The notes: a model not told the origin generated them from the letters alone. A stretch of DNA of 51,169 bases from a virus (IMGVR_UViG_3300010150_000027:1-51169), one strand, 5' to 3'; numbered from the stretch's first letter, positions 1 to 51,169 are shown. Numbers and translations are program-made.

Positions 1-1
1 T

Positions 2-982
2 AATTCAGATATGGGTCATGGTTATCGTACAATGATGGGTGCTAATTCTGTTACAGAAGCAGGTATGTTTGGTTCAGTAGACGAGGATGGTAATATAGCA
101 GGGCGACCTATCGCTAGAGAATTGTGCGGTGGATTCTTAGGCTTTGAAGAGTTTAGTAGTATGTCTGATGCGTCTAAAAAAGACCACAGCCTAGATATGA
201 AAAACCAATTACTTACATCACTAGATAATGGTAGAGTCAACAAAGCCATGAGAAACGGTTGGGTAAATTACACTACACGCTACACAGTTTGGGCGGGAAC
301 ACAACCTGCTAGGTTTGAATTGGAGTCCGGTCTTGACAGAAGATTCTTTATCATTGATATTGAGATGACACCCGAAAAGGAACAGGCATACAAGAGAGCG
401 CAACACGCACAAGCAAATATGCAGATAGAGGAAAGGTCATCCCTAGCCAATCTCAATATTGAAATTAAGGATTGGATTAGAACGAGACAGGTATATGCTA
501 CACGCAACCCACCGACAGGTGTTTTGTTTGACGATGAAGTGGCTGAATGGATTAACAGACCAGATGTACGTTCTTTTGAGGCAGATTTATTTCGTAGATT
601 ATGTATAGGTTATCACATGATGCAGCCTACTTATGTTGGTGGACAACCACTAATAATTACTCTTGACGATACTCTTAGGGGAATACTAAATCAATCACTA
701 GAGATGAGAAGAAGAGTAATGGATGCAGACCTTGAGTTAATCAAGAGTACGTTTTGGATGAAGGATATATCTAAATCAGTATTGTTGAAAGAGGTTTCCA
801 AGATGGTTACTGCGGGCGATTATCAATCGGCTAAGAGGTGGGTTACAGAAAACCTAGAAGGTCAATCATGGTACGGTGAATACGCACCTAACGTCAAGAG
901 GCGTGGTAGAAAGGGTGTTACCTGTCGTATCGGTACACAACGTCTTGAATCAGATGAAGAAGAACAAAAGTGGGGTATATAG
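2..982 (+). CDS. mcm: MCM-like replicative helicase, C-terminal part (5' end outside window)
   Basis: Frame is open from the window start. Walker-B-like GFLGFEEF, VWAGTQP and the arginine-finger region LESGLDRRF match the MCM AAA+ core. Walker A is not in the window. Confidence 0.7.
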   Translation, partial: NSDMGHGYRTMMGANSVTEAGMFGSVDEDGNIAGRPIARELCGGFLGFEEFSSMSDASKKDHSLDMKNQLLTSLDNGRVNKAMRNGWVNYTTRYTVWAGTQPARFELESGLDRRFFIIDIEMTPEKEQAYKRAQHAQANMQIEERSSLANLNIEIKDWIRTRQVYATRNPPTGVLFDDEVAEWINRPDVRSFEADLFRRLCIGYHMMQPTYVGGQPLIITLDDTLRGILNQSLEMRRRVMDADLELIKSTFWMKDISKSVLLKEVSKMVTAGDYQSAKRWVTENLEGQSWYGEYAPNVKRRGRKGVTCRIGTQRLESDEEEQKWGI

Positions 983-1591
983 ATGAGGACAGCAAGAGAA
1001 ATACAACAAAGACTACACGGTGAAAATGATGCCTTTGCTATCGAGGTTCTTAGGTGGGTTTTAGATGGTGGCTGTCCTATGTGCGACCACAAATCCAAGA
1101 AGGACTACGAATTAGGTATAATGAATGAAGAGTTTAGTGCTACATTCTTAGAAGTAAGGCATAATTGGAATGAAGGTACAGTTATGAATCACATGGATAA
1201 TCATATAGAGTTTGATGCTTTACAGGCGAAGAACATGGAAGAAGATAGACAACAAACTATCTCTACATTAGATGCAGCAGAAGATATTGTTATTAGGATT
1301 CAGAATTACTTAAACGAATTAGAAGTGCAGAAAGAAGCAGCAGGTGGTATATCATCCGAGTTTGTTAGTGATGCGGCAAAACTAATTGGACAGGCTAATT
1401 CTTCTTTGAAATTGGTAGGCCAATTGAAAAAGGAAATAGGCGTAGATTCGCAGTTGATGTTGGCTCAAGCACAGGTCAATGATATGTCGAGAATATTGAT
1501 AGAGGTATTAGGTTCTCACCCACAATTGCTAGACCAAGTAGAATTGAAAATGGCTTTGTTGAAAGAACCTTCGGTGATTATAGATGGCTAA
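983..1591 (+). CDS. Zn-binding (CxxC...HxxxH) helical protein, possible DNA-binding or terminase-small-subunit-like
   Basis: CPMCDH...VMNHMDNH followed by coiled-coil-like helices. ATG directly follows the previous stop. Confidence 0.4.
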   Translation: MRTAREIQQRLHGENDAFAIEVLRWVLDGGCPMCDHKSKKDYELGIMNEEFSATFLEVRHNWNEGTVMNHMDNHIEFDALQAKNMEEDRQQTISTLDAAEDIVIRIQNYLNELEVQKEAAGGISSEFVSDAAKLIGQANSSLKLVGQLKKEIGVDSQLMLAQAQVNDMSRILIEVLGSHPQLLDQVELKMALLKEPSVIIDG

Positions 1592-1832
1592 GAAATGGCG
1601 AAACGAACCTGCTAGAAGGTTAATCAATAGAGCAATCTATGAAAAGGATTTACCTAATTTGATTGAAGCCATGAAAGAAGATAATCTTACGGCAAATATA
1701 ACTCACAACGGTATAGAATGGTATCATGCAGATTATAGGATAACTAAGACTTCTATAATGGAAGTTTGGGGTCTAACCGCAGGACAAATGGAACGTGTGC
1801 AGAATTATGTTTATGGGCATGACCCATTCTAA
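1584..1832 (+). CDS. hypothetical protein (82 aa)
   Basis: GGTGA Shine-Dalgarno (SD) upstream; overlaps the previous stop. Confidence 0.6.
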   Translation: MAKKWRNEPARRLINRAIYEKDLPNLIEAMKEDNLTANITHNGIEWYHADYRITKTSIMEVWGLTAGQMERVQNYVYGHDPF

Positions 1833-1884
1833 CTTTATATAGTAGTATTTGAAAAAAATTGTAGCAAAAAATTATGGTGAGCCT

Positions 1885-2550
1885 ATGGGTATAGTGATAT
1901 TTACAGATGATGACAGTAAGTTTATGGAATCTAAATACATTATGATGATAGGTGAAATTGATACACCGCCTACCGATAAAGATACCACATATATTCTACG
2001 AAGTAATAAGTTTAAGGAAAAAGATGTACTAGAATGGTTGCCTATGATAACAAACCGACTTGTAGTTTGTTGTGATAAACCACCTAAGATAACTAACAAA
2101 AGTGAGGACTATGTTATTGTATCTGATTCTCTTAAGATTAAGGGTAAAAGTAATCACTACTCTCCTATAAATGCCTTGCTAACATGGAAGGACAGAAGAA
2201 GAGTCAATGCGATATTTAGTAAAACCCCTTTGCCTTTGGCTAAGGCATTCTTGAAAGAAAATGACGTAGACATTACAGTATGGCGTAAATTAGCCAAAAC
2301 TGCTATGTTTTTACCGGAAAAGTATGTAAGGGCAATAATGGTTTATGGTATAGAACCTGCTCATAAAAAAACTAAGTTTCCTAAGAAGAAAAAACAGCAA
2401 TACCAACACGAACAAACCCGTTCAAGTGATAAGCATATAGAGGTCATAGTAAAAAACTCTATAACCGTAAGTAATCGTATTAAGGAACAAGGCGGAAACG
2501 TACCTAAAGGTATGAAGAAGTCTAAGGGCTTGATACAAGAATGGTTGTGA
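1885..2550 (+). CDS. hypothetical protein, possibly a degenerate clamp-loader large subunit
   Basis: ATG at 1885 follows GGTGA. LVVCCDKP resembles the RFC ILxCN strand. Lys-rich tail ends GLIQEWL. No Walker A. Confidence 0.35.
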   Translation: MGIVIFTDDDSKFMESKYIMMIGEIDTPPTDKDTTYILRSNKFKEKDVLEWLPMITNRLVVCCDKPPKITNKSEDYVIVSDSLKIKGKSNHYSPINALLTWKDRRRVNAIFSKTPLPLAKAFLKENDVDITVWRKLAKTAMFLPEKYVRAIMVYGIEPAHKKTKFPKKKKQQYQHEQTRSSDKHIEVIVKNSITVSNRIKEQGGNVPKGMKKSKGLIQEWL

Positions 2551-2741
2551 TGTTTATGTTGGGTATTTTGAAACTGTTATTTATGTTGCTGATTTTTTAT
2601 ATTACGTTTTCTTTAGTAGAAAAACTACTACCACCTAATCGTGTAAATATAGACGAAAGTGATATACAATTAGGTGTGAGTACAGAAAATGACGGGTTTT
2701 TTATGGCTGCTATGTATCAAGATATGGGGAATGATTTATAA
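2541..2741 (+). CDS. small membrane protein
   Basis: N-terminal hydrophobic stretch and acidic C-terminus. Confidence 0.5.
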   Translation: MVVMFMLGILKLLFMLLIFYITFSLVEKLLPPNRVNIDESDIQLGVSTENDGFFMAAMYQDMGNDL

Positions 2742-2765
2742 GCACTATGAGGCTTACATTTATAC

Positions 2766-3164
2766 ATGAGTGCTAATAACAAAAGGGTCAGACGAATTAT
2801 CGTGGACATTTTGTGGGAGTACGGTGCTATGACGAAAGAGGGGATGGCTGCTATGTTAAGTAAGACAAAAAACATTAGAACCGTACCTTCACCACACAGT
2901 CTTTCGGCTTTGTTAAGTAAGAATCCACAGATTGTACAAGTAGGTTCTACTAAAGTAGAAAATGCGATAGGTACATCAGCAAATCATTTAGTATATGACA
3001 TTAATAGAAAAATAATACACACAAAGGAAGATATTATGCTTACAAGAAGTCCGACAGTTATGACTCCGGCACAGATGCAAGAAGCACAACAATGTTCTTG
3101 TGGTAAGATAAGAATATTTCCCCCAAATGAAACTCAATGTTTGCATTGTGTTAGGAAAGTATAA
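2766..3164 (+). CDS. winged-helix-like protein with C-terminal Zn ribbon; putative regulator
   Basis: IIVDILWEYGAMTKEGMAAML...SLSALLSKNP pattern; CSCG...CLHC. TTATAA lies 24 nt upstream. Confidence 0.5.
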   Translation: MSANNKRVRRIIVDILWEYGAMTKEGMAAMLSKTKNIRTVPSPHSLSALLSKNPQIVQVGSTKVENAIGTSANHLVYDINRKIIHTKEDIMLTRSPTVMTPAQMQEAQQCSCGKIRIFPPNETQCLHCVRKV

Positions 3165-3182
3165 TAATAAAACACTAGAGGT

Positions 3183-3557
3183 ATGACTATGCAGGGAATA
3201 GAAATGGATGACTTATCCACTATCATAGCAAGTGTCTTTAATGTTGAGAAACCGATAGATTTAGGGGAAATATTAACCACACAAAATATGAACGAGGCTC
3301 AATACATGAGGTTTGTTCTTTGTCTCGCTACCGATGTAGATTACGAATTAGGGGATGACGAAGTAATAGATGATATGATTAATACTCTTCCCGAAAAAGT
3401 AAGTACAGAATACCTAAAAGGTATTATGGTAGGATTACTTCTATCCCTAGAAGCAGAAGCGAGAACAGGCGGCCAATTAGGTTTCAGACCTGCACACGCA
3501 GAAATTATGAGTTTATTCCAATCAGCAGAAGCGTTAATTTATGAGAGACAGGTGTAA
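3183..3557 (+). CDS. hypothetical acidic protein
   Basis: 124-aa ORF in the same-strand gene run; exact start uncertain. Confidence 0.6.
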   Translation: MTMQGIEMDDLSTIIASVFNVEKPIDLGEILTTQNMNEAQYMRFVLCLATDVDYELGDDEVIDDMINTLPEKVSTEYLKGIMVGLLLSLEAEARTGGQLGFRPAHAEIMSLFQSAEALIYERQV

Positions 3558-3586
3558 ATATGACGCTTGCGATACATAACATAAAG

Positions 3587-3599
3587 TATATAACCGTAG
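3587..3599 (+). promoter_or_regulatory. class I promoter motif TATATAACCGTAG
   Basis: Repeated motif; ATATAA ends 23 nt before ATG 3617. Confidence 0.7.
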
Positions 3600-3616
3600 A
3601 AAAATGAGGTAATAAT

Positions 3617-3766
3617 ATGGGAGAAACAGACTGCGACCCTAACCACCATGAGTTTGACTTTGTTAGAATCAAGGGTAGTATGAGGGGAGATAGAATGTTA
3701 GTATATGGTACTTGTAGAGTATGTGGGATGCAAACAGCATTACACGGCACTATGGGTCTTTATTAA
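3617..3766 (+). CDS. small Zn-binding protein (49 aa; not in ORF track)
   Basis: MGETDCDPNHHEF...CRVCG...MGLY*. Preceded by the promoter motif and GAGGT. Confidence 0.65.
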   Translation: MGETDCDPNHHEFDFVRIKGSMRGDRMLVYGTCRVCGMQTALHGTMGLY

Positions 3767-3990
3767 ATCTCAAGTTGGCGAGGCTAGATAAACAGGTGCT
3801 AGTCCAAAACCATAACCGATATGCACAGATAGTTGCAGACCAATTGGATTAAAGGAAGGAGTAAAGACACGAAGATTAAGAGTCTCACGTTCTGATAAAC
3901 GAGCCTTGAAACATAACGGAGAGCCGTTCTGATAATACATAGAGCATTAACAAGTTGGATAAGCCAATAAAAAACTAAGGAGAAAATAAC

Positions 3991-4881
3991 ATGACAATAT
4001 GGGCTACTCAATACAGACCTACTCTTAGTGAGATAGTAGGCCAAAACGAAGTTATTAATGAGATAACTTCTTTACAACACTTTATCTTTTATAGCCCACA
4101 AGCAGGTACAGGCAAAACTAGCCTTGCTTTGGCTATGGCTAAGGATTTGGGTTGGCCTATTCATGTATTCAATGCTAGTAGTAAAAAGACTAGAGGTATT
4201 GATTTCGTAGAAGAAGAGTTATTACCCATGTCTAGGACAGGCAACACAAACCAATTCTTTCTTCTCGATGAAGCAGACCAATTAACACCTGCCGCACAAT
4301 CAGCATTAAAGGGTGTTATAGAAAACTCACAGGGTTATTTTATCCTTACTTGTAATGATTTGAGTAAGGTTAGCAAGTGGCTACAATCTAGGTGTAGAGT
4401 TTTAAGGTTCAATCCAATTTCTAAGGAACACATAGTAAAAAGATTATCTATGATAGCAGGTAAAACAGGTACGGTTATTACAGAAGGTCAATTGAATCTG
4501 ATTGCTGATGCACATGAAGGAGACTTAAGAAATAGTATCAATGCTTTACAGGCATTTTCTGTTCACCCCGAACCGGAAGGGTTCATCAACGGCCTTGTTT
4601 CACAGGGTCTTGACGCTAAACATTTTCTCACGTTATGTTTCCGTGAGAATGATTATAATTTAGCCTTAAAAGAAACATACGGAATACCGCCTAGAGAAGT
4701 GGTAAAAACAGTATTCGACTACGCTATTACATCTACCGCAAAAGTAGATAGTATAATGCGTATCGTAGATGCCGCAGCAATAACCGAAAGGGATTTGATA
4801 CACGGTGTCGAGGAAAATATAGCCATAGCAAACTTTGTCCGTTTGTGTATGGAAGGATATACAAAAACTTTATATCCGTAA
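3991..4881 (+). CDS. rfcS: replication factor C small subunit (clamp loader)
   Basis: WATQYRP, Walker A AGTGKTS, FNAS, Walker B LLDEAD, ILTCN, SRC motif, GDLR. Confidence 0.95.
   Translation: MTIWATQYRPTLSEIVGQNEVINEITSLQHFIFYSPQAGTGKTSLALAMAKDLGWPIHVFNASSKKTRGIDFVEEELLPMSRTGNTNQFFLLDEADQLTPAAQSALKGVIENSQGYFILTCNDLSKVSKWLQSRCRVLRFNPISKEHIVKRLSMIAGKTGTVITEGQLNLIADAHEGDLRNSINALQAFSVHPEPEGFINGLVSQGLDAKHFLTLCFRENDYNLALKETYGIPPREVVKTVFDYAITSTAKVDSIMRIVDAAAITERDLIHGVEENIAIANFVRLCMEGYTKTLYP
4869..4881 (+). promoter_or_regulatory. class I promoter variant TTTATATCCGTAA
   Basis: Variant of the repeated motif, followed by GAAAAT as in other copies; upstream of ATG 4919. Confidence 0.55.
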
Positions 4882-4918
4882 GAAAATAGGACTAGAAATA
4901 CAAACAGAGGAAACCAAT

Positions 4919-6103
4919 ATGGATGACACGATGATAAATAATGTAGCAAAAACAGTAAATGTGGCCGCAGATACCCTGCGTAGTAAGGCTGAATCAGTCT
5001 TAGCAGAACAGGGTGCGGCTTGGAAAAACGCAGGTAAGTCTGATGACGACTGCGGTATTCTTGCACTAAGAGTAGCAGCAAGAATGATTAGTACGGAAAA
5101 TGCGAGACTATCTCGTTCCGGCGCAACAAAGTATGAAGGTATGTTCATTTCAGTACCACGCCCTAAAGAATGGGGTAAAATACTATACAATAAAATGTCC
5201 GGTCAATTAAAAACCGCTACAGAAGATGTACGAAACGTATTGGTTGAATCCGGTGCGGTTGTTCTCTTTGAGAATAACCATGATGGTACTTATACAAGAC
5301 ACGCTAGAGAAGATTTCTACGGTGTAGAGACTGCTGACGTATCAGAATTACCACGACATACACAAAAACTAGATGAGAATACACACTTCTTCGTAGTATG
5401 GGATAAGAATAACAAGACTTTCCCATCCGGTGATGCTAACTTTAAGTATGGCCGACCTAGACCACAAGACGAAAGAGAAAGGACTTCTCTATTCTTTGGT
5501 CGCAAACAAGGTACTAATGATGAGTTAAAACTACTTACTGTTAAGGCAACACAAAAAGGTGCAGATGTGCAATACCCTACTTTTACGACAGGTACTATTG
5601 CATTAAGACCTGCTGCTAACGGTACTACTGCTTACGCTAAGGATGGAGTTTCCATCTTTGTATCTGACCCATCTTTATCAAGTATCTTTTCAGCAGACCC
5701 ATTGACACTTGTACCACAGATTATCGGTCAAGAGAATATGATTTCCGGTTTGGACAAACTAGGACAATACTACGACACACATAATGGAAATGCAGGTTGG
5801 TGGGATAGAACCCTCGCTACTGTAGCAGAAGTTATACACATAGACCCTAGAGATAATGGCGGATATGTTCTAGTATGTGCTGATTTAGATATTTCTTCTA
5901 CGGCAGCAACCGTAGATGTTTATATTCCAAGTGAACAAGATTCACTTGTGGACTTCGCTGTTGGTACTAAAGTACTACTTCACGGTCAGGCATGGCGAAC
6001 AAAAGAAGGAGAGGACAGAATGTCTATCTCCGGTTGGTATGCCTTTGACAGAATAGCAGTCATGGATGAAGTAGTTTCTACTAACGATGGGTGGGATGAG
6101 TGA
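4919..6103 (+). CDS. putative ssDNA-binding protein (RPA-like, OB fold)
   Basis: Start at ATG 4919 after GAGG. OB-like C-terminus VGTKVLLHGQAWRTKEGEDRMSISG, acidic tail, replication context. Confidence 0.5.
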   Translation: MDDTMINNVAKTVNVAADTLRSKAESVLAEQGAAWKNAGKSDDDCGILALRVAARMISTENARLSRSGATKYEGMFISVPRPKEWGKILYNKMSGQLKTATEDVRNVLVESGAVVLFENNHDGTYTRHAREDFYGVETADVSELPRHTQKLDENTHFFVVWDKNNKTFPSGDANFKYGRPRPQDERERTSLFFGRKQGTNDELKLLTVKATQKGADVQYPTFTTGTIALRPAANGTTAYAKDGVSIFVSDPSLSSIFSADPLTLVPQIIGQENMISGLDKLGQYYDTHNGNAGWWDRTLATVAEVIHIDPRDNGGYVLVCADLDISSTAATVDVYIPSEQDSLVDFAVGTKVLLHGQAWRTKEGEDRMSISGWYAFDRIAVMDEVVSTNDGWDE

Positions 6104-6318
6104 AGGCATTCGGTCATTACGTCTTTCTCCATAACACCATACAGGAAACTGTCGGTGGACTCATTCTTGAAGGCCATCTACAAGTCCTATCCGTAGGCGG
6201 TTTAGTACCTCTTCACATAGAAGAGGGCTATTCCGTCATGGTGGATGACACAAAGGTTATTCCTTTTGACAATGAAGTTAGTGCTATACATTGGGAACAC
6301 ATACTAGGATATTATTGA
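6100..6318 (+). CDS. groES: GroES-like co-chaperonin (short)
   Basis: KAFGHYVFL...ETVGGLIL...VLSVG...HILG aligns by eye with GroES; lies directly upstream of groEL. Confidence 0.75.
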   Translation: MKAFGHYVFLHNTIQETVGGLILEGHLQVLSVGGLVPLHIEEGYSVMVDDTKVIPFDNEVSAIHWEHILGYY

Positions 6319-6327
6319 GGTATAAAT

Positions 6328-7845
6328 ATGGAAAATATATTACATGGAGAAGAAGCAAGAGACAAATTACTCTTAGGGGTAAACAAAGTCGCTAATGCAA
6401 TCAAAGGTACATTAGGTGCAAATGCAGGTACAGTAATAATACAGAACCCTGCGGGGCTACCTTTAATCCTTAATGATGGTGTATCTATCACTAAGTCTAT
6501 TACCGACCCCGACCCTTATATTCAGATGGGAATTAATCTCATGCAGGAAGTCGCTCACGAAGCACAAAGTAAATCGGGAGATGGTACTACTACTGCTACT
6601 ATCTTAGCACAGGCATTATGTAATACGATGGCTGATGATGATACAGATAATATTAAGATAAAAGAAACTCTTACTACTATGTGTAAGTATATAGTAGATG
6701 AATTAAAAGAGATGGCTACTGATGTTAATACTGATGACTTATTAGATGTATGTATTGTAGCATCTAATAATGATGTAGAATTAGGTAGATTGATACACCA
6801 AGCACTTTTGGCTGTAGGTGAAGAAGGTAATGTGATAATAGAAAGCAATTCTGATAGCACTACTACGTGGTCTTTAACCGAAGGACTTGTTATGGATAGT
6901 GGGTATGTAAATAAACTGATGGCTAATGCAGATAGAGAGAAGTGTATTTACGATAATGCCTCTATACTTTTAACGCAAGAAAAAATAGAGACTTTCAATC
7001 ATATAGTCCCTGCACTAGAATTATCTATGAAAGCAGGTAAGCCTTTAGTGATAGTTTGCCATGATTATAACCCAAGCATACTACCTAACTTACTTGTTAA
7101 TATTATGCAAGGTAAATTAAATGTCTGTATAGTTAAGACGGCAGGTTTCGGTGATACTCAAGACCATTGGCTTCAAGATATAGAAGCGAAATGTGGTGGT
7201 AAAGTATTCAATTCATTTGACAGTATTATTAAGGTAAAAGAAAATGAGTTAGGTATTTGTGATAAAGTAGAGATAACTTCTACTACATCTACATTCATTA
7301 AAGACGGTGTTGATGAGGATTACATAGGTAATCTTACCTCAATACTAACTCAAGTAGAAACTGATTTTGAGCGTGAGATAGTAGAGAATAGAATTGCTAG
7401 ACTCACTTCGGGTATCGCATCTATTAAAGTAGGTGGGATTACCGACATAGAACAAAGAGAACGTAGAGAACGTGTAGACGATGCTGTCAATGCCGCCACT
7501 CTTGCTAGAAAGCAGGGAGTGGTATGTGGTGGTGGTGTAGCACTTAAGGATATTTGGTGGAAAACTCTACCACTACATGATAAGATGGATGGTAAAATAT
7601 ACTTTGATGCAATCCTAGCACCTATCAAACAGATTTTATCTAATAGCGGTGAGCCTATGAAAAATCTTGCTTACGTTAAATCAAAAGGCGAAGGTTATAA
7701 CGCAGTTTCAAGAAAATATCAAAACTTGAGATTTCATGGTATTATTGACCCTGTTGGTGTAAGTATCAACGCTGTCGAATCCGCTTTCTCTATCGCTATA
7801 CTACTACTTACTACTGATTGTGCTATAATTGCACCACAGGAGTAA
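6328..7845 (+). CDS. groEL: group I chaperonin GroEL
   Basis: NDGVSI, GDGTTTATILAQA, KPLVIV, AGFGD, RIARLTSGIASIKVGG, GGGVAL, GIIDP. Confidence 0.95.
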   Translation: MENILHGEEARDKLLLGVNKVANAIKGTLGANAGTVIIQNPAGLPLILNDGVSITKSITDPDPYIQMGINLMQEVAHEAQSKSGDGTTTATILAQALCNTMADDDTDNIKIKETLTTMCKYIVDELKEMATDVNTDDLLDVCIVASNNDVELGRLIHQALLAVGEEGNVIIESNSDSTTTWSLTEGLVMDSGYVNKLMANADREKCIYDNASILLTQEKIETFNHIVPALELSMKAGKPLVIVCHDYNPSILPNLLVNIMQGKLNVCIVKTAGFGDTQDHWLQDIEAKCGGKVFNSFDSIIKVKENELGICDKVEITSTTSTFIKDGVDEDYIGNLTSILTQVETDFEREIVENRIARLTSGIASIKVGGITDIEQRERRERVDDAVNAATLARKQGVVCGGGVALKDIWWKTLPLHDKMDGKIYFDAILAPIKQILSNSGEPMKNLAYVKSKGEGYNAVSRKYQNLRFHGIIDPVGVSINAVESAFSIAILLLTTDCAIIAPQE

Positions 7846-7847
7846 AC

Positions 7848-7860
7848 TATATAACCGTAA
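7848..7860 (+). promoter_or_regulatory. class I promoter motif TATATAACCGTAA
   Basis: Exact motif copy; 23 nt to ATG 7878. Confidence 0.7.
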
Positions 7861-7877
7861 GAAAATGAGGTATTAAT

Positions 7878-8822
7878 ATGACATGGGGAACACAAGCACC
7901 ACAAACAACTAAGACGACAGAAGCACCACAAGGAGTGGTGTATAACGAAGAATACTACCGTAATATCTTTAAGAATAACAAATCACAATCTGTTGATTTG
8001 CGTATGGGATTGGTAGGTTGGGAAAACACCGCTAAGACAGGACTAGCACTATCTATGATGGATGCAGAAATCAGAGCAGGTAAAAAGGTAGCAGTATTTG
8101 ATGTAGATAATTCAGCAAAGTCTACCGTAGATTATATCTACCCCGATGCAGAAAATATTATGGTAATACCACTACATGATGAAACAGATGATTCTATCTT
8201 TGATGCAGATAACAATGTAGATTACAAAGCATTGGTTGATAAGACTAATTGGTTTGTTAATATTCTAGCAGAAGAGGTAGCAGCCAACCCTGATGATTGG
8301 GCGGGCGTAGTATTCGATGGTGGTTCAACGTTCCTAAAATGGTGTGAACACGCTATGAGAGCATCACTACTAAGTCGTGGTATCATTGAAACAGAAGATG
8401 GTACTTTTAACCAAAAAGAATGGCGAGAACGTAATCGTATGAACAGAAATGTTCTAACTAGGATTCACGCTTTACCTGTACCTAAAGTATTCTTTACCTT
8501 CCACCTAAAACCTGTACAGCAGTATATGGATGACGGCACAGGTAAGAAAGTACTAATGACAGTCGGTGATAGACCCGATTGGGATAAAGGTACTATGCGT
8601 AAGTTTTCGCAACAGATTTTCCTAAATAGATACATGAAAAAGGCAGACGTAGCCGCAGGTGTTAAGGGCGATAAAACCTTAGCCGATGGTGAGTGGGCTA
8701 TCAAAGGTACTATTGAGGAAATGAAAGGTAAGAACATGGAGTATGTAGGTACAACACATACTATTTTGACGGTGAAAAGCGGGAAGGTAGAGTGGACAGG
8801 ACTACCTTTCTTGAATGAGTGA
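7878..8822 (+). CDS. P-loop ATPase, RecA-fold/Sak4-like recombination protein
   Basis: Variant Walker A GWENTAKT, VAVFDVD, Walker B VVFDG, KVFFTFH. Confidence 0.65.
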   Translation: MTWGTQAPQTTKTTEAPQGVVYNEEYYRNIFKNNKSQSVDLRMGLVGWENTAKTGLALSMMDAEIRAGKKVAVFDVDNSAKSTVDYIYPDAENIMVIPLHDETDDSIFDADNNVDYKALVDKTNWFVNILAEEVAANPDDWAGVVFDGGSTFLKWCEHAMRASLLSRGIIETEDGTFNQKEWRERNRMNRNVLTRIHALPVPKVFFTFHLKPVQQYMDDGTGKKVLMTVGDRPDWDKGTMRKFSQQIFLNRYMKKADVAAGVKGDKTLADGEWAIKGTIEEMKGKNMEYVGTTHTILTVKSGKVEWTGLPFLNE

Positions 8823-8831
8823 GGTGATAAT

Positions 8832-9659
8832 ATGCAATCTATCGTAGATACACAATCGTTGATATGGTTGCTAAGGTGTACACAACGTAGACAAACCATT
8901 TCCGGTAAAAATATACCACAAGTTTCGGCTTGTATGTTGAATGCCGTAGGTGGTAGAATGTCTACTTGTTCTCTCACTAAAGATGGTGTATCATCTGTAG
9001 GTATCTTCTCGATACCATCTACAGGAGAAGCCAAAATACCTGTTAGCGACATAGAGACTATGTTGGGAATACTAAAGTATCATGGAAATGCTTTGACCTT
9101 AACTTATGATAATGATAAGTTAAAACTAAAGTCTAAGTACAAGCAAACAACGCTTACTGCTTCCGAGAATGCTTTGGCTTTCCCACATAGTCCTACCACA
9201 TTGAATGAGTGGTCTAATACATCAATAACATTTGCCGCAAAACTAAATGTAGGTAATGAAATAGGGTATACTATGAATGATGGTAGTATCTTACAACCTG
9301 CTTGTTCTTGGGAATCAATAGATGCAGTACGTTTATTTGAAGCAGTTAGGTGTGATGAAATGAACGGACAAAAATTAAACACATTCACTTTTAAGGGAGA
9401 TGAAAACGGACTTAGTGTTGTCGTTGGTAAGGAATTAAAAGGTAGAACAGAATATGAGTTGGATAGGAGAAGCACACAATGGCCTTTTACGGCTACCTAT
9501 CAAGGTGGTTTCAATAATCTATTTGCTAACATTAACGGTAAAATAAACTTATACTTTTTTGATTTTACACAATGGGAACAAGGCGTTAAGTTGCTTATAA
9601 CTTTAGGTGATGGAGACTTTATTTTCCAATCAGCACTACTAGGAGATGAATATATATGA
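8832..9659 (+). CDS. putative divergent sliding clamp (PCNA-like)
   Basis: 275 aa with an alternating beta/alpha pattern; sits near PolB in a genome that has RFC. No diagnostic motif. Confidence 0.5.
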   Translation: MQSIVDTQSLIWLLRCTQRRQTISGKNIPQVSACMLNAVGGRMSTCSLTKDGVSSVGIFSIPSTGEAKIPVSDIETMLGILKYHGNALTLTYDNDKLKLKSKYKQTTLTASENALAFPHSPTTLNEWSNTSITFAAKLNVGNEIGYTMNDGSILQPACSWESIDAVRLFEAVRCDEMNGQKLNTFTFKGDENGLSVVVGKELKGRTEYELDRRSTQWPFTATYQGGFNNLFANINGKINLYFFDFTQWEQGVKLLITLGDGDFIFQSALLGDEYI

Positions 9660-10012
9660 TTATAACTTTAGATGTGAAGGCATATCCGGTATCTGATGAT
9701 GTAGATTACCCTACATGGTACACTATACCTTACTTCGATGTTTGCGTACCCAACCCCGAAACAGAATCGGATGGTCTTACTACATTTACATTTAAGGGTA
9801 AAAATGGCGAAAATTATGTAGCATCCATAAAGGTTAGACAGGAATTAGACCCATTGTACCGTGATAGAATATGGCTAGATAAAGAATACACCGAGATGGA
9901 AAGAAGTATGGCCGACATAGCAGACCAATTCGGTATTACACCTGCCGCTATCAATCAATGGTTGAATAAATACGATATACCTACAAGAAGTAGGGGTAGA
10001 AACCATGAGTAA
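9656..10012 (+). CDS. helix-turn-helix DNA-binding protein
   Basis: RSMADIADQFGITPAAINQWLNKYDI. Confidence 0.8.
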   Translation: MIITLDVKAYPVSDDVDYPTWYTIPYFDVCVPNPETESDGLTTFTFKGKNGENYVASIKVRQELDPLYRDRIWLDKEYTEMERSMADIADQFGITPAAINQWLNKYDIPTRSRGRNHE

Positions 10013-10187
10013 TTGTGAACATTGTGGTAAACCTTTAGTGCCTATTGGTACATCTCGTAAAAATGGGAAGGCAACACACAATGATTGGGGTACACGTAGA
10101 CTACACAAGAAATGTTGGATGGAATTAAAAGATTATAACCGTAAGATTAGGTGGAATAGTTATGATAGTAGAGCAAGGCAAAGGTAG
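10005..10187 (+). CDS. small Zn-finger protein
   Basis: CEHC...HKKC; overlaps both neighbouring genes. Confidence 0.6.
   Translation: MSNCEHCGKPLVPIGTSRKNGKATHNDWGTRRLHKKCWMELKDYNRKIRWNSYDSRARQR
10132..10144 (+). promoter_or_regulatory. class I promoter motif ATTATAACCGTAA upstream of polB
   Basis: TTATAA ends 23 nt before ATG 10162. Confidence 0.65.
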
Positions 10188-12402
10188 AGAAGTATTGGTG
10201 AGGTATAGAGATGCACAAGGTAATAGAAAAACCGAGTCAATCAAAGGCCACTATCCGTACTGTTTTATTGAGACTGATAATGCCCCTTATGTAGAAGATT
10301 GTATAAGAAAAGAAGATGGTTATACAGGTCTTTATGGGGAAGATTTAACTAAGATTGTTGTTTCGCATAACTCGGAGTTGAGGAATCTATCTTATTACGG
10401 GACAACGTGGGAAGCAAATGTACCTTATGTTAATCGTGTACTTATAGATAGGCTAAAAGAAAAAGATAACAAACCTTTTGAAAATTATAAACATAGGACT
10501 TGGTATCTTGATTGTGAATGGTCGCCCGCAACAAACCAAATGAGGGTGATAGTAGTTTATGATAATTTTACCGAAAATGAATATGTATGGTTTGTATGCC
10601 CTTCTATTAAAGAAGAAGGTTTGGCTGATGGCGAGCCTAAAAGGTTCGATACATACGGTGATTACGAATACCCTACCCCTGCACTCGGATTTGGTAGTGA
10701 AAGGGATATGCTTATTCATTTCTTGCGACACATGAAGAGACAAGACCCTGATATTATCACAGGATGGTATGTCGTTGGGGCTGACATTAGAACAATAGTA
10801 GAGAGAAGTAGGGCTTGCGGTCTTAATCCCGCCACACTATCTCCTATGAGAAGAATTAGATACAAGTTTGGTGATTGGGAACAACCAATCGTAGGTAGAA
10901 ACTGTATAGATTTGATGATAGCGTTCTCTAAAATATGGGAATTGAAAAACGGTAAATTACCGTCTTACAAGTTAGACGATGTTGCTAACGAAGTTTTGGG
11001 GGAAAAGAAAATTGAATTACCCGATGGACACGATACTTATTATTCAGACCTTCCATTGTATGTACATTATTGTAGACAAGACGTAAGGTTACTACCTAGA
11101 CTTGACTTAAAAGTAAATGCTTTAGATTACTATACTGCATTACAACACGTTGTTCAATGCGACCTGCGTTCCACACCTTTTATCACTAAGATGTTCACAA
11201 GTTTAGCGTTGAAGGATGAAAAGTTTGATAAGAGAATACCTACACAACCACAGTTTCCTTACACACCTTATGACGGGGCTAACGTCTTAGAACCCGAAGT
11301 AGGTGTATATGAAAACGTAGGTATCTTAGATATAAAGGCTATGTATCACAGTAACGTACACAAGTATGGTATATCTTGGGACACACTAGACCCCGAAGGC
11401 GAGGATTGTGGTAACGGTAGTAAGTTTAACGTAAAAGAAAAAGGTTTATTGTGTAGGTTGATGGATGATATGACTTATCTACGGAATGAAAACAAACTTA
11501 AGATGATGATGAGTGACACACTAGAGAAGAAAAACAAATGGGATATAATGCAGTTTGCTTGTAAGTCTCTTGTGGCATCTATGTATGGTGTAGCAGGTGA
11601 TTCTAAGTATGGTTTTTATCATCCCGAAGTAGCATCTGCTATAACATATACATCAAGGAATACTCTTGAGGAATTAATGTATCACGCAGAGGATATAGGC
11701 TTCAAGGTCTACTACGGGCATACAGATTCTATATTCTGTAACATAGATAACCCCGAAGATGGTGTTAAGGCACTAGAAAAAATAAACCAAGAAATGTCTC
11801 CGATAGAAACCGAGTTTGAAAAGTGGTGTCCTAGTATGTTAATTATGGCTAAGAATAGATATGCGGGAAAAGTAACTTGGACTGATGGTTCTTACCATGA
11901 CCCCAAGACTTATGTTAAGGGCATCGAATTAAAACAGTCGAGAATGCCTAGCGTTATGAAATTGTGTATGAATACAGTTATTGATGGGATATTAGATGGT
12001 ACAGACCAAAAACAAATCACACAAAGTATATCCTCTCTTGTTGATGATGTAGTTAAGGGAAAAGTAGACCCCTCTGACCTATGTATGAAGGGTAAACTAG
12101 AAAGAAACCTAGATGATTATAAGGTACTATCGGGTTCTTCCGCAGGTGCGGCTTGGGCTAACGAATATCTAGGTAAAGGATATAGAAAGGGTTCATTCTT
12201 CAAAGTTACCATAAATGAAAATGGTAAATACATAGCATTCGATGACCCGTCTGATATAGACGGTGTAACAAAAATAGGTAATAAGATTCTTGCACAAAGA
12301 TTTATCTTAAATAAAATAGAGCCTTATTACAATTTAGCCCAATGGGATATTCAACCTATACATAACTCTTTAGAAGGTATGAGTGGGATGAAGTGGTTAT
12401 AG
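10162..12402 (+). CDS. polB: family B DNA polymerase with 3'-5' exonuclease domain and variant motifs
   Basis: ExoI YLDCE, DPDIITGW, ExoIII YCRQD; polymerase motifs DIKAMYHS, KSLVASMYG, YGHTDS, KNRYAG, KGIE. Confidence 0.95.
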   Translation: MIVEQGKGREVLVRYRDAQGNRKTESIKGHYPYCFIETDNAPYVEDCIRKEDGYTGLYGEDLTKIVVSHNSELRNLSYYGTTWEANVPYVNRVLIDRLKEKDNKPFENYKHRTWYLDCEWSPATNQMRVIVVYDNFTENEYVWFVCPSIKEEGLADGEPKRFDTYGDYEYPTPALGFGSERDMLIHFLRHMKRQDPDIITGWYVVGADIRTIVERSRACGLNPATLSPMRRIRYKFGDWEQPIVGRNCIDLMIAFSKIWELKNGKLPSYKLDDVANEVLGEKKIELPDGHDTYYSDLPLYVHYCRQDVRLLPRLDLKVNALDYYTALQHVVQCDLRSTPFITKMFTSLALKDEKFDKRIPTQPQFPYTPYDGANVLEPEVGVYENVGILDIKAMYHSNVHKYGISWDTLDPEGEDCGNGSKFNVKEKGLLCRLMDDMTYLRNENKLKMMMSDTLEKKNKWDIMQFACKSLVASMYGVAGDSKYGFYHPEVASAITYTSRNTLEELMYHAEDIGFKVYYGHTDSIFCNIDNPEDGVKALEKINQEMSPIETEFEKWCPSMLIMAKNRYAGKVTWTDGSYHDPKTYVKGIELKQSRMPSVMKLCMNTVIDGILDGTDQKQITQSISSLVDDVVKGKVDPSDLCMKGKLERNLDDYKVLSGSSAGAAWANEYLGKGYRKGSFFKVTINENGKYIAFDDPSDIDGVTKIGNKILAQRFILNKIEPYYNLAQWDIQPIHNSLEGMSGMKWL

Positions 12403-12407
12403 ATAAC

Positions 12408-12420
12408 TATATAACCGTAG
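12408..12420 (+). promoter_or_regulatory. class I promoter motif TATATAACCGTAG
   Basis: Exact motif copy; 24 nt to ATG 12439. Confidence 0.7.
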
Positions 12421-12438
12421 GAAAAGGAGAGGTAAATA

Positions 12439-12747
12439 ATGTCTAACGCAAGCGATATAAGAGAATTACAACAGAAACAAGAACAATTGACACAGGGTGT
12501 AGTAAATGCCTTTGAACAGGTTAGTTTTGATTATGCAAAACTACAAACGATGTTCTTCGCACTACTACAGGACTTAGGTAAAACAGATACTCTGTCTTGC
12601 TCGGAATGTGATGAAGAAGTTATGAGGCCATTATTGTCTCAATTACCTGTAGAAAGTACCTGCCCTATGTGTGGTGGTGGTTTAGTCCATGATACTTCAC
12701 AAACTACTGTTGATGATTGGGATAACGGCACAACAGAAGAAGAGTGA
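12439..12747 (+). CDS. coiled-coil + Zn-ribbon protein with PIP-box-like tail
   Basis: CSEC...CPMC; QTTVDDW near the C-terminus. Confidence 0.65.
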   Translation: MSNASDIRELQQKQEQLTQGVVNAFEQVSFDYAKLQTMFFALLQDLGKTDTLSCSECDEEVMRPLLSQLPVESTCPMCGGGLVHDTSQTTVDDWDNGTTEEE

Positions 12748-12751
12748 TTAT

Positions 12752-13618
12752 ATGAAAGCGACACAAGAGCAGAGTATTGATTCTTCATACAGACCTACAG
12801 AAAAGAAATGGCTGAGAATAAGTAAATCATCTTTGATGACATACATGATGTGTCCTAGACAATTTTATTGGCGGTATATAGCGGATATACCTAGCCCACC
12901 ACCTAGTGAGGCCGCCATTCGTGGTGGTAAAATACACAAGGTAATGGAGATAGGTCTACTAGAAGGCTCTGATAAAATAATGAGTGCTGCTATAGAAGAA
13001 GGCGTAGATGATGATGTAGGGGTGGATAGCCTCAATATGTTATTACATCAGATAGCACATGACATGGGCGGCTTCGATATAGTAGAGGCAGAAGTTAAGC
13101 ATCAAGTAGCAGAAGAATACAACGGCTACAATATTATTTGGGTTGGTATGATTGACGGTGTTATTAGACACCCCGATGGTGGTTTAATTCTCATGGAATT
13201 GAAAACAGGTAAAATGAATATGGGTAAACTAGGTAGGACTAGAAAGGAATTGGTCTACTACTCTAGGCTTTTGAGTAAACTAGGGTACGATGAACCTATA
13301 ACACATTTTATGTATATCTCTCCCGATTATGAAATACCCGAAGATGGTAATGATAAATTATTGTTAGAAGGAAACAAGAGAGGTAAAAGTTTGTGGTTGG
13401 GTGCAGAGCGTGGAATTGCTATTCTTGAGAAGATAAACAAGCGAAGTATAAATGCTTTCTCGGAATCATTAAGTAGCACTATTGAGTCGCTAGTAATCCA
13501 ACAGTACCCTATGAATTGGAATGACTATTTTTGCCCCTTGTGGTGTGAGTTTAACATGAATTGTGAGTCAGAAATGACAGGGTACGTTGATAATGGATTA
13601 GGTGAATGGAATGAATAG
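12752..13618 (+). CDS. Cas4-like PD-(D/E)XK exonuclease with Fe-S cysteines
   Basis: ISKSS...CPRQF, GGKIH, GMIDG, MELKTG, C-terminal CPLWCEFNMNC. Start taken at ATG 12752. Confidence 0.85.
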   Translation: MKATQEQSIDSSYRPTEKKWLRISKSSLMTYMMCPRQFYWRYIADIPSPPPSEAAIRGGKIHKVMEIGLLEGSDKIMSAAIEEGVDDDVGVDSLNMLLHQIAHDMGGFDIVEAEVKHQVAEEYNGYNIIWVGMIDGVIRHPDGGLILMELKTGKMNMGKLGRTRKELVYYSRLLSKLGYDEPITHFMYISPDYEIPEDGNDKLLLEGNKRGKSLWLGAERGIAILEKINKRSINAFSESLSSTIESLVIQQYPMNWNDYFCPLWCEFNMNCESEMTGYVDNGLGEWNE

Positions 13619-13766
13619 AATTAATGTATGTGCGGCTTGCGGTGCTAGTGAGTCTTGGGCTGATGAAGATTTGATGTGGAGAGTAACAGGTGAAGAAGGG
13701 GCAGACCCCGAAGAAATTACCGTAGTTACTTGTAAATGTGGTAATAAACAAAAGAAAGAAGAGTGA
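13611..13766 (+). CDS. small Zn-ribbon protein (51 aa; not in ORF track), TFS/TFIIS-ribbon-like
   Basis: MNRINVCAACG...EEGADPEEITVVTCKCGNKQKKEE*. GGTGA upstream; fills the gap between two genes. Confidence 0.65.
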   Translation: MNRINVCAACGASESWADEDLMWRVTGEEGADPEEITVVTCKCGNKQKKEE

Positions 13767-13770
13767 TTTT

Positions 13771-14784
13771 ATGCTTAGTTTTCCTAGAGAGATTGGTCTT
13801 AGACGTAAGATTTGTAAATCTCAAGAGGAATATGATATTTACGTTAAAAGTATTAACGGTAAATCTTCTTGTTATACATCTCTGTATAGTTTTCAACAAA
13901 TGCACCCTAATATGTCTTGGAAAGTAGACCCCGAAACGGTCATCATGGATAGAGCATGGTGGGATTTTGATATTGTAGAAGGTGGTACTCTAGATGATGT
14001 AAAAAGAGATGTAGCAGTTTTACTAAATAGACTTAAGGGAGATGTAAGGTTAGTCTTTACAGGTAGAGGATTTCATATCCATCAGATGTTCGATAAAAAT
14101 GTCATTGGTACTACCATAGCCAAGCACGTTGATAGGTACGAGAGAGAGGTCGCTAAGGGGTTAAAAACACTAGATGGCGTAGGTCATCCCCTTAAACTTA
14201 CACGCATACCCGATACATACAATACTACTAGAAAGAAGTGGGCTGTTAATGTGGACTTAGATGCGTTCAAAGCAGACCCTTTAGGTTACAAGATACCGGA
14301 AAGACCTAACGCATCTCTTAGAATCAATGACCCTTTTAAGGGAAAAGAAAAACAATCAAACTTCAGTATTATAAAATGGATTGCTAATAATCCTTTACAA
14401 GTAGAATACCTACCTATTACGGGTAGTTTTGACGGAAATATAACTTCTGCTAGTCAGATACCAATACCACCATGTATAGACAATGCTATGAGGCATGAGA
14501 ATCCTAGACATGAGGTAAGAATAGCGTTGGCACAACATTTGTATGAGAATCTTAGGTGGTTTGCACACCCTAGTACATTAACGGTAAAACAAAAAAATGA
14601 TATTACCGAAGAGATTATAGATTTTATATCCACATTAGGATGGAGAGACTTCAATGAGTACACAAGTAGAAAGCACGTTAGAAGTCTACTTAACTATGAG
14701 AGAACACCCTCATGTTCGTGGCTACAGACAAGAGGATTATGCGAAGCATCTTGTTGGAGAGATGACGGCACAAGGAGAAAATAA
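13771..14784 (+). CDS. archaeo-eukaryotic primase, PriS catalytic domain fused to PriL-like Fe-S domain
   Basis: WWDFD, TGRGFHIH, RIPDTYN; C-terminal PPCI...SCSWLQTRGLCEASC. Confidence 0.85.
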   Translation: MLSFPREIGLRRKICKSQEEYDIYVKSINGKSSCYTSLYSFQQMHPNMSWKVDPETVIMDRAWWDFDIVEGGTLDDVKRDVAVLLNRLKGDVRLVFTGRGFHIHQMFDKNVIGTTIAKHVDRYEREVAKGLKTLDGVGHPLKLTRIPDTYNTTRKKWAVNVDLDAFKADPLGYKIPERPNASLRINDPFKGKEKQSNFSIIKWIANNPLQVEYLPITGSFDGNITSASQIPIPPCIDNAMRHENPRHEVRIALAQHLYENLRWFAHPSTLTVKQKNDITEEIIDFISTLGWRDFNEYTSRKHVRSLLNYERTPSCSWLQTRGLCEASCWRDDGTRRK

Positions 14785-14785
14785 T

Positions 14786-14932
14786 ATGATGCGAACACCC
14801 AAACACTCAAGAGTATTTTTTGAAGTAATAAATGAAGAATGTAATTTCTGTAAAAGTAGATTAGGTTTCCTTTATCCTAAAAATATGCCGCCTGTATGTA
14901 TGAATTGTAGTATGGAAAAACAATCCTCTTAA
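14786..14932 (+). CDS. small Zn-finger protein (48 aa)
   Basis: CNFC...CMNC; AGGAG upstream of ATG 14786. Confidence 0.55.
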   Translation: MMRTPKHSRVFFEVINEECNFCKSRLGFLYPKNMPPVCMNCSMEKQSS

Positions 14933-14957
14933 ATAGAGTAATAATACTGTACCAATT

Positions 14958-15662
14958 GTGCTTCTGATAGATGACCGAGAAAACCCCAAAGTAATTAATA
15001 AGTTGTTAATGAGATTAGGTGAAGAAAACACCCAAGTTTTACGGATGGCTTCTTCCGACTATAGGATAGGTTCGTGGGGAATTGAGGCAAAAGAAATAAA
15101 TGATTTGTACCGTAGTATCTTAGGTCTAGGTAGAAATGGTAGAACAATAGTACATCAATTAAGAGAATTACAAGAAGATTTCGATAACCCTATGTTAGTA
15201 GTCTATGGTACTAAACTAAAACCATACGTTCATGGTGGTAGGCCGACAGCAAAACAGATAGCCGTAGAAATGTCTAGGATGAAAAAAGTAAATCAACAAT
15301 TCAAAATGACATTTTACCAAAGATTCCCTAAAATTAAGTATATGGAATTGACTACTATGGATGATTTTGTTGAATGGTTAGTAATAAATCATACACAAAC
15401 ACAAGTAAAAGAGGCCACCGGACTTAATGTTATGGAAAAAGAAACAAGAAGTGCTGCTGAAATGAGTAATTTAGACCCAAGAGTAGCGGCTTTGTGTTCC
15501 CTTAAAGGTATTTCTGTACAGAATGCAGAAGATTTACTAAAAGAGTTTGGTAGCATACCTAAAATACTAAGAAGTAGGACTACGCAGAAATCTATTATGG
15601 AAATAAAGGGTCTAGGTAGACTTAAAGCACAAACAATTTTAGGATTGAGAGAGCCTTACTGA
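14958..15662 (+). CDS. ERCC4/XPF-family structure-specific nuclease with HhH domain
   Basis: LIDDRE, SDY, IEAKEINDL..SI; HhH motifs LKGISVQNA and IKGLGRLKA. Confidence 0.85.
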   Translation: MLLIDDRENPKVINKLLMRLGEENTQVLRMASSDYRIGSWGIEAKEINDLYRSILGLGRNGRTIVHQLRELQEDFDNPMLVVYGTKLKPYVHGGRPTAKQIAVEMSRMKKVNQQFKMTFYQRFPKIKYMELTTMDDFVEWLVINHTQTQVKEATGLNVMEKETRSAAEMSNLDPRVAALCSLKGISVQNAEDLLKEFGSIPKILRSRTTQKSIMEIKGLGRLKAQTILGLREPY

Positions 15663-18600
15663 ACACCGAAACTATTAGAAGTACCCCTAACAGGTGCAGT
15701 AGCCCTATTTAGTTTTACGTCAATATTTTTAAGGATAACACTATTTCTATCCGAGTTATCATTACCTGTGGCTGCCTTTCTTGTTATTTTTACGGTTAAT
15801 TTATTACCAGATTCTAAACCTGTCAATATTGTTTGTGGTATCAACTCAGTTATCCTATTTTCTGTATTAGTTTTTATTTCGCAGGTATTTGATACTGATT
15901 CTCCGGTTTCTTGTACGGTAACAGTAGTGTATAATATTGCTGTTTTGTTTAATGTTGAACCTGCTGCGTGGGTTATTTCTCCTTGTATTAGAATACTTTT
16001 ATCTATTACATCAACAGGTATAACAAACTCAGTTTGTAGTGTGGATTCAAAAGTAGTGGTAGTAGCACTTTCGTTTAGTAAATCAACCCTACCTTTACCT
16101 GCTAAAGCGTAACCGTCAGAAGTTACAGAAGCATTTCCGCTTGCGGCAGATATGTCCACATCCATACCTTCTATACCCTTTAATATACTTGGTACTTTGG
16201 GTGGTTTCTGTTGTCCTAAGATACTAAACTTAGAATTATGACTAAGATTATCATTTATCAAAGACATCCTACCTTTTATATTACCATAGGCTGTTTTACT
16301 AATTTTATTTATACCTTGATTCGGGTCAAAGTCTAATCTATCAGCCCCACCTTTACCATTATCGTCTGCACCACCTTCGGGTTTCTGTCCGTCTTGGTTA
16401 ATATCTTGTGAAGGCGTTGTTATGGGTGGCGTTATTGTTGTTGTCTGTTCCGGTGCGGCAGGGACATACCCTCTTGAATCTTGATTTCCTACCTGTCTAG
16501 TTTTTCCGTCAGTAGGGAATAAGTAACCCATTACCCCACCACTTCTTAAAGACTCATCTCTTTCTAACTTAAAAGAAACATTTTCCTTTTTACTTGCCGT
16601 TATATCCCACGAAACTTCTTGTATAGTCAAAGTAGTGGCTGTATCTAAACCTATACCTGCGTCAGTATATGAAACAAAGGTAGCGGGTATGTAAGATAGG
16701 TCATTAGTAATATTTATTCTTGGTGCGTACCATTCATTTCTTTCTACCGTAAAGCCACCAAACATTTCTGAATACTCTCTACCACCTAGAGGGAAGATAC
16801 TATTTACATTTCCTGTTGTTAAAGTTATACCTTGTATAGAGTTAGCGTTTTTTAAGATATTAGCACTATCGGGGTCGCCACATCTATGACGTAGTAAAGC
16901 ACGACAATATTCTGCGTTAAAACTAACTACTATTTTTGCGTTTGCTACTGCACCATATCCACTAGGTATATCTATTTCATAGAATCCACTACGTTTTACA
17001 TCCTTAGAAGTTGCTTGGTTCGCTGCTAAAGTAGGTGCTTTATCTCTATCATTGGCGAAACTATAATCAGCAAGATGTATTGTAAACTCGCAATCATCTA
17101 TTGTAGAAGTTTGAGTTTTTAATGATATAAAGACTCTTAGTGATTCTCCGGTAGCACTACTTATTTTTGGGGTAAAATTAGGTACATGAACAACCTGTAA
17201 AGCATAACTAAGTGATTTAGAGCCATACCAATAGTAGTTATCATCCCAAGCCACATCACTAGCAGTATGAGTAAAGGCAGAATTACCGTGTCTATTGTGT
17301 ATATCGGTAGAGGTTTTCATATTACCGTCTAGTCCGTTAGTCATACCGGAAAACAAAACACCACCTGTACCTAATCTAGTCCAAGAATTACCTTTATTAG
17401 TATTACCGGAATCATAATCACCATAACCCTGTAAGGCGATTTGCGGGTCAGAAATATAACCAAATCTACCACTATCAATCATTTTATTTTCTGTCGCACC
17501 CTCTAGGATAGGTTCTGCTGTTATAGACATACGGGTTTCTTGGTTTTGGTTGTATGTTTTCTTCGCTACTGATTCGGCTTCTATGCTTGATGTTATGTTT
17601 GGGTACTCTAATACTTTCCATCTAGTAGTATCTGTTAGATTTGTAGCGGGATAATCAACAAAAGCCTGTGAATTATTATAGTAAACACGAACATTTGTTA
17701 TTTGACCTGCTACTTGTGTTTTTAGGTCAGATATTTTTAGGTTTTCTCTAGTGAAAACTAACCCACTATTGTATTTGGGTCTATACTCTATTCTACCATC
17801 TCTACCGACTAAGTAAGAAAAGGTTGTTTTAAGGCCGTTTTTTGAGCCGAAGCCACTCTTAGACCTAATATCATTTATCGTGCTTAGAATCGTCTTAGTA
17901 CGGCTATCTACGGTACTTCCGTAGGTATCGTTGTTCGTAGTAGTGCCATCGGTAGTCATATTAGAAGTTATAGGTATATTATTTATGTCAAAAGCACATG
18001 ATAATCTAGTCTTAGGCAACCAAGAATCCATAAGTGCGGCAGACCATAGTAATCTAAACTTATCACTATCATAAAAACTACCGCTATTTTCACTTTTTAC
18101 ATCACCCTTAACATTCATAAGTAGCCTTAACATAAAAGCACTACTAACAGTAGTGTGTACGGCTATTGAAGAAGCATCTATTGTAGTACCTGCTATTCTT
18201 ATACTTGTTTTTACTCCTAGATTACTATTATCATTAACCCAATTATAGACATATTGACTCCATAAAAATGTTTCTAATTCAGATGGTGTATCTTTCAAGG
18301 AATCGGAAACAGTTGTAGCAGATGTTATATACACATTACTTAGTTGTACCGGAATTGTATAGTCATCTGTGTTAGAAGCGTCAGAAGTCCAAGTACCACT
18401 AACAATTATTGTATCTTCGTCTACTACCGATAATATATTGTGCCTTGTAGTATTCGTAGTATTTTTTATAACCATACCGTTAGTAACCCCTTTTGTTACA
18501 AAGGTTTCTCCCGATTTAGTAAGTGTTGTGTTAGGTGTAGGATAACTAGGGCTGTCCGAAGAATCTACTTCTATCGCTGTATTGGAAACTGCTGTACTTA

Positions 18601-21600
18601 GTTTACCTGTCCAACAAAAATATAATTCTTGGGTATCATCCGAACCTTCTAAATCTGCTTGTATTAAACCTGTTCCCCTATCTGAAAAATTAGTAGTATC
18701 TTCTACGGGTATTCCGGCATCACCAATAAACAAACCCTCATCTGCAAATGTCACATCAGATAACAACCTTCTAGTATTAGGGTGTTCTTGATAGGGCGTA
18801 GCCGTTGATTTGTAAGAAGAGATTGCTTCCGCATAGTAGTTATCTATCAAAGAAGGGAAACCATGTACCGTTGCTACATAATCACCTAAGTTAGTATTAC
18901 CACCGGAGATTTGACCTGTTGTGCCTTTATTTACTAAAGTATTAAGGTTAAAGAAAGGTGAAGAATCTATAACTAAAAATGACCCCGCCTTATCTTCCCA
19001 ATCGTGATATTTGGTGTCTAATTCTTTTTCTGAGGCTGCTGCGGGGGCTACCATAATATTACCTACTGCTGCGTTAGTATTTGTACCTGCGGTAACACCT
19101 TTTAAGGTAATATTGCTTGTACCACTAATAGATGCTATTTGATAAGTACCATCATAATGTAGACTATTATATACGGTAGCATAAGAACCTACTGTGTATC
19201 TTGATTCTGTAAGACCTTCTATTACTAATTGATTTGCCCCATAAGTAAAACTTGATACTTCTTCTCCTAAAGAATAATCGGGTGTCTTAGAAAACGCAGC
19301 CCCACTAACAGGCTCATTTGTCGCATCAACATTCCAAATATTTATATCTTCTCCTACCTTCAAAGATGCAAACTTATCTATATCTCCGTTAGTATCAGTT
19401 TGGTCTACATAATACAAAGAAACATCGTAGTTTTCCGATGTAGGGTATTGTAAACCAAAGTCCTTTTTTCTAAAACTACCGTCTGCATCAGCCTTACCGT
19501 TATTTCTCATGTCAGCCCAAAGCAACCAAAGATGTTTATAATCGTTTGATATGTCTAATATATCTACTTTAAAATTACCACTTAAATTGGCTACCGAAGT
19601 AGCAACATAATCTATATATTTACAGCCCACAAGATAATAATTACCACCACTAGATTGAATACCTTGATAAATAAATTGGTATCTCATGTGAGAGTTAGTA
19701 GAAAACTTACCTTTTATTTGGGCTACACCACTTGTTTTACCTGCATTAGAAAGAGTCGTATAGAGAGCAGAAGTTATTTGCACCCATTTGTAATTAGTAG
19801 TATCTATACCTGTATAATCACAAGAGCCTATTTCGGTTTCTTTTATGTTTCCATAGTGATATTGAAACCAAAGAGAGTTAGGTAAATCTCGCATCCATCT
19901 AGCGTGTAGTGTTCTGTATTTGGCTGCTGTAAATGCCGAAGGTGCGGGTGTTATTACTCCCTTATCGCTAGTCCATTCCTTTCTATCATTAAGTGTCTTA
20001 AGTCCTGTGTTGCTTGTATATGTACCAAACTCACCGCCTGTATATGTTGTTTTCGTTGTGACGCACCACATATATACGCTAGTTAAAGTATTAACATTAA
20101 AGTAATTTAAAGTTTTTTTAGTAGATGCAACAACGTGCCTACCGCTTTGTGTAGTTTCTGTCGCACTACCAATTGTTAATTTATTTACATAAAATACATC
20201 TCCCGAAGATAGTGCGGGGTCGGCATCAAAGAAAAATGTGACATATTCTGATGTTGGGTCAGTACTTTTTGGAAACTGTGAAGCCACTAATATTTGCCAA
20301 TTACCATACCCTGTTATACTATTAGGAATACTTGTATCAAAATCTACACCTGTATATTTACCTGCGTAAATTATACTTCCGTTTCCTATTTGACTAGCAC
20401 CAAAAGGTAAATCACTTTGTGAAAAACTTAGTGATGTTGTGCCTACCGGAAATACAGGATTTATACCACTTGCGTTAAAATTATTTGAACCTGTTATAGT
20501 AATATTACTACTTGTAGTATACCCATGACCCGAAGGTACTTCAATCGTAGTCCTTTTAGTACCTGTAATTAAAGTTTCGTGAAAAGTATCTACATTTATA
20601 CCTTCGTATTGTTCTTCTAAACTATTAGGGCCTTTTTCACTTTCGTTATTATACATCTGTATAGGATGGCTTGAACCTAACTGCATTCTTTGATTGGAAG
20701 TCTCTTCGTAAGAATCGTCTACATCAAAACCGATATTACTACTTAATACTTTTAGGGGTAAAGTACCTAGATTCATAATACTCTTAAAGCCCTGTGCGTC
20801 ATAAAGCCAATATTCTGTTACTGCGTTTTCGGAATCATTAATGCCTTTTTGGCCTATTTCCCAAAGAGGTACTTGTCTATCAAGAAGGCTTATATTATCG
20901 GTAGCGTTTAAATCTATACTTCTATCTCTACCCTTTTGTTTTATACTCATAGTATTTATTACACCTCTCCATACCGGCCTATCTATTCTAGGGTTTTGGC
21001 TACCAAAAACTAACAAAGACCAATCTACAGGTGTTGAAGAAGAAAAAATACTTTTAAGGTTTAATAAATAATCTTGTTTTCTCATACCTAAGTTTAGGTT
21101 TTCTGTACCCCCGCTTTCGTAGTTAGGCATATCATTTATTTCTAAATTAGCAGTCGAAAAACCATTTAAGGGATAAGTAATTTTTAAAGACTGTATAGGT
21201 GTTTCATAACTTGAGTAATCTTCTGCGTCTGTTAGATACCTAACTAAACCTACCCTATCTACCATAAGGGTTGTACTACTACTACTACCCGACTTAGGTT
21301 GTAATGTTAGTTGAAATCCATACATATTTTCTGCTGTTCTTGTTTCGTCAAACGCTGTGCCTGTAATTTTTTTCTGCCCGTTAATATATACATCATAAGT
21401 TTGTGCTGTATAATTCATAACAAAATCGAAATCTATCCATGTATCATCATTAATGACATTTTGTGCTGTATTATTACCTATGTATTCAAGCCCTAAAGCA
21501 TCATATTCTATTGTACTACCACTATCCAAATCAATAATTTTGCTTATTGCAGGGTTTCCCCCGAATCCGTTAGAAATACTACCAGTAGGAAAATCACTAG

Positions 21601-22489
21601 ACTCAAAACCTAATTCAAAAAGTAGATTTAAGTCAATTTTACCGTTGTTAGTTGTAGCACCGTTAAATGCTCTTGCTGCTATTCTTGCGGTAAAAGTATC
21701 TCCATCTAATCTACTATTCAAAGAACCTTTATAGATTAAAGTAGGTTTATTACTACTACTATTGTACGCAGAACGATATGTTTGTATAGCCAAAAAAGGT
21801 TGGCCCGATGGTGATACAACAGGCGCAAAAAGATTCTGTGGTGTAGTACTTGTGGCATCCCATGTACCGGATTCTCCTAATGTTTCTCCCATCCAAGTAC
21901 CAACTAAATGACCTCTTTGCATAAAATCTCCATCAGCAATTATTTCACCTGCTACTTTACTAGCATAATTAGTAGTACCACCGGAATTGTAAAATGATTT
22001 CATATTTGTTCTACCTAGCGTAGAATCGTTATCTCCGGTAGGGATATAGTATTTACCTAGCGTATCATAACCATTTGAAAGTAAAAGATAATCTTCACTA
22101 GATACTGTATTAAACTCATATCTATTAGCAACGTGTCCATCGGGGTATTGTAATTGCGCTCTACCTTCCCACTTTTCGGGTTTTTGTCTTGAAGTATCAT
22201 AAGACAACCACTCAAAAAGACCGTTGTTCTTAAGGTATTGGTTATCAGTAGTACTTAAAAAATTAGTACCATAAGAACCAATTCTATTTCTGTCTGCTAT
22301 ACTAAATCTATATCTAGGATTTAGTGTTGCTTCTCCATTCATAGGATTTCCAAAATGACTTGCTAATATAGAATAATCACTAGATATATTAGGGTAGTTA
22401 TTATCATCGGGTATAGCCCTAGCACTATTAAAGTCATCGTAATAGCCCGCAAGCCAAACCCCATACATACTAGATACTTTTCTTACCAT
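15656..22489 (-). CDS. giant tail-tip/baseplate-hub-like virion protein (2277 aa)
   Basis: Directly downstream of the tape measure gene. S/T/G/N-rich, with hub-like segments (PVWRGVINTMSI; GRDGRIEYRP...ITNVRVYY). Confidence 0.65.
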   Translation of the reverse strand: MVRKVSSMYGVWLAGYYDDFNSARAIPDDNNYPNISSDYSILASHFGNPMNGEATLNPRYRFSIADRNRIGSYGTNFLSTTDNQYLKNNGLFEWLSYDTSRQKPEKWEGRAQLQYPDGHVANRYEFNTVSSEDYLLLSNGYDTLGKYYIPTGDNDSTLGRTNMKSFYNSGGTTNYASKVAGEIIADGDFMQRGHLVGTWMGETLGESGTWDATSTTPQNLFAPVVSPSGQPFLAIQTYRSAYNSSSNKPTLIYKGSLNSRLDGDTFTARIAARAFNGATTNNGKIDLNLLFELGFESSDFPTGSISNGFGGNPAISKIIDLDSGSTIEYDALGLEYIGNNTAQNVINDDTWIDFDFVMNYTAQTYDVYINGQKKITGTAFDETRTAENMYGFQLTLQPKSGSSSSTTLMVDRVGLVRYLTDAEDYSSYETPIQSLKITYPLNGFSTANLEINDMPNYESGGTENLNLGMRKQDYLLNLKSIFSSSTPVDWSLLVFGSQNPRIDRPVWRGVINTMSIKQKGRDRSIDLNATDNISLLDRQVPLWEIGQKGINDSENAVTEYWLYDAQGFKSIMNLGTLPLKVLSSNIGFDVDDSYEETSNQRMQLGSSHPIQMYNNESEKGPNSLEEQYEGINVDTFHETLITGTKRTTIEVPSGHGYTTSSNITITGSNNFNASGINPVFPVGTTSLSFSQSDLPFGASQIGNGSIIYAGKYTGVDFDTSIPNSITGYGNWQILVASQFPKSTDPTSEYVTFFFDADPALSSGDVFYVNKLTIGSATETTQSGRHVVASTKKTLNYFNVNTLTSVYMWCVTTKTTYTGGEFGTYTSNTGLKTLNDRKEWTSDKGVITPAPSAFTAAKYRTLHARWMRDLPNSLWFQYHYGNIKETEIGSCDYTGIDTTNYKWVQITSALYTTLSNAGKTSGVAQIKGKFSTNSHMRYQFIYQGIQSSGGNYYLVGCKYIDYVATSVANLSGNFKVDILDISNDYKHLWLLWADMRNNGKADADGSFRKKDFGLQYPTSENYDVSLYYVDQTDTNGDIDKFASLKVGEDINIWNVDATNEPVSGAAFSKTPDYSLGEEVSSFTYGANQLVIEGLTESRYTVGSYATVYNSLHYDGTYQIASISGTSNITLKGVTAGTNTNAAVGNIMVAPAAASEKELDTKYHDWEDKAGSFLVIDSSPFFNLNTLVNKGTTGQISGGNTNLGDYVATVHGFPSLIDNYYAEAISSYKSTATPYQEHPNTRRLLSDVTFADEGLFIGDAGIPVEDTTNFSDRGTGLIQADLEGSDDTQELYFCWTGKLSTAVSNTAIEVDSSDSPSYPTPNTTLTKSGETFVTKGVTNGMVIKNTTNTTRHNILSVVDEDTIIVSGTWTSDASNTDDYTIPVQLSNVYITSATTVSDSLKDTPSELETFLWSQYVYNWVNDNSNLGVKTSIRIAGTTIDASSIAVHTTVSSAFMLRLLMNVKGDVKSENSGSFYDSDKFRLLWSAALMDSWLPKTRLSCAFDINNIPITSNMTTDGTTTNNDTYGSTVDSRTKTILSTINDIRSKSGFGSKNGLKTTFSYLVGRDGRIEYRPKYNSGLVFTRENLKISDLKTQVAGQITNVRVYYNNSQAFVDYPATNLTDTTRWKVLEYPNITSSIEAESVAKKTYNQNQETRMSITAEPILEGATENKMIDSGRFGYISDPQIALQGYGDYDSGNTNKGNSWTRLGTGGVLFSGMTNGLDGNMKTSTDIHNRHGNSAFTHTASDVAWDDNYYWYGSKSLSYALQVVHVPNFTPKISSATGESLRVFISLKTQTSTIDDCEFTIHLADYSFANDRDKAPTLAANQATSKDVKRSGFYEIDIPSGYGAVANAKIVVSFNAEYCRALLRHRCGDPDSANILKNANSIQGITLTTGNVNSIFPLGGREYSEMFGGFTVERNEWYAPRINITNDLSYIPATFVSYTDAGIGLDTATTLTIQEVSWDITASKKENVSFKLERDESLRSGGVMGYLFPTDGKTRQVGNQDSRGYVPAAPEQTTTITPPITTPSQDINQDGQKPEGGADDNGKGGADRLDFDPNQGINKISKTAYGNIKGRMSLINDNLSHNSKFSILGQQKPPKVPSILKGIEGMDVDISAASGNASVTSDGYALAGKGRVDLLNESATTTTFESTLQTEFVIPVDVIDKSILIQGEITHAAGSTLNKTAILYTTVTVQETGESVSNTCEIKTNTENRITELIPQTILTGLESGNKLTVKITRKAATGNDNSDRNSVILKNIDVKLNRATAPVRGTSNSFGVQ

Positions 22490-22498
22490 AAAATCACC

Positions 22499-25400
22499 TT
22501 AACTTGAAGAAAGGCTCATTCCTCTAGTACCTGCGCCTCTCTCTATCTCATCTAATATTTGATTTGCTACTTCGGTAGTAGTCATACCATTAAACGTATT
22601 ACTCATAATTACTTCTGTGGTAGTTATAAGGGTTTCTACTCCCTGTTGTACTACTTGTTTAACTAGATTTCCGGTTAAATTATCAGAAGAAAATCCGTAG
22701 AATAATTCTTCTCTACTGTTAGCAAAGTCATGCAAAGCATCCGAAGCATCTTGGTAGCCATCTACTAAAATACCCATAGCCTGTTTTTCAGAATTAGTTA
22801 ATATCTGTAGACCGGACTCTACACCTTCTACAAACGCATTCCAGTCCTCTAAACTTTCTATGCTTCTTGACCTAACTATTTCTGCAAATACAGCATTTTC
22901 TTCTTCAAATGCTTTTATAGTTGCTTCCCAAGTATCATTCCTTTCATCTATGAAAAACCCTTCGGGTGATTTTCCACCCGGAATTAATGCCTTTAATTGC
23001 CTTCCGGTGTCTCCTATGGTTCTTTCATAACTTTGGCCTAACGTGCGATTACCTAAACCCATGCCTTCCGCCCCATATTTATTAACGTGTTCAGTATTTT
23101 TCTCTAAAGCAGAAAAATACGCTTCCATACCTTCTTCATCAAAAACTCCTGCTTCTTTTTCCGCAAGAACAAATTGTGCTTGTTTAATATCTAAAAGAGA
23201 TTGTTCTAATCCTAATTCTCTTTCTAGTTGTTCTATTTTTGCTTTACTTACTACATCTTCAAACTTGGCTAATTTTTTTACTTCTTCTGACTTATCTGAT
23301 ATTGATGTAGTAAGACTTTCAATAGTATGTGTTTCATCTTTTATCATATCTATTAATTCGCCTGTGCTTGCTTTGTATTTATCCATAGATTCTAAATCAC
23401 TATCGAAGTTTAAATTGTCTGCATCTCCCATAATACCTAAAGCCTCTAAACCTTCTACTAATAATACAGAAGCCGCTAATAAAGCGGCATAAAACGGTAT
23501 TGCTTTTGCTACTGATGTAGCCGCAACCATAACACCTGCACCAAAGGCTTTAAGGCCGTGTCCCGCCGCCGTTGCAGCACCACCAAGAAAAATGTAAGAT
23601 TGTGCTAAACCCGCATTTGCTCTCATAGCAATAGTACTAGCAGCAGTATTTTGATGAGTAATATAAGTATCGTAGCCTATTGCATCAGTATTAATTCTTG
23701 TTGCTCTAGTATTGACAGCACTAGAAACAGTTTCTTTATCTTGGACAGCCGTTCTCATGTGCATGGCTCTCATCTGCATTACCATAGCAGCAGTATTTAG
23801 AACCATACCTATTCTCATACTTTTTTGCCCCGAACCAAACATCATAAACATAGTACCCATTATACCCATCCTAATACTTAAACGATTCATAGATGCGGCG
23901 TGTGCTGCTGCATCTGCAAGCATAGACTTTCTTTTAGTTTCTTCGTCTATTTTTACCTGTAATGTATGTGCCGATAATTTACCTGTTAATTCATCGTAAG
24001 ATATTCCCATTTGTTCTAATAATTGTATAGTAGTTTGGTCTATTGTGTGTTTATTTGTATCAGTTATGCCTAGATTATATATTGCTCTTGATTCTTCGTC
24101 TATTGTAGCAATTAGTCTTTCTCTATCTTTTATTTCCATATTTAAAAGCACACTTTCTAATTTTAGGGTATCTATATCTGCGGTGTCCATTGTTTGTTGT
24201 TCTCTAATTTGTATATCTAATTTTTGTTGTTCAATGTTTCTTTCTTTTTCAAGCGCACTAATTACTTTTTTCTTGTTTGTTAATTTTTTATTTGTTCTTA
24301 CATCTTCTATTTTGTCATCAAATGCTTTTGTGCTTTCAAGTTTCTTTCTTTTTAATTCCTCAATTGCATCTTGTTTTTGTATTAAGTCAATTCTATTTTG
24401 TATAGTGGGATTTAATTTTTGGTATTCATCTATTTCTGCTTGTATTGCTAGAACATTTTGCTTTCTCCCATCTAATTGTCCTTTTAAGGCAAAAGTTTCT
24501 TCTAGTGTTTTACTCATGTTATTTACTTCTGCGTCTGTAAGTCTTTCTAACTCTAGCGTTTGCATTGTTAAAGCATCTGTAATATCTTGGACACCTGCTT
24601 CATAGTGCATCATCTGTGCTGTGCCTCTTTGGTAAGCATCGGATTTATTACCGTAAGCATCTTGGTTAATTAATTCTTCACCTGATAAAGCCCTTACAAC
24701 AGATTGATATGTTCCCATAGCAACAGTAAGCATTTGTAAATTAATTATAGTATTAAACATAGGGCTTATACCACTTTGTAATATTTGACCGAAGGAAGCA
24801 AACCTACCTATTACATCACCTATACCTTCATCACCTAAAAACATAGCAATCTCGGCATTTAAATCAGCCTGTCTATCTGTTGCTGTTGTTAAAGCAGGTA
24901 TTAGTGAATTACCAATAGCACCGGACATATTTTTAAGTCTTGCTTCTGCCTGTTCCAATTGGAATAAATCTGTTTCTCTCCTTCTGTTTATTTCCTCTAA
25001 AGCAGGAGATAATCTCATAGTCGCTTCAAACTCTAACTCTAAAGCCCTGTTATAGTTTTCGCTTAACTTTAAGAATCTAGTATAATGTCTATTACCTGCT
25101 ACTTTTTGGGCTAAAGCAGTTTTTTCGTGGTCCTCTAATTCGGGATATATTTTATTTAAATCCATCATTATTTTTGAAAGACTTCTTAAGTTATCATTTT
25201 CGTCATGTGTAGCAATACCTAATGCGTGGAATGCGTCTGCCGCACCATTTGTATTAGCACCTAACCTAGCGTATATCATACGCAAGGCTCTACCACCCTT
25301 ACCTTGTTCTTCACCGGCTTCAATAAGGACAGCAGACTGCGCCGCCATAGCCGCTATACTTTCTCCTGTAATGTGAGCCTGTGATGCGAATTGATTCATA

Positions 25401-26086
25401 ACATAAGTAATCTGTTCCATTGTAGAAGCAGACCTGTTTTCGATTGTGTTTAATTGGTCTAGTATTCTAATAGAGTTTTCTCTAATCCCATTTATTCTTT
25501 CTTGTTCAGAAGCGTTTTCTTCTATACCGTTAGTCATAAACTTAGTCTGTTGTTGTAAGTTAATCATACGTTGCATAGCCGCTTCGGTTTCCATGTTACT
25601 TATCATACCGAATTGCATACCTACTTCTGTACCTACACCCATACTACCTGCGCCTAAAACACCTGTTAATTGGGCCATCCTTGCTGCTGCTTGGAATGTT
25701 TGGTCGGCTGAAAATCCGAAATCTAAACCTATTGACTGTATTTCTTTTTGTACTTTTGCTGTATCTTCTGTCACATTAAGAAACTTTTCTAATTCTATTC
25801 TTGCTGTTTCTATCTCTCTAGCAATAGGTGTCATGCTATTCATCATACCGGCAAATTGGTCGCCTATGGCTTGACCTGCCTCTTGTACACCACTAATAGC
25901 ATCAAGCATAAGAGATTGAAAGACTACGCTTGCGGTCTTAGCGTCTTTAATTAATCTGTTTGCTTGGAACGTACCTACAACATCGAAGAAAACCCTAGAT
26001 GCACCGGCTCTTAGAACAAGTAAAGTCACGGCACATACAATAGGTATAAAACTTGTAAAATACCCTAAAAATAAACCATCTATCAT
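22499..26086 (-). CDS. tail tape measure protein
   Basis: 1195 aa, helical and Ala-rich, with a TP901-like core (GEEQGKGGRALRMIYARLG...NLRSLSKIM). Follows the tail chaperone pair. Confidence 0.9.
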   Translation of the reverse strand: MIDGLFLGYFTSFIPIVCAVTLLVLRAGASRVFFDVVGTFQANRLIKDAKTASVVFQSLMLDAISGVQEAGQAIGDQFAGMMNSMTPIAREIETARIELEKFLNVTEDTAKVQKEIQSIGLDFGFSADQTFQAAARMAQLTGVLGAGSMGVGTEVGMQFGMISNMETEAAMQRMINLQQQTKFMTNGIEENASEQERINGIRENSIRILDQLNTIENRSASTMEQITYVMNQFASQAHITGESIAAMAAQSAVLIEAGEEQGKGGRALRMIYARLGANTNGAADAFHALGIATHDENDNLRSLSKIMMDLNKIYPELEDHEKTALAQKVAGNRHYTRFLKLSENYNRALELEFEATMRLSPALEEINRRRETDLFQLEQAEARLKNMSGAIGNSLIPALTTATDRQADLNAEIAMFLGDEGIGDVIGRFASFGQILQSGISPMFNTIINLQMLTVAMGTYQSVVRALSGEELINQDAYGNKSDAYQRGTAQMMHYEAGVQDITDALTMQTLELERLTDAEVNNMSKTLEETFALKGQLDGRKQNVLAIQAEIDEYQKLNPTIQNRIDLIQKQDAIEELKRKKLESTKAFDDKIEDVRTNKKLTNKKKVISALEKERNIEQQKLDIQIREQQTMDTADIDTLKLESVLLNMEIKDRERLIATIDEESRAIYNLGITDTNKHTIDQTTIQLLEQMGISYDELTGKLSAHTLQVKIDEETKRKSMLADAAAHAASMNRLSIRMGIMGTMFMMFGSGQKSMRIGMVLNTAAMVMQMRAMHMRTAVQDKETVSSAVNTRATRINTDAIGYDTYITHQNTAASTIAMRANAGLAQSYIFLGGAATAAGHGLKAFGAGVMVAATSVAKAIPFYAALLAASVLLVEGLEALGIMGDADNLNFDSDLESMDKYKASTGELIDMIKDETHTIESLTTSISDKSEEVKKLAKFEDVVSKAKIEQLERELGLEQSLLDIKQAQFVLAEKEAGVFDEEGMEAYFSALEKNTEHVNKYGAEGMGLGNRTLGQSYERTIGDTGRQLKALIPGGKSPEGFFIDERNDTWEATIKAFEEENAVFAEIVRSRSIESLEDWNAFVEGVESGLQILTNSEKQAMGILVDGYQDASDALHDFANSREELFYGFSSDNLTGNLVKQVVQQGVETLITTTEVIMSNTFNGMTTTEVANQILDEIERGAGTRGMSLSSS

Positions 26087-26400
26087 GCTGTACTATCTCC
26101 ACTCTTACCCTTTATAGGCATTCCGCTATCCTTAATCGCTTGTAGTACATCACCACCGTCTGATAAGTATTTTCGTTGCTCTCTTCTTTGATTTCTACGG
26201 GCTACTGCACCTTTAGCATCAGTCTTAGCATCCCTAGTTGCTTCGGATATTTTATCGCTTATTTCTGCCGCTACTATCATATCTAATTGCATTTTATAAG
26301 ACCCACCTTCGCAATCATACCTATCCCATAGGTCCGAAGGTAAAACCCCCTTGTAAGCCATACATAGAGAGGGGGCTACTCTAATAAAATCTATAAAGGG
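26083..26400 (-). CDS. tail assembly chaperone extension (gpT-like), reached by -1 frameshift
   Basis: The -1 frame from CCCTTTA reads PFIDFIRVAPSLCMAYKG... without a stop into ORF 26083-26361. Confidence 0.75.
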   Translation of the reverse strand, partial: PFIDFIRVAPSLCMAYKGVLPSDLWDRYDCEGGSYKMQLDMIVAAEISDKISEATRDAKTDAKGAVARRNQRREQRKYLSDGGDVLQAIKDSGMPIKGKSGDSTA

Positions 26401-26732
26401 ACTGCACCTTCGTCTACATCACCACGAACAAACTGTAGTATTTCATTTAATTCTTCAAAAGTTAAATCGTCTAAGTCTATATTTTCATCTAAGATACAGT
26501 TTGGGACCCACGCTTCTATTTGGTCGGTCATTCCTGCACCCATGTCATCAAGCATAGCCGCAAAATCTTCATTCTGTTCATCAGTCCATTCGCTAGGTTC
26601 ACCCGCATGACGCATTTTTCTAAATGCTTGTGCTTGTAAATTAGTAATTTTGAGTTTCGCCATACCGGATGCTTGTTTGACCCATATTCTTGTTCCATCA
26701 TTTAATTCTATTTCTTTTTTTAGTACCGGCAT
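26391..26732 (-). CDS. tail assembly chaperone (gpG-like)
   Basis: Small acidic protein between tail tube and tape measure; GGAGTGA SD before ATG 26732. Confidence 0.75.
   Translation of the reverse strand: MPVLKKEIELNDGTRIWVKQASGMAKLKITNLQAQAFRKMRHAGEPSEWTDEQNEDFAAMLDDMGAGMTDQIEAWVPNCILDENIDLDDLTFEELNEILQFVRGDVDEGAVPL
26394..26400 (-). other. -1 ribosomal slippery heptamer C CCU UUA
   Basis: X XXY YYZ pattern immediately before the TAG of the chaperone gene. Confidence 0.8.
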
Positions 26733-26850
26733 TTCTATCACTCCTTCTTTTTTCTTTTGGCTGTTCCGCCTCGCTTATCAGACGGATTGTTCCATCCTCT
26801 TTAATTTCCCAAACACCTAAAGTGTTTATGAAGGTATTCCTATCATTCAT
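26698..26850 (-). CDS. small basic protein (50 aa; not in ORF track)
   Basis: MNDRNTFINTLGVWEIKEDGTIRLISE...KKRNRIK*. ATGA overlap with the upstream stop. Confidence 0.5.
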   Translation of the reverse strand: MNDRNTFINTLGVWEIKEDGTIRLISEAEQPKEKRRSDRNAGTKKRNRIK

Positions 26851-27101
26851 TCTTCTTCATCTACTTTTGGCGTAAAAGAACGGGGTAATGCTTTCATTAC
26901 TTTATCCCATCCTAAATCAATTGCTTCTTCTCTTGACAAAGTAGTGTTTGCTACTATATGCCCTTTTAGTAAACCAAGACGATAACCTGCTTTTCTATCT
27001 GCTTCGTTAGCCCACCAAAACACATCTTCGGCAGAATGTTGTCCTAGTGCTGCTGCTAATACTTCTATATCATTTGTTGCTACAAGTACTCTCATTTTCA
27101 C
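26847..27101 (-). CDS. hypothetical protein (about 84 aa)
   Basis: ORF in the tail operon with an AGGTG SD-like sequence. Confidence 0.6.
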   Translation of the reverse strand: MKMRVLVATNDIEVLAAALGQHSAEDVFWWANEADRKAGYRLGLLKGHIVANTTLSREEAIDLGWDKVMKALPRSFTPKVDEEE

Positions 27102-27104
27102 ACC

Positions 27105-27242
27105 TTACTCTTTTTTAGATTTCTTAGCAGCCTTTTTCTTTGGTGCTGCTTTCTTCTTTCTTTCAATAAGTTTTTCAACTAATCTACCATCTTTTATTTC
27201 TTTAGACCAAATGTTCCCTTCTTTATCTTCGTATGTTTCCAT
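27105..27242 (-). CDS. small Lys/Ala-rich protein (45 aa; not in ORF track)
   Basis: METYEDKEGNIWSKEIKDGRL...KKKAAPKKKAAKKSKKE*; GGTGA SD. Confidence 0.65.
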   Translation of the reverse strand: METYEDKEGNIWSKEIKDGRLVEKLIERKKKAAPKKKAAKKSKKE

Positions 27243-27258
27243 TTTACTCACCTTATGT

Positions 27259-27456
27259 TTATGCTACATCAATCCATACTACGGTCAATGTAATAAAATT
27301 ACTATCTTTCTTTCTTGAAACATCACAAGAAATTACTACGTCATCGTTGGCTATTGCAGCCCTAAATGCTGTTTGTACTTCTGCTGCTGTTCCCGTAAAA
27401 GCATTTACCTTTAGTTTGGTTTTGTCTGCGATTACTGTACCACCATTGTTAGCCAT
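27259..27456 (-). CDS. small hypothetical virion-region protein
   Basis: GAGGTGA SD; 65 aa. Confidence 0.65.
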   Translation of the reverse strand: MANNGGTVIADKTKLKVNAFTGTAAEVQTAFRAAIANDDVVISCDVSRKKDSNFITLTVVWIDVA

Positions 27457-27467
27457 AGTTATTCACC

Positions 27468-28676
27468 TCAATATGCTGATGGCGCACCGCTACCGTCATC
27501 TAAGCCTGTACCTGTTATGCTAATGTCAATTGCTTTTCCTAGTAGTGGATTTACTAATGCTGTAAAGTTTACAGACATTGTGTTTGTATCTCTACCACTT
27601 ATGTTAGCAGTAGGGGCTTCAAATCTTAAGTGGTATAGATTAATTGTAAGATTAGAAGGTGTTGATTCGTCATCAGTAAAGGCTAACTGCATAACAGAGT
27701 TACCGCCGAATACTGGGTCCTCAAAGGATAAACCACCTTCTGCAATTAAAGTATCATAGGTAGGTTCTTCTGCTGCTGCTGTGTAAACAACTTCGTTAAA
27801 GTCAATACTACCTGTAATCTCCATTTGTTGTGAAGCAGGTGCGTGTCTGTAAGTACTGCTACCTAGACCGTATGAGTTATCTGTATCTCTATTCATAGAA
27901 ATACTTAGATTTACCCCTTTAACCTTTGCTGTTGCTGAACCTAATCCGTCTGTACCGTTGTCAAACTTTACTGTACCGTTAGCAAAATGAAGTGCATCTA
28001 AAGCAACACCATCAAACAAAACAGTACTTGTTTGTAGTGCAGATGTAGCGGATTCTGATTTTCCTACGAAATCAAAACTAGCCATAACGTATTCTCCTAC
28101 GTTAGCAGTTAAAGACATACTATTAACCATCATACCTGTGTATGTGTGTTCTTTTGCTTCTCTACCTACTCTTAAGGTAAAAGAAGGATAGATAATTTTG
28201 TATGCGTCTGCTGCATCCCAAGCACCGGCGGAATGAGTTGCGATAAATCTGTATAATTCATCACTATAAATAACGTATTCACCAATAGCGTAAGCCGTAC
28301 TTGCAGAAAATACACCTTTGTTTGCTAATGCTGTAGCACTTGTTCTTTTGTTAAGACCAAAAAATGCTTGTTCTAATCCATGTTTTGAAGTAGCACCGCT
28401 ACCCGATACTGTATCATCCGGTAAAATACCGTGTAGTAGCATTCCTAAGAAATCATCTACTTGTACGGCCATGTTTATACCGCCTTCGGAATATTCCGTT
28501 CCTGTTACCATTTTGCTTGATTGTTGCCTACTTATATCAGACCTGCCTAGCATTTCAAAGTTCATGGAAATAGATTCATCATCAATTTCACCAAATGTTT
28601 GTGTACCGGAAGGTTCTGACCCGTATGTAGTCTCTTTTTCTATTGAAATATACCTATTTAAAAACTCTGTCGCCAT
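27468..28676 (-). CDS. major tail tube protein
   Basis: N-terminal IEKETTYG; SFTLRVG...YTGMMVNSMSL; EITGSIDF. Lies upstream of the chaperones and tape measure. Confidence 0.8.
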   Translation of the reverse strand: MATEFLNRYISIEKETTYGSEPSGTQTFGEIDDESISMNFEMLGRSDISRQQSSKMVTGTEYSEGGINMAVQVDDFLGMLLHGILPDDTVSGSGATSKHGLEQAFFGLNKRTSATALANKGVFSASTAYAIGEYVIYSDELYRFIATHSAGAWDAADAYKIIYPSFTLRVGREAKEHTYTGMMVNSMSLTANVGEYVMASFDFVGKSESATSALQTSTVLFDGVALDALHFANGTVKFDNGTDGLGSATAKVKGVNLSISMNRDTDNSYGLGSSTYRHAPASQQMEITGSIDFNEVVYTAAAEEPTYDTLIAEGGLSFEDPVFGGNSVMQLAFTDDESTPSNLTINLYHLRFEAPTANISGRDTNTMSVNFTALVNPLLGKAIDISITGTGLDDGSGAPSAY

Positions 28677-28724
28677 ATTATTACCTCTATGTGTGTGTAG
28701 AACGAACCGAGTCTCTTATCAATA

Positions 28725-29789
28725 TTATCTATGCCTCATATCTATTAAACGCATATAAGTCAATGTTAGAGTATGAACACATACTGTTTCATCGTCATCC
28801 ATTTTAGTATCTAATTCTGCGTTATAAGATATAAGGCTATCAGTAGTGCCTAAAACTCCTGTATTTACATACAATTCATCAAATATTTCACCAATTATAT
28901 TTAACCCTTGTCTGTATGCGTTTTCATAATTAGTACCTTTAGTAGTCACATATATTTCTACATCATAGTTTTGTTTAATTTTAGAACCCGACAATGCCTC
29001 AAACTGTGGAGAATCAAGACCTGTAATAAGAACGTGTATGTTAGGTGTAGTATATCTATTTAGCATACGAGAAGATATATCATAACCATATAATATGTTG
29101 GCATCAGAAACCTGTGTTTTTAAATATATTTTTTGTGTATTTTTTAATAAATCTACAATAGCAATACCCATTCTAGGTACTGCGTCTTGTGCGAAATCAC
29201 TTGTCATTAATTGTTCGGGGGTAAATGCACCAAACTTAGAATAATATACGTTAGCCCATTTTACATTACCACTTGTATTTCCCCATTGTATAATTTTTGA
29301 TGAACCACTAGCACCCGTGACACTACTAAATATATCTTCCGCATTATCATCCTGTATAATCTCATGCACATACATTTTTGCTGTGCCTGTTGCATCTAAA
29401 GTTAATCTTAAAACTAACGGTACAGGATTGTTTTCTGTTAAAAGTAAATCTAAATTACTTACTGTAAGTGTCGTAGCACCTACTAATTTAAGTGATGTAC
29501 CGTTTCCTGTACCTTTTACTTCTACCTTATGTGTACCATTATCTAATTTTACCAATACTTCATCATTACTAGGCGCAGTAGTATAAGACAAACAAGCAAC
29601 AAATGTGTACGCTGTATTAGTTGTGGGTGTTATTGTATATGTTCCGTTTGTTATAACCCAATTACCACCGGATGCAGAACCACCACCGGATGCAGCAGTC
29701 CAAGCATCTTGGAAATAACCCGTCAATCCTGTTGGGTCTGTACCATTCATTCTACTATTCCAATATTGTGTTGTTGTCGCTACTGCCAT
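28725..29789 (-). CDS. tail terminator/completion-like protein with extra N-terminal beta domain
   Basis: Position before the tail tube; the C-terminal ~150 aa have a terminator-like pattern. Confidence 0.5.
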   Translation of the reverse strand: MAVATTTQYWNSRMNGTDPTGLTGYFQDAWTAASGGGSASGGNWVITNGTYTITPTTNTAYTFVACLSYTTAPSNDEVLVKLDNGTHKVEVKGTGNGTSLKLVGATTLTVSNLDLLLTENNPVPLVLRLTLDATGTAKMYVHEIIQDDNAEDIFSSVTGASGSSKIIQWGNTSGNVKWANVYYSKFGAFTPEQLMTSDFAQDAVPRMGIAIVDLLKNTQKIYLKTQVSDANILYGYDISSRMLNRYTTPNIHVLITGLDSPQFEALSGSKIKQNYDVEIYVTTKGTNYENAYRQGLNIIGEIFDELYVNTGVLGTTDSLISYNAELDTKMDDDETVCVHTLTLTYMRLIDMRHR

Positions 29790-29791
29790 AT

Positions 29792-30922
29792 TTACTGCCC
29801 CTTCAATTGTTTTCTAAAAGTCCTTCCACTTAAACCTTGCCTTCTATTTATTCTTGTTCCCTTTCCTAGATAATAAGCAGTAGTTTTACTTAATGGGGAT
29901 GAGCCTACATTTGGTTTAACTGTAAATGCCGATTGTGAATCCTCACGCAATTCTGTTAAAGACTTTTCACCTTTTTTCATACGACTACCCCTTGCACCCG
30001 TAGGGTTTGTAGGTGAATCTCCTTCGTCAAAAGAACCTATAACAAACGTAATATACCTTGAGTAATTTCTTGTATTTTGTCCTTTTAATTCTTTTAAGTT
30101 TCCATACAAAGAATGTGCAATTCTATTTATTGCATCCCCCTCTAGTTTATGTGCTGTACCTATAAAAGAAGTTGTATCATTTTCTTTAAAACCTTTTTTC
30201 CCCCATCTTGATTTTTTCTTAAAATGTCTAGTTTTACTTGTTCCGGGTTTAGCGTTAATATCTTTTCTTGTTTTTTGTACTGTGGCGTGGACTGTTTCTC
30301 CCAAAAAAGAGTACGCTAACATATTAACCCCTTGTGTTAGGGTTTCTGCCTGTTTAACAAAGGCGGATTTATCAAAATAAGCCTTAAAACCTAAAGTATA
30401 TTCTTTATTTCTTAAAAGTTTAGGGTATTTAGGTTTACTTCTATCTATTCTACCACCTGCTTTAAATCCAAAACGGCCTTGTCTTAAGTAAGACCCTGCT
30501 TTTTGTTTTTTAACTAAATTATCCCACGCTTTTCTTGATTCTGTTTGTGTATTTGTTCCCGGCATATAATCCGGTGAAGTAAATATAGTTCTCATATTTG
30601 ATTGAGTAGCATTTCTAAAACCCGCAAGATTAGCATTTTTAGTAGAAGGTAAAGAAGGATTATCTTTTAAATATTTTTTTTCTTGCCTTGTTAAGTTTTT
30701 ACCATCTTTACGGACTAACTCAACCCAAGTCTCATCTTCTAATAAAGATATTTTTGTTTGAAAATTGCGTATATTTTCTCCCAATATTTTAGCGTAATTA
30801 TTTCTTGCTTTAGTCATTGTCCCTAGTCTAACCCAACCCGGATGAGTATAACCATCGGCACTAATAAAAACATGACCTTCTTTTTCTTGTTGTGTTTTAA
30901 ATTGTTTTTTTAACGTAGCCAT
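29792..30922 (-). CDS. very basic neck-region protein
   Basis: K/R-rich, 376 aa, between the adaptor and terminator; GAGGTGA SD. Confidence 0.45.
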   Translation of the reverse strand: MATLKKQFKTQQEKEGHVFISADGYTHPGWVRLGTMTKARNNYAKILGENIRNFQTKISLLEDETWVELVRKDGKNLTRQEKKYLKDNPSLPSTKNANLAGFRNATQSNMRTIFTSPDYMPGTNTQTESRKAWDNLVKKQKAGSYLRQGRFGFKAGGRIDRSKPKYPKLLRNKEYTLGFKAYFDKSAFVKQAETLTQGVNMLAYSFLGETVHATVQKTRKDINAKPGTSKTRHFKKKSRWGKKGFKENDTTSFIGTAHKLEGDAINRIAHSLYGNLKELKGQNTRNYSRYITFVIGSFDEGDSPTNPTGARGSRMKKGEKSLTELREDSQSAFTVKPNVGSSPLSKTTAYYLGKGTRINRRQGLSGRTFRKQLKGQ

Positions 30923-30931
30923 TTAATCACC

Positions 30932-31456
30932 TCAAGAAAAACTTCCGAGATGAGCCAATCTTGTAAGGTTGTTTACCCCTCTTTCTCTAAGTGTATTTCC
31001 TCTTAAAGAATTACCACCTTCGTGAAATGTGGATTCATCTTCCATGTAGTAAGCGGCTGCTATATCTGCACATATTTCTCTAAGAACGTGCGCAAACTCA
31101 CCCTGTTGTATTGTGACACCACTTGCGTGTGCAATAGAAACTCCTGTGACACCTGTTAAATCATTACTAGATTTTCCTGTCCAAGATATTGTATCTCCGT
31201 CAATATTACCACTACCCGCAGTAGCAAAAGCACTTGCGCTTGTTAGTGTTATAGTAGTATCTCCTATTGATACAGCCCCATTAGCGGTAGTTTCTAATAC
31301 AGTAGGGTTAGACCTACCATAGTCATTATAAACTTGCTCTATTTCGATAGAGGCTCTACGAATTGCTACCTGTAAAGTATTACCTGCTTGTACTCTTTGG
31401 GCTGAATTAAGACCTAATCTTTGGCCCACATCACTTGTAGAACAATAATAAACCAT
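30932..31456 (-). CDS. head-tail adaptor/connector-like protein with inserted beta domain
   Basis: YCSTSDVGQRLG...AIRRASIEIE...LREICADIAAAY pattern. Confidence 0.65.
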   Translation of the reverse strand: MVYYCSTSDVGQRLGLNSAQRVQAGNTLQVAIRRASIEIEQVYNDYGRSNPTVLETTANGAVSIGDTTITLTSASAFATAGSGNIDGDTISWTGKSSNDLTGVTGVSIAHASGVTIQQGEFAHVLREICADIAAAYYMEDESTFHEGGNSLRGNTLRERGVNNLTRLAHLGSFS

Positions 31457-31628
31457 TTAAACCAATTACTCCTATTAATAATATCTGTGTTATCCAAAGC
31501 ATACGCTTATTTATAGTGTGGTATTCCTTAAGTGTCTTTTCAATATTACTAACAGTTACAGAAGTAGTACCGCTTGTACTAGACAAATGACTTATCCAAG
31601 CATTCCATCTTTCTTTTTCTGTTGTCAT
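31431..31628 (-). CDS. small protein with C-terminal transmembrane segment
   Basis: MLWITQILLIGVIGLNGLLLF. Confidence 0.5.
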   Translation of the reverse strand: MTTEKERWNAWISHLSSTSGTTSVTVSNIEKTLKEYHTINKRMLWITQILLIGVIGLNGLLLFYK

Positions 31629-31632
31629 ATTA

Positions 31633-31878
31633 TCACATTTGTGTAGAAATACCCATAGCCCCTGCTACTATTGCTATTAAGGTAAAAATAATTTTTTGCA
31701 TATTTCCCATATATGTACCTATTAGACCGTTAGTTATCTCTAACTCGGTAGCCACTTTAGCAAGTCCTGTCTGCATACTTACTTGGGATTGTACCAATTG
31801 TTCAATTAATCTTTCGTGTCTTTTTACAGACTCTTCTAAATTGTCTAATCTTATTGCGACAACATCAGAATCGGCCAC
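31633..31878 (-). CDS. coiled-coil + C-terminal TM protein (lysis-accessory/holin-like candidate)
   Basis: Heptad repeats followed by IIFTLIAIVAGAMGI. Confidence 0.5.
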   Translation of the reverse strand: MADSDVVAIRLDNLEESVKRHERLIEQLVQSQVSMQTGLAKVATELEITNGLIGTYMGNMQKIIFTLIAIVAGAMGISTQM

Positions 31879-32273
31879 TAAGCCTCACCCATGTGTGCTT
31901 CTAATCGAGCCACAAGGTCTGCTTTCTTACCTTTTACTGAAAGACCTGCTTCTTTTAACTTCTCTTTCAATTCCGCAACATTATGAGAGTCGAGAGTTTT
32001 TTCTATTTTCTCTATCTCTTCTTTTGCTTCTTCGGCTTTCTCCTTAACCTCGTCTACTGAATCTAATAATTCATCTAATGTTATTTTCCCATCAGCATTT
32101 AGTACTAAGTATTTTTTATACAAAAATACACCTATACCTACTAATGCTGCTAAAGATAAAAGTATCAATTCTATATCATCTAATAATGACGAAGAATCTA
32201 AGGCTATGCAATCTATTGTTTCGTTAAGTGCGTTTAGGCACGTTTCTTTTGTTGTGTTAGTTGTGTTATTCAT
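31878..32273 (-). CDS. membrane-anchored protein with C-terminal SAP domain
   Basis: TM segment LILLSLAALVGIGVFLY; SAP-like NVAELKEKLKEAGLSVKGKKADLVARL. Confidence 0.75.
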   Translation of the reverse strand: MNNTTNTTKETCLNALNETIDCIALDSSSLLDDIELILLSLAALVGIGVFLYKKYLVLNADGKITLDELLDSVDEVKEKAEEAKEEIEKIEKTLDSHNVAELKEKLKEAGLSVKGKKADLVARLEAHMGEA

Positions 32274-32275
32274 GT

Positions 32276-32452
32276 TTATTCCTCTCTATCGTATATTACT
32301 TGCTTAACTGCTGAATGCGGTATAACTGTAAATGCTCTTTCGCTACCCCTTCTATAAATCTTGAACCCATGAGGTGTCTCTTCAATGTTTACATTGGTAT
32401 ATGACTTTTCGGGCGCAATATACACTATTTTACCTGTTCTTACTTCTCCCAA
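32276..32452 (-). CDS. small hypothetical protein (58 aa, TTG start; not in ORF track)
   Basis: MGEVRTGKIVYIAPEKSY...VKQVIYDREE*. Fills the gap exactly; GGAG upstream. Confidence 0.6.
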   Translation of the reverse strand: MGEVRTGKIVYIAPEKSYTNVNIEETPHGFKIYRRGSERAFTVIPHSAVKQVIYDREE

Positions 32453-32456
32453 AAAA

Positions 32457-33026
32457 TCAACTCCAACGTGGGCCTTCGGCCCATCCTACTAGACTTGTTC
32501 TGCTACCTTTAGTAATAGGTGCTACTGCGTGTTCAAAGTAAGATAAGAAACATATTACTGTACCTTTCTTAGCAAGTGCTATTGGGTCGGGGTTTTGTGT
32601 ATGACTAAATGTTAATTCTCCACCTTTATAATCTTTGGGGTCTGATAGTTGGACTACTACACTTATTTTTCTATGCATACCATCTTGTCTGTTCCAATCA
32701 ATATCGTGGTGCATACCATAATGGTAGCCTATATCTTTGTATTCTGTAAATTGTAATGGTGGTAGATAAGATACTTCTACATCAAAATGTTCATTTGCTT
32801 TTTCTACATACCACATCATTTGTTCTGTAAGAGGTTTATATTTTTCATCTTGCAGCCATCTTATTTGTGTTTTTCTATGGCTATCTTCTTTACCTTCACC
32901 TGTTCTAAAGGTAGATGCCGCTTGAGGTTCTGCTTCCTTTGCTGCCTCAATTATTTCATTCACTATTTCTTCACTCAACGCTTCTTCCCACATTATCCAT
33001 GCGGGATGTTCCATCATTTCTGACAT
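32457..33026 (-). CDS. 2OG-Fe(II) dioxygenase (prolyl-4-hydroxylase/PKHD-like)
   Basis: HxD in YGMHHD, RKISVVVQL, YKGGEL, distal His in EHAV, RTSLVGW. Confidence 0.9.
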   Translation of the reverse strand: MSEMMEHPAWIMWEEALSEEIVNEIIEAAKEAEPQAASTFRTGEGKEDSHRKTQIRWLQDEKYKPLTEQMMWYVEKANEHFDVEVSYLPPLQFTEYKDIGYHYGMHHDIDWNRQDGMHRKISVVVQLSDPKDYKGGELTFSHTQNPDPIALAKKGTVICFLSYFEHAVAPITKGSRTSLVGWAEGPRWS

Positions 33027-33120
33027 AACCTACCATTACATCATAGGGTATTTAAGGTGTATTACACTAACACACCTATTTTTTTCATTAACCATAACCA
33101 AAATCGGTTATATTCTTCCA

Positions 33121-33438
33121 TTAACAATCAACGCCATCAGTAAATCCGGTCATAGTTTTTAGATTTAGATAACATTGTTTAATTATATTGTATTGAGTTT
33201 CTTCTGCACTATCATCCAAATCAAACTCATTACCAAAACCACCAATAGGGGCCGCATTTGCTTCGTAAGCGGCCTGTGAAGCATATATTTTACCGTTATA
33301 ATTTACTTTAAAGCCTTTAGTTAAACTACCATCAGCATTTATTATTGTTTCCTTTGAAGTCATACTATTTGACATAACACATATTGCATCATCACAAGTT
33401 ATGCCGTATTTAGTTACATAGTCTATTTTTAAGCCCAT
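33121..33438 (-). CDS. small tail-fibre-associated protein
   Basis: Downstream of the fibre genes; start at ATG 33438 is supported by promoter spacing. Confidence 0.55.
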   Translation of the reverse strand: MGLKIDYVTKYGITCDDAICVMSNSMTSKETIINADGSLTKGFKVNYNGKIYASQAAYEANAAPIGGFGNEFDLDDSAEETQYNIIKQCYLNLKTMTGFTDGVDC

Positions 33439-33456
33439 ATCCTTACCACATATCAT

Positions 33457-33467
33457 TTGTTTTATAA
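33457..33467 (-). promoter_or_regulatory. class II promoter TTATAAAACAA
   Basis: TTATAA ends 23 nt before ATG 33438. Confidence 0.55.
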
Positions 33468-33475
33468 AACATTCT

Positions 33476-34051
33476 CTAACCAAATGTAAGTGTTATCGAA
33501 CATTTTGGGGCTGTACTTGTTACTCCGCCAACAGTGCTTTGTGCTTTTACTGCAAAAACTATTTCATCACCACTAGCAGGTGAGGTAATATTTTTACCTG
33601 CAACATCAAAATTAACCCTCAATCTCATTCCCATACCAGTTGTAGTATTTGTAGCATCTTGAGATGTAGATGCTGTACCTACAACACTTGCAGTATTGCT
33701 ATTACTTAAACTTGAAGTGTCCAATGTCAAATCCCACGCAAACGTAGGAGAGCCACTACCTAGCCATCTTAGATACCCTGCGGGTATAATATCTATCCTT
33801 GATAGTCCGAAATTATCGACTGCATCTTGAAGTTCTCCGGCATCTATAGTCATCGCAGCAGAAAAGAAATTACCATCGGCAAAAAACTCGGAACCATTAA
33901 GTGCGCCCCCTACACCTAACCCTTCTAAAGAATTATCTGCCGTACAAGCATTATCATAATTACCACTTGATGATGTCGCTATACTTAAAAGAGAGCCGCC
34001 CCCTATTTGAGAACAGATACCTATTATTGTTGGATAAATAATATCACCCAA
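33476..34051 (-). CDS. beta-rich virion protein, probably fibre-associated
   Basis: S/T/G-rich, 191 aa, overlapping the end of the fibre gene. Confidence 0.55.
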
Positions 34052-37000
34052 CCACTATCCATGCTGACGAAGATGTAGCAATAAATGTTTTTGCTTCATA
34101 CCTTGTTGTAATTGTTTGGTTAGAAGCAGAACCGTTCATTGTATCTCCCGCACCGGCGGCAATAGTAACTGTATTTGTTGTATCACTTACTACTATGTAT
34201 TGTTCTCCAACCGCCGGACTAGCAGGTAATGTTAATGTTGCGGTATTATTAACTATAATATATTTACCTGCATAAGTATCTGTTAATGTAATACTACTTC
34301 CTAATGTAGAAATCTTACCTCTTTTAGCCTGAAACTCTTGTTCTACTGCTAGACCGTTAGGTATATTTACATCCCCACTATTGTCTGCTGTAAGCCATGT
34401 GAGAGTACCTGACCCATCTGATATAGTTAATGACTGACTGACAGTCGCACTACTAATATCTGCATTTCCTATGAGAACATTGTAACTTCCTGTTGTCAAA
34501 CTGGTTGCACCATTGTTAGAAGTAAGGATAATATTTTTCTGACCCGAAGTGATGTTCTGACCTGCACTTCTTCCGACCCCAAGATTGTAACTTCCTGTCG
34601 TCAAATCTTTGAGACTGTCTGCACCAATTCCTACGTTTTGATTTGCCGCATTACTAGCAACTCCTTGACCTGCATTCCAACCGATGAAAGTGTTTGCCGA
34701 ACCTGTTCCAGACGTCATAGCATTGTGGCCTACGATAGTATTGTAACCTGTTCCGCTAGTTCCGGCTTGGCTTCCTATAACTGTTTCGGAATAGCCTGTG
34801 CTACTAACACCTGCCCGATAACCGACAAAAACTCCTGTTCCTTGATTGGTAATTGCTGCACCCGCAGTATGTCCTATCATAACGTGGTCGCCACCTGTGG
34901 AAAGTGCTGTTCCGGCCTGATATCCCACTAAAATATTTCTATCCCCTGTGCTTAATGTTGTCCCTGCGTCTACACCCAATGCTACGTTGTAGTTGCCGCT
35001 ACTAGCAGTTAAAGAATCCAAAGCACCGCTACCCAATCCTATGTTAGAAGTAGCAGTAGTAACTGCATCTGATAATTCACCAATTGCAGAAGCACCGCCA
35101 CTAACCGTAGTCCAAGTTGGAAGTGTGTTCTGTCCTTGTGTAGTAAGAACTTGACCGGCAGTTCCGTAATTTCCTGTTCCTAAAGCAAACCCACCCGAAG
35201 GATGAATACCTAATGCAAGATTATTTCCTGAGCCTACTCCTATTTGGAATTGGCCGCCATTAACTCCGACTGTTGCTTGATAAGCCGGATTTGTACTACT
35301 ATTATCTTTGAAGTAAATAAATCCGTTATTACCTGCTAATGTTAAACGAGGGTAATTTACTCCTGTTCCTATATACAAACTTTGGCCGTCAAACTTTAAT
35401 CTATCAGAACCACTTGATGAACCACTATCATTAAATAATACTTGTTCATCACTACCGCCTGTAGGTCCTGTAGGCCCCGTAGGACCCGGTGGTCCTGCAC
35501 TACCTGTTGAACCCGTTGGTCCTGTCGGTCCTGTCCCCCCTGTTGAACCCGGCGGCCCAGTTGGTCCGGTATCTCCGGGCGGGATTGTAAAGGCAAAAAC
35601 CTTAGCAGTCGCAGGTCCACTAGATGCAATTGCTAACGGACCACTCGCTACCGTAGGCGTACCAAAACCGGCTGCCGTTCCGGTAGGTCCAGTTGGACCA
35701 GTCGGCCCCGTAGGCCCAGTAGGTCCGGGTGGCCCCGCAGGTCCATCCGGTCCGGTACTTCCGGGTGGTATTGTAAACGCAAAGATTTTTGCAGTTGCCG
35801 GACCGCTTGAAGCAATTGCTAAAGGCCCGCTTGCTACGGTGGGTGTCCCAAACCCTGCGGCTGCCCCATTACTACCATTTGAACCGGGCGGTCCATCCGG
35901 CCCAGTAGGACCTGTGGGACCAGTCGGTCCTGTAGGACCAGTAGGGCCTATTGGTCCCGTAGGACCTGTTGGGCCTGTCGCACCTTGCGGTATAGTGAAT
36001 GCAAAGACTTTCGCTGTATTAGGGCCGCTAGAAGATACACCTATTGGTCCTATGGTTGCTGTCGGTGTTCCAAATCCTGCACCCGGTCCTGTCGCACCTT
36101 GCGGTCCTGTTCCGCCGGGTGGTCCAGTAGGTCCTGTAGGGCCTGTTGGACCCGTAGGGCCTGTATCACCTTGTGGTATAGTAAAAGCAAAAACTTTTGC
36201 GGTGTCGGGACCACTTGAAGAAACTGCTATTGGTCCGGTACTAGCGGTAGGAGTACCAAAACCTGCTGCTGTTCCTGTCGGCCCTGTTCCGCCGGGTGGC
36301 CCTGTGGAACCTGTCGGTCCCGGTGGTCCTGCCGGACCAGTTGCGCCTTGAGGAATTGTAAACGCAAATACCTTAGCAGTATTTGGGCCACTAGATGAAA
36401 CATTAATAGGTCCTGTTGTAGCAGTAGGTGTTCCGAATCCCGCAGCCGCACCTGTAGGACCTGTACCACCATCGTTTCCGTCATTACCTGTCGGTCCGGT
36501 AGGACCTGTTGGGCCGGGTGGACCTGCGGGTCCTGTGCTTCCGGGTGGAATTGTAAAAGCAAATACTTTTGCGGTATTAGGACCACTACTAGATATGGCT
36601 AAAGGACCGCTACTAACACTTGGTGTTCCGAAACCTGCCGCACTTCCTGCTGAACCTGTAGGTCCTGTAGAACCCGGTGGTCCCGTAGGTCCCGTAGGTC
36701 CCGTTGGTCCGGTTGGACCTGTCGGTCCGGTATCTCCGGCAGGTATAGTAAAAGCAAAGACCTTTGCTGTATTTGGCCCACTACTACTTATAGCAAGAGG
36801 ACCGGAAGAAACACTAGGTGTTCCAAATCCTGCTGCTGTGCCTGTAGGTCCGGTCGGTCCTGTTGGACCATCGTTTCCGGTAGGGCCGGTAGGACCGGGT
36901 GGCCCACTAGGACCTGTAGGTCCTGTACCGCCGGGCGGTATTGTGAATGCGAATACTTTAGCGGTGTCCGGTCCACTAGCAGTAATGCTTAAAGGTCCTG

Positions 37001-40000
37001 CCGCCATAGTAGGTGTTCCGAAACCGGCTGCTGCACCAGTAGAACCTGTGCTACCTGTAGAACCCGTACTACCAGTTGGGCCGTTAGGGCCGGTTGGTCC
37101 GGTTGGTCCTGTAGGCCCTTCATCACCTTGAGGACCTGCCGGTCCTGTAGGACCTGTGTTGCCACTAGGTCCCGGTGGGCCTGTAGGCCCTACACTACCT
37201 GTAGGTCCGGTGTCCCCTTTATCTCCTGTTCTAGCAAAAGTTACCATAACATCTTCACCATTTGAAAATGGCGCAGAAGCAGAAGAGTCTATTGTACTTA
37301 CTGTTATGTCAAAGTAACCCGAATCTTCTGATAGAGAAGTAATAGTATGTAAAGTAAATTGACTTGCATCTAGTAAATTACTAATTTTAACGTGTCCTTT
37401 TATTGCAGATGTAGAATCATCTATTGTACGAAGGAATGATTGAATATCTGTTCCGTCTAAATCGCTGTCATCTATATAGATTCTAGTAGCAGATGATTGA
37501 GTGGCGTTGTTTAGTTTTACCTTACCTGCGCCGGGGTCGCTATCTGTTGTATTTGTAGAGAAATCGTATTTAAAAGATGCGCCACCAAAATTACCGTCTG
37601 CGCCTGTAGGACCTGTAGGTCCGATAGAACCTTGACTTCCAGTACTACCCGTTGGTCCGGTAGGTCCGGTCGGCCCAGTAGGTCCCGTAGGACCTTGACT
37701 TCCAGTAGGACCTTGTGGCCCAGTAGGTCCTGTAGGCCCTGCCGGAATCGTGAAGGCAAATACTTTAGCATTATCCGGGCCGCTTGTTGCTACTGCTAAA
37801 GGGCCTGTAGTTATGGTAGGTGTACCAACACCTGCTGATGCACCCGCCGGTCCTGTTGGGCCTGTAGAACCTGTAGAACCTGTTGCGCCCGCCGGACCTG
37901 TTGGACCTGTTGGGCCGGTAGGTCCTGTCGGACCAGTAGAACCCGGTGGGATTGTAAATGCAAAGACCTTTGCTGTGTCCGGCCCACTAGAGCCGATTGC
38001 TAATGGACCACTAGATACTGTCGGTGTCCCAAAACCTGCTGCGACTCCGGTAGGTCCTGTATTACCTGTAGTACCTTGAGGCCCTGTAGGTCCGGTTGGT
38101 CCTTGACTACCTGTGCTACCTGTTGGTCCCGGTGGACCTGCTGCGCCTGTGCTACCTGTTGGCCCTGTAGGCCCTTGAGGCCCTGTTCCACCTTGAGGTC
38201 CTGTTGGTCCATCCGGCCCATCCGGTCCTGTTGGCCCTGTATTTCCAATAGGTCCTTGACTGCCCGTTGGTCCCTGTGGTCCAGTAGGGCCTGTAGGACC
38301 GGCAGGTCCGGTATCTCCTTTATCACCCGTTCTTGCGAATGTGACTAAAATATCTTCCCCCGCACTAAAAGGTGATGTAGCAGAAGAGTCTATACCACTT
38401 ACTGTTATATCAAAATAACCTGTTTGTTCAGTTAGTGAAGAAATAGTGAATATTATAAATTGTGAAGCGTCTAGTAAATTACTTATCTTTACATGACCTT
38501 TTATTGTAGAAGTAGAATCGTCTATTGTTCTCATAAAAGATTGAATATCGCTACCGTCTAAATCGCTATCATCAATAACAATATGTGTAGCGGCATTTTG
38601 TGTAGCACTATTTAATCTTAGTTTACCTGCGCCGGGGTCTGCTATACCATTAGCAGCATCGAAATCATACTTAAATGAAGCCCCACCAAAATTACCATCC
38701 GGTCCTGTCGGACCTGTTGGTCCTTGACTACCTGTAGGGCCTGTAGGTCCTGCTACGCCTTGAGGTCCAGTAGGACCTTGAGGCCCTGTTGAACCTGTTG
38801 TTCCTTGTGGACCTTGCGGTCCATCCGGTCCTGTAGGGCCTTGTGAACCTGTAGGTCCTGACGGGCCTGTCGGCCCTGCTACTGTAGAATCTGCACCAGT
38901 TGGCCCTGTTGGTCCTGTCGGACCTGTTGGTCCTGTACTACCACTTGGACCTTGAGAACCTGTGCTTCCGGTTGGGCCTTGAGGACCTGTTGGTCCTGTA
39001 CCACCTGTCGGTCCTTGTGAACCTATTTGACCTGCCTGACCAAAGTTTACTACATACTTTGTGTTGTTTGTTAGAACGTCTGTTTGACTAGCGGTTGAAG
39101 GGCTTACCCCTAGTGTATACCACCCGGTGTTATCTGTAACAGTATTAACTATAAAGTTAGCAAACTCTTCTACATCTCCGCCTCGATGTTGTATTTGTAA
39201 TAGACCTTTTCTAGTGTTATTAGATAAACCTACAAAACTAAACCAATCATCTTGATTTACAGCATTAGCATCTTCTTCATCAATATAGATTTCAGTAATG
39301 TTAGCGAATGTACCATTATCAAATCTCATAAACCCTGAACCGGGGTCTGATTCTGTTGTAGTCGTACTAAACTTCCAAACTAAACCTACCCTACTACCTG
39401 CCGGACCTATAGGACCGCCCGGACCTAAAGGTACTGTAAACTCAAACACTTTTGCTGTGTCGGGTCCACTTACTGCTACCGCTAAAGCACCTGTTGTAAT
39501 AGTTGGTGTTCCTACACCTGCTGCCGCACCTGTTGAACCCGTATTACCTTGTATTCCCTGTGGACCTTGAGAACCTGTACTACCAGTAGAACCCGTAGGA
39601 CCTGTGGGTCCCGCAGGACCTTGTGAGCCTGTCGGCCCTGTAGGACCTGTATTTCCTTGAATACCTTGAATACCTTGAATACCTTGTGGACCTGTCGGTC
39701 CTGTAGCATTATTTTGATATGCAATCCAAGTATCTTGTGTAGCACTATGTCTTAAATATACTTTTTGATTTTGTGTTAAGGTAAATGTACCGCTAGTACC
39801 CGGATTACTAACCCCTTGACCTACAAGAGAAACTACTGTACCGTCATCAGTAGCAATAGTAATATTACCACTACCTTCGTTCATAATTTGTAATTCACTT
39901 AATCCTACTGGAAAAGGGACAGAAGAGTATGGGGGTAATTTATATGTATATGTAGAAGAGTTAGTATGTATAATCAAACGTGCTTCGTCTGCTCTAACGA

Positions 40001-40199
40001 ATGTATAATCAGCGTTTTTTGTTTCTAGTGGCCTAACGTCTGCCGACCTACCACCTGCTGTAGCACCATCACCAATAAAAACACCATTAGCGGCTGAACC
40101 TGTATTTGTATCTAGGAATATTTGTTCTTTAGTAGGGGTAACTCCTGCCCTTTGGGTAGTGGTAGCAGTAAAAAGATTTTTATTACCTGTTAGTGCCAT
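34044..40199 (-). CDS. collagen-like tail fibre/adhesin (2051 aa)
   Basis: Long Gly-X-Y tracts (mainly GPT), repeated spacer modules, and C-terminal NxxxG-type beta-helical repeats. Confidence 0.85.
35460..39700 (-). repeat. coding repeat array: Gly-X-Y tracts, 11 copies of a ~32-aa module and 3 copies of a ~120-aa domain
   Basis: [32 protein letters not shown] occurs 11 times; the (F)KYDF...DPGAGK-type domain occurs 3 times. Locally GC-rich. Confidence 0.9.
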
Positions 40200-40227
40200 A
40201 TACTTTCCCTCTTTTATTGTTTAATAA

Positions 40228-41559
40228 TTATATCACTAATGCGCCCATGATAATGATACCACTATCATTATTTGTTACAACCAAGTCTCCTATATCAAGT
40301 GTTCCCCCGCCGCCGCTTTCTCCACCTGTGTTAGTAGCCCAAACAGGACTGCCGCTACTTATAGTAAGTACCGTTCCTTCTGAACCTGCGGCTAAGATTG
40401 CCATATCATCGTGTCCCTGCCCCACTAATATTGCATCTTTAGTAATAAACTCTCTTCCTGTACCCCCCTCTACGACAGAAGTTGAGGGTGGTGTATTTCT
40501 ACTACGGTAAATACCATCAGACACTTGAGAAAAGTTCCAATCTCCTTTTACGGTAGGTCTTTTTACCGTGTGTATATCGGCACTTTGTTTTGATTGTGAA
40601 TAAGGGCCGTATAATGTACCATCAGTTTCTATAACTAATTCATTACACGTTAGTGTACGACCATCAGATATAATCCAATCGTGTGTAGATGCCTCAATAA
40701 CTACTTTGTTATATTTGACGTTAAACTTTTTTGTTGTAGAATTACCGTAGGTTGTATCTCCGTTTACAGGTAAAACTTGGTTACTAGAAGTAGCGGTATA
40801 ATGTACAGTAGTATTACCCCAATTATATTCTTCATGTGCTATGCTAATAGTACCCTGTAACTTAAATATTTTTGATAAATCGTCTGTATCAATTGTTTTA
40901 GGACTTACTTTTACGGTAGAAGGAACAACAAAATTACCAATATCTACCGAACCGTACGTATTCCATACTGCACCTGTTCTTGTATATATGTGTTCGGGAC
41001 TAAATATGGCACTACCGGATGCAGTAGTCAATGTAACTTTAGGATATTTACCGTCTGTTAAAGTCATTACACCACCGGAAGGTAATGTAAATGTTATTAT
41101 ACTATCAGAATCCGGCTCTCCGTTTTGACCTGTCCATATACTTGTGTTTGCTTCATACTGTATGTAAAGTCTATTATTTGTTTGAGTAGCGGCACTATCA
41201 CCTATAGGAAAAGGTGGTGTACCTGTGAAAATCCATGTAGTACCTGTGTTATCCTTTACACAATCTTCTACTTGTATTATTAACCCCGCTTCAAAATATA
41301 AAGTAGAACCGCTACAATTAAAAGTCCTATTACCCGTAAATGTAGAATCTATTGTGACAAGATTCAAATAACGTGTATTAACACCAAAGGCTATTTCTTG
41401 TTGGGCTACTGATGTAAAGTAAAGAATATCGTCATTTCCTGTTTGTAGCCAATCAGCCGGAAGGCTACTTGCTAGTGAAGTACCATTTGAAGTTGTGGAC
41501 CAATTATTAGCAACCATAGGGTCACTAGATGACGCACCAACCCACCAATAATCTGTCAT
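40228..41559 (-). CDS. beta-rich virion/adhesin-like protein
   Basis: N-terminal YWWVGASSSDPMVANNWS; T/S-rich; fibre-like C-terminus (GGTG...GSEGTVLTISSGSPVW). Confidence 0.55.
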   Translation of the reverse strand: MTDYWWVGASSSDPMVANNWSTTSNGTSLASSLPADWLQTGNDDILYFTSVAQQEIAFGVNTRYLNLVTIDSTFTGNRTFNCSGSTLYFEAGLIIQVEDCVKDNTGTTWIFTGTPPFPIGDSAATQTNNRLYIQYEANTSIWTGQNGEPDSDSIITFTLPSGGVMTLTDGKYPKVTLTTASGSAIFSPEHIYTRTGAVWNTYGSVDIGNFVVPSTVKVSPKTIDTDDLSKIFKLQGTISIAHEEYNWGNTTVHYTATSSNQVLPVNGDTTYGNSTTKKFNVKYNKVVIEASTHDWIISDGRTLTCNELVIETDGTLYGPYSQSKQSADIHTVKRPTVKGDWNFSQVSDGIYRSRNTPPSTSVVEGGTGREFITKDAILVGQGHDDMAILAAGSEGTVLTISSGSPVWATNTGGESGGGGTLDIGDLVVTNNDSGIIIMGALVI

Positions 41560-41571
41560 ATTTTACCCTCT

Positions 41572-42006
41572 TTAATCGTGATAAAGAGAGCCGGACAATT
41601 GCGAGCCGGTTGTTGTTCCCCCGACTCTTGATGCTGTTGTTCCCGATTTAAACGCACTACCACCCTTCTCTTCTATCGCTGCTAAAGCGTCTTGTGCTGA
41701 TTTCTCAAAAGACGCTAATTGTTTATTATATCGAATGTCAGATGTACCTTGTTCTTTTTCGGGAAATACAGCAGGTATAGTATCTATTAATACTCTTAGA
41801 CAATCTACACAAACTAAAAACTTTACTGCACTTTCTTTTAAGGTATCAGTAGGTGCGCCTGTAGCATCTACACCAAAGTATTCTGCTACTCTTGCTTTTT
41901 TGTTTACTTCTGCTGTACGAATAGTAATATATTCTGTGATTGTACCATTGTTTAGACCTCTAGGTCTATTAAGTAAATCTCTAATATTATCCGTTGTTAC
42001 TGCCAT
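41572..42006 (-). CDS. head completion/adaptor-like protein
   Basis: MAVTTDNIRDLL start; helical, 144 aa, downstream of the capsid gene. Confidence 0.5.
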   Translation of the reverse strand: MAVTTDNIRDLLNRPRGLNNGTITEYITIRTAEVNKKARVAEYFGVDATGAPTDTLKESAVKFLVCVDCLRVLIDTIPAVFPEKEQGTSDIRYNKQLASFEKSAQDALAAIEEKGGSAFKSGTTASRVGGTTTGSQLSGSLYHD

Positions 42007-42379
42007 CTCCGAACCTCTCCCTATAATCTAACGGTACGTCAAGCACTATATTGTTTGATGAAGGTTTGGTTGCTCGACCTAATACTACTACAAGTTTAGT
42101 AGCAATAATTTTTTGAGCCATTTCGCTATTTGGAATCCAATAAGGCTTCTTTGCACTTCTACTTAACAAAGACATAGGATGATTAGCGTATCTTCTACCA
42201 CCGTTTTTATGCGCCCTTACTAACCATCCGGGTCCGGGCAAATAATTATCTAATCTAAATTGCATATCTTCTATATTACCACTTTCAGGTAATGGAATAC
42301 CCGCTTCTTTCAAAGCAGATGCAAGTTTAGCCTTAGAAGGTTTCTTTGGCTTCGCCTTAGCGGCTTTTTTATCACTCAT
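41987..42379 (-). CDS. basic hypothetical protein with HeH/SAP-like N-terminus
   Basis: SKAKLASALKEAGIPLP; GGTGA SD. Confidence 0.5.
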   Translation of the reverse strand: MSDKKAAKAKPKKPSKAKLASALKEAGIPLPESGNIEDMQFRLDNYLPGPGWLVRAHKNGGRRYANHPMSLLSRSAKKPYWIPNSEMAQKIIATKLVVVLGRATKPSSNNIVLDVPLDYRERFGDGSNNG

Positions 42380-42396
42380 TCATTCACCTTTTAGTC

Positions 42397-42813
42397 TCAA
42401 GGGTTAGAATATCCAAGTACGAATACATGGACTGCGGGTGCTGTATCATCAGATGATGTAGATGTTACTTTGAGAGTACCACCTGCACTAATCTTGTAGT
42501 ATGAATCATCTATTTCTCCACACCTTACAACATCTTTATCACCTGCTGTTCCTGTGACAAAGGCATCAGTAATAGCGTCAGTACCGTTAAGCACTTGTAG
42601 GCTGTTAGCGTTTGCGCCGCCATCTGCTAAAAGATGACACCATACATCAACAACCTCTAAGTTGCGGTCTACAGTTAGTGAAACGCTTTCTGTTGCGCCA
42701 CCATCTACTGCTATTTTGTAAAGGATAGGTATAGACCCACCTGTTCCACCATTAGAGACTTGCTTGGTATTAATACCAGTCATTAGGTTTTGGAGTTTAC
42801 GGTTAATAGGCAT
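42397..42813 (-). CDS. putative minor capsid/decoration protein
   Basis: Beta-rich, 138 aa, directly after the major capsid gene. Confidence 0.45.
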   Translation of the reverse strand: MPINRKLQNLMTGINTKQVSNGGTGGSIPILYKIAVDGGATESVSLTVDRNLEVVDVWCHLLADGGANANSLQVLNGTDAITDAFVTGTAGDKDVVRCGEIDDSYYKISAGGTLKVTSTSSDDTAPAVHVFVLGYSNP

Positions 42814-42827
42814 TTATTTTAGCCCCC

Positions 42828-43739
42828 TTAAGCCCTTACGCCTGTAATCTTACAGATACGGTTGTTCTTACCTGCTGCTGCACCATCTTGCATTTCGTGG
42901 ATAACGCTACCCATGTAAGATGTTAATAGCCAATCAAAACCGACTCCCGGTAGACGTGTTAATTCTGTCTCTTGGAATCCCGGTCCGTTGTATGAGAAAA
43001 ACTCTGCTGTTTCTGCGCCCGGTATAAGTAGTAGACCATCGTTTACCAATGCGCTACCTGCACCGAAATCTCTTGTGTAGTAAATTGTTAGGTTTGCGAT
43101 TCTACCCAAGTGTTGTTGTAGAGACTCGACTACGTTTCCGTATAGAGTTGTGTTAAGCATAGCACTTCTTTTGTCAGCAGGTAATACAAGAGCCATTGGC
43201 TCGTTACCGCTAACCTTTGCGTTAGCAAAGATTAAGTCCATAGCGTCTAGCAAGTCTTTTTCCTCGTCTGCTGATGCACTACCGAATGTTGAAGTTGCTG
43301 CTTGTGATTGTCCGTTACCTGCCATTAACTTTGTTAGGATATGGTTGTCTATAAGGTCTGCACGACCTCTTACTACAGCCATTTGTTGCCTGTCAATGTT
43401 CTCAAAGGATTCGCCACGTAGTCTTACTGCATCTAGGAAAGTAACTCTACCCTGTCCTTTCTCAAGTTTAACTGTGTAGTTTGCTGTTCCAATGTTTGTT
43501 GGGTCTACTAGAGAAACGTCATCAATTGGGTAAGCGAATGTACCAGTTACTCCGGTGTACCACTTAAACTCTAACCACGGAACGGTTCTTACGCCGACCA
43601 AATCTGTTGCTATTGCGATTGTGTTAGACTGTAATTGAATGAAATCTCTTAAAGTCTGTTCTAAAACCGCATCTCCGACAGAGAACGGGCCTGTTGCTGC
43701 TTCTACGTTTAATATTTCTTCTAATGTATTGTTTACCAT
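42828..43739 (-). CDS. major capsid protein (HK97 fold)
   Basis: About 303 aa, after the protease/scaffold and cement genes. GAGGTGA SD; RGRADLIDNHIL backbone-helix pattern. Confidence 0.8.
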   Translation of the reverse strand: MVNNTLEEILNVEAATGPFSVGDAVLEQTLRDFIQLQSNTIAIATDLVGVRTVPWLEFKWYTGVTGTFAYPIDDVSLVDPTNIGTANYTVKLEKGQGRVTFLDAVRLRGESFENIDRQQMAVVRGRADLIDNHILTKLMAGNGQSQAATSTFGSASADEEKDLLDAMDLIFANAKVSGNEPMALVLPADKRSAMLNTTLYGNVVESLQQHLGRIANLTIYYTRDFGAGSALVNDGLLLIPGAETAEFFSYNGPGFQETELTRLPGVGFDWLLTSYMGSVIHEMQDGAAAGKNNRICKITGVRA

Positions 43740-43767
43740 ATTATTCACCTCAATTTATTTGCTATAT

Positions 43768-44178
43768 CTAACAAGATACAGGAACGAAATCTCCCGCAGC
43801 CAATGCTGCTTCTCCACCAAAGTAATAACCGACAAATACTGCTGAATTAGTTGAATCATCATCAACACAACCGTTTTCGTCTGCTGTTTGTGAAACGTAC
43901 ATTGAAATACCAAACTTAGGTGCTGCAATTGCGTTTGCTAGTTTTAGGTAACAGATACCGTCAAGAGCAACTACTGAAACTGTTCCTGTACCTGCTGCTT
44001 CTAATGCTTGGTCTGCATCTCTGCTTGATTCAGCCATTGTGTAAGCGATTGGTGTATCTGTTACACTTGCTGTCATTAGTATTCCACCTGCACCGTACTT
44101 AACTAAAAGTCCTTTGCTTGCGAAAGTTTCTGCTATGTCTACTACGTTTACTGGGTCATTTCCTGAATATGCTACCAT
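43768..44178 (-). CDS. capsid cement/decoration protein
   Basis: A/G/V-rich, 136 aa, between scaffold and capsid genes. Confidence 0.6.
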   Translation of the reverse strand: MVAYSGNDPVNVVDIAETFASKGLLVKYGAGGILMTASVTDTPIAYTMAESSRDADQALEAAGTGTVSVVALDGICYLKLANAIAAPKFGISMYVSQTADENGCVDDDSTNSAVFVGYYFGGEAALAAGDFVPVSC

Positions 44179-44179
44179 T

Positions 44180-45994
44180 TTATCTCATCTCCTTTATTGT
44201 GTCGTATGTTGGGGCAACCATTGTTGTGCCTTCTCCAACTGCGAGTGTTTTGTTCCATGCACCGGCCCAAGCGTTCCATGCTTTAGCGTATAGTGCTTCA
44301 TCATTTTCTACTAATCTACCATTTAGATAGTTAGCAACTTTTTTAGTTGATTCAGAAGCGATTGCTTCTTCGATAGGTTTTTCGACTGATTCAACAGGAG
44401 ACATTTCTACTTCTGTTGGTGTCGGGTGTGCCTCATTCCATGAAGCAATTAGAGAAGTTAGTGTATCGGATGACAAATCTTCGTGTCCCGACATACCTAA
44501 TTCTGATGCCTCATCAACAAGAGTTTGACGTGATGCCTCTACTCTTGCTTCTTCTTTTGCCTCAAACTCGCCAACTCTTGAATTGGCTAAAACGAGGGAA
44601 GCCTTAAGTGCTTCAATTTCTGCTGCGTAATCTACTGTGTTTTCTTCTTCGGTCATTTTAATCACCTTGTTGTGATTTGAGTCAGATTGTGAATGTCCTA
44701 TAAAGGTTGCTTCTGTTGCCGTTGCTTCTATTTTTCGTATAGAATCTATTGTAGCCCTTTGATATGCGGGTTTATGTACAATAGCAAGGTGGTCAAACTT
44801 AAAATCTTCACCAAATAACATACCATCTTCGGAAGCCTCGACAGGTACGCCGCTACCCCCAATTGACACTCCGTAGTTATCCCTAGACCATAAACCGGAC
44901 TCTAAAGCATCGAATAATTCTGTTCTTACAACGTGCGCTACATATCTAACTTCATAACCACCTGCTACGGTTTTATGGAATGATGCACCTTTAATATATC
45001 CGACTACTGCTTCTTCTACGCCGCCATCCATATTTCTTGTAAAGCCACTACCATGTTCGCTTGCTGCCGGATGATTTAATGTTAGGTCTGCGCCTTTCAT
45101 TTGTTCTGCTACTAACTTTGCGCCTTCTTCTGTTAAGGCCCATTTGTTTTTATTCATACCTTCGTGGAATGCTACACCTCTTATTTCTATAACGCTTTCT
45201 CCGGTAGATGCTTCTACTATTGCTTCTACCTCATCGAAATCTAAATCTAGTGTGACAGAAACTTTTCTGCATTCTCCATCTATCATTTCTTCGCCATATC
45301 CGCATTCATTAGCATATTGCTTTTTCTTCATATAACCTGCTTCGTGGTCCTCTTCGTCATGTGCTTCATCTTGGTCTTTGAAAGTATGTCCTTCGTGTGC
45401 TTTCATACACTCTTCTTTAGAATATCCTGCTTTTTGACACCTAGACATATATTCTCCGTGTGTTTCAGAATCTTTTGGTGTTGGCTCTGCTGCCTCTACT
45501 TCGTCAGCCTGTTTTTTAATAGGAACACAATTAGGCACTTTTCTACCATTTTTTGTTTTCATACCGTATTGTTCATATCCCGACTGGCATGGGTCGTCTG
45601 CGTCTTTAGCCTCAACCTCTTCATCATTACATCCACATCCACATGGTGTTCCATCTTCTGCTTCTACCTTTTTTCCACCACGCCATTGTCTACAAGACCA
45701 ATACCTAGCCTTCCATTTTGGGCCGGGTGTTTTACAGTTATGTCTAGCACGAAACGATTTCCTTCTAGCGGGGTCATCTCTTTTGATTTCCATGTTAGGG
45801 TCGCCAAATCTTACGATAACTACTGTACCGCTACCATTTTTAGTATATACTGCAAACTTTTTAGGTCCACCCTTTGTTCTAAAGGGTTTATTGAGAGTTA
45901 CACTACGGCCTTGATACTCGGCTGCTGAAACATCTTCTTCATTCCATTCTTCGTATGCTACTACTTCGCCACTACAACCGCATCCACACGACAT
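44180..45994 (-). CDS. prohead protease-scaffold fusion with N-terminal accessory modules
   Basis: IRGVAFHEGMNKN, LTLNH (His), GVSIG (Ser), HLAIVHKPAY; acidic coiled-coil C-terminus. Confidence 0.8.
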   Translation of the reverse strand: MSCGCGCSGEVVAYEEWNEEDVSAAEYQGRSVTLNKPFRTKGGPKKFAVYTKNGSGTVVIVRFGDPNMEIKRDDPARRKSFRARHNCKTPGPKWKARYWSCRQWRGGKKVEAEDGTPCGCGCNDEEVEAKDADDPCQSGYEQYGMKTKNGRKVPNCVPIKKQADEVEAAEPTPKDSETHGEYMSRCQKAGYSKEECMKAHEGHTFKDQDEAHDEEDHEAGYMKKKQYANECGYGEEMIDGECRKVSVTLDLDFDEVEAIVEASTGESVIEIRGVAFHEGMNKNKWALTEEGAKLVAEQMKGADLTLNHPAASEHGSGFTRNMDGGVEEAVVGYIKGASFHKTVAGGYEVRYVAHVVRTELFDALESGLWSRDNYGVSIGGSGVPVEASEDGMLFGEDFKFDHLAIVHKPAYQRATIDSIRKIEATATEATFIGHSQSDSNHNKVIKMTEEENTVDYAAEIEALKASLVLANSRVGEFEAKEEARVEASRQTLVDEASELGMSGHEDLSSDTLTSLIASWNEAHPTPTEVEMSPVESVEKPIEEAIASESTKKVANYLNGRLVENDEALYAKAWNAWAGAWNKTLAVGEGTTMVAPTYDTIKEMR

Positions 45995-46012
45995 GGTTTT
46001 CCAATTTAGGGT

Positions 46013-46023
46013 TTGTCTTATTA
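46013..46023 (-). promoter_or_regulatory. class II promoter TAATAAGACAA
   Basis: TAATAA ends 23 nt before ATG 45994. Confidence 0.55.
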
Positions 46024-46025
46024 AT

Positions 46026-46376
46026 CTATTCTAGTATGCCTGATTGTTTTAGGCTTTCTATCAAATCTTTATACAATGAGTAATCAGATAAAGTACATAT
46101 CGGTTCTATGTGGTTATCACCTATACTATAATTAACGTATGCTTTGGGACTTACATATACTTTAAAGTCCTCACTAACATAAGTGTAGTTATCTTCTACT
46201 CTTACAATAATATAGAATGGCTCTTTTTCCACTATTTCTCCGGTAATACTACTACAGGAAATCATATTAGGGTCATAGAAAGGACTTGTTTCATACGCAG
46301 GTGCAGCAAAAGGTACAAGAAAAATACACATCATACATATAGCGATAACCTTTTCTATTACTTCGTCTTTGTGCAT
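46026..46376 (-). CDS. membrane-anchored or secreted hypothetical protein
   Basis: N-terminal hydrophobic segment; TAATG coupling to a small upstream ORF. Confidence 0.55.
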   Translation of the reverse strand: MHKDEVIEKVIAICMMCIFLVPFAAPAYETSPFYDPNMISCSSITGEIVEKEPFYIIVRVEDNYTYVSEDFKVYVSPKAYVNYSIGDNHIEPICTLSDYSLYKDLIESLKQSGILE

Positions 46377-46456
46377 TAGCCCCACTTTTCCGTGTCAAGG
46401 GCCATAAAAGCAATAGCGATAAATAATAAGATACAACAAACTTCGTTAAGTGTCAT
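46376..46456 (-). CDS. possible 26-aa hydrophobic peptide
   Basis: MTLNEVCCILLFIAIAFMALDTEKWG*; its stop overlaps the next ATG. Confidence 0.35.
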   Translation of the reverse strand: MTLNEVCCILLFIAIAFMALDTEKWG

Positions 46457-46488
46457 AACACTAGGTTATATTAGTGTTTTATGATTAT

Positions 46489-46995
46489 TTACTTTTTGCC
46501 GCCTTTAGTAATTTGAAATGCTTCCATATCTAAAGTATGTTTTTGTTGCATGGCTTCCATATCCAAATCGTGTTGTAGTTTTAATTCTTCTAGTTTACGA
46601 GTGTGGTTTTTAGATGCGTTAGTAGATTCTACGTCAGCAGAAAGTCTGTCCGGTAATACTGCAATTTTAGCACTTTCTTTACCCTTAAATAAATCTAGTA
46701 CACTTGTTATAATAAGAAGTGCCGGACCACCTAATAGACCAATAACTGTAAGTTGTGAGTCTGATATATCACGTTGTTCTACAACGCTGTAATAAGAAGC
46801 AGCCGCAGCGATTATAACCCACGCCATAACAACACCCATACCAAAAGTTAGCATAAGTGTTTCGTTGGGATTTGACATTTTTGGGCTACTCATGCCCTTT
46901 CGTTGTTCGGGGTGTCTTTTAAGTATTATTGCTGTAACACCACCTAAACCCGCTAAAACAAGGCTATATACCGCAAATTGTAATTCCGGTATCAT
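46489..46995 (-). CDS. three-TM membrane protein with C-terminal coiled coil
   Basis: Three hydrophobic segments; ATGA overlap with the portal stop. Confidence 0.65.
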   Translation of the reverse strand: MIPELQFAVYSLVLAGLGGVTAIILKRHPEQRKGMSSPKMSNPNETLMLTFGMGVVMAWVIIAAAASYYSVVEQRDISDSQLTVIGLLGGPALLIITSVLDLFKGKESAKIAVLPDRLSADVESTNASKNHTRKLEELKLQHDLDMEAMQQKHTLDMEAFQITKGGKK

Positions 46996-48386
46996 ATATC
47001 TTCCTCACTAGGTGCGCTATCTTGTTCATTCTCTCTAGGTAAACTTCCTACATTTGAAGGTTGTTCGACCTCTTTCCTTTCATCACCTTCTTTGCCTATT
47101 TCCGGTAAGTTTAGAATATCAAGGGATTGATTAAGCGTAAGTAGGCCACCATCATAACCCATTGTGACTCTTTGCATAACATTTAGTGGAGACTCCATAT
47201 CCATAGCGTCAAACTTGATAGTAGGCAAATCTTGTCGTCTATATGTTATACCTAATAGGTCTAAGTGCATCATAAATAGTTGCATAGCAGACTCCGCTAG
47301 TATTTTGTGCATACGGCTAATCGCTTGTACGGCCCAAAGGTTAGCATTGAATGTTGCTGCGAATGTAGAACCACGTTCTTGACCTGCTGCTACTCTTGGT
47401 ACTTGTAGTACGGCTGCAATATCAGCATTTATACTATCTAGGAAATCCGCACTATTAGGCATTGTATTACCTAAATCTACGTGATGTAGATTAACGTAAT
47501 GCGGCAGTACAGGTATTTGGTCGCCCCTTAGACCGGAGAATAAACTAATTACCTCATCCATAATAAATGACAACCTTTGTGATTGTTCAACAGGGTCTTG
47601 TATATGTTCAATAGCAGATTGGTCTATTGTAATGTATTGTTTTGTCATAGCATCTTCTAAAGATATACGGTTATTCATACTGTTGTATTTCATGCGTATT
47701 GCTTGCTTTAGTGCCGAGAAACGTGATGCACCCCATATACCATAAGTTTTTCTGCCTTTGTTATCTGTAAACCAATTAGAACGGAAATCAACCTTTATGT
47801 GTAATATTTCTTTTGCGGATATAGCAACTTCATACGGGGATGTTTCACGCATAATATATGTTCTTGGGTTAATTATAGGGTTATCTTCGTCAGCAACGAA
47901 ATAAGAACCTACACCACCTCTTTCATCAACAATAGTTATTTGTTTGATAGGAAGGCTTTGTAGACCTGTTACTCCTATACCTTGTTTACCTACTATTTTG
48001 TTAATGTCATTACCGTAAACCATCATATTACGCATAGAGTTAATCATAATGTCGTCAAAGTCAAGAGTATCTTCTACAAGACTCTGTATGGCATTTCGTA
48101 TCTGTGCATTTTTACCTTTAGAATAATTAATTTCATAATTGTTAGCCGTAAGTGATACAGCACGAACCGCACCATTTAATTCTGGGTCTAACTTCAGCAT
48201 AAGGTCATACAAATCAAACTCATTGTCAAACTTACTATCTTGTCTTAGTTTTTCGGTATCTCTGACAATATCCGGTATTCCTGCAATCGCTGAAAACTTT
48301 TCGTTAGTTGATAACGCTATTCTCTTCGGTTCTACGGGTTTTTCTGCACTTCCGGTTAATCTTTGCCACAAACTTCGCTCGGCCAT
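46992..48386 (-). CDS. portal protein
   Basis: 464 aa at the head of the virion operon; MMVYGND, EILHIK, YGIWGAS, IAAVLQVP, GLLTLNQ. Confidence 0.85.
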   Translation of the reverse strand: MAERSLWQRLTGSAEKPVEPKRIALSTNEKFSAIAGIPDIVRDTEKLRQDSKFDNEFDLYDLMLKLDPELNGAVRAVSLTANNYEINYSKGKNAQIRNAIQSLVEDTLDFDDIMINSMRNMMVYGNDINKIVGKQGIGVTGLQSLPIKQITIVDERGGVGSYFVADEDNPIINPRTYIMRETSPYEVAISAKEILHIKVDFRSNWFTDNKGRKTYGIWGASRFSALKQAIRMKYNSMNNRISLEDAMTKQYITIDQSAIEHIQDPVEQSQRLSFIMDEVISLFSGLRGDQIPVLPHYVNLHHVDLGNTMPNSADFLDSINADIAAVLQVPRVAAGQERGSTFAATFNANLWAVQAISRMHKILAESAMQLFMMHLDLLGITYRRQDLPTIKFDAMDMESPLNVMQRVTMGYDGGLLTLNQSLDILNLPEIGKEGDERKEVEQPSNVGSLPRENEQDSAPSEEDI

Positions 48387-48404
48387 ATAATTACGAGGAT
48401 TAGG

Positions 48405-48420
48405 TCGTTTTATAACACTT
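48405..48420 (-). promoter_or_regulatory. class II promoter AAGTGTTATAAAACGA (portal operon)
   Basis: TTATAA ends 23 nt before ATG 48386; mirrored copy at 48668. Confidence 0.7.
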
Positions 48421-48461
48421 TTTGATGTTTTTCTTAATTTTTTTTATTTTTTCAATATATT

Positions 48462-48642
48462 ACAAAATTAATAAAACGCTGTACTGCGCTAATTCTTTCT
48501 ATTTATTTTATTTCTTCTATAGTATGGATGAAGTTAATAACTAAAAGAGTAATAGATAGACAGGGCCGCCGCCTACCCATACTAAAGAAAGAATAAATTA
48601 ATTCAGATATAGGCTTTCGGTAAGGCGTTTTTTTAATTTTGT
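48462..48642. repeat. long imperfect inverted repeat centred at 48552
   Basis: 48462-48479 and 48625-48642 pair at 17/18 positions; 48520-48527 and 48577-48584 pair at 8/8; both share one axis. Confidence 0.8.
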
Positions 48643-48667
48643 TAAATGCTAAATCAATAAAATAAAT

Positions 48668-48683
48668 AAGTATTATAAGACGA
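48668..48683 (+). promoter_or_regulatory. class II promoter AAGTATTATAAGACGA (terminase operon)
   Basis: TTATAA ends 23 nt before ATG 48702. Confidence 0.7.
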
Positions 48684-48701
48684 TATGAGCAGGACAGTAC
48701 A

Positions 48702-50132
48702 ATGGGAAGGTATCAAGGGGGCTACGACCTCATAGAAAAATACGCCAATGATAGGACTTTTAGGAATAATTCCGACTTTGCTCGGTTTTTGCACGAAGTT
48801 GAGCCACAATGCTCGATAAACAGTTGGAGATGTAGAATACAACGGTGGGTCAAGCAAGGAAATGATTATAGACAAGTGGAAACAACCGAATTATCTGTAA
48901 ATAAGATAAGAGTTTACTATGATAAAGCAAATGACACTTATTTGACGGTGTTAGATGCACTAGGTGGTGAAATGGTTGCTATTGATGGTGATAAACATAG
49001 AAACATGAAAAAAGATTATTCAGATGACGGTAATGGTTTGTCTGCAACAGATTTGGCTAGAAAATACGGAATACCTACGGGTTGGATTAAAGAATACATA
49101 AGAGTCAATGAATGGAATCACGGTATGGACATTTTTACCGATGAAGAAGTTATGACAAAGACTACTGATGATTTGGTAAATGAAACTCTTGCTGTTAGAC
49201 GTATGCAAGTAGCAGAAAAGGTAGAAAGTAAGCGTTGGGCTGAAATAGAAAAAGACGCTAACGCATATAGGGCTTTTAGCGATACAATTCTTAATGAGTT
49301 TCTTACTTTAATCCCAAAAGTAAAAACAACTACGAAAAACAGAATCAAGATGACGGAAAACGGTAATTACGCTGTAGTAATTTCTCCTACTGACTTACAT
49401 TATGGTAAATATGGTTGGAAAGATGAAGTCGGTGAGGAATATGACCTTGACGAAGCACGTTCAAGACTTATTGACCGCACAAACAATTTAATTTCAAGAT
49501 TGCCAAGTAGACCCGACAAGGTTATTGTGACTGCGGGTTCTGATTGGTTTCATGTTGATAATGACGCAGGTACTACTACGAGAGGAACACCACAAGATAT
49601 GGCGGCTACTCCTGCACAAATACTTATGGGTGGTTGTGAGTTAGCAAGAGAGCATATTGAAATGCTTCGTGCTGTTTCTCCTGTACAAGTAGTATTTATG
49701 TGCGGTAATCACGACAGGCATAGTAATTTTGCCTTGATGATGTATTTATCTGCACTTTATGAAAATGTAGATGACGTAGAAGTAATAGTTAGTCCTTATC
49801 CTCGACAGTATATAAAATACGGAAACTCTTTACTAGGTTTTACTCATGGTGATGGAGTTAGGGGTAATGACTTACCTGCACTTATGGCTACAGAAGAAAG
49901 ACAGGCTTGGGGAGAAAGAGAACACCATTATTGGTTTCACGGACACCTACACCACATGAGATTAACAGAAAAAGCAGGATGTACGGTAATTCAATTACCT
50001 AGTCTAGCCGGACACGATAGATACCACGCTAGAAAAGGATATGTTCTTGCTAGAGCAGGTATTTGCGCCCATATTGTAGATAAAGAATTGGGATTAGTAG
50101 GTAATTTGTTTTCTCCGGTGGTGCATGAGTAA
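48702..50132 (+). CDS. calcineurin-like metallophosphoesterase with N-terminal HTH region
   Basis: DLHYG, GSDWFH, GNHD, HGD, HGHLHH; HTH-like LSATDLARKYGIPTGWI. Confidence 0.85.
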   Translation: MGRYQGGYDLIEKYANDRTFRNNSDFARFLHEVEPQCSINSWRCRIQRWVKQGNDYRQVETTELSVNKIRVYYDKANDTYLTVLDALGGEMVAIDGDKHRNMKKDYSDDGNGLSATDLARKYGIPTGWIKEYIRVNEWNHGMDIFTDEEVMTKTTDDLVNETLAVRRMQVAEKVESKRWAEIEKDANAYRAFSDTILNEFLTLIPKVKTTTKNRIKMTENGNYAVVISPTDLHYGKYGWKDEVGEEYDLDEARSRLIDRTNNLISRLPSRPDKVIVTAGSDWFHVDNDAGTTTRGTPQDMAATPAQILMGGCELAREHIEMLRAVSPVQVVFMCGNHDRHSNFALMMYLSALYENVDDVEVIVSPYPRQYIKYGNSLLGFTHGDGVRGNDLPALMATEERQAWGEREHHYWFHGHLHHMRLTEKAGCTVIQLPSLAGHDRYHARKGYVLARAGICAHIVDKELGLVGNLFSPVVHE

Positions 50133-50248
50133 TGTGGGTTTCAGCCAAATGCTACACTTGTGGTTGGGCTACTAACAGAATGATGAAAACAAAAGCGTTA
50201 AGAGGTATATGTCCACATTGTAATAAAAAAGATTTACACCCGAAGTGA
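50132..50248 (+). CDS. small Zn-ribbon protein (38 aa; not in ORF track)
   Basis: MWVSAKCYTCG...ICPHCNKKDLHPK*; TAATG coupling. Confidence 0.6.
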   Translation: MWVSAKCYTCGWATNRMMKTKALRGICPHCNKKDLHPK

Positions 50249-50252
50249 TTAT

Positions 50253-51169
50253 ATGGCTACATTCAATACTAATTTTTCTATGGAACGTAGTCGTAATGAC
50301 GTAGAGTATTTCTACAAATGGCTAGGTTATACTTGGGGCGACCATATAGGACAATGGATGGATATGTACGGAGATAATCACGACAATTCTTCTGTACATC
50401 GTGTTTGTGTTATTGCACCGAGGGACCATAGTAAATCAACTACTTTAAGGGTAAAACTACTACACATGGCACTTTTTGAACAATGGCGTAATAAACCTTT
50501 TACTTGTTGGTTATTTTCTGCTAGTAAAGACCTTGCAGTTAGAAGGCTAGAAGAGATAAGGGAAGATATGAAAAGACATCCCCAATTATCTAGGTATCTC
50601 GACCCTAAGAGGGGCAACAAACTTGAAATACGTTTTACTAACGGTGCATGGATTCGTGCTACTTCTGTTGGTGCGGCTATTCGTGGAGAACACCCTGCGG
50701 CTATTGCATTTGATGACGTACTTGATGATATGGGGGATATGAATTGGAATAACATAGCACAATGGTTTAGAAAGAAGATTACCCCTATGTTGAGTCCCGG
50801 TACAGCGATTTTCGTAGTAGGTACACCTATGAGTATGAATGATTTGTACCATACAGAAATGCTAGAGAATAAAACATGGAAATCGGGTACATGGTCTGCT
50901 ATCCCTAATTGGGATGAACATAAAGCCGACCCACTAAATATTAAACCTGTAGAGTTATGGGCTGAATATAGACCTATTAAGTTTTTACTAGAACAAAAAG
51001 AGGCTATGGGTGAATTATCCTTTGTACAGGAATATTTGTGTAAAGTAGTAGATGACGAGGCTAGTGTGTTTCCTAGAATGTTGATTAGAAAAAATATGGA
51101 TATGGATGCTATATTACAGACTGATAAGATGGATGGTTACAGATATGTTATAGGGTTCGACCCTGCACA
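50253..51169 (+). CDS. terL: terminase large subunit, N-terminal part (runs off window; not in ORF track)
   Basis: Walker A IAPRDHSKST, AIRGEHP, Walker B IAFDD, VVGTP, FVQEYLC, and the nuclease-domain start YVIGFDPA. Confidence 0.92.
   Translation, partial: MATFNTNFSMERSRNDVEYFYKWLGYTWGDHIGQWMDMYGDNHDNSSVHRVCVIAPRDHSKSTTLRVKLLHMALFEQWRNKPFTCWLFSASKDLAVRRLEEIREDMKRHPQLSRYLDPKRGNKLEIRFTNGAWIRATSVGAAIRGEHPAAIAFDDVLDDMGDMNWNNIAQWFRKKITPMLSPGTAIFVVGTPMSMNDLYHTEMLENKTWKSGTWSAIPNWDEHKADPLNIKPVELWAEYRPIKFLLEQKEAMGELSFVQEYLCKVVDDEASVFPRMLIRKNMDMDAILQTDKMDGYRYVIGFDPA

Follow-up and report, generated by a model that had tools for sequence, protein, structure and literature searches.

A gene for a family B DNA polymerase (PolB) whose three polymerase motifs all depart from the consensus lies in a 51,169-nucleotide stretch of viral DNA (IMGVR_UViG_3300010150_000027), here called the window. 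An earlier note on this DNA read the departures as coordinated substitutions in an active enzyme with altered substrate or metal handling, possibly for a modified base, and allowed that they could simply be a lineage signature. This raises two questions. First, is the enzyme intact, and is its unusual active site a fixed property of a viral lineage? Second, what do the replaced residues mean for the choice of nucleotide, the handling of metals and the reading of the primer?

The polymerase gene and its motif signature

The gene and its motifs are listed below, with coordinates counted from the first nucleotide of the window and residues numbered along the protein.

10162–12402, + strand: family B DNA polymerase, an uninterrupted ORF of 746 aa with exonuclease and polymerase domains
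10504–10524, + strand: ExoI, YLDCEWS; catalytic D117 and E119 kept, W120 co-varying with A207
10762–10788, + strand: ExoII, GWYVVGADI (GWYVVGAD being residues 201–208, nt 10762–10785); catalytic D208 retained; a fixed replacement of Phe by Ala207, with position 203 varying within the clade
11065–11085, + strand: ExoIII, HYCRQDV; Y303 and D307 kept (120/120 listed homologs)
11329–11352, + strand: motif A, DIKAMYHS, residues 390–397; D390 (catalytic) and Y395 (steric gate) retained, Pro replaced by His396
11563–11589, + strand: motif B, KSLVASMYG, residues 468–476; K468, Y475 and G476 kept, Asn>Ala472
11713–11730, + strand: motif C, YGHTDS, residues 518–523; metal-binding D522 kept, first Asp>His520
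11851–11862, + strand: KKRY motif in the form KNRY; Asn565, the residue paired with His520, replaces the second Lys
11932–11943, + strand: KQSR; Gln592/Arg594 replacing Arg/Asp, by alignment to KOD

The ORF gave Pfam matches above cut-off to DNA_pol_B (E 1e-32) and DNA_pol_B_exo1 (E 5e-9). Its AlphaFold2 model has a pLDDT of 95.7 and a pTM of 0.89, and the top Foldseek matches of that model are KOD-type polymerases, RB69 and E. coli Pol II, with TM of 0.7–0.8. Tested by its domains, modelled fold and kept residues, the protein would class as a catalytically intact polymerase of family B. In place of the canonical consensus DxxSLYPS, KxxxNSxYG, DTDS and KKRY it has MYHS, ASMYG, HTDS and KNRY. 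The odd motifs A, B and C and the odd ExoII described earlier were all confirmed in ORF 10162–12402, and the two essential aspartates (D390 and D522) and the steric-gate Tyr (Y395) are retained as had been stated. For ExoII, the replacement of Phe by Ala207 is fixed; the Asn>Tyr change that had also been counted is not, with N, A, W and F occurring at this position in the clade.

A search found 346 homologs, of which 120 are listed, at 53–97% identity. Each of the odd residues (A207, M394, H396, A472, H520 and N565) is present in 120/120 listed homologs, as are ExoI W120 and the kept residues D390, D522, Y395, K468, Y475, D117, E119, D208, Y303 and D307. Among 77 IMG/VR loci, 74 ORFs bear motif A or C, and 73 of these 74 have all four of MYHS, ASxYG, HTDS and KNRY; the exceptional ORF, which we take to be L067 with a match ending at residue 550, lacks KNRY only. 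Given such fixation in both sets, the signature is neither a sequencing error nor rare, and known active PolBs can indeed depart from the canonical motif consensus (PMC5695915).

The dN/dS of polB against 11 near relatives is 0.040–0.057 overall, with similar values in the polymerase core (0.023–0.055) and the exonuclease core (0.026–0.060). With the whole listed homolog set agreeing and purifying selection acting on the gene, the lineage signature offered as the fallback of the earlier note becomes the best reading. There is a single PolB match per genome in 5/5 complete relatives, and no PolA was found in the four of the five in which it was searched. From its catalytic carboxylates, its low dN/dS and its being the only PolB found, the window PolB is very likely an active enzyme, in agreement with the earlier claim, and it is likely the sole replicase of its virus. 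The deviation of three canonical motifs might instead suggest a polymerase domain that has lost its activity and is retained for its exonuclease or as a scaffold, replication of the virus being left to a host polymerase. However, the catalytic residues are all kept, the polymerase core is under the constraint given above, no second polymerase was found in the relatives and polB sits inside a full block of replication genes, which leaves this alternative with a negligible probability.

Depth and partners of the active-site substitutions

The depth of each substitution was read from an alignment of 147 rows, comprising 8 rows of the group C magrovirus clade, 15 of a sister clade of other magroviruses and 124 others, with five near-duplicate rows among them. 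Representatives at 50% identity form a tight clade down to 43% identity, followed by a gap to about 34%, and the signature is fixed within the clade down to that 43%. His520 together with Asn565 occurs in 23/23 magrovirus-clade rows (8 group C and 15 sister). Outside magroviruses, an HTD motif C is found in unrelated lineages such as phage RM378; when further HTD lineages were sought with the region of P0245, only P0245 itself matched. Ala472 is present in 8/8 group C rows, 9/15 other magrovirus-clade rows and 6/124 others, the motif B Asn being retained by 6/15 of the other magrovirus-clade rows. His396 is present in 8/8 group C rows and in none of the 15 other magrovirus-clade rows or the 124 others, and Met394 is common elsewhere (23/124 outgroup rows). 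Because the substitutions differ in depth, the motif C change appears to have come first and the motif A change to have arisen only in group C. A single coordinated change across the three motifs is thus not supported, with HTD, Asn>Ala and Pro>His each having a depth of its own. The sister clade also includes split PolBs and contigs of up to 107 kb, as published for other magrovirus groups.

By alignment, positions 565 and 520 of the window PolB correspond to K593 and D541 of Pfu. In Pfu, K593, the second Lys of KKRY, makes a hydrogen bond to the penultimate primer base's minor groove, and D541, the first Asp of motif C, orients K593 through a salt bridge (PMC3733885). The statement that all the altered positions line the dNTP pocket is therefore not supported, since in Pfu this pair reads the primer minor groove and binds no metal. 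The KKRY partner lies outside the coordinates of the earlier note, which had overlooked it. A second co-variation set comprises 150 rows, three of them with a gap and one, P0217, scored by eye. Over the 147 of these rows with both states, 30/30 rows with His at position 520 have a residue other than Lys at 565, and 117/117 rows with Asp have Lys; on the tree of this set the two traits change five times each. The independent contrasts for this pair point in the same direction and are not significant: 3/3 (p 0.25) in the first tree, and in the second five pairs on all branches and one on the well-supported ones, the co-variation trees being from FastTree only and having long branches. The RM378 genome carries one PolB, with HTDS and NRY next to canonical motifs A and B, and no PolA. 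Moreover, piPolBs without the first motif C Asp and with an altered KxY are proficient (PMC5695915). As the contrasts agree but are few, the co-variation test is suggestive, much of the case resting on the structural precedent.

Another role for His520 would be in altered metal handling, for instance by coordinating Mn, Zn or Fe. Histidine can bind transition metals, His520 is only two residues from catalytic Asp522, and some tables count the first Asp among the active-site residues (PMC4142720). However, it is the Asp of motif A and the second Asp of motif C that bind the metals (PMC3564110, PMC5695915), the latter being the only motif C Asp needed for metal binding in piPolB (PMC5695915), and His520 tracks the KKRY position perfectly, as fits a groove-reading role. 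We regard the chance that His520 alters metal handling as remote. Of the earlier suggestion of altered substrate or metal handling, the metal part is thus not supported, and the substrate part is possible for the sugar and for fidelity by way of Ala472.

In the exonuclease domain, Trp120 accompanies Ala207 in 14/14 rows with Ala, and one row with Trp keeps Tyr. The pair changed three times on the tree, with 3/3 contrasts in agreement (p 0.25). Gln592/Arg594 is found in the 8/8 group C rows only, Arg/Asp being present in 97/147 rows. With an offset of +1 in the Pfu numbering, 592/594 are presumably the equivalents of R613–D615 of Pfu. The R613–D615 pair is another minor-groove reader (PMC3733885), and two of the three readers described for Pfu are changed in the window PolB. 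That Gln592 marks a groove reader lost in this lineage alone was also considered, an idea that is weakened since T4 gp43 likewise has Gln at this position.

We consider it probable that the window PolB is an intact and likely active sole replicase, bearing a fixed lineage signature made up largely of compensating pairs around an unchanged core, and that it uses ordinary dNTPs. The His–Asn pair would replace the Asp–Lys salt bridge that reads the minor groove at the penultimate primer base, the contact with the groove probably coming from His520. Where the ExoII Phe has been lost, Trp120 probably occupies its space, which would let proofreading go on, and the loss of the motif B Asn may be made good by His396. 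The two-metal chemistry would stay unchanged, modest changes in ribonucleotide exclusion or in the extension of mismatches being plausible.

Compensation was also sought for Ala472. Loss of the motif B Asn against loss of Ser393 gave a median p of 0.375, which does not support Ser393 as a partner, and co-variation of Ala472 with His520, likewise tried, was rejected (median p 1). The check on co-variation proposed in the earlier note thus ties His520 to the loss of Lys and Ala207 to Trp120, with contrasts at p 0.25, and the alignment-based test established no compensating partner for Ala472 or His396. Asn828 of yeast Pol ε is presumably the motif B Asn, position 472 here. In Pol ε, this conserved residue of the fingers acts as a sensor of ribonucleotides, a role proposed to be general, and the N828V enzyme has full activity, weaker inhibition by NTPs, more rNMP insertion and a mutation rate raised 3.8-fold (PMC10639073); in RB69, the motif B Asn touches the β-phosphate via water (PMC3564110). 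By analogy, Asn>Ala472 likely removes the ribonucleotide-sensor position, and the loss of this Asn could relax the choice of nucleotide with respect to the sugar, as well as fidelity. Because the Asn>Val replacement alone makes Pol ε a mutator, a "neutral" reading of Ala472 may be wrong.

The replicase might accordingly be imagined as tuned for relaxed selectivity, with weaker exclusion of rNTPs, less competition from them and easier extension past mismatches or UV lesions. The active and NTP-tolerant N828V enzyme speaks for this, as do the two changed groove readers and the lesion bypass performed by piPolB and B2 polymerases, which are also without the first Asp (PMC5695915, PMC7544198). No class I/II ribonucleotide reductase was found in the five complete magrovirus-type genomes (0/5), so that dependence on host dNTP pools is likely. 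On the other hand, Tyr395 still stands at the steric gate, and Pol ε naturally has the Met of position 394 (PMC10639073); the site for proofreading is intact, with purifying selection acting on it; the Asn persists in part of the sister clade; the Gln at 592 is shared with T4 gp43; viral RNase HII is found in 0/5 of the same genomes; His396 may restore the contact; and the equivalence of N828 to position 472 is a presumed one. We judge such tuning unlikely. A bolder version, which we hold to be quite unlikely, is that the magrovirus PolB, having lost its ribonucleotide sensor and rebuilt its mismatch readers, works at low dNTP:rNTP ratios, that the virion DNA would carry many ribonucleotides or raised, lesion-tolerant errors, and that His396 of group C would be a further natural retuning of a position that engineers mutate.

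That position belongs to the LYP site, at which KOD variants accept 3′-O-blocked sugars; the Tyr position worked only as Ala or Gly, and His is not among the nine improving residues at KOD P410 (10.1101/2023.03.20.533374). The analogy with LYP engineering drawn earlier is not supported, as the KOD variants need the Tyr removed and Tyr395 is intact here.

Assignment of the virus and the modified-base question

The other genes of the window on which the assignment of the virus rests are the following.

3991–4881, + strand: clamp-loader ATPase, RFC small-subunit-like (PHROG 168, E 1e-33; NCBIfam RFC small subunit, E 2e-43, below cut-off)
6328–7845, + strand: GroEL-type chaperonin in the replication block (PHROG 5725, E 6e-110)
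7878–9659, + strand: two conserved genes upstream of polB, putatively a RadA-like ATPase and a sliding clamp (by position and PMC5434244)
12689–15662, + strand: PD-(D/E)XK nuclease, putative primase (13738–14784) and ERCC4/Hef-like nuclease (Pfam PDDEXK_1 and ERCC4; the primase by position)
48702–50132, + strand: calcineurin-like phosphoesterase next to the portal gene and corresponding to the PolD-exonuclease-like gene described for group C

The replication block lies on the + strand and a head–tail block on the − strand, with the phosphoesterase beside the portal. The clamp, primase, RadA, SSB and MCM/helicase are named by position only and were not recognised in profile searches: the two genes upstream of polB gave no informative family match there, the putative primase had no match in Pfam, PHROG, NCBIfam or PDB sequence searches, and a PDB sequence search returned nothing useful for the putative helicase. 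For two conserved genes of unknown function, the ESM Atlas gave no usable match in one case and, in the other, unnamed viral clusters, among which a helix-turn-helix family was in the minority.

The five relatives judged complete measure 64.7–71.7 kb; the window is a 51 kb part of its genome, about 15–20 kb of which lies outside. The two genes directly before polB are kept in 5/5 complete relatives, the phosphoesterase in 3/5 by tblastn, with a fourth having its own Metallophos gene, and GroEL in 2/5. Magrovirus genomes range from 65 to 100 kb, and GroEL in the replication block is a trait of groups B and C (PMC5434244). The traits of group C that were found comprise a block with PolB, clamp loader and nucleases, a head–tail structural block, GroEL, a phosphoesterase in the structural block, an unsplit PolB, and a genome size of the relatives at the low end of the magrovirus range; ligase and DnaQ were absent in Pfam scans of the called ORFs, as in group C. 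From this layout, matched to the published description, the virus is presumably a group C magrovirus, and the literature on magroviruses would make its host a Poseidoniales archaeon. The PolB lineage is likely one from viruses of marine archaea. In the ocean, magroviruses rank with the most abundant viruses. polB is absent from the nearest record, G001, a fragment of 24 kb.

Could the pocket have adapted to a modified nucleotide made before replication? Ala472, Met394 and His396 lie at or beside the dNTP site, and the minor-groove readers are changed. The part of the genome beyond the window and the many genes without a family leave room for a modification gene, and in one relative a PLP-enzyme gene and a methylase-like gene lie immediately upstream of polB, while a second relative encodes a dNMP kinase. 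Among the 468 ORFs called in the five complete relatives, 164 of at least 100 aa have no counterpart in the window, and 144 were scanned (142 cluster representatives plus two), ORFs below 100 aa and long border-crossing ones lying outside the scan. Its nucleotide-related matches were DNA methylases in three genomes, the dNMP kinase in one and the PLP enzyme in one, together with a weak match to a pyrimidine-dimer glycosylase. Six-frame searches for the thymidylate synthase/hydroxymethylase, PurA/PurZ and QueC families gave 0/5 records each, three of the five being at least 90% complete. Thus no conserved gene of a nucleotide-modification pathway was found in the complete relatives, in called ORFs of at least 100 aa and six-frame searches, and the search for such genes elsewhere in the genome that the earlier note had proposed, here including these five relatives, lends its suggestion no support. 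A 2OG-Fe(II) dioxygenase was considered separately as a base modifier and rejected; it occurs in 1/5 relatives, the same one that has a collagen fibre.

The composition of the DNA points in the same direction. The restriction-type 4-mers AGCT, GATC and CGCG are each absent from the window (0, 0 and 0, where 142, 142 and 40 would be expected), and two to four four-base palindromes have been eliminated in each of the five relatives. In contrast, T4, with its modified cytosines, has eliminated no four-base palindrome in 48 kb, in line with what is published for hydroxymethylase phages (PMC6286503). The halovirus HCTV-5 has que genes and yet zero GATC, so site loss is compatible with partial modification and only full base substitution is disfavoured. 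No host methylation motifs for Poseidoniales came up in the literature, among the matches listed. T4 gp43 has fully canonical motifs, and handling of modified bases therefore needs no such changes; moreover, the signature spans viruses whose accessory genes differ. With no pathway gene conserved beyond patchy methylases, one kinase and one PLP enzyme, with the 4-mers absent and with T4 gp43 canonical, we regard adaptation to a modified nucleotide as highly unlikely, and the earlier "possibly for a modified base" is not supported. The reading of a replicase of compensating pairs that uses ordinary dNTPs is kept.

Comparison with known polymerases

The closest known systems are the "Magro" PolB group of the PolII-like clade (Kazlauskas et al. 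2020, PMC7544198) and the magrovirus DNA polymerase (Philosof et al. 2017, PMC5434244), with which the window PolB shares the gene context and the GW-type ExoII. A close relative bearing MYHS, UniRef50_A0A2E0GTG4, is in Table S2 of PMC7544198. In the available text of these two papers, the HTD, KNRY, Asn>Ala and Pro>His features of this group are not discussed, and the logos of Figs 4 and S6 may show them. Literature searches by motif and residue, covering the available parts of magrovirus polymerase papers (also PMC11706807 and PMC10160649), found no description of the active site; the string YGHTDS was not found, among the matches listed; and no assay of RM378 or magrovirus PolB was found, including in the accessible parts of PMC10423840 and PMC3061061. 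The group is therefore already known, and its active-site rewiring is one for which the literature, as available, gave no description. As to whether the variant is widespread and already characterised, which the earlier note had named as a ground for refuting its idea, it is widespread in its lineage, and no characterisation was found in the literature, as available.

The window PolB offers a natural test of PolB residues supposed to be invariant, namely the Asp–Lys pair that reads the minor groove, the Asn of the fingers and the Phe of ExoII; all three are replaced in a thriving viral lineage, two of them with an identifiable co-varying partner. As a monomeric enzyme of 746 aa it could be probed directly by double-mutant cycles, and it is a new scaffold for polymerase engineering. 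A missing first Asp of motif C is also poor ground for calling a PolB inactive. If selectivity turned out to be normal, what remains would go no further than a useful marker for phylogeny and a modest lesson in structure.

Thermococcales PolB3 (KOD, Pfu and 9N) and RB69/T4 gp43 have the same fold, catalytic aspartates, steric gate and exonuclease carboxylates; unlike the window PolB, they keep the Asp–Lys groove reader, the motif B Asn, the motif A Pro and the ExoII Phe. The PolB of Rhodothermus phage RM378 (NC_004735), a cultured phage in which it is the single detected polymerase, resembles the window PolB in having HTDS with NRY; it differs in its canonical motifs A and B, in its 522 aa and in a predicted split before the palm (PMC3061061). 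Being far away on the tree, RM378 likely acquired the pair independently. The piPolBs have also lost both the first motif C Asp and the canonical KxY and are active; in contrast to the window PolB, with HTD and KNRY, they have Thr instead of His (TTD), KTRG, TPR subdomains and self-primed synthesis (PMC5695915), and the window PolB does not belong with them.

The archaeal B2/G2 (Dpo2-type) translesion PolBs likewise have a motif C with a single Asp and a conserved His, but are auxiliary enzymes with a degenerate ExoI and no ExoIII (PMC7544198). The window PolB, with both of these motifs intact and a probable role as sole polymerase, falls outside that group. Motifs of the HGIVDS type presumably belong to B2 as well. 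Their His takes the position of the Tyr, unlike that of the window PolB (PMC7544198). Finally, yeast Pol ε N828V resembles the window PolB in having Met before the gate Tyr and a small hydrophobic residue for the fingers Asn; the change in Pol ε was engineered, whereas that in the window PolB is natural, fixed and accompanied by His396 (PMC10639073).

Missing tetranucleotides and a possible link to host restriction

In a 4-mer count over the whole window (1-51169), AGCT, GATC and CGCG have zero occurrences, and CTGG is nearly missing, with 6 occurrences against 121 expected. Neither AGCT nor GATC is found in any of the eight loci of other magrovirus clades that were checked (L099, L101, L103, L104, L114, L119, L121 and L123). 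The set of eliminated 4-mers varies between the group C genomes (the window and its relatives G002-G006), and this compositional unlikeness points to host restriction systems that would differ among group C magroviruses.

Accessory genes of the window

Four further genes of the window are as follows.
31878-32273, minus strand: small SAP-domain protein, within the structural block
32457-33026, minus strand: 2OG-Fe(II) dioxygenase
34044-40199, minus strand: collagen-repeat fibre, 2051 aa
6328-7845: GroEL

The fibre gene itself falls within a G+C-rich stretch (46-52%), and the dioxygenase gene lies three genes away from it; the two co-occur in the same one of the five complete relatives. The dioxygenase is likely a prolyl hydroxylase acting on the collagen-repeat fibre. 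GroEL has a patchy distribution, being detected in two of the five complete relatives, and the window GroEL shares only 31-35% identity with those of relatives, against 47-65% for PolB.

Putative nucleotide-related genes in relatives

In one relative, G006, a gene for a PLP-dependent enzyme and a methylase-like gene stand immediately upstream of polB (L097:5451-7370), a pairing reminiscent of DNA hypermodification clusters. DNA methylase genes directly adjoin polB in G005 (three, L082:292-4784) and G004 (one, L091:1607-2821). A protein cluster with a weak pyrimidine-dimer glycosylase match, which is that of the cluster representative and below the cut-off (E 8e-4), occurs in three of the five complete relatives, with these members.
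L079, 16570-17175: cluster member
L087, 10345-10890: cluster member
L090, 5697-6227: cluster member

Further features of PolB

Asn86 of PolB (codon 10417-10419 of the window) replaces an otherwise conserved Asp and is fixed in the clade, as are Ile to Asn398, Gly to Ser498 and Asp to Gly706, all at positions conserved elsewhere. Two loci of the sister clade, L114 (9944-12314) and L115, encode PolB in two overlapping frames of 647 and 172 aa, and the gene is also broken in a further locus, L012; these interruptions may reflect a frameshift, a split or an assembly error.

His in motif C is also met in another PolB group: rows 326 and 2459 in Table S2 of PMC7544198, both left out of our PolB tree, carry HTDG, and row 2459 has GNY at the KKRY position, likewise without Lys there.
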